In this document: positions 1 to 4,057 of the stretch, piece after piece
Numbering within the stretch: position 1 is the first letter of the stretch
Layout: each line of letters starts with the position of its first letter
Source of the DNA: a virus
Taxonomy: Duplodnaviria > Heunggongvirae > Uroviricota > Caudoviricetes
Direction: 5' to 3' (one strand)
Length of the DNA stretch: 4,057 nt
Virus record (IMG/VR): IMGVR_UViG_2695420701_000014
Position numbers and translations under genes: made by a program
The notes under the pieces: model-generated
What the model was told of the DNA's origin: nothing
Databases searched by the model: none
Seen by the model: only the letters and a program-made list of their open reading frames with translations

Positions 1-673
1 TCATGACCATGCGATCCATCACCCGCTCGCCGAGAAGTGTATTCATCGCTGCATGGTTAATATTTGTCAGCATCCCCACACCGCGTAACGATGCCGTCCG
101 GCGATCAACAATCTGGTTCAGTACCACCTGCTCGTTTTTCGTATCCCGCTGCATGCCAATTTCATCCAGGACCAGCAGGTCAACACCACAAAGCTCCTGT
201 AAAAATTTTTCACCGGATTTGCCGTTGTCGTAGCTCTCATGCAACACGCTCATGACATCGGACACGGTGACGATAATCACGCTACGCCCCTTCGCCATCA
301 GCCGGTTGCCAATCGCGTCTGCAAGATGATTTTTTCCGGTGCCGGGCTTACCGCTGAACACAAAATTCGTACAGCCTGTCATCAGTTCGTCAGCTATGGA
401 TTTCGCCTGACTCAGTGCATGTCGCTGACCGTCGTTCTGCGCCCGGTAATTCGCAAACGAACACTTCCGGTGCAACGGCTGGATGCCGGAGCGGTTCAGG
501 ATTTTTTCCACCCGCAACTGACGATTCAGGCGGTTGATCTCCTCGCAACGTTTCTGGCCTTCAGCAAGTTGCCACTCGCGCCACTCCGCAACCGTTCTGA
601 ATGGGGCGGTTACATGTGGTGGGGTCAGTCTGCGGATACGCTCCAGAACGCCTCCTGTCGCAATATTTTTCAT
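1..673 (-). CDS. DnaC-like AAA+ helicase loader (phage P-function analogue, YdaV-like); partial, C-terminal ~20 aa lie beyond the window edge
   Basis: Minus-strand frame from ATG 673-671 reads MKNIATGGVLERIRRLTPPH...FVFSGKPGTGKNHLADAIGN...VDLLVLDEIGMQRDTKNEQVVLNQIVDRR...GERVMDRMVM with no stop before position 1. Walker A GKPGTGKN is encoded at about 331-352 and a Walker B-like LLVLDE follows. The order of motifs is collinear with E. coli DnaC as I recall it. An SD-like AGGGGG sits 6 nt upstream, inside the end of the preceding gene. The ORF is absent from the supplied track because it has no stop inside the window. Confidence 0.9.
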   Translation of the reverse strand, partial: MKNIATGGVLERIRRLTPPHVTAPFRTVAEWREWQLAEGQKRCEEINRLNRQLRVEKILNRSGIQPLHRKCSFANYRAQNDGQRHALSQAKSIADELMTGCTNFVFSGKPGTGKNHLADAIGNRLMAKGRSVIIVTVSDVMSVLHESYDNGKSGEKFLQELCGVDLLVLDEIGMQRDTKNEQVVLNQIVDRRTASLRGVGMLTNINHAAMNTLLGERVMDRMVM

Positions 674-679
674 GGTCTG

Positions 680-1828
680 TTACCCCCTGAAGCCTGGCGG
701 GATCGCACTGTCCGGCAACGAGACGGTGTTAACCTGTCGGAGCAACGTCTCAGGCCGAACACCTTTCGGCGCGAACAGGCCCTGGTATTCATTGGCGATG
801 CTGTGTCGAATCACCTGCTCAGGTGTAAAACCCTGCTGACGGAATTTTTCCAGTTCCCGTATCGCCCCGTTAGCGCCCTGCTCCGTTCGAATCGGTTTTC
901 GCAATGCCTGCCTGAACTGGACCCACTCATGCCAGAGTGTTTCTGGCAACCAGTCGGGCAGATCAACTGACAACGGGTCAAATTTTTTCTGGCGAACAGC
1001 CCCACCGATAACCAGAATTCCCTGCTCGGTGTGCCTTGCGATATCACTGCGCCGCAAGACACATATCCCGGTTTCAACAGCACCGATTTTGAGCAGTGAT
1101 TTCTGTCGCGGAGAATTTCGGTCAAGCTCGCTCCCACACCGGACACCGTTCCTGTCAGTCACGACGATATCAATCCGCCCTCCGCAACCGTCACCACGCT
1201 CTGGCACCGGATACTCACGACAGACATCCAGGCCAGCAGCCTGCAACGCAACCACCGCAGAATTACAAAATTCCGCTGCAGTACCGCCAGATAATCTCCC
1301 CTCAAGCACTCCAGCCACAAAATCCCGAAACTCCCTTCCGGAAGGGAAGGGTTTGGGATGGGTTAGATCTGTTTTTAGATCTTTATCTGTATCTTTATTA
1401 GTTGCCTTTGTGTTGGCATCATGTTCGAACATCACTCCAACATCTGTTTGAACACCTGTTAAATTTCTCTCTTGTTTTGTTTGAACATCTGCTTCCTTTC
1501 TGCTTCTTCTGGCCTGAACAGATGCTTTTCCTGCGGCTGATTTTTTGGTTAATTTTTCTCTGACAGATGCCAGATCTTCCTCAATCCGAAGATGCATCCA
1601 TTCGTCGCCGTTATCACAAAAAAACTCCCGCAAGGATGGTTCAACATCAACCCATCGCTCGTTAGTCAGACGGGCAATTTTTGCCAACCTGTTTTTGGGT
1701 ATTGGCTTTCCTGTTTGCCAGTAATTGAACATCAGCAACAAATACGCGCCGTGCTCCTCTGCTGACAAATGCATGGTGTCAGCCAGGTAATCAGCTATGT
1801 ACAGTTGCATGTATGGTAATGCGGCCAT
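680..1828 (-). CDS. Replication initiator, O-like, with DUF1376-type N-terminal domain (YdaU-like); iteron-encoding K/D/T-rich linker; C-terminal domain presumed to recruit the helicase loader
   Basis: ORF-track frame 680..1879 (399 aa). I place the start at ATG 1828-1826 (MAALPYMQLYIADYLADTMHLSAEEHGAYLLLMFNYWQTGKPIP...) because it is preceded by a GGGG SD at 5-nt spacing, whereas ATG 1879 has no SD and adds a hydrophobic 17-aa extension. The N-terminal Y-x-x-D-Y-L-x-D-T...E-x-H-G-A-Y pattern matches DUF1376 replication proteins as recalled. Stop TAA at 682-680 lies 6 nt upstream of the DnaC-like ATG, implying translational coupling. Gene order Cro-like, CII-like, O-like, P-like matches lambdoid replication modules. 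Confidence 0.8.
   Translation of the reverse strand: MAALPYMQLYIADYLADTMHLSAEEHGAYLLLMFNYWQTGKPIPKNRLAKIARLTNERWVDVEPSLREFFCDNGDEWMHLRIEEDLASVREKLTKKSAAGKASVQARRSRKEADVQTKQERNLTGVQTDVGVMFEHDANTKATNKDTDKDLKTDLTHPKPFPSGREFRDFVAGVLEGRLSGGTAAEFCNSAVVALQAAGLDVCREYPVPERGDGCGGRIDIVVTDRNGVRCGSELDRNSPRQKSLLKIGAVETGICVLRRSDIARHTEQGILVIGGAVRQKKFDPLSVDLPDWLPETLWHEWVQFRQALRKPIRTEQGANGAIRELEKFRQQGFTPEQVIRHSIANEYQGLFAPKGVRPETLLRQVNTVSLPDSAIPPGFRG
1363..1577. other. Putative phage origin of replication embedded in the O-like gene: iteron-like repeats plus AT-rich tract with AGATCT/GATC sites
   Basis: GAACA-centred repeats at 1427, 1450, 1483 and 1516 (spacing 23, 33, 33 bp): ATGTTCGAACAT (12-bp perfect palindrome, 1421-1432), CTGTTTGAACACCTG (1444-1458), TTGTTTGAACATCTG (1479-1493, 13/15 identical to the previous), CCTGAACAGATGC (1513-1525), and a degenerate copy CTGACAGATGC near 1560-1570. 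An adjacent AT-rich tract at 1363-1400 (TTAGATCTGTTTTTAGATCTTTATCTGTATCTTTATTAG) carries two AGATCT hexamers, with a third at 1572-1577. The arrangement parallels the lambda ori inside gene O (established knowledge). Confidence 0.5.
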
Positions 1829-1891
1829 AATTGCCCCGTATGATGCTGCCCGGTTGCTTAGAATAAGCACAAACAGCATGGAAACTTTTGC

Positions 1892-2314
1892 TTAATGAAC
1901 AATGACAGAATCGTCGGAAGACCCGCCGCCGCTGAAATGCGCTTTCCGGTAAACGGCCTGGACTGCATCATCATGCGCATCAATTGCCGTACTCAACGCT
2001 TCCTGCGCCGCCAGTAATGCACGGCGTTCCAGGGTATCGAAGATGCAGAGTCGGTGACGCAGCTCGCGCGGAAGAATTGCCAGAACCGCAGGGATCAGTT
2101 TCTGAATTTTTTCCCTTTGCGCTTTCGTTTCACCTTTCAACCAACGGTGATAGATATTCTGCTGATTGTTCCAGTCCTTGCCTGGTACAAGGGGCAATTC
2201 GCCGCCCCCCTGGCGCAGATATTCTTCAGTAATTGCGTTAGCGACCCACGCCTGCCCTTTTTCGGCTGCCAGGGCTAACAACACTGATTCGATGTGCTCA
2301 TGCCTGATTTTCAT
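1892..2314 (-). CDS. YdaT-like protein (140 aa), proposed functional equivalent of lambda CII in Rac/CP-933P-type prophages
   Basis: 140-aa ORF (MKIRHEHIESVLLALAAEKGQAWVANAITEEYLRQ...). Its start ATG 2314-2312 overlaps the stop TGA 2313-2311 of the upstream Cro-like gene (ATGA overlap). Size and position immediately after the Cro-like gene and before the O/P-like genes match ydaT of Rac-type prophages. The assignment is by context and recollection, not a search. Confidence 0.7.
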   Translation of the reverse strand: MKIRHEHIESVLLALAAEKGQAWVANAITEEYLRQGGGELPLVPGKDWNNQQNIYHRWLKGETKAQREKIQKLIPAVLAILPRELRHRLCIFDTLERRALLAAQEALSTAIDAHDDAVQAVYRKAHFSGGGSSDDSVIVH

Positions 2315-2553
2315 GAATCAACCGCTCCTATGCTGTTTTCGCTATGCTTACCGTCTGGGGGGAATACATCGTCAAGTCCACAATGAGCGCCAAGCCGATT
2401 AAGGGTAGAAACAATTTTTCTGCACTCCTCTAGTCCAGGGGTACGAAAATTTGCTTCGTAATTTGCCAGTCGGCTTTGTATCCACCCTAACTGAACAGCA
2501 AGTTGTCTTTGAGACAGCCCAAGCTGTTTTCGATATGTTGAAATTTTGTTCAT
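2311..2553 (-). CDS. Cro-like HTH (XRE family) transcriptional regulator, 80 aa (YdaS-like position)
   Basis: ATG at 2553-2551 preceded by GGAGG with 6-nt spacing. The product MNKISTYRKQLGLSQRQLAVQLGWIQSRLANYEANFRTP... has a clear HTH (LGLSQRQLA...GWIQSRLANYE). It is divergent from the repressor gene across a 96-bp operator-bearing spacer. Confidence 0.8.
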   Translation of the reverse strand: MNKISTYRKQLGLSQRQLAVQLGWIQSRLANYEANFRTPGLEECRKIVSTLNRLGAHCGLDDVFPPDGKHSENSIGAVDS

Positions 2554-2577
2554 TGAAAACCTCCGATGACAATTTTA

Positions 2578-2638
2578 AACACACCTTGTGTTATATAGCC
2601 AAGCCGTTTTGTGTTTTATGTAAATCACGATTCGTGAT
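2578..2638. promoter_or_regulatory. OR-like operator cluster: three 15-bp dyad sites at 23-bp centre spacing between the divergent Cro-like and repressor genes
   Basis: AACACA-cct-TGTGTT (2578-2592, perfect 6-3-6 dyad); AAGCCG-ttt-TGTGTT (2601-2615, right half-site only); ATCACGA-t-TCGTGAT (2624-2638, perfect dyad). Shared core CACr-N3-yGTG; centres at 2585, 2608 and 2631. The divergent promoters themselves could not be assigned confidently. Confidence 0.55.
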
Positions 2639-2649
2639 ACAAGGATGCA

Positions 2650-3069
2650 ATGGAAAAAGAAAACGAAAAAATTGCCGCTAGTAGGCTCAATGACAAAATT
2701 GCAATGCGTCTTAAAGAGCGCAGGCAGAAGCTTGGTTTATCTCAAGGAAAACTTGCTGAAATCTGCGGATGGACGCAATCGCGTATAGGTAACTATGAGG
2801 CGGGCAGCAGAAATGTTGGAGTACATGACGCTGTCGTATTGGGAAAGGCACTTGGCATATCTCCTCCTGAGCTCCTCTTTGGAGAACAGGAATCTTCTGA
2901 ATTGTGGTTAAATGAATCCCAACGAAAACTTCTTGAGTTGTTTAACCAGCTACCGGGCTCAGAACAACAACGAATGATTGAGCTATTTGAAGTCCGGCTA
3001 AAAGAAATCGATGAGTATGTAGAAAAATATTTGAGAGGCAGGATTAAAGATAATCCCCCACCGGAATAA
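2650..3069 (+). CDS. Prophage repressor, CI-functional/RacR-like, XRE-family HTH, 139 aa, no LexA-like S24 peptidase domain
   Basis: ATG 2650 with AAGGA SD 4 nt upstream. HTH LGLSQGKLAEICGWTQSRIGNYEAG; the recognition-helix region GWTQSRIGNYEA is nearly identical to that of the Cro-like protein (GWIQSRLANYEA). The C-terminal ~60 aa are charged and helical-looking (ELWLNESQRKLLELFNQLPGSEQQRMIELFEVRLKEIDEYVEKYL) and too short for an S24 autoprotease fold. An intrinsic terminator follows. Confidence 0.85.
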   Translation: MEKENEKIAASRLNDKIAMRLKERRQKLGLSQGKLAEICGWTQSRIGNYEAGSRNVGVHDAVVLGKALGISPPELLFGEQESSELWLNESQRKLLELFNQLPGSEQQRMIELFEVRLKEIDEYVEKYLRGRIKDNPPPE

Positions 3070-3099
3070 TGATCTTGCTATCACAGTAATATGCCAATC

Positions 3100-3123
3100 A
3101 GCCCGCTATCAGCGGGCTTTTTT
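3100..3123 (+). terminator. Rho-independent terminator of the repressor transcript
   Basis: AGCCCGCT-atc-AGCGGGCT forms a perfect 8-bp GC-rich stem with a 3-nt loop, followed directly by a T-run (3118-3123), 31 bp after the repressor stop codon. Confidence 0.75.
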
Positions 3124-3152
3124 GTAGCATCATCATATGACACTCACCATAA

Positions 3153-3194
3153 AACACGTTGCGTGTTGACACAAGAAAACAAATTGTGTTTAAT
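3153..3194 (+). promoter_or_regulatory. pL-like early promoter (sigma70 -35 TTGACA, 17-bp spacer, -10 TTTAAT) overlapped by two operator dyads
   Basis: -35 TTGACA at 3166-3171 (consensus) and -10 TTTAAT at 3189-3194 (5/6) with a 17-bp spacer. Operator AACACG-ttg-CGTGTT (3153-3167, perfect dyad) overlaps the -35; AAAACA-aat-TGTGTT (3176-3190, 11/12) overlaps the spacer and -10. Centres at 3160 and 3183, 23 bp apart, the same spacing as the OR-like cluster. Confidence 0.55.
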
Positions 3195-3374
3195 AAGCAT
3201 ATCCAAACAACGCCCCACCAGAGAACGGCAGGACAATACCTCGAGTTATCCAGTCACTGAACAGGGCTAAGTAGCCAGCCTGAGGCATACGAACATGACG
3301 GCAGTTGTTGATTGATACAAAGCGCAGTAGATAAAACGTTCCGCCACCCGGCGTTAAGGGGAAATGGGGTCAAC

Positions 3375-3530
3375 ATGAATACTATCGATCTTGGCAACAA
3401 CGAATCTCTGGTATGTGGCGTGTTTCCCAATCAAGACGGCACATTCACCGCCATGACGTATACCAAAAGCAAAACGTTTAAAACCGAAGCTGGCGCACGT
3501 CGTTGGTTGGGAAGACATTCAGGTGAGTAA
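3375..3530 (+). CDS. Small hypothetical protein, 51 aa; first gene of the putative early-left operon
   Basis: ATG 3375 with GGGG SD 5 nt upstream; product MNTIDLGNNESLVCGVFPNQDGTFTAMTYTKSKTFKTEAGARRWLGRHSGE; stop TAA 3528-3530 lies 1 nt before the next start. The track ORF 3312..3530 begins at a TTG with no SD, so I do not use that start. No family recognised from memory. Confidence 0.5.
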   Translation: MNTIDLGNNESLVCGVFPNQDGTFTAMTYTKSKTFKTEAGARRWLGRHSGE

Positions 3531-3531
3531 A

Positions 3532-3735
3532 ATGAACGAGACAGAATTAAAACACGTTATCGCTCTACTCCTAGAAGATGCAAAACGCCTCCAGCAACTG
3601 GAGCCAAATGCAGGCACTGGGGCACGCATCTGGCTGGCTAAAGAAGCGCTGGAATCTGGCGATTATGATAGCGAAGAAGCCTTCTACAAAGCAGAAGGCC
3701 GTGCAGGATATTCACCGGGTCTTGGCGGGGTATAA
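3532..3735 (+). CDS. Small acidic hypothetical protein, 67 aa, translationally coupled to the upstream 51-aa gene
   Basis: ATG 3532 preceded by AGGTGA SD (3521-3526) at 5-nt spacing; the track start at 3523 is GTG without an SD. Product MNETELKHVIALLLEDAKRLQQLEPNAGTGARIWLAKEALESGDYDSEEAFYKAEGRAGYSPGLGGV. No family recognised. Confidence 0.5.
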   Translation: MNETELKHVIALLLEDAKRLQQLEPNAGTGARIWLAKEALESGDYDSEEAFYKAEGRAGYSPGLGGV

Positions 3736-4002
3736 ATACCATGCGCATTGACTGAATTCGCAAACAAAAACAGACGCGCGATACCTGGATAGTCGGTCTG
3801 CATAGTCAGATATCTGGCTGCGAATTTGATAAATATCACCGCCCTTTTCGGAAACATAAGTTCCGTCCGGGAGTTGATTATACGAACCATCTCCATGGGG
3901 GATCGTTCTCCTGAATCCTAGTGAGAGCATATATTTATGAAGCCCTTCGTAATCCTCTGGCTCAGCATTATATAGTTCTACTCTGGCGAGATACGTTGGC
4001 AT
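3712..4002 (-). CDS. Hypothetical protein, 96 aa, convergent with and overlapping the 3' end of the small-gene pair
   Basis: ATG 4002-4000 preceded by AAGGAA SD with 6-nt spacing (AAGGAAatgaatATGCCA). Product MPTYLARVELYNAEPEDYEGLHKYMLSLGFRRTIPHGDGSYNQLPDGTYVSEKGGDIYQIRSQISDYADRLSRYRASVFVCEFSQCAWYLYPAKTR. The track start at 4041 is TTG and the frame stays open to the window edge, so the N-terminus is not fully certain. Its 3' end overlaps gene 3532..3735 by 24 bp. Confidence 0.6.
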   Translation of the reverse strand: MPTYLARVELYNAEPEDYEGLHKYMLSLGFRRTIPHGDGSYNQLPDGTYVSEKGGDIYQIRSQISDYADRLSRYRASVFVCEFSQCAWYLYPAKTR

Positions 4003-4057
4003 ATTCATTTCCTTACTGGTTGTGTGTGAAGTGGTCAACAAAAACTGGCCACCGAGT

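Follow-up and report, generated by a model that had tools for sequence, protein, structure and literature searches.

In lambdoid phages, junctions at the ori linker are the rule and origin function is proven there; in lambda itself, the iterons occupy nt 349-433 of the initiator gene and are followed by an A-rich tract. Plasmid iterons, for example those of pSC101, P1, F and RK2 with their winged-helix Rep proteins, are usually 17-22 bp long, lie outside the rep gene, work with DnaA boxes, and have control functions besides initiation. Bacterial oriC is characterized by DnaA boxes, GATC-containing 13-mers, DnaA-trios and SeqA sequestration. The oriJ origin of the Rac prophage is reportedly also the subject of a paper by Potrykus et al. 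from 2000. The Rac prophage of E. coli K-12 has been stated to possess an active origin, oriJ (PMC3945230), while a 2026 preprint reports that Rac is replication-defective in K-12. We found no nucleotide-level placement of oriJ in the accessible literature, and a literature search for oriJ, ydaU, DUF1376, iterons or the string (GATACA)n returned no sequence-level description.

The window analyzed here, a stretch of 4,057 nucleotides from a Caudoviricetes record (IMGVR_UViG_2695420701_000014), comes from a Rac-like E. coli prophage, of which it forms the immunity/replication region; about 900 of 5426 complete E. coli genomes carry this segment. Homology to K-12 starts at position 1366; positions 1366-1879 are 96.9% identical to K-12 Rac ydaU, including all repeat units and the tract described below, and positions 680-988 are 88% identical. 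Comparison of these sequences with their relatives makes it likely that 1363-1526 is the replication origin of the Rac-like prophage, of the lambda type and located inside its own initiator gene. It is thus a nucleotide-level candidate for an origin of the Rac (oriJ) type.

The initiator gene and its modules

The minus-strand gene at 680-1879 encodes an O-like initiator of the YdaU family (399 aa, DUF1376 at aa 22-104, E 7e-25), and near-identical E. coli genomes annotate it as YdaU family or phage replication initiator. The linker peptide quoted in the earlier note is indeed the translation of this open reading frame. The N-terminal DUF1376 domain (1505-1828, minus strand), presumed to be the iteron-binding module, is confidently modelled as a winged helix; a sequence search with this domain against the PDB gave nothing significant, and the comparison was made by fold. 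Within its coding sequence we also observed a second GTTSAAC pair, which is compatible with ordinary codon constraint. The C-terminal module (683-988, minus strand), the presumed helicase-loader recruiter, matches the PHROG categories 'replication initiation O-like' and 'primosomal protein' and is 44-49% identical to the C-termini of the O-like proteins of Gifsy-2, mEpX1 and N7; the last 19 aa of the initiator resemble the DnaT C-terminus, below the curated cut-off. A DnaC/IstB-like AAA+ helicase loader resembling ydaV (2-673, minus strand; IstB_IS21 E 6e-18, Bac_DnaA), annotated in relatives as ydaV or ATP-binding protein, is cut by the window edge.

Between the tract and the C-terminal module, an in-frame segment of 377 bp (989-1365, minus strand; GC about 0.6; phrog_1347) replaces 35 bp of K-12 ydaU, giving a net insertion of 114 aa, and PGAP treats the gene as broken, an example of how pipelines can label an intact, domain-bearing initiator gene a pseudogene. 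The segment encodes a PD-(D/E)xK (restriction-endonuclease-like) domain and abuts the AT-rich tract, outside the origin proper. The domain has 245 relatives, either stand-alone or the middle module of other O-like initiators, and its family gives weak matches to the REase fold; the structure model of the domain was too poor for use (pLDDT 49). No known RNA families were found in the window with Rfam, and a promoter/terminator scan detected none of these elements in 1363-1577, the sole match nearby being a terminator-like hairpin at 1343-1323, inside the insertion.

Repeat units, AT-rich tract and GATC sites

The earlier note had described iteron-like repeats with a GAACA core, and such cores are present at 1427, 1450, 1483 and 1516 with the claimed spacings of 23/33/33 bp. 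The better repeat unit, however, is a 10-bp dyad, AACRnnYGTT, GAACA being the junction of two units, and the 23-bp gap holds a degenerate middle unit, the true spacing there being 12 + 11 bp. The dyads are phased every 11-12 bp, with two additional outliers 33 bp apart, and the unit centres lie at 1521, 1488, 1455, 1443, 1432, 1420 and 1409. The core iteron array U1-U5 (1405-1460), phased 12/11/12/11 bp, comprises two perfect AACAnnTGTT dyads, U1 (1451-1460) and U2 (1439-1448), and three half-units with half-matches only, U3 (1428-1437), U4 (1416-1425) and U5 (1405-1414), and it occupies the same position as the AACGACCGTTC arrays of distant homologues. The outlying unit R2 (1484-1493; plus strand AACATCTGCT, coding strand AGCAGATGTT) lies 33 bp from U1, and R1 (1517-1526; plus strand AACAGATGCT, coding strand AGCATCTGTT) a further 33 bp from R2. 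R1 is the weakest unit because it overlaps the conserved peptide GKASVQAR, and R2 is less constrained than the core array, since some close relatives (L014, L015) carry mutations in it.

In the window, the family-derived motif AACRnnYGTT is matched exactly by just two neighbouring copies, at 1439 and 1451, and with one mismatch by copies at 1484 and 1517; a cluster of four copies within 110 bp was obtained in 12 of 2000 Markov simulations. Three copies of TGTTYGAACAYC with no more than one mismatch are found at 1422, 1445 and 1478. An array of at least three to four direct repeats with internal dyad symmetry is therefore present beyond chance expectation. The perfect 12-bp palindrome ATGTTCGAACAT singled out previously does exist at 1421-1432 but is not conserved, being specific to this allele; its K-12 counterpart is GTGTTTGAACAT.

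The AT-rich tract of ~40 bp that had been pointed out beside the repeats was recovered at 1363-1403 (coding strand AACTAATAAAGATACAGATAAAGATCTAAAAACAGATCTAA). This decayed (GATACA)n string has a GC content of 0.33-0.37 and an A-biased coding strand (24 A against 8 T), and is presumed to be the DNA-unwinding element. Its positions 1363-1402 constitute the least stable 40-mer of the window (nearest-neighbour dG -41.9 versus a mean of -54.9, sd 4.0), and its AACTAATAAAGATACAGAT is nearly invariant among 45 relatives. An easily melted, strand-asymmetric tract thus lies directly downstream of the repeats, as expected for a lambda-type origin, and units and tract together span gene nt 354-517 of the initiator ORF, between DUF1376 and the C-terminal O-like module. 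A possible third conserved element, a GC-rich palindrome that follows the tract, was rejected as not significant (8 of 35 loci, control rate 0.13).

As had been noted, the hexamer AGATCT occurs at 1365-1370, 1377-1382 and 1572-1577; the window has no further copy (three versus 0.74 expected; 7 of 200 shuffles reach three). The first copy lies where the AT tract ends, on the insertion junction, and its K-12 counterpart is CAGATCC; the second lies inside the tract, in a context, AGATCTAAAA, that recurs in enterobacterial relatives; the third codes for the last N-domain helix (peptide EEDL) and is only moderately conserved. The earlier note had suggested that Dam methylation or SeqA acts on initiation through these GATC/AGATCT sites; we regard such control, which would come on top of the origin model and not replace it, as possible, though doubtful. 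Three GATC sites lie in 215 bp, versus ~0.6 expected from the window's own density, two of them 12 bp apart inside the unwinding tract. The tract also carries one to four GATC in most enterobacterial (Dam+) relatives, including a Serratia relative with four within 45 bp, and zero to one in Pseudomonas relatives, a suggestive difference. The AGATCT hexamers themselves, however, are not conserved between the window allele, K-12 (two) and O111 strain 8D (two, one in the tract), GATC is absent from the tract in Rahnella relatives, and the entire window, with 12 GATC sites versus 16.3 expected, shows no enrichment. Some GATC is expected because the sites differ from GATACA by a single base and GAT codons are abundant, and the enterobacterial pattern may be simply inherited because those sequences are closely related. 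An origin of the oriC type was rejected, as neither DnaA boxes (TTATNCACA, 3 matches versus 3.1 expected in the window and none in the origin region) nor GATC-containing 13-mers (GATCTnTTnTTTT, 2 matches versus 1.6 expected) are enriched.

Constraint, conservation and modular exchange

The repeats share their DNA with a low-complexity, K/D/T-rich peptide linker, of which they could be a by-product lacking any function at the DNA level. The tract does encode a D/T/K-rich peptide, and in one frame the dipeptide VQ is common to R1-R3. The units as a whole, however, fall in three codon frames (0, 0, 2, 2, 1, 1, 0 from R1 to U5), and the largest 10-mer repeat family in the linker, with four members, was matched by none of 1000 synonymous recodings in which the protein was fixed and the codons resampled. 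A period of 11 bp, moreover, cannot stem from a repeating peptide, and the motifs of the family occur in all three codon phases. Variation by codon position gave the same answer: among 45 relatives the array varies about equally by codon position (0.17/0.23/0.25), with no excess at position 3, unlike the N-domain (0.11/0.08/0.27), and its conserved columns are the AAC and GTT half-sites, the 4-nt spacers being variable. The repeats are a feature of the DNA and not a protein repeat, and their being a mere peptide by-product is barely credible. The proposal of a lambda-type origin under both coding and cis-acting constraint is thus strongly supported by comparative and statistical evidence from sequence, and the locus illustrates cleanly how a peptide sequence can be imposed by cis-acting DNA.

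The same layout, consisting of a winged-helix domain, three to six iterons with an 11-bp phase and a hexanucleotide tract, is conserved in ~60 non-redundant homologues from Enterobacterales to Alphaproteobacteria; in all, the analysis located more than 448 genomic and 533 viral loci. Both in the window and in the family, repeats phased at ~11 bp come right after a conserved AGKASxxAR peptide and are followed by the hexanucleotide-repeat tract, (GATACA)n or another hexamer in two to eight copies. Pseudomonas phage PfDIW6 and Moraxella phage Mcat21, whose N-domains are 31-69% identical, carry AACGACCGTTCAAC repeats at 11-bp spacing in the same place. Among 25 IMG/VR representatives, successive motifs are separated by 11 (17 times), 22 (12 times) or 33 bp (twice), in all three codon phases, and when 61 non-redundant loci are tested by an autocorrelation that presupposes no motif, peaks at lags of 6, 11-12 and 22 appear only in the linker, which loses the 3-nt coding periodicity. 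The sequence of the iterons tracks the initiator lineage, with AACRnnYGTT (gamma/betaproteobacterial form AACGnnCGTT) plus (GATACA)n in the gamma/beta lineages, and GCAATGCT-type 11-mers plus (CACAAY)n or (CAGAAC)n in Alphaproteobacteria. The arrangement is ordinary in kind, but a large family of phage initiators that has received little study has this repeat pattern in common. This family, still named a 'domain of unknown function', gains a predicted cognate origin with a recognizable signature, which might be used for annotating prophage replication modules, predicting incompatibility or specificity groups, and designing oriJ-type vectors.

The N-domain, the iterons and the tract are inherited together as a single module, and the C-terminal module is exchanged independently of it. 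In O111 strain 8D, the same N-module is combined with another C-terminus and with a loader of the lambda P type, and K-12 has it beside a different immunity region. In strain CS6L, the N-domain, iterons and tract are replaced as a unit; the alternative N-module has no obvious repeats (none at seed 7), so that the pattern is not displayed by every O-like module. The co-inheritance of iterons and N-domain is partly trivial linkage, because the iterons adjoin the N-domain coding sequence.

Alternatively, the conserved stretch might mark a module boundary or be a microsatellite, promoting recombination between initiator modules or simply slipping, with no origin function. Mosaic junctions do fall at the end of the tract (1365/1366 relative to K-12, ~1374 relative to O111), the copy number of the hexamer varies from two to eight, and nuclease domains and IS elements have landed here. 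A boundary sequence would nevertheless leave unexplained the dyad-symmetric units at helical-turn phase, the lineage-specific iteron sequence and the conservation of half-sites only, and lambdoid phages, with their proven origin, have junctions at the ori linker as well. We consider this explanation very unlikely.

Taking the locus as an origin, we tentatively extend the reading to the family: YdaU/DUF1376 proteins might define a widespread class of phage origins, with dyads phased at one per helical turn next to a hexanucleotide microsatellite, in which the linker is a preferred landing site of nuclease modules. The class would range over Enterobacterales, Pseudomonas, Moraxella, and Beta- and Alphaproteobacteria; the microsatellite would be the unwinding element, or an element recognized in single-stranded form; and the DNA would determine the linker peptide (NDRSTTVE..., DTDTDT), not the reverse. 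If this is true, the nuclease modules at the linker, PD-(D/E)xK here and HNH or T5orf172 among the relatives, could be selfish, homing-like elements directed at replication origins.

Proposed initiation and comparison with known origins

By analogy with lambda, we infer that initiator binding, melting and loader recruitment could underlie origin activity at 1363-1526 as follows. The N-terminal winged-helix domain would bind, as dimers, to the 10-bp AACRnnYGTT dyads, that is, to the five contiguous units at 1405-1460 and the two in-phase outliers at 1484-1493 and 1517-1526. Such specific binding is hinted at indirectly by the winged-helix fold and by the dependence of the iteron sequence on lineage. 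Because the dyads are phased about one helical turn apart, all sites would be on one face of the helix and could nucleate an 'O-some'-like oligomer. The initiator complex would then melt the adjacent A-rich, YR-step-rich tract at 1363-1403, with help from negative supercoiling and from transcription across the site from the cro-ydaT-ydaU-ydaV operon, and the C-terminal module of the initiator would bring the DnaC-like YdaV loader, together with host DnaB, to the separated strands. The activity of this particular allele is uncertain owing to the 114-aa net insertion between the tract and the C-terminal module and the broken-gene call by PGAP.

The repeats might instead be initiator sites for autoregulation, copy-number 'handcuffing' or a roadblock, with the true origin (oriJ) elsewhere, for example in ydaV. 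Plasmid iterons serve control as well as initiation, and the 'oriJ' PCR primers of PMC3945230 amplify an internal piece of ydaV, not the ydaU linker. A 155-bp copy-number amplicon need not contain an origin, however, and the amplified ydaV region has neither repeats nor an AT-rich tract. The iterons at 1405-1526, on the other hand, run straight into the window's least stable DNA, in the order known from lambda, and the family-wide coupling of iterons to a hexamer tract is needed by an origin and not by an operator. In our view these points make it very unlikely that the sites serve control and not initiation, and the candidate origin in ydaU is compared below with those already described.

The window allele differs from that of K-12 Rac oriJ in its immunity region, in a more divergent loader (84%), and in the 377-bp insertion beside the tract. 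Compared with iteron plasmid origins, the units at 1405-1526 are shorter, lie inside the gene, and are not accompanied by DnaA boxes. As in bacterial oriC, a short periodic element abuts the duplex-binding sites of the initiator, and a few GATC are present in the unwinding tract, but the density of GATC is far below that of oriC and the period of the element is 6 nt, not 3 nt.

The candidate origin is built like lambda ori, with an initiator family (YdaU/DUF1376) that is not homologous. Both the lambda origin and the candidate sit within the initiator gene, in the linker that connects a DNA-binding domain at the N-terminus with a loader-recruiting domain at the C-terminus. In each, iterons with dyad symmetry begin some 350 nt into the gene (units at nt 354-475 and tract at nt 477-517 here) and lead directly into an A-rich, strand-asymmetric tract of ~40 bp, and the specificity module of N-domain and iterons is exchanged separately from the C-terminus and the loader. 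Membership in the lambda O/ori-lambda sequence family was considered and rejected, as the initiator has no detectable protein similarity to lambda O (best BLASTP E 1.6), and the sole Pfam match of its N-domain is DUF1376, not Phage_rep_O. The sites also differ in format, with 10-bp dyads every 11-12 bp, partly abutting, in place of the four 18-19-bp iterons ~20-24 bp apart in lambda. Lastly, the unwinding tract is derived here from a hexanucleotide repeat, and the loader is DnaC-like and not lambda P.

Repeat units and AT-rich tract within the ydaU-family gene

The window represents the immunity/replication region of a lambdoid, Rac-like E. coli prophage. It is 99.7% identical to strain VL40 across 4026 bp, and most complete E. 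coli genomes contain parts of it. A cI-like HTH gene (2650-3069) lies on the plus strand, while the minus strand carries a Cro-like HTH gene (2311-2553), a YdaT-family gene (1892-2314), a YdaU-family gene (680-1879; 399 aa, with DUF1376 at aa 22-104) and a DnaC/IstB-like ATPase gene truncated by the window edge (2-673). A repeat array and an AT-rich tract sit mid-way in the YdaU-family gene.

An earlier sequence-only note had described this stretch as a lambda-like origin built of GAACA-core repeats that include a perfect 12-bp palindrome. The cores (at 1427, 1450, 1483 and 1516) and the palindrome ATGTTCGAACAT (1421-1432) are present, the peptide quoted for the stretch is encoded by the minus-strand ORF, and TGTTYGAACAYC occurs in three copies with at most one mismatch, starting at 1422, 1445 and 1478. 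Read against the family, however, the repeat unit is a 10-bp dyad, AACRnnYGTT, and core and palindrome are junctions of neighboring units. Exactly two perfect dyads occur in the window, the adjacent U1 (1451-1460) and U2 (1439-1448), the latter occupying what had been read as a 23-bp gap. Half-units U3 (1428-1437), U4 (1416-1425) and U5 (1405-1414) continue in phase; on the upstream side of U1 in gene direction, at 33 and 66 bp, come the one-mismatch outliers R2 (1484-1493) and R1 (1517-1526). The centre-to-centre distances are 33, 33, 12, 11, 12 and 11, and hence all units would lie on one helix face. Compared with K-12, the perfect palindrome is specific to this allele.

The low-GC stretch that had been noted beside the repeats (1363-1403) is a decayed (GATACA)n repeat, AACTAATAAAGATACAGATAAAGATCTAAAAACAGATCTAA, with the lowest stability of any 40-mer in the entire window; the first 20 bases of this tract are nearly invariant among relatives. 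Three AGATCT hexamers, at 1365, 1377 and 1572, are indeed the only ones in the window, and their GATC sites had suggested Dam methylation or SeqA control of initiation. Such control, which is possible but to which we give a low probability, would fit three GATC within 215 bp, two of them 12 bp apart within the tract, and tract counts of usually 1-4 in enterobacterial versus 0-1 in Pseudomonas relatives; but the hexamers vary among this allele, K-12 and O111, one falls on an insertion junction, Rahnella relatives have no such site, and a single base change in the GATACA repeat is enough to give GATC. Moreover, the window as a whole is not enriched in GATC, and DnaA boxes and oriC-type 13-mers were looked for and are absent.

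Beyond the tract, at 1332-1347, comes a perfect 16-bp palindrome, TCCCTTCCGGAAGGGA. At the equivalent place K-12 (locus L003, about 2470-2495) and many relatives have a C run and then a G run (CCCCCC..CCCCCCCGGGGG), recalling the palindrome right of lambda ori; when tested, GC-rich palindromes after the tract showed no significant enrichment. Foreign sequence that looks like insertion-sequence ends interrupts the candidate origin in certain copies from Shigella and E. coli (L027, at about rel 440; L092 and L093, at about rel 410); lying within the tract or directly after U3/U4, it would inactivate the origin.

Constraint on the DNA and conservation of the layout

Joint coding and cis-acting constraint had been proposed for the repeats, with a protein-level repeat as the alternative, and three tests bear on the choice. 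The units occupy codon frames 0, 0, 2, 2, 1, 1 and 0 of the coding strand, so that one DNA word yields several distinct peptides (DVQT, GVQT, MFEH). With the protein held fixed and synonymous codons resampled 1000 times, the four members of the largest real 10-mer family in the linker were never equaled, the maximum being three (46/1000). Among 45 distinct relatives, variation by codon position is 0.109/0.078/0.267 in the N-domain, the usual third-position excess, and about equal in the array (0.17/0.23/0.25), where conservation falls on AAC and GTT triplets every 11 bp and the 4-nt spacers vary freely. Frames, recoding and position-wise variation thus place the constraint on the DNA and contradict the protein-level repeat.

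Within the N-domain coding sequence of many members lies a second GTTSAAC pair, 11 bp apart (window 1639-1645; L006 1675-1727), whose peptide (NDRWTDVERTLNE) resembles the linker-iteron peptide (NDRSTTVEIPLNE). Candidate explanations for the pair are an old duplication, an accessory binding site and coincidence; its conservation resembles ordinary codon constraint.

Positions 1366-1879 share 96.9% identity with ydaU in the Rac prophage of K-12, so the window carries an allele of Rac's replication module. The decisive comparison is with homologues farther removed. Pseudomonas phage UFJF_PfDIW6 and Moraxella phage Mcat21 (69% and 33% N-domain identity) have AACGACCGTTCAAC-type repeats at 11-bp spacing in the same gene position, in the order conserved peptide AGKASxxAR, repeats, A-rich tract, and the same layout recurs in 80 IMG/VR loci and 80 loci of named genomes. 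Successive motif distances in 25 representatives are 11 (17 times), 22 (12 times) and 33 (2 times), with all three codon phases used. A motif-agnostic autocorrelation of 61 loci at <80% N-domain identity peaked at lags 6, 11-12 and 22 in the linker only, where the 3-nt coding periodicity disappears.

Across the family a hexanucleotide repeat nearly always follows the array. Gamma- and Betaproteobacteria have (GATACA)n, encoding DTDTDT; Alphaproteobacteria (Bosea, Methylorubrum, Microvirga, Inquilinus and others) combine an 11-bp unit of GCAATGCT type with tracts of (CACAAY)n or (CAGAAC)n. The repeat sequence thus tracks the initiator lineage under a constant architecture. Loci of GCAATGCT type with these tracts (L143, L153, L156, L160, L165, L169 and L171; rel 320-430) are mostly alphaproteobacterial; L169, of the same architecture, is labeled Desulfuromonadaceae.

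Module exchange and a nuclease-like insertion

N-domain, iterons and tract move together among relatives, a co-travel that is partly trivial linkage because the iterons physically adjoin the N-domain. Strain 8D (O111:H11) joins this module to another C-terminus, one bearing a DnaT DNA-binding domain, and has a lambda-P-type loader next to it; in K-12 the module adjoins a different immunity region; and in strain CS6L it is replaced in its entirety (989-1893), while the C-terminus, immunity region and all else are kept. Mosaic junctions with relatives are sharp (988/989, 1365/1366, 1893/1894 and 2320/2321), identity to K-12 passing from 84% (1-988) to 96% (1366-2320) to no match in the immunity region (2321-3210). 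Exchange of this sort is a known pattern of lambdoid origin-specificity modules.

Adjoining the tract, an in-frame minus-strand segment of 377 bp and about 60% GC (989-1365) replaces 35 bp of K-12 ydaU. It encodes a member of a family numbering at least 245 proteins, either stand-alone (100-140 aa) or middle modules of O-like initiators whose N-domains are unrelated (Phage_rep_O, wHTH), that share the motif RGDGRxGRID...IELDRxSPRxKSxxKL; all family-invariant residues are retained here. A PD-(D/E)xK-like fold for the inserted domain is suggested by weak matches of the family to REase_MTES_1575, Mrr, Hjc, NucS, AF1548 and Cas4. PGAP annotation of strain VL40 splits the gene into two pseudogene fragments, yet the ORF is intact. 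In other initiators of the YdaU family, nuclease domains of T5orf172/MUG113 or HNH type come directly after DUF1376, at the origin-linker position (L075, L116, L117, L119, L120 and L122; proteins P0036, P0046, P0061, P0080 and P0081). Nuclease modules seem to have landed repeatedly in this linker.

The initiator and comparison with oriJ and lambda

No similarity of the YdaU-like initiator to lambda O was detectable. Over its C-terminal 102 aa it matches PHROG families named 'replication initiation O-like' as well as the C-terminal ends of further O-like proteins, and its last 19 residues (683-739, tail RQVNTVSLPDSAIPPGFRG) resemble the DnaT C-terminus at an E of 5e-4, below the curated cut-off. 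A DnaT-like tail with a DnaC-like product from the next gene echoes the host dnaT-dnaC pair.

We infer, with good support, that the linker element is probably the origin of the prophage, and in kind it would be a lambda-type origin inside its own initiator gene. No description of this architecture was found in the literature searched on ydaU, DUF1376, iterons and the hexamer repeat; we consider its interest moderate, arising from the family-wide signature and the nuclease insertions.

Diaz and Pritchard reportedly achieved functional cloning of oriJ, the named origin of the K-12 Rac prophage, in the late 1970s. An active origin, oriJ, has been reported for Rac (PMC3945230), PMC11014345 lists Potrykus et al. 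2000, and a recent preprint calls Rac replication defective. The published primers 'framing oriJ' (PMC3945230, supplement) delimit 155 bp inside ydaV, the loader gene, and not the ydaU linker (L003 1739-1893, window about 263-417). In lambda, four iterons at gene nt 349-433 precede an A-rich tract; here, the units span gene nt 354-475 and the tract nt 477-517, so that the layouts are alike while the sequences and the protein family differ.

Follow-up and report, generated by a model that had tools for sequence, protein, structure and literature searches.

Among the closest described systems are the immunity regions of prophage CP-933P of E. coli O157:H7 and prophage Qin of E. coli K-12, analogous loci at which the switch architecture discussed here has been shown experimentally (PMC8630535, PMC10448788). 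In CP-933P, the two regulators PaaR2 and YdaS share their operators, binding overlapping sites at both OR and OL, and the paaR2 mRNA, like that of lambda cI, is leaderless (PMC8630535). A third protein, YdaT, acts as a CII analogue, and its TTGATT-N6-AATCAA box lies where ydaS and ydaT meet (PMC8630535, PMC9986795). In Qin, DicA and DicC form a bistable switch in which the antirepressor Rem inactivates DicA (PMC10448788), and antirepressors also inactivate the short Gifsy repressors (PMC3121763).

The window, that is, the whole 4,057-nt stretch of DNA analysed here, is the immunity region of a Rac/Qin-like lambdoid prophage of E. coli. Divergent genes for a repressor and a Cro-like protein, both of the HTH_3 type, are separated by 96 bp. 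Leftward, the Cro-like gene is followed by YdaT, a CII analogue, and replication genes; rightward, the short DicA-type repressor gene comes first, then a terminator, another promoter and a DUF1391 gene:

1892–2314, minus strand: YdaT, CII analogue (Pfam YdaT_toxin, E 2e-11; PHROG 163, CII-like activator, E 1e-36)
2311–2553, minus strand: Cro-like protein, 80 aa, HTH_3 (ORF; Pfam HTH_3, E 7e-10)
2650–3069, plus strand: repressor, 139 aa, DicA family (Pfam HTH_3 only)
3100–3126, plus strand: intrinsic terminator of the repressor transcript (8-bp GC-rich stem and T run)
3375–3530, plus strand: DUF1391 (YdfA/YdaF-like), first gene of a PL-like operon (Pfam DUF1391, E 6e-29)

The gene order is that of CP-933P, where the intergenic region measures 97 bp, although a terminator follows the repressor here in place of the paaA2-parE2 toxin-antitoxin genes, and YdaT (PDB matches 8bt1 and 3c4r) has only remote similarity to its CP-933P counterpart (8bt1, E 1e-5). 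It is also collinear with dicC, dicA, DUF1391 (ydfA) and ydfB of Qin, the DUF1391 gene occupying the position of ydfA after dicA. Beyond YdaT, the genes downstream of cro encode a DUF1376 YdaU and a DnaC-like ATPase (Pfam), and ydaT-ydaU-ydaV is 88–95% identical in DNA to its Rac counterpart. The repressor terminator folds at -14.2 kcal/mol (z -3.9), and most relatives have a hairpin and T run at its place; no ORF lies between the repressor stop (3069) and the terminator or promoter. Searching the whole window against Rfam (E up to 1) gave only a sub-threshold Trp_leader over this terminator and a meaningless tmRNA fragment, and the 175-nt leader after PL has ordinary folding stability (z +1.3). 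In the near-identical VL40 locus, a Rha-family gene is located about 1 kb further right. The module, and with it this immunity type, is present in 153 of 5426 complete E. coli genomes (~3%), never twice per genome, which fits the expectation for an immunity determinant; relatives occur in Salmonella, Citrobacter, Klebsiella, Serratia and Pectobacterium.

The repressor had been described as lacking an S24 domain, and Pfam indeed gives HTH domains only. Unlike lambda CI, the protein has no S24 autocleavage domain, the C-terminal peptidase domain that holds the Ser/Lys dyad and Ala-Gly cleavage site of cleavable repressors being absent from the Pfam matches; its build is that of the DicA/GfoR-type short, non-cleavable prophage repressors (~130–150 aa, HTH_3 plus a short helical C-terminal domain). 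It is homologous to DicA over its full length (residues 14–135, 29% identity, E 2e-15, BLASTP) and shares with it a C-terminal LLELFNxLPxSEQ helical domain, the C-terminus being modelled as a 45-residue helical hairpin (residues 89–133; AF2, pLDDT 86). S24-type cI proteins match only its N-terminal 70 residues, and comparison with RacR of Rac (K-12) gave no similarity (E 2.1). The N-terminal domain model superposes on the 434 and P22 repressor folds (Foldseek). PDB searches with the repressor and with a family profile, and Foldseek with the AF2 model, yielded HTH domain matches only (C.AhdI, Stl, P22 C2, 434), the C-terminal domain being covered by no solved structure in these searches. An 83%-identical Salmonella homologue was considered as GfoR or GftR and is neither, judging from the primer-encoded N-termini in PMC3121763.

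Repressor and Cro-like protein are 45% identical over 42 residues (E 2e-10). The HTH segments that the original prediction called almost identical, GWTQSRIGNYEA (repressor 40–51) and GWIQSRLANYEA (Cro-like 23–34), share 9 of 12 residues. Within them, helix 3 of the repressor's N-terminal HTH (residues 43–51) reads QSRIGNYEA and the predicted recognition helix of the Cro-like protein QSRLANYEA. The latter protein is all-helical, as are 434 and P22 Cro, and in this differs from the lambda Cro fold; it has no detectable similarity to DicC. The recognition helix also differs from that of Qin, as do the operators, which in Qin are TGTTAG...CTAACA-type repeats.

All five proposed dyads, of the form AACAC-R-NNN-Y-GTGTT, were located, and their spacing of 23 bp within each cluster is exact:

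2578–2592: OR1-like dyad AACACAcctTGTGTT (= AACACACCTTGTGTT), centre 2585, no mismatch to AACACN5GTGTT
2601–2615: OR2-like degenerate dyad AAGCCGtttTGTGTT (= AAGCCGTTTTGTGTT), centre 2608, two mismatches, the right arm alone intact
2624–2638: OR3-like dyad ATCACGAtTCGTGAT (= ATCACGATTCGTGAT), centre 2631, found by the AACACN5GTGTT scan with up to two mismatches
3153–3167: first OL dyad AACACGttgCGTGTT (= AACACGTTGCGTGTT), centre 3160, no mismatch to AACACN5GTGTT
3176–3190: second OL dyad AAAACAaatTGTGTT (= AAAACAAATTGTGTT), centre 3183, one mismatch to AACACN5GTGTT

As in Qin, where the corresponding sites are known (PMC10448788), one cluster lies in the divergent intergenic region and the other at the promoter downstream. 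The CP-933P operator consensus GTTTAGTAA gave a single 1-mismatch match here (0.5 expected) and none in the control regions. Across the window, CACRNNNYGTG has three exact matches against 0.28 expected, and AACACN5GTGTT with up to two mismatches has eight against 2.0 expected; five of these are the sites listed and the remaining three (460, 1741, 2925) amount to a chance number. Three pairs of matches are exactly 23 bp apart, an arrangement in which dinucleotide-preserving shuffles (n = 5000) reached one pair in 4 cases and more than one in none, a test that is partly circular because the motif was derived from these very sites. Conservation in relatives is independent of the motif's derivation, and the dyads stood up to it.

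In ~75 non-redundant related loci, whose repressors are 56–100% identical to ours, the same dyads occur at the same positions; the conservation in related prophages on which the original prediction would stand or fall, in both position and arms, thus extends down to 56% repressor identity. Among 88 non-redundant loci, all 75 with a GW.QSRIGNYE repressor carry at least two motif matches in the 130 bp upstream, and 0 of 11 with another HTH do so, proportions for which Fisher tests describe a pattern rather than true probabilities because the loci share ancestry. Site logos show arms of ~2 bits, R at position 6, Y at position 10 and ~0 bits for the central 3 nt. In the OR cluster, spacing is 23, then 23 or 24 bp; the arms of OR1 are invariant in 28 distinct versions from 86 loci, and OR2 keeps a distance of 23 bp from OR1 and is the weakest site throughout. 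In 46 of 50 distinct configurations the start of OR3 lies 26 nt upstream of the repressor ATG; this dyad reads ATCACG..CGTGAT in the E. coli/Salmonella subgroup and AACACG..CGTGGT in remoter relatives. At OL, the right arm of the first dyad is joined to TTGACA in all relatives (the fusion GTGTTGAC is kept in 27 distinct versions), and the second dyad lies 23–24 bp from the first, with an invariant right arm GTGTT followed by TAA. Remoter relatives have a third OL half-site, absent here, where OL consists of two dyads.

The dyads change together with the predicted recognition helices. Across related loci both proteins keep the helix QSR..NYE, the Cro helix being paired with the repressor helix wherever a Cro ORF was found (two loci have none). 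Heteroimmune relatives with the same C-terminal domain and the helix pair GVTPQAVNGW/GVSGMAVSQW carry TAAAC-N5-GTTTA dyads in the same places, -73 and -25, and the variant pair GWATASRVGNYE/GWGRSRLSNYE goes with GACAC..GTGTC dyads. From these comparisons, the dyads are almost certainly operators that the prophage repressor and Cro-like protein would both bind.

Both clusters overlap promoter-like hexamers, which were read by eye and are conserved in relatives:

2572–2602, minus strand: putative PR-like promoter, -35 TTGGCT (2602–2597), 17-nt spacer, -10 TTTAAA (2579–2574) or TAAAAT (2577–2572)
2615–2643, plus strand: putative weak PRM-like promoter, -35-like TTTATG (2615–2620), 17-nt spacer, -10-like TACAAG (2638–2643)
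3166–3194, plus strand: putative PL-like promoter, TTGACA (3166–3171), 17 nt, TTTAAT (3189–3194)

OR1 lies in the PR-like spacer and OR3 in the PRM-like spacer, and OR2 has its left arm over the PR -35 and its right arm adjoining the PRM -35. The first OL dyad has its right arm fused to the PL -35 (GTGTTGACA), and the second sits inside the PL spacer, overlapping the -10. Relatives have TTGACT/TTGACC-17-TTTAAT at the PR-like place; the -35 of this copy is TTGGCT in place of the usual TTGAC, suggesting that the copy may be partly decayed. The PL-like promoter, which points away from the repressor gene and toward the DUF1391 gene, is kept in relatives and in phage mEp213, and its counterpart in Qin is dicBp (PMC10448788). 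A sigma-70 consensus scan called none of the three, in the case of PR because it demands A at -10 position 2. Its two matches (3097–3069 and 2572–2543, both minus strand; 2.1 expected) were set aside, being inside or against coding sequence and at chance level. The repressor mRNA is probably leaderless, because the -10-like hexamer ends only 6 nt before the ATG at 2650, an arrangement that relatives keep as TA[ACG]AA[AGT], 6 nt and ATG; a purine-rich AAGGA 4 nt before this ATG means that a leadered mRNA from another start is possible. For a leaderless mRNA, the site centres would fall at about -19, -42 and -65, the geometry of lambda PRM; these values and the start sites may be a few bases out, as the proposed -10s (TTTAAA, TACAAG, TTTAAT) each lack a canonical base.

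The conserved dyads, their co-variation with the helices and the lambda-like overlap with promoter-like hexamers support the CI/Cro-type switch with OR- and OL-like clusters that had been predicted, and allow its working to be sketched. Repressor and Cro-like protein would each recognise the 15-bp dyads as dimers, an oligomeric state that for the repressor we infer. OR1 to OR3, at 23 bp, fill the 96-bp divergent region, with OR1, a perfect dyad, in the spacer of the presumed leftward promoter for cro, ydaT and the replication genes, and the centres of OR2 and OR3 at about -42 and -19 from the repressor ATG. Repressor on OR1 and OR2, possibly bound cooperatively, would shut the lytic promoter, and repressor on OR2 would probably activate its own weak promoter; OR3, filled by excess repressor or preferentially by Cro, would turn the repressor promoter off, so that the two states might be bistable. 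The two OL dyads would cover the -35 and the spacer/-10 of a strong early-left promoter for DUF1391 and the genes after it, and YdaT would act separately, at its own box at 2304–2321. Lacking an S24 domain, the repressor would, like those of Gifsy and Qin, require for induction an antirepressor from outside this region; the window contains no candidate. We regard this explanation as a whole, from the shared dyads and OR/OL layout to the separate YdaT box and antirepressor induction, as quite probable.

An improbable alternative is that the dyads serve the repressor only, the Cro-like protein having another target or being inactive in a possibly cryptic prophage, in which case there would be repression without two-protein competition. 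Two of the nine helix positions do differ between the proteins (I/L and G/A), as do flanking residues, and among close relatives the Cro coding sequence is more variable than that of the repressor (pi 0.018 vs 0.006). However, the differing positions normally face the protein core, and helix-3 positions 1, 2, 3 and 6–9 are identical. The helix pairing also holds for three independent specificity types and for mEp213, an active phage, and YdaS and DicC act on the operators of their own repressors (PMC8630535, PMC10448788), all of which argues for dyads shared by both proteins.

Less likely still, and very unlikely in our view, is that YdaT, or a host regulator such as CRP, binds the third dyad (ATCACGATTCGTGAT) or the entire upstream cluster in place of the repressor and Cro. 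The original prediction had raised YdaT for the third dyad, but the canonical YdaT box turned up at the cro/ydaT junction instead:

2304–2321, minus strand: YdaT box TTGATTCATGAAAATCAG (gene strand), one mismatch to TTGATTN6AATCAA (0.05 expected per window)

The ydaT start codon lies within the spacer of this box, and an identical box is found at the same place in 41 loci; the equivalent boxes of Rac (ATGATTCATGAAAATCAA) and CP-933P have been footprinted (PMC11879457, PMC9986795, respectively). In Rac, YdaT also footprints the racR-ydaS intergenic region over the ydaS promoter, where the motif is not evident (PMC11879457), and a YdaT-box match with three mismatches lies at 2611–2628 here. Yet such matches are at chance level (2.8 expected), the half-site order of the third dyad, AATCA...TGAT, is the reverse of the TGATT...AATCA of the box, Group A relatives retain the OR3 dyad despite having a different protein as CII analogue, and neither dyad cluster contains a CRP-like site. 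YdaT thus most likely binds its separate box over its own start codon, and the third dyad belongs, as a conserved variant, to the same operator family as the others and is placed in the repressor-promoter spacer like lambda OR3.

Chance palindromes, RNA hairpins or terminators can be given virtually no weight: a 5–6 bp hairpin could form at each dyad, but these folds are weak (-1.2 to -5.3 kcal/mol, vs -14.2 for the real terminator), the arms never vary and so show no compensatory changes, the dyads are placed within promoters, for the most part ahead of the likely transcription starts, and their periodic layout was reached in 0 of 5000 shuffles and keeps its positions across genera, comparative data that effectively refute the hairpin reading.

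The switch so read follows lambda in having a gap of ~100 bp between divergent repressor and cro genes; three dyads in tandem, at 23–24 bp spacing, that overlap both promoters with the middle site weakest; the site closest to the repressor gene inside that gene's promoter spacer; a further set of operators over a promoter past the repressor terminator; and, downstream of cro, a CII analogue together with O/P-like genes. It differs from lambda in its 15-bp dyads of another sequence, in having only two OL sites, in an OR-OL distance of ~560 bp (~2.4 kb in lambda), and in having no N gene after PL. Phage mEp213 matches in operators, with QSRIGNYES as helix 3 of its cI and QSRLANYES in its Cro. 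Its dyads belong to the same family, A[AC]CAC-N5-GTG[AT]T, with three at OR and three at OL, a spacing of 22–24 bp and, as here, an OL arm fused to TTGACA. In contrast to our locus, mEp213 cI has an S24 LexA-like C-terminal domain, the phage carries lambda-type N, CII and O, and its operator arms are more often GTGAT.

This type of switch is well known, and the general picture of lambdoid switches is unchanged. In the literature, which was not searchable by sequence, we found no description of the recognition sequence of these operators. For one widespread Rac/Qin-like immunity type, the comparison gives the operator sequence, the arrangement of the sites and the likely promoter logic. It also offers a clean natural case of modular immunity, in which one C-terminal domain goes with differing HTH/Cro/operator cassettes and, conversely, one cassette occurs with C-terminal domains of both kinds, cleavable and non-cleavable. 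These data may help to annotate prophage switches and to predict which cryptic prophages and active phages are cross-immune, and may supply orthogonal repressor-operator pairs.

Phage 434, too, has a repressor and Cro with near-identical recognition helices and common operators, as predicted here, although its repressor is cleavable and its operator, ACAA-N6-TTGT, differs in sequence; in that operator, central bases that the proteins do not contact can vary, which tunes affinity. At our locus, among prophages >90% identical, no columns of the region vary more than those at the five central dyad positions. In this set, the arms have a nucleotide diversity of 0.006, compared with 0.090 for the centres and ~0.02–0.03 for the rest of the intergenic DNA; variable columns number 10 of 25 in the centres vs 37 of 326 in other intergenic DNA, and two central columns have three or four alleles. 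Tentatively, and with more doubt than confidence, these values may point to diversifying selection on operator centres, with lineages repeatedly retuning operator affinity via DNA-shape effects. If so, switch thresholds or cross-immunity would shift through changes in operator centres. As the same recognition module is found on the SOS-cleavable CI of mEp213 and on antirepressor-type short repressors, resident cryptic prophages might give immunity to active phages with another induction pathway, or might instead be cross-induced with them.

The gene order of the window matches that of Qin in K-12 (dicC, dicA, ydfA, ydfB). The E. coli VL40 chromosome has a prophage segment 99.7% identical to the window (4057 bp). 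The left half of the window also occurs, at 88-95% DNA identity, in Rac-like prophages and phages. The features are as follows.

2-673, minus strand: DnaC/IstB-like ATPase
680-1879, minus strand: DUF1376 YdaU-type replication initiator
1892-2314, minus strand: YdaT (Pfam YdaT_toxin; PHROG 'CII-like activator')
2321..2304, minus (gene) strand: candidate YdaT box TTGATTCATGAAAATCAG, with the ydaT ATG in its spacer
2311-2553, minus strand: Cro-like protein (HTH_3)
2602..2574, minus strand: putative PR-like (leftward cro) promoter, TTGGCT-17-TTTAAA, read from sequence
2615-2643, plus strand: putative weak PRM-like (repressor) promoter, TTTATG-17-TACAAG, with OR3 in its spacer
2650-3069, plus strand: repressor (HTH_3, 139 aa)
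3100-3126, plus strand: strong intrinsic terminator
3163-3171: right arm of the first OL dyad fused to the -35 of a putative PL-like promoter (GTGTTGACA), with its -10, TTTAAT, at 3189-3194
3375-3530, plus strand: DUF1391 gene

All five dyads of the original prediction were recovered, with centres at 2585 (OR1), 2608 (OR2) and 2631 (OR3) between the divergent genes, and at 3160 and 3183 (OL) beyond the terminator. Allowing up to two mismatches, AACACN5GTGTT has eight matches in the window where two are expected; five are these sites and the other three are at chance level. Three pairs of matches lie exactly 23 bp apart, and none of 5000 dinucleotide-preserving shuffles contained more than one such pair, although the motif comes from the sites being scored and its real test lies in the relatives.

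We gathered 100 related loci (88 non-redundant) from bacterial genomes and viral contigs via the repressor family. Within 130 bp upstream of the repressor gene, at least two motif matches occur in 75/75 loci whose repressor carries GW.QSRIGNYE and in 0/11 loci with another HTH, counts that are descriptive only because the loci share ancestry. Conservation of the dyads at homologous positions held up, with sites in register across genera: OR1 and OR2 are always 23 bp apart, OR2 and OR3 23 or 24 bp, and the two downstream dyads 23-24 bp, while 46 of 50 distinct configurations place the start of OR3 26 nt upstream of the repressor ATG. The AACAC/GTGTT arms approach 2 bits per position in the site logos, with a purine at position 6, a pyrimidine at position 10 and almost no information in the three central bases. 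The arms have a nucleotide diversity of 0.006 among 24 distinct sequences >90% identical to the window, compared with 0.090 for the centres and 0.02-0.03 for the rest of the intergenic DNA. Conserved arms around a variable centre are what one expects if a protein contacts the arms of a dyad but not its centre. The pattern of an RNA hairpin is not matched, because compensatory changes are absent and the hairpins are weak. Of 5426 complete E. coli genomes, 153 carry the immunity module (2554-3200), always on the chromosome and in single copy, which is what mutual exclusion of homoimmune prophages would produce.

The Cro-like protein and the repressor share 45% identity over the HTH, and their predicted recognition helices, proposed to be near-identical, indeed differ only at positions 4 and 5 (I/L, G/A). 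Wherever a Cro ORF was found in related loci, a GW.QSRIGNYE repressor goes with a GW.QSR[LI][SA]NYE Cro. Heteroimmune relatives keep the C-terminal domain with another HTH, and repressor (GVTPQAVNGW) and Cro (GVSGMAVSQW) are again alike; these loci lack AACAC dyads, and TAAAC-N5-GTTTA-type dyads occupy the same positions (-73 and -25) instead. In two related loci, L005 (locus positions 2416-2480) and L009 (2419-2480, 2929-2968), the first helix 3 residue is changed in both proteins (GWATASRVGNYE in the repressor, GWGRSRLSNYE in Cro) and the outer dyad bases are changed as well, to GACAC..GTGTC and GCCAC..GTGGT, which hints at the helix 3 residue responsible for reading the outer base pair. In the active lambdoid phage mEp213, cI carries a LexA-like S24 domain, and its helix 3 is the same as that of the window repressor; the phage's Cro matches, and the same dyad family occurs three times at OR and three times at OL (locus L102, 1431-1492 and 2226-2286). 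None of these six dyads is annotated in the mEp213 GenBank record. Given this co-variation in the relatives and mEp213, the operator/HTH/Cro cassette thus moves as a unit, combined with either kind of C-terminal domain.

The repressor is homologous to DicA along its whole length (29% identity, E 2e-15) and unrelated to RacR, and a domain search bore out its lack of an S24 domain. In its AlphaFold model (pLDDT 86), a five-helix HTH domain, with helix 3 at residues 43-51 (QSRIGNYEA), precedes a helical hairpin at the C-terminus (residues 89-133). Structural neighbours in the PDB match the HTH domain only and include C.AhdI, P22 C2 and 434 repressor/Cro.

We infer all promoter assignments from hexamers conserved in relatives; a consensus promoter scan of the window left the proposed promoters uncalled. 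In relatives, the leftward promoter reads TTGAC(T/C)-17 nt-TTTAAT, with OR1 within the spacer and OR2 over the -35. The -35 (2597-2602, minus strand) is TTGGCT here versus TTGACT or TTGACC in most relatives, and C at 2599 occurs in only 2 of 24 close variants; TTGGCT may be a down-mutation, in a cryptic prophage for which expression of the cro-ydaT operon is toxic. The PL-like promoter follows the design of the leftward one, the second OL dyad filling the spacer and touching the -10. OR3 differs systematically from OR1: position 6 is always G and position 10 always C, and the outer bases are changed (ATCAC/GTGAT in the window, GTGGT in distant relatives), which fits a site read differently by repressor and Cro.

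In the window and nearly all relatives, including mEp213, 6 nt separate the PRM -10-like hexamer from the ATG, and this short distance suggests a leaderless repressor mRNA. Assuming such a start, the site centres would fall at -19, -42 and -65. Lambda PRM has this same geometry, its repressor activating at OR2 and repressing at OR3. Leaderless mRNA is known for lambda cI and has been shown for paaR2 of CP-933P, where the repressor mRNA is leaderless and the intergenic region is 97 bp (PMC8630535). With AAGGA directly upstream of the repressor ATG, a leadered transcript is also possible.

The third dyad had been proposed as a possible target of YdaT, which our results do not support: OR3 is retained in relatives whose CII analogue is a different protein, and the box at 2304-2321 is a better candidate. 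The latter is one mismatch from the footprinted CP-933P site TTGATT-N6-AATCAA (0.05 such matches expected per window), has two differences from the Rac YdaT box ATGATTCATGAAAATCAA, also footprinted and in the same place (PMC11879457, PMC9986795), and is unchanged in 41 related loci. Rac YdaT footprints on its own intergenic region too (PMC11879457), and by analogy a secondary interaction of YdaT with the OR region is conceivable.

Overall, strong comparative evidence favors the predicted CI/Cro-type switch, and the locus has the architecture of lambda OR/OL. Our comparisons support the dyads as putative operators of the repressor and the Cro-like protein in a well-understood kind of switch, for which binding, cooperativity and bistability are predicted. 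In CP-933P, the OR operators footprinted by PaaR2 and YdaS overlap, and both proteins repress a PL-like promoter with similar operators (PMC8630535). In Qin, DicA and DicC form a bistable switch, and the antirepressor Rem inactivates DicA (PMC10448788); antirepressors of Gifsy phages likewise inactivate short non-cleavable repressors of this family (PMC3121763). Operator sequence differs between these systems and our locus, which also lacks the CP-933P toxin-antitoxin pair, and DicC is unrelated to its Cro-like protein. We found no description of an AACAC-N5-GTGTT operator family in the papers covered by our text searches.

The sole feature slightly beyond the textbook is excess centre variability among near-identical prophages. 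The central five positions of the dyads (2583-2587, 2606-2610, 2629-2633, 3158-3162, 3181-3185) are the most variable columns: among the 24 distinct relatives >90% identical, 10/25 dyad-centre columns vary versus 37/326 other intergenic columns (p = 5e-4 in a test ignoring phylogeny), and columns 3161 and 3182 have 3-4 alleles with the arms fixed. Possible causes of this excess are a tuning of operator affinity and recombination between variants. Together with a cassette common to cleavable and non-cleavable repressors, it may be worth a dedicated analysis.

The YdaU-type ORF (680-1879, minus strand) encodes 399 aa versus 285 aa in K-12 Rac, and its Pfam DUF1376 match covers residues 22-104 only; an inserted domain or a mosaic junction may be involved. 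In the near-identical VL40 copy, the annotation gives two pseudogene fragments, with ~380 bp unassigned between them. A 98-aa ORF (3712-4008, minus strand) runs opposite to the early-left operon and matches PHROG 8894 (function unknown, E 4e-38). The VL40 RefSeq record shows no CDS at this position, and the ORF resembles a moron-type insertion. Finally, a leader of ~175 nt (3200-3374; 2940-3008 in locus L104) separates the PL-like promoter from the DUF1391 gene. It has no Rfam match and its folding energy is not unusual; blocks such as GTTCCGC.A.CC..GCG.TAAGGGGAAATG.GGTCA are kept in heteroimmune relatives and Qin, and the leader could be a translational or antitermination element.

Follow-up and report, generated by a model that had tools for sequence, protein, structure and literature searches.

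The window, by which we mean the whole stretch of 4,057 nucleotides that was analysed, carries the immunity and early region of a lambdoid prophage, as read from its open reading frames and their domains (Table 1). In its right arm, the window shares 96% identity with ydaT/ydaU of the Rac prophage. The gene product assigned as a DicA-type repressor scored 57 bits against the DicA subfamily model of NCBIfam, which is under the cut-off of 101 bits, and a peptidase domain is absent from it. The hairpin that follows the repressor gene coincides with a sub-threshold match to the Rfam family Trp_leader at 3039–3125. Downstream of the repressor gene lie the two small genes that are the subject of this work, ORF1 and ORF2, followed by a convergent gene of the YmfI type and by the end of an insertion element. 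Altogether the window contains 47 open reading frames of at least 30 codons. Since small open reading frames of this kind are common by chance, the reality of ORF1 and ORF2 has to rest on homology and on evidence of selection.

Table 1. Features of the window with their coordinates (position 1 is the first nucleotide of the window).
Feature	Coordinates	Strand	Remarks
DnaC/YdaV-like gene and YdaU-like gene		-	
YdaT-like gene	1892-2314	-	
Cro-like HTH gene	2311-2553	-	
DicA-type HTH repressor gene	2650-3069	+	139 aa; same strand as ORF1 and ORF2; HTH_3, E = 4.6e-13
Terminator-like hairpin and T-run	3100-3118	+	closes the repressor transcript
Putative operators	3153-3190	.	AACACGTTGCGTGTT at 3153-3167 and AAAACAAATTGTGTT at 3176-3190 (one mismatch), bracketing the -35 element
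Predicted early-left (pL/dicBp-like) promoter	3166-3195	+	-35 TTGACA at 3166-3171; 18-nt spacer; extended -10 TGtTTAATA at 3187-3195
5' leader	~3200-3374	+	~175 nt; 85% mean column identity across immunity types and unrelated promoters
ORF1, DUF1391 (YdfA/YdaF family)	3375-3530	+	51 aa; ATG 3375, TAA 3528-3530; predicted beta-beta-beta-alpha fold
Coupling junction AGGTGAGTAAAATG	3521-3534	+	Shine-Dalgarno sequence in ORF1, stop, 1 nt, start of ORF2
ORF2	3532-3735	+	67 aa; ATG 3532, TAA 3733-3735
ORF2 N-terminal domain	3532-3663	+	residues 1-44; YmfJ-family helical hairpin (~40 aa)
ORF2 variable tail	3664-3735	+	residues 45-67 and stop; predicted disordered; last 24 nt overlap the convergent gene
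YmfI-like gene	3712-4002	-	96 aa from ATG 4002 or 98 aa from ATG 4008; 3' end overlaps ORF2 by 24 nt
End of IS911-like (IS3-family) element	4027-4057	.	~25 nt before the start codon of the YmfI-like gene

Predicted early-left promoter, putative operators and leader

A preliminary description of the window had placed the two small genes first behind a pL-like, repressor-controlled promoter. This placement is upheld by the TTGACA/TGtTTAATA pair, with a predicted transcription start near 3202, and by the copies of a palindrome that flank it. The palindrome, AACAC-N5-GTGTT, spans 15 bp and occurs a third time at 2578–2592, in the intergenic region between cro and the repressor gene. The three matches in the window compare with 0.07 expected, and three or more were obtained in none of 200 shuffled sequences. 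The repressor would bind to the two palindromes on either side of the promoter, and we infer with good support that this early promoter is under repressor control. A strict consensus promoter scan did not list the early-left promoter, because its -10 element reads TTAATA. Loci with unrelated immunity regions each have a TTGAC/-10 pair of their own, located at an equal distance from the common leader.

Between the promoter and position 3375 no conserved open reading frame was present; a single mini-ORF of 6 codons occurs at 3296–3316, and no consistent reading frame was found in the leader. An N-terminally extended form of ORF1 (72 aa from TTG 3312, with database forms of 77–78 aa) was considered and rejected: the upstream ATG is in frame in some loci only, and in the window it is followed by a stop after 6 codons. 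We also considered the leader as a structured RNA, either a put/nut-like element or an sRNA. Rfam gave no match, the predicted fold was less stable than those of shuffled sequences (MFE z = +1.3), and the covariation term amounted to about -0.3 to -0.4 on either strand, so this candidate was rejected as well. The C-richness of the leader is modest at most. In Rac, the Rho-dependent terminator trac sits inside racR and not in the leader (PMC4150792).

Families of ORF1 and ORF2

The ORF1 product matched the Pfam family DUF1391 (PF07151) with an E-value of 5.8e-29 and 99.9 bits (cut-off 27.3), its residues 3–48 aligning to positions 2–47 of the 48 in the model; the corresponding PHROG is phrog_751. 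It is identical to the RefSeq protein WP_001091979.1 from E. coli O121, annotated as 'DUF1391 family protein'. Of 5426 complete E. coli genomes, 3829 possess a DUF1391 gene, some with as many as 6 copies; the family is restricted to the genera Escherichia, Salmonella and Shigella. In a comparison of 27 distinct DNA versions, pS was 0.292 and pN 0.054 (pN/pS 0.18). The third codon positions were the most variable, indicating purifying selection on the protein. In the AlphaFold model, three short strands are followed by a C-terminal helix (mean pLDDT 78). The K-12 genes ydfA, ydfB and ydfC have been described as encoding 'small proteins of unknown function' (PMC5069750).

For ORF2, homologues in other contexts start at the ATG equivalent to 3532 and not at GTG 3523. 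Neither Pfam nor NCBIfam gave a match to the product. Over its full length it matched phrog_30817, and the YmfJ-family PHROGs recovered with it (phrog_30817, phrog_12693 and phrog_2982) gave E-values from 2.5e-49, for the first of these, to 5e-12; residues 1–44 alone matched three other PHROGs of 43–119 positions. Altogether 124 database proteins were matched. Within the first 44 residues, 34 are identical to YmfJ of the K-12 prophage e14, a protein of 102 aa, and ORF2 contains the conserved motif of the YmfJ N-terminal domain, ELKHVIALLLEDAKRLQQ-EPNAGTEARI, which among homologues forms part of a near-invariant N-terminal segment, ELKHVIALLLEDAKRLQQ(L/I)EPNAGTEARIW(L/I)AK. Hosts of YmfJ-like genes comprise Escherichia, Salmonella, Klebsiella, Hafnia, Citrobacter, Enterobacter, Cronobacter, Erwinia, Serratia and Edwardsiella, and one further homologue is encoded by an Aeromonas phage. 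The C-terminal tails of these proteins are unrelated to each other, and total lengths range from 42 to 154 aa. The C-terminal domain of the YmfJ type (...GVSRVYHDTMVKALRIEL...) is missing from ORF2, which has an unrelated tail of 23 residues instead; ORF2 is therefore an N-domain-only variant rather than an orthologue of complete YmfJ. When 1.84 billion representatives were searched exhaustively with a profile, only 106 clusters were recovered, all of them small proteins. No Pfam domain was found in the longer members of the YmfJ family, nor in YmfJ and YmfI of K-12.

The ORF2 domain was compared across 52 distinct DNA versions, giving a pS of 0.675 and a pN of 0.136 (pN/pS 0.20); variation at synonymous sites is close to saturation. 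Not one of the 36 third positions is invariant, and the summed entropy was 45 for third positions against 19 for first and 9 for second positions. This pattern indicates that conservation acts on the protein and not on the nucleotide sequence. In the structural model, helices at residues 3–23 and 27–41 precede a low-confidence tail, with pLDDT below 50 for residues 51–67; searches of the PDB with ORF2 gave no sequence match and no meaningful structural neighbour. In K-12, induction of YmfJ occurs late in the SOS response, and the protein has been detected (PMC11002266); another source lists its function as unknown (PMC5811629). The preliminary description had noted that its reading would fall if only the nucleotide sequence were conserved, or if the products turned out to be known, characterised proteins. 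With pN/pS at about 0.2 in both families the former does not apply, and as to the latter, both families are known and named and have no assigned function (PMC5069750, PMC5811629). Homology and selection, taken together, confirm ORF1 and ORF2 as real genes and as members of known families.

Genomic neighbourhood in related prophages

A close parallel to the arrangement of ORF1 is found in Qin. There, as in the window, a DicA-type repressor gene on the same strand is followed by a repressed promoter, by a DUF1391 gene of 51 codons in first position (ydfA, its product 90% identical to that of ORF1) and, 1 nt past its stop, by a second small open reading frame. Qin differs in this second gene, ydfB being unrelated to ORF2, and in the immunity region and most of the leader; homology begins about 45 nt before the ATG. 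A further difference concerns the dicBF genes of Qin, since the closest intact relatives of the window have a KilR-like gene at +871 and no dicB; Rfam found no match to DicF in the window. Rac shares with the window the long conserved leader, which there precedes ydaG, and a DUF1391 protein, YdaF, with about 88% identity to ORF1. In addition, sieB lies on the opposite strand and runs into the end of the block of small genes, a pair listed as an excludon. However, ydaG comes first in Rac and ydaF second, YdaG is unrelated to ORF2, and the convergent gene is sieB and not ymfI-like. The preliminary description had compared the position of the pair to that of ydaG/ydaF in Rac-type prophages. That comparison was correct for ORF1, a homologue of YdaF, but not for ORF2, which corresponds not to YdaG but to the N-terminal domain of YmfJ. 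The parallel to ORF2 is instead found in e14, which shares with it the N-terminal domain of about 40 aa. In e14, ymfJ lies just downstream of the repressor gene ymfK (cohE) and faces a convergent gene of the YmfI family, with 3' ends overlapping by 63 nt compared to 24 nt in the window. In contrast to the window, e14 has no DUF1391 gene, its repressor is of the LexA-like cleavable type, and its YmfJ possesses the C-terminal domain; the YmfI-like protein of the window is only about 25% identical to YmfI and falls below the NCBIfam cut-off.

The tight coupling of a 51-codon and a 67-codon gene across a gap of 1 nt, as first described, reads directly from the sequence, and its coordinates are correct: base 3531 is the single spacer between the stop of ORF1 and the start of ORF2. 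AGGTGA at 3521–3526, which falls within the final codons of ORF1, can pair with the 3' end of 16S rRNA and ends 5 nt before the ATG of ORF2. With this Shine-Dalgarno sequence in the end of ORF1, the 1-nt spacing is predicted to give translational coupling. We then took a census of neighbours in 97 further loci with a YmfJ-like gene, 86 of which are non-identical. A DUF1391 gene was located directly upstream in 25 of the 86, and in all 25 the junction reads GGTGA(G/A)TAAAATG. Elsewhere the upstream neighbour was ydfC-like (5 loci), ydfB-like (4) or none or other (52), and in one locus a ydaG-like gene takes this position. Two phages, phiES15 of Cronobacter and pAEv1818 of Aeromonas, have their YmfJ-like gene behind a DicA-like repressor gene, with no DUF1391 gene. 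Among E. coli genomes, DUF1391 genes are seven times commoner than ORF2-like DNA (3829 versus 512), and the 67-aa form occurs in 19 only. Since Qin shows an identical 1-nt spacing in front of ydfB, which is unrelated to ORF2, we attribute the tight junction to the end of the ydfA cassette. These comparisons point to gene swapping exactly at the downstream start codon, and the evidence speaks against a functional pair: ORF1 and ORF2 appear to be independent accessory cassettes.

The product of the convergent gene matched phrog_8894 (E = 3.7e-38) and scored 52.8 bits against the NCBIfam model YmfI_phage, under the cut-off of 140 bits. A GhoS/Cas2-like fold was considered for this protein and rejected, with an hhalign probability of 2.75% and no sequence match in the PDB. 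Downstream of the YmfJ-like gene, a convergent YmfI-like gene was present in 55 of the 82 non-identical loci with enough flanking sequence and absent from 27. The 3' ends of the two genes overlap in 69 of 71 cases, by 4, 22, 24, 30, 42, 54 or 63 nt, and the overlap holds across YmfI subtypes that are just 25–50% identical. Length and type of the YmfJ tail co-vary with the YmfI-like subtype. A reciprocal search starting from one YmfI subfamily recovered a convergent YmfJ domain in 24 of 35 loci, and more distant YmfI relatives lack YmfJ. In K-12, ymfI–ymfJ and sieB–ydaF of Rac are both listed as convergent excludons on the basis of RNA-seq (PMC12288877). Judged by these counts, ORF2 is partnered more steadily with the convergent YmfI-like gene than with ORF1, and its tail would for the most part arise incidentally, as the reading frame extends into the 3' end of that gene.

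In intact relatives, the operon goes on past the YmfI-like gene to KilR-like and YdaE-like genes, which requires early-left transcription to traverse the YmfI-like gene in antisense orientation. In the window, the final 27–31 bases are the end of an IS911-like element, identical to the end of an annotated IS911 copy in one of the compared loci, and the match to the window ends at 4030 in all related loci. With the insertion located upstream of the YmfI-like start codon, the native promoter of this gene has probably been lost in the window.

Alternative readings and proposed function

The preliminary description had suggested that the two proteins might act together, as a two-component early regulator, a host-takeover pair or a toxin–antitoxin-like couple. 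An obligate regulatory or host-takeover pair that is co-translated for assembly would be in line with the 1-nt spacing and internal Shine-Dalgarno sequence, with the retention of the junction in 25 loci and with the complementary charge of the products (pI 7.9 for ORF1 and 4.67 for ORF2). However, the two families are distributed independently, each gene also occurs alone or with other neighbours, and in Qin the same junction leads into an unrelated gene. We consider such a pair very unlikely. Small adjacent prophage genes under one auto-regulated promoter might equally suggest a toxin–antitoxin-like or abortive-infection couple, and the YdaT-like neighbour bears the Pfam label 'toxin'. Nevertheless, Pfam, NCBIfam and PADLOC gave no toxin, antitoxin or defence match for either protein, and with adjacency in 25 of 86 loci the two genes are not co-conserved. 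Indirect evidence comes from K-12, where a dicBF operon from which dicF and dicB had been deleted, with ydfA, ydfB and ydfC retained, did not inhibit growth on induction (PMC5069750). Such a couple is extremely improbable, and neither joint role is supported by the genome counts and the adjacency found in the census.

Two further readings concern the genes individually. Either ORF could be a functional analogue of lambda N, an antiterminator for read-through to the kil and recombination genes; it would occupy the first slot of an early-left operon that has a conserved leader, that has to cross a convergent gene and in which no N gene is visible. The proteins themselves argue against this. An arginine-rich motif is absent from both, ORF1 having no Arg before residue 42 and the acidic ORF2 only 2 in its first 40 residues, and no match to the N family was obtained in Pfam. 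The leader is devoid of stable or covarying hairpins, boxA (CGCTCTT or TGCTCTT) is absent not only from the leader but from the entire window, and both ORFs are dispensable in many related operons. The earlier observations that neither protein resembles N and that the leader lacks a boxA-like element are thereby borne out, and there is hardly any likelihood of an N-like role. Alternatively, ORF2 might be a decaying, C-terminally truncated YmfJ pseudogene that is open by chance, leaving ORF1 as the only functional gene. In NZ_CP119441 it is indeed annotated by PGAP over its first 42 codons only, as 'incomplete, missing C-terminus'. The absence of the YmfJ C-terminal domain and the predicted disorder of the tail agree with decay, as do residue 30, which is Gly in ORF2 but Glu in at least 90% of relatives, the differences shown by the nearest 67-aa variant (8 of the 23 tail residues, plus W34), and the existence of alleles with the helix-breaking substitution L14P. 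On the other side, N-domain-only forms of 47–55 aa recur in about 24 of 86 loci, each ending in a 4-nt overlap with the YmfI-like gene, 16 non-identical loci have an intact 67-aa form, and another RefSeq genome carries ORF2 as an ordinary coding sequence for a hypothetical protein. On balance, decay of ORF2 seems unlikely.

We consider it likely that ORF1 and ORF2 are two independent cassettes heading the early-left (pL/dicBp-type) operon of a Rac/Qin-type lambdoid prophage from a Shigella or E. coli host, with the YmfI-like gene as the likely partner of ORF2. Once the DicA-type repressor leaves both operators flanking the promoter, transcription would start near 3202, cross the leader of 175 nt and proceed through ORF1 and ORF2; in intact relatives it would continue antisense to the YmfI-like gene and reach the kil and recombination genes. 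The last codons of ORF1 would supply the Shine-Dalgarno sequence for whichever gene comes next. ORF2 and the YmfI-like gene would form a 3'-overlapping, mutually antisense unit like ymfJ/ymfI of e14, in which transcription at induction and the YmfJ-like product oppose a YmfI-like product expressed in the lysogen. The YmfI-like gene is accordingly proposed as the probable functional partner of ORF2, by way of antisense interference and possibly of protein antagonism. The null explanation is that the linkage of the two genes could reflect physical co-inheritance within one mosaic module. In the window itself the interplay may be defunct, as the insertion element displaces the promoter region of the YmfI-like gene. 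A more speculative and rather doubtful extension is that the YmfJ N-terminal domain and the convergent YmfI-like gene form a two-gene switch that is widespread among lambdoid prophages of enterobacteria. The YmfI-like protein, which might be an exclusion or defence factor in the slot of sieB, would be expressed in the lysogen and then shut off or neutralised at induction by antisense read-through from pL together with the 40-aa hairpin.

Taken together, the locus appears to be a new mosaic combination of known cassettes. We recommend that ORF1 be annotated as a member of the YdfA/YdaF family and ORF2 as a YmfJ-family protein consisting of the N-domain only. At present the annotation of ORF2 is inconsistent: one genome lists a pseudogene, another a hypothetical protein. 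The tight coupling of the two genes is best read as a cassette-junction feature of mosaic prophage evolution and is no evidence of a protein complex. YdfA-like genes are carried by about 70% of complete E. coli genomes, and the recurrent overlapping arrangement of YmfJ-like and YmfI-like genes provides a concrete lead toward a role for these y-genes.

Putative operators and immunity module

Comparison with the cryptic prophage Rac of E. coli K-12 (L006) revealed 96% identity between window positions 1366-2320 and L006 6679-7633, a segment spanning a ydaT-like gene and the start of a ydaU-like replication gene, whereas the cro/repressor cassette displayed no such identity. Judged from these alignments, the window is a Rac-type prophage in which the immunity module has been swapped. 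One copy of the palindrome AACAC-N5-GTGTT is located between cro and the repressor gene and two copies bracket the early-left promoter; together, the three copies probably make up the operators for this immunity type.

Features of the window and of a related locus
Feature	Location	Strand	Remarks
AACAC-N5-GTGTT palindromes, 3 copies	window 2578-2592, 3153-3167, 3176-3190
5' leader, ~175 nt	window 3200-3374	+	between immunity-specific promoter and ORF1
Mini-ORF, 6 codons, ATGACGGCAGTTGTTGATTGA	window 3296-3316	+	inside leader
YmfI-like gene	window 3712-4002	-	convergent with ORF2, 24-nt overlap
End of IS911-like (IS3-family) element	window 4027-4057		~25 nt upstream of YmfI-like start codon
Unannotated ORF, 78% identical to K-12 YdfB	L003 (Cronobacter phage phiES15) ~3361-3483	+

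A conserved leader upstream of ORF1

The leader preceding ORF1, the first gene behind the early-left promoter, is conserved at 85% column identity among prophages whose promoters and operators are unrelated, and its counterpart in K-12 Rac lies upstream of ydaG (L006 5455-5630, minus strand). Neither an Rfam family nor a stable fold, covariation or a consistent reading frame was found that would account for this conservation; the 5' part is mildly C-rich. The mini-ORF shows no conservation as a coding sequence. In many other loci, ydfA shares the reading frame of this ATG, and this accounts for the database entries of 77-78 aa for DUF1391, the family of ORF1.

ORF2, its convergent neighbor and IS elements

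At residue 30 of the YmfJ-family protein ORF2 (window 3619-3621), Gly replaces the Glu present in at least 90% of family members, changing the family motif AGTEARIW to AGTGARIW. This substitution may reflect relaxed constraint in the clade of ORF2. A convergent overlap of 4-63 nt with the YmfJ-like gene occurs in 69 of the 71 related loci having a YmfI-like gene, and ymfJ/ymfI of prophage e14 are arranged in the same way. The YmfI-like protein had no match in Pfam, PDB or PADLOC, and a GhoS-like fold, proposed as a guess, was unsupported when checked.

Similarity to the window is lost after position 4030 in all related loci. Other IS insertions were observed near the same site in related Shigella-type loci. 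An IS interrupts the YmfI-like gene in three loci (L007, L008, L026), and an IS3-family orfA directly follows it in another (L032).

Shuffling of small early ORFs

In phiES15, the YdfB-like ORF is positioned directly upstream of the YmfJ-like gene phiES15_010, an arrangement also found in four further loci (L064, L068, L070, L092). Shuffling of the small early ORFs ydfA, ydfB, ydfC, ydaG and ymfJ-N has given rise to many combinations.

Follow-up and report, generated by a model that had tools for sequence, protein, structure and literature searches.

We identified, in a Rac-type lambdoid prophage of Escherichia coli, a 96-aa gene that, as judged from sequence comparison, adds a member to an already known, uncharacterised family of phage proteins (YmfI-like/DUF2622) and occupies the sieB slot of a Rac-like prophage, antisense to the early-left operon. 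The gene lies in a moron-like cassette, consisting of an extended -10 element (putative promoter), a leader of ~40 nt, the ORF and a hairpin; in the copy analysed here, this cassette has been interrupted by IS911, which lies 24 nt before the ATG with its transposase reading towards the gene. We are confident of the identity, family and cassette architecture of the gene as described below. Our best guess is that the lysogen expresses the protein and that it serves as an RNA-directed accessory or exclusion factor, and the explanation taken as a whole, which joins family, cassette, replacement of sieB and an RNA-directed benefit to the lysogen, has in our estimate somewhat less than an even chance of being correct.

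The window, that is, the whole 4057-bp stretch of DNA analysed, is the immunity and replication region of the prophage and contains the following features:

1-672, minus strand: DnaC/YdaV-like gene
680-1879, minus strand: YdaU/O-like gene
1892-2314, minus strand: YdaT-family gene
2311-2553, minus strand: cro-like HTH gene
2650-3069, plus strand: HTH repressor of the immunity region (Pfam HTH_3, E 4.6e-13)
3100-3118: terminator-like hairpin 3' of the repressor gene
3166-3194: putative pL-like promoter (TTGACA, 17 nt, TTTAAT), read by eye
3375-3530, plus strand: DUF1391 (YdaF-like) early-left gene (Pfam PF07151, E 5.8e-29)
3532-3735, plus strand: 67-aa ORF with a YmfJ N-terminus
3678-3700, minus strand: terminator-like 10-bp hairpin, 11 nt past the stop of the 96-aa ORF and followed by UCUUCGCUAU
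3712-4002, minus strand: 96-aa ORF encoding a soluble 11.2-kDa YmfI-like/DUF2622 protein (ATG 4002-4000, stop 3714-3712)
4003-4026, minus strand: remaining native 5' leader, 24 nt between the IS911 end and the ATG
4014-4010, minus strand: Shine-Dalgarno AAGGA, 7 nt from the ATG, read from the sequence
4027-4057, minus strand: IS911 right inverted repeat, terminal 31 nt (100% identity to positions 12275-12305 of locus L001)

The initial annotation had proposed a 96-aa gene convergent with the early-left genes. The gene is confirmed as an intact minus-strand ORF, and the Shine-Dalgarno sequence, the dN/dS values and the match to phrog_8894 bear this out. The gene overlaps the 3' end of the plus-strand 3532-3735 ORF by 24 nt. 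Its AAGGA is kept in the E. coli, Salmonella, MAG and e14 ymfI leaders, and M1 is common to 91% of 125 aligned family members; an alternative ATG two codons upstream would leave a Shine-Dalgarno spacing of 1 nt only, and the start of the 96-aa ORF is preferred because the family alignment agrees with it. The dN/dS is 0.30 against the Salmonella homologues and 0.12-0.13 against the MAG homologue. Together with a full-length match to phrog_8894 (E 3.5e-38, 131 bits, residues 1-94 on profile positions 1-93 of 94) and the 938 representative clusters that an exhaustive profile search recovered at E <= 1e-3, nearly all of them single-domain proteins of ~95 aa, these values argue that the ORF is a real gene under purifying selection and not a chance ORF. 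The encoded protein contains no hydrophobic segment (maximum 19-residue hydropathy 0.56) and has a pI of 6.1, and the GC content of the cassette (46%) is slightly below that of its flanks (48-49%).

The protein had initially been left without a family, an assessment that profile and structure comparison overturned, pointing to a YmfI-like family with a predicted GhoS/Cas2-type ferredoxin-like fold. Salmonella homologues with 85-88% identity carry the NCBI name "DUF2622 domain-containing protein". Against the NCBIfam model NF051477 (YmfI_phage), the 96-aa protein scored 52.9 bits (E 4.1e-14; residues 3-90 on positions 3-88 of 89), below the equivalog cutoff of 140 bits; it is thus a relative rather than an equivalog. 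BLASTP against YmfI of the K-12 element e14 gave a colinear, full-length alignment with 26% identity over 93 residues (E 1e-9), and hhalign comparison of a 125-member family profile with YmfI yielded a probability of 97% (E 4.9e-11). Single-protein searches of Pfam, PADLOC and PDB sequences returned no match, a profile search of the PDB produced a chance match only, and no informative domain fusions were found in the longer family members that were checked.

The genomic position of the gene is best appreciated by comparison with K-12 Rac, where racR, ydaG and ydaF (DUF1391) are followed by sieB, which is convergent to ydaF, and then by kilS and kilR; the DUF1391 gene at 3375-3530 marks this Rac-type gene order. 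In E. coli O121, the DNA upstream of the 96-aa gene has 91% identity to the kilR-sieB intergenic region of K-12, including kilS, and this identity extends up to 39 nt before the ATG. It is this gene order and the upstream DNA common with K-12 Rac that place the gene in the sieB slot. E. coli O55:H7 DEC5A carries an uninterrupted allele (NZ_CP038394, around 2,245,285-2,245,621); there the repressor gene is followed by DUF1391, a truncated ymfJ, the 96-aa gene (unannotated), kilR, ydaE, recE and recT, and in TUM1880 the next gene after the 96-aa gene is dicB. Salmonella lambdoid prophages encode a homologue between early-left genes and kil or kilR, the MAG prophage has the same arrangement, the Citrobacter homologue is located between Q and the holin gene, and that of Pseudomonas phage Cruim01 lies two genes past the C2 repressor, convergent and with a 24-nt overlap; Burkholderia and Ralstonia phages also carry homologues. 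In all six groups (Salmonella, MAG, Citrobacter, Pseudomonas, Burkholderia and Ralstonia) the homologue faces at least one neighbouring block of genes convergently, and most homologues stand alone, with opposed genes to either side. Remote family members are found on integrative elements near genes for a ThsB-TIR protein, a Schlafen-like ATPase, HigBA and AbiGi-like proteins, and also in operons that run in the direction of the genes downstream of them. Among the defence HMMs of PADLOC-DB v2, no family matched the 96-aa protein at E <= 1.

Residues 1-42 of the 67-aa ORF are 81% identical to e14 YmfJ, followed by divergence (BLASTP E 4e-23); against PHROG, residues 1-44 alone aligned, to longer families, and PGAP labels this ORF in L001, L016 and L017 as a C-terminally truncated pseudogene. 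The part beyond YmfJ is a read-in tail, antisense to the 3' end of the cassette. A tail with the pattern EGRxGxSxGLGxV is common to the overlapping convergent ORFs of the window, Salmonella, MAG, Citrobacter and Pseudomonas phage Cruim01, the N-terminal parts of which are unrelated to each other, and it is simply the antisense translation of the conserved 3' end of the cassette. Different upstream genes read into the cassette, and the convergent ORF is not a functional partner. A conserved two-gene cassette comprising the gene and its convergent ORF was considered and rejected, given that only the tail, and not the N-termini, is common.

The boundaries of the cassette were delimited from both sides. 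A leader of the form TGGTAT(C/G)(T/C)T...GTTCTCACACA.CCAG.AAGGAAA is common to the E. coli, Salmonella and e14 ymfI genes. Rac sieB has the upstream DNA in common only up to GGTGGT, and in viral contigs L028 and L030 a different upstream module is joined exactly at GTGGTATCTT. An extended -10 element, TGG-TAT(C/G)(T/C)T, sits at this 5' boundary and is kept in all uninterrupted copies. A consensus promoter scan flagged no promoter for the cassette, so this element, read by eye, is a putative promoter. At the other end, the hairpin at 3678-3700 has a predicted RNA folding energy of -14.5 kcal/mol (z -2.85) and adjoins a U-rich stretch, a hairpin and U-run are present at the equivalent place in the Salmonella homologue, and the DNA resembles the Salmonella cassette only as far as window position 3687, 25 nt past the stop and within the hairpin, which marks the 3' end of the cassette. 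The description as a moron-like unit follows from these 5' and 3' homology boundaries. A leader inverted repeat was also considered as an RNA hairpin and discarded as weak (-2.7 kcal/mol, two compensatory pairs among seven sequences). No Rfam match fell within the gene or next to it in the window. YmfI is listed as a protein of function unknown with a potential SOS box (PMC6590174); this box falls outside the conserved leader, and inspection by eye of the available leader revealed no LexA box of the form CTG-N10-CAG.

In the window, the native 5' end of the cassette has been displaced. The IS911 annotated in L001 is 1249 bp long, with the IRL starting at 11057 (TGAAGTGGCACAC...) and the IRR ending at 12305 (...GTTGACCACTTCA), and the last 31 nt of the window match its right end in 31 of 31 positions. 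All close E. coli matches end at window position 4030, and homology to the uninterrupted loci L001 and L009-L012 reaches only ~4030, with a mismatch at 4027. The initial annotation had assumed that the gene's own promoter lies past the window edge and had offered TTGACC at 4031-4036 as an element of it. Neither reading holds: since the window ends in the IS911 IRR, the sequence past the edge is insertion sequence and not the gene's own promoter, and TTGACC is located at 4038-4033 on the minus strand, two bases from the coordinates first given and within the IS911 stretch. An outward -35 in the right ends of IS3-family elements forms the minicircle junction promoter (PMC3219604), and TTGACC is this outward-facing -35 of the IS911 right end rather than a promoter element of the gene. 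A hybrid promoter combining the IS911 -35 with flanking DNA is unconvincing: the hexamer 17 nt downstream, TAAGGA, is a poor -10 that shares 2 of 6 positions with TATAAT and runs into the Shine-Dalgarno sequence. The native -10 region is separated from the ORF by ~1.25 kb of IS911, and because the element lies between the two, the window copy is probably silent, or expressed by IS911 read-through only. As a general caution, a "promoter" at a contig end may be the inverted repeat of an insertion sequence.

The gene is present in 19 of 5426 complete E. coli genomes, intact in all 19 and with at least 99% identity, and some part of window 3100-4057 is matched in 4121 complete genomes. K-12 carries sieB in the slot instead, and the gene is thus present in some related prophages and absent from others. 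The proposal of an independently oriented accessory unit is supported, for a sieB-type slot; the part that made its product a protein of no family does not (phrog_8894, YmfI-like, DUF2622). In none of the 19 genomes is the ORF annotated by PGAP/RefSeq. Among viral-contig copies, L024 has an IS2 insertion in the leader and L040 one at codon 13, which is also where contig L041 breaks off; in L042, IS630 interrupts codon 28. Including the window IS911, the ~330-bp unit has thus been hit independently four times, by three IS types. Frameshifted versions of the protein (P0004, P0007, P0009 and P0011) are also present in the databases. The insertions may stem from hosts that are Shigella-like and rich in IS elements, from selection having relaxed in cryptic prophages, or from mild counter-selection.

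We modelled the protein with AF2 from the 125-sequence alignment (pLDDT 92, pTM 0.81). The model is a confident one and shows a ferredoxin-like fold (beta-alpha-beta-beta-alpha-beta), and its best match among solved structures was GhoS, tied with a Cas2-type RNase; a search of the BFVD viral folds gave no match at E <= 0.001. An earlier AF2 model from 6 sequences (pLDDT 77), which matched generic ferredoxin folds with an ACT domain on top, is superseded by the deeper one. The 96-aa protein itself did not match the GhoS family PF11080 of Pfam at E <= 0.1, and its close homologues score 12-18 bits against a gathering score of 21 bits. Some distant members of the family exceed this score (21.9 and 25.8 bits), 58 of the 125 members individually match PF11080 (best E 2.4e-8), and no other Pfam family is matched by more than one of the 125. 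Profile-profile comparison with true GhoS was weak, with consistent register (27-36% probability, pairwise E 4e-4 to 7e-4). Taken together, these comparisons point to a distant superfamily relationship with GhoS and not to orthology. Across the 125 members, R7 and Y18 are invariant, and Y49 (98%), P45 (97%), H22 (96%) and E9 (91%) are nearly so. In the low-confidence hhalign register, E9 falls on GhoS D15 and H22 on GhoS R28, on which the RNase activity of GhoS reportedly depends most (PMC4010927). Arg, Glu, His and Tyr together would suit an RNase site that works without metal. In the window, the stop codon of the 96-aa ORF is followed by the hairpin and then by the convergent gene; neither downstream of the gene nor in the cassette was a ghoT-like small membrane ORF found, and no partner gene recurs in 15 other genomic contexts of the family.

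Under the explanation that we prefer, a YmfI-like cassette has replaced sieB in the early-left arm and points against the pL operon; this much the comparisons show. In an intact prophage, the cassette would probably be transcribed from its own putative promoter while pL is repressed and, after induction, would probably be silenced by convergent pL transcription, as in an excludon. Both ymfI-ymfJ and sieB-ydaF are listed as convergent overlapping transcripts of this kind in K-12 RNA-seq data (PMC12288877), and the listing of ymfI-ymfJ implies that ymfI is transcribed from the resident prophage. The protein would then probably act on RNA, binding or cleaving specific transcripts via R7, E9, Y18, H22 and Y49, and the lysogen might benefit through the exclusion of incoming phage or the control of prophage transcripts. 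In the window copy, the ORF is cut off by IS911 and hence probably silent or dependent on read-through. Considered by itself, the RNA-directed mechanism of lysogen benefit is tentative, and we would hold it doubtful.

Several other roles can be weighed against this mechanism. The protein might, without cleaving RNA, bind the host RNA polymerase in the lysogen and block or alter the transcription of a superinfecting phage, akin in action, and unrelated in sequence, to Nun of HK022. YmfI indeed gave a relatively strong signal when E. coli K-12 RNA polymerase was purified by RpoC-TAP (PMC3942186), and the position and orientation of the gene resemble those of a lysogen-expressed unit beside the immunity region. 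This is, however, a single proteomic observation on K-12 YmfI, which, being only 26% identical and lacking R7, E9, Y18 and H22, may not be a guide to the 96-aa protein, and PDB and BFVD searches showed no similarity to known RNA polymerase-binding phage proteins; we regard polymerase binding as rather unlikely. Still less probable is a type V-like antitoxin, i.e. a GhoS-type endoribonuclease restraining a toxic prophage transcript such as kilR, dicB or kil, next in the pL operon. The distant relationship to GhoS fits such a role, as do the lambdoid contexts in which the gene is located just before kilR, dicB or lambda-Kil along pL transcription, but the lambdoid gene order, with its sieB slot, accounts simply for the proximity of kil, no ghoT-like ORF lies downstream or in the cassette, and cassettes without a nearby kil occur in the Citrobacter Q-holin slot, in Burkholderia and Ralstonia phages and in Caulobacter and Bryobacteraceae elements. 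The slot itself, with its common upstream DNA, might suggest a SieB-type membrane protein for superinfection exclusion or abortive infection. This we consider highly improbable, and a SieB-like membrane mechanism is rejected because the 96-aa protein has neither similarity to SieB (E 0.7) nor a transmembrane segment (hydropathy maximum 0.56 against 2.19) and is predicted to adopt a soluble ferredoxin-like fold; exclusion as an outcome, apart from the mechanism of SieB, is possible.

Two further readings make the protein secondary or dispensable. Convergent transcription of the cassette could interfere with or degrade the pL transcript and thereby tighten lysogeny, consistent with a 3' overlap of 4-63 nt with the convergent early-left ORF in every sampled context and with the excludon listing of ymfI-ymfJ and sieB-ydaF (PMC12288877). 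Yet dN/dS values of 0.12-0.30 and invariant residues in 125 diverse members indicate selection on the protein, and distant members reside in same-orientation operons with downstream neighbours, leaving regulation at the RNA level with a low likelihood. The window copy, perhaps the E. coli/Shigella allele generally, might also have lost its function and be decaying within a cryptic prophage, its intact frame then being a trace of the recent past and not a sign of present function: the ORF has been parted from its promoter by IS911, IS2 (L024, L040) and IS630 (L042) have inserted independently, frameshifted versions exist (P0004, P0007, P0009, P0011), the neighbouring ymfJ-like gene is truncated, and PGAP annotates the ORF in 0 of 19 complete genomes. 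Against decay, the ORF is intact in the window and in 19 of 19 complete genomes at >=99% identity, the family is under purifying selection with invariant residues, the transposase of IS911 reads towards the gene such that read-through expression is possible, and the IS-bearing hosts may be IS-rich Shigella-like lineages. We judge a remnant to be rather unlikely.

If the family does act on RNA and the lysogen gains from it, the prophage defence repertoire would be extended by a single-gene exclusion module of very small size, and the type V antitoxin GhoS would gain an evolutionary origin among phage accessory genes. A broader and more speculative reading, which we think unlikely, is that the YmfI-like/DUF2622 family, with its 938 clusters, forms a so far unrecognised class of stand-alone, lysogen-expressed RNA-targeting factors that exclude superinfecting phages, with GhoS as a domesticated offshoot. 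Its members could be orphan GhoS-like endoribonucleases, or binders of RNA or RNA polymerase, with an R-E-Y-H-Y site, and the cassettes could travel between prophage hotspots, among them defence islands and the sieB and Q-holin slots. In any case, the ORF is now amenable to experiment as a bounded cassette with candidate active-site residues (R7, E9, Y18, H22 and Y49), and IS-interrupted alleles, intact alleles and sieB-carrying sister prophages provide natural controls. The finding also exposes an annotation gap, the ORF being left uncalled by RefSeq in 19 of the 19 complete E. coli genomes that carry it.

Phage morons are independent promoter-gene-terminator units inserted in operons. The cassette resembles them as a compact unit with its own -10 element, read by eye, and a downstream hairpin, which is present in only some similar prophages, at varied positions, and opposed to at least one flanking operon; it differs in that its promoter is inferred by eye and its GC content is only slightly below that of the flanks. 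With SieB of Rac, lambda and P22, the gene has in common the early-left slot, the antisense orientation, the convergent overlap with the DUF1391/ydaF gene and the upstream DNA. The proteins themselves are different: SieB is a 162-aa membrane protein with a maximum 19-residue hydropathy of 2.19, whereas the 96-aa protein is soluble, with a maximum of 0.56 and no transmembrane segments, and BLASTP between the two detected no similarity (E 0.7).

The predicted ferredoxin-like fold is that of the Cas2/VapD endoribonucleases, and the Cas2-like ferredoxin fold of GhoS is likewise present in the model. The catalytic Arg28 of GhoS is replaced by His (H22) in 96% of family members, in a low-confidence alignment. 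True GhoS (YjdK) is confined to a narrow chromosomal clade of Escherichia/Shigella, whereas the 96-aa family is broadly distributed on phages and mobile elements, and ghoS of K-12 has an operon partner immediately downstream, the small membrane toxin gene ghoT, which the 96-aa gene lacks. A further close counterpart is ymfI of e14 (E. coli K-12 b1143). K-12 YmfI has H7, R9, T18 and E22 in place of the R7, E9, Y18 and H22 of the wider family and, unlike the 96-aa protein, carries a 17-residue C-terminal extension; its residues at these signature positions identify it as a divergent branch. Its ~60-nt leader shows ~90% identity to the leader of the Salmonella homologue and ~75% to the one in the E. 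coli O121 copy, and, like the 96-aa gene, ymfI is convergent with and overlaps a ymfJ-type gene, here ymfJ itself, beside the repressor gene, here the adjoining ymfK.

In all 19 complete Escherichia coli genomes that carry it, the 96-aa YmfI-like ORF is intact and conserved but was not called by RefSeq/PGAP, and the overlapping ymfJ fragment is annotated in the same genomes as a pseudogene. Examples of the unannotated ORF are:

L016 (E. coli), 5001-5337
L001 (E. coli), 6613-6903

The convergent ORFs that overlap the 3' end of the YmfI-like gene are otherwise unrelated to one another, yet they close with an EGRxGxSxGLGxV-like tail. This shared ending arises where each frame runs on across the conserved 3' end of the cassette (the ~330-bp unit of extended -10, leader, ORF and 3' hairpin), translating it in antisense:

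window, 3532-3735 (+), ymfJ fragment
L009 (Salmonella), 6268-6516
L012 (prophage of a metagenome-assembled genome, MAG), 6268-6570
L013, 6285-6506
L005, 4268-4447

Such chimeric C-termini will be presented by gene callers as genuine protein sequence.

The conserved leader (L001 6904-6946, with equivalents in L009, L003 and L023) contains an inverted repeat directly 5' of the Shine-Dalgarno sequence. The repeat, which shows two compensatory pairs, reads ACTG...CAGT in E. coli versus GCTGGA...TCCAGC in Salmonella. It forms a weak RNA hairpin (-2.7 kcal/mol) or is possibly an operator. The IS911 of the window lies inside this repeat, and the right inverted repeat of the element forms the last stretch of the window (4027-4057). 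Thus, the contig probably stops at 4057 because the assembly broke at the IS911 repeat; the left end, position 1, falls within a DnaC/YdaV-like gene and may represent a similar break.

Beyond this IS911, three independent IS insertions were identified in the cassette in other genomes, all on viral contigs:

L024, 2654-3980, IS2 in the cassette leader
L040, 2674-4004, IS2 at codon 13 of the 96-aa ORF
L042, 2849-4001, IS630 at codon 28 of the 96-aa ORF

Four protein entries (P0004, P0007, P0009 and P0011) carry frameshifts. Together, the insertions and frameshifts possibly exceed the number expected by chance; alternatively, the hosts of the IS-hit cassettes may be IS-rich, Shigella-like lineages.

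Several neighboring elements were observed in related prophages. In the MAG prophage, a second convergent overlapping pair, L012 5239-5532 (+) and 5513-5782 (-), adjoins the YmfI-like gene, and therefore this arm may carry more than one antisense cassette; the plus-strand ORF encodes a 97-aa product with a CPICG motif that is unrelated to YmfI. In Salmonella prophages, the interval separating the cassette from kil holds a strongly hydrophobic 41-aa ORF (L009 5625-5750, -), which lies on the pL strand. Rfam matches to IsrK and C4 antisense RNA at L001 7368-7556 lie in the 5' part of a coding sequence annotated as a Rha family regulator; they suggest that this call is over-extended and that the region holds an immunity module of the P1/P7 c4-icd-ant type.

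The best-known member, YmfI of the K-12 e14 prophage (L003 5498-5839), is, judged by its sequence, atypical of the family: it has H7, R9, T18 and E22 in place of the invariant or near-invariant R7, E9, Y18 and H22, and, given these replacements, its activity may be changed or lost. True GhoS, the type V antitoxin endoribonuclease, is confined to Escherichia and Shigella (homologs P0192-P0238, all matches at least 64% identical), whereas the YmfI-like family (A2) spans 938 representative clusters from Proteobacteria and beyond. Such a distribution would fit an origin of GhoS as a derived branch within this phage family.
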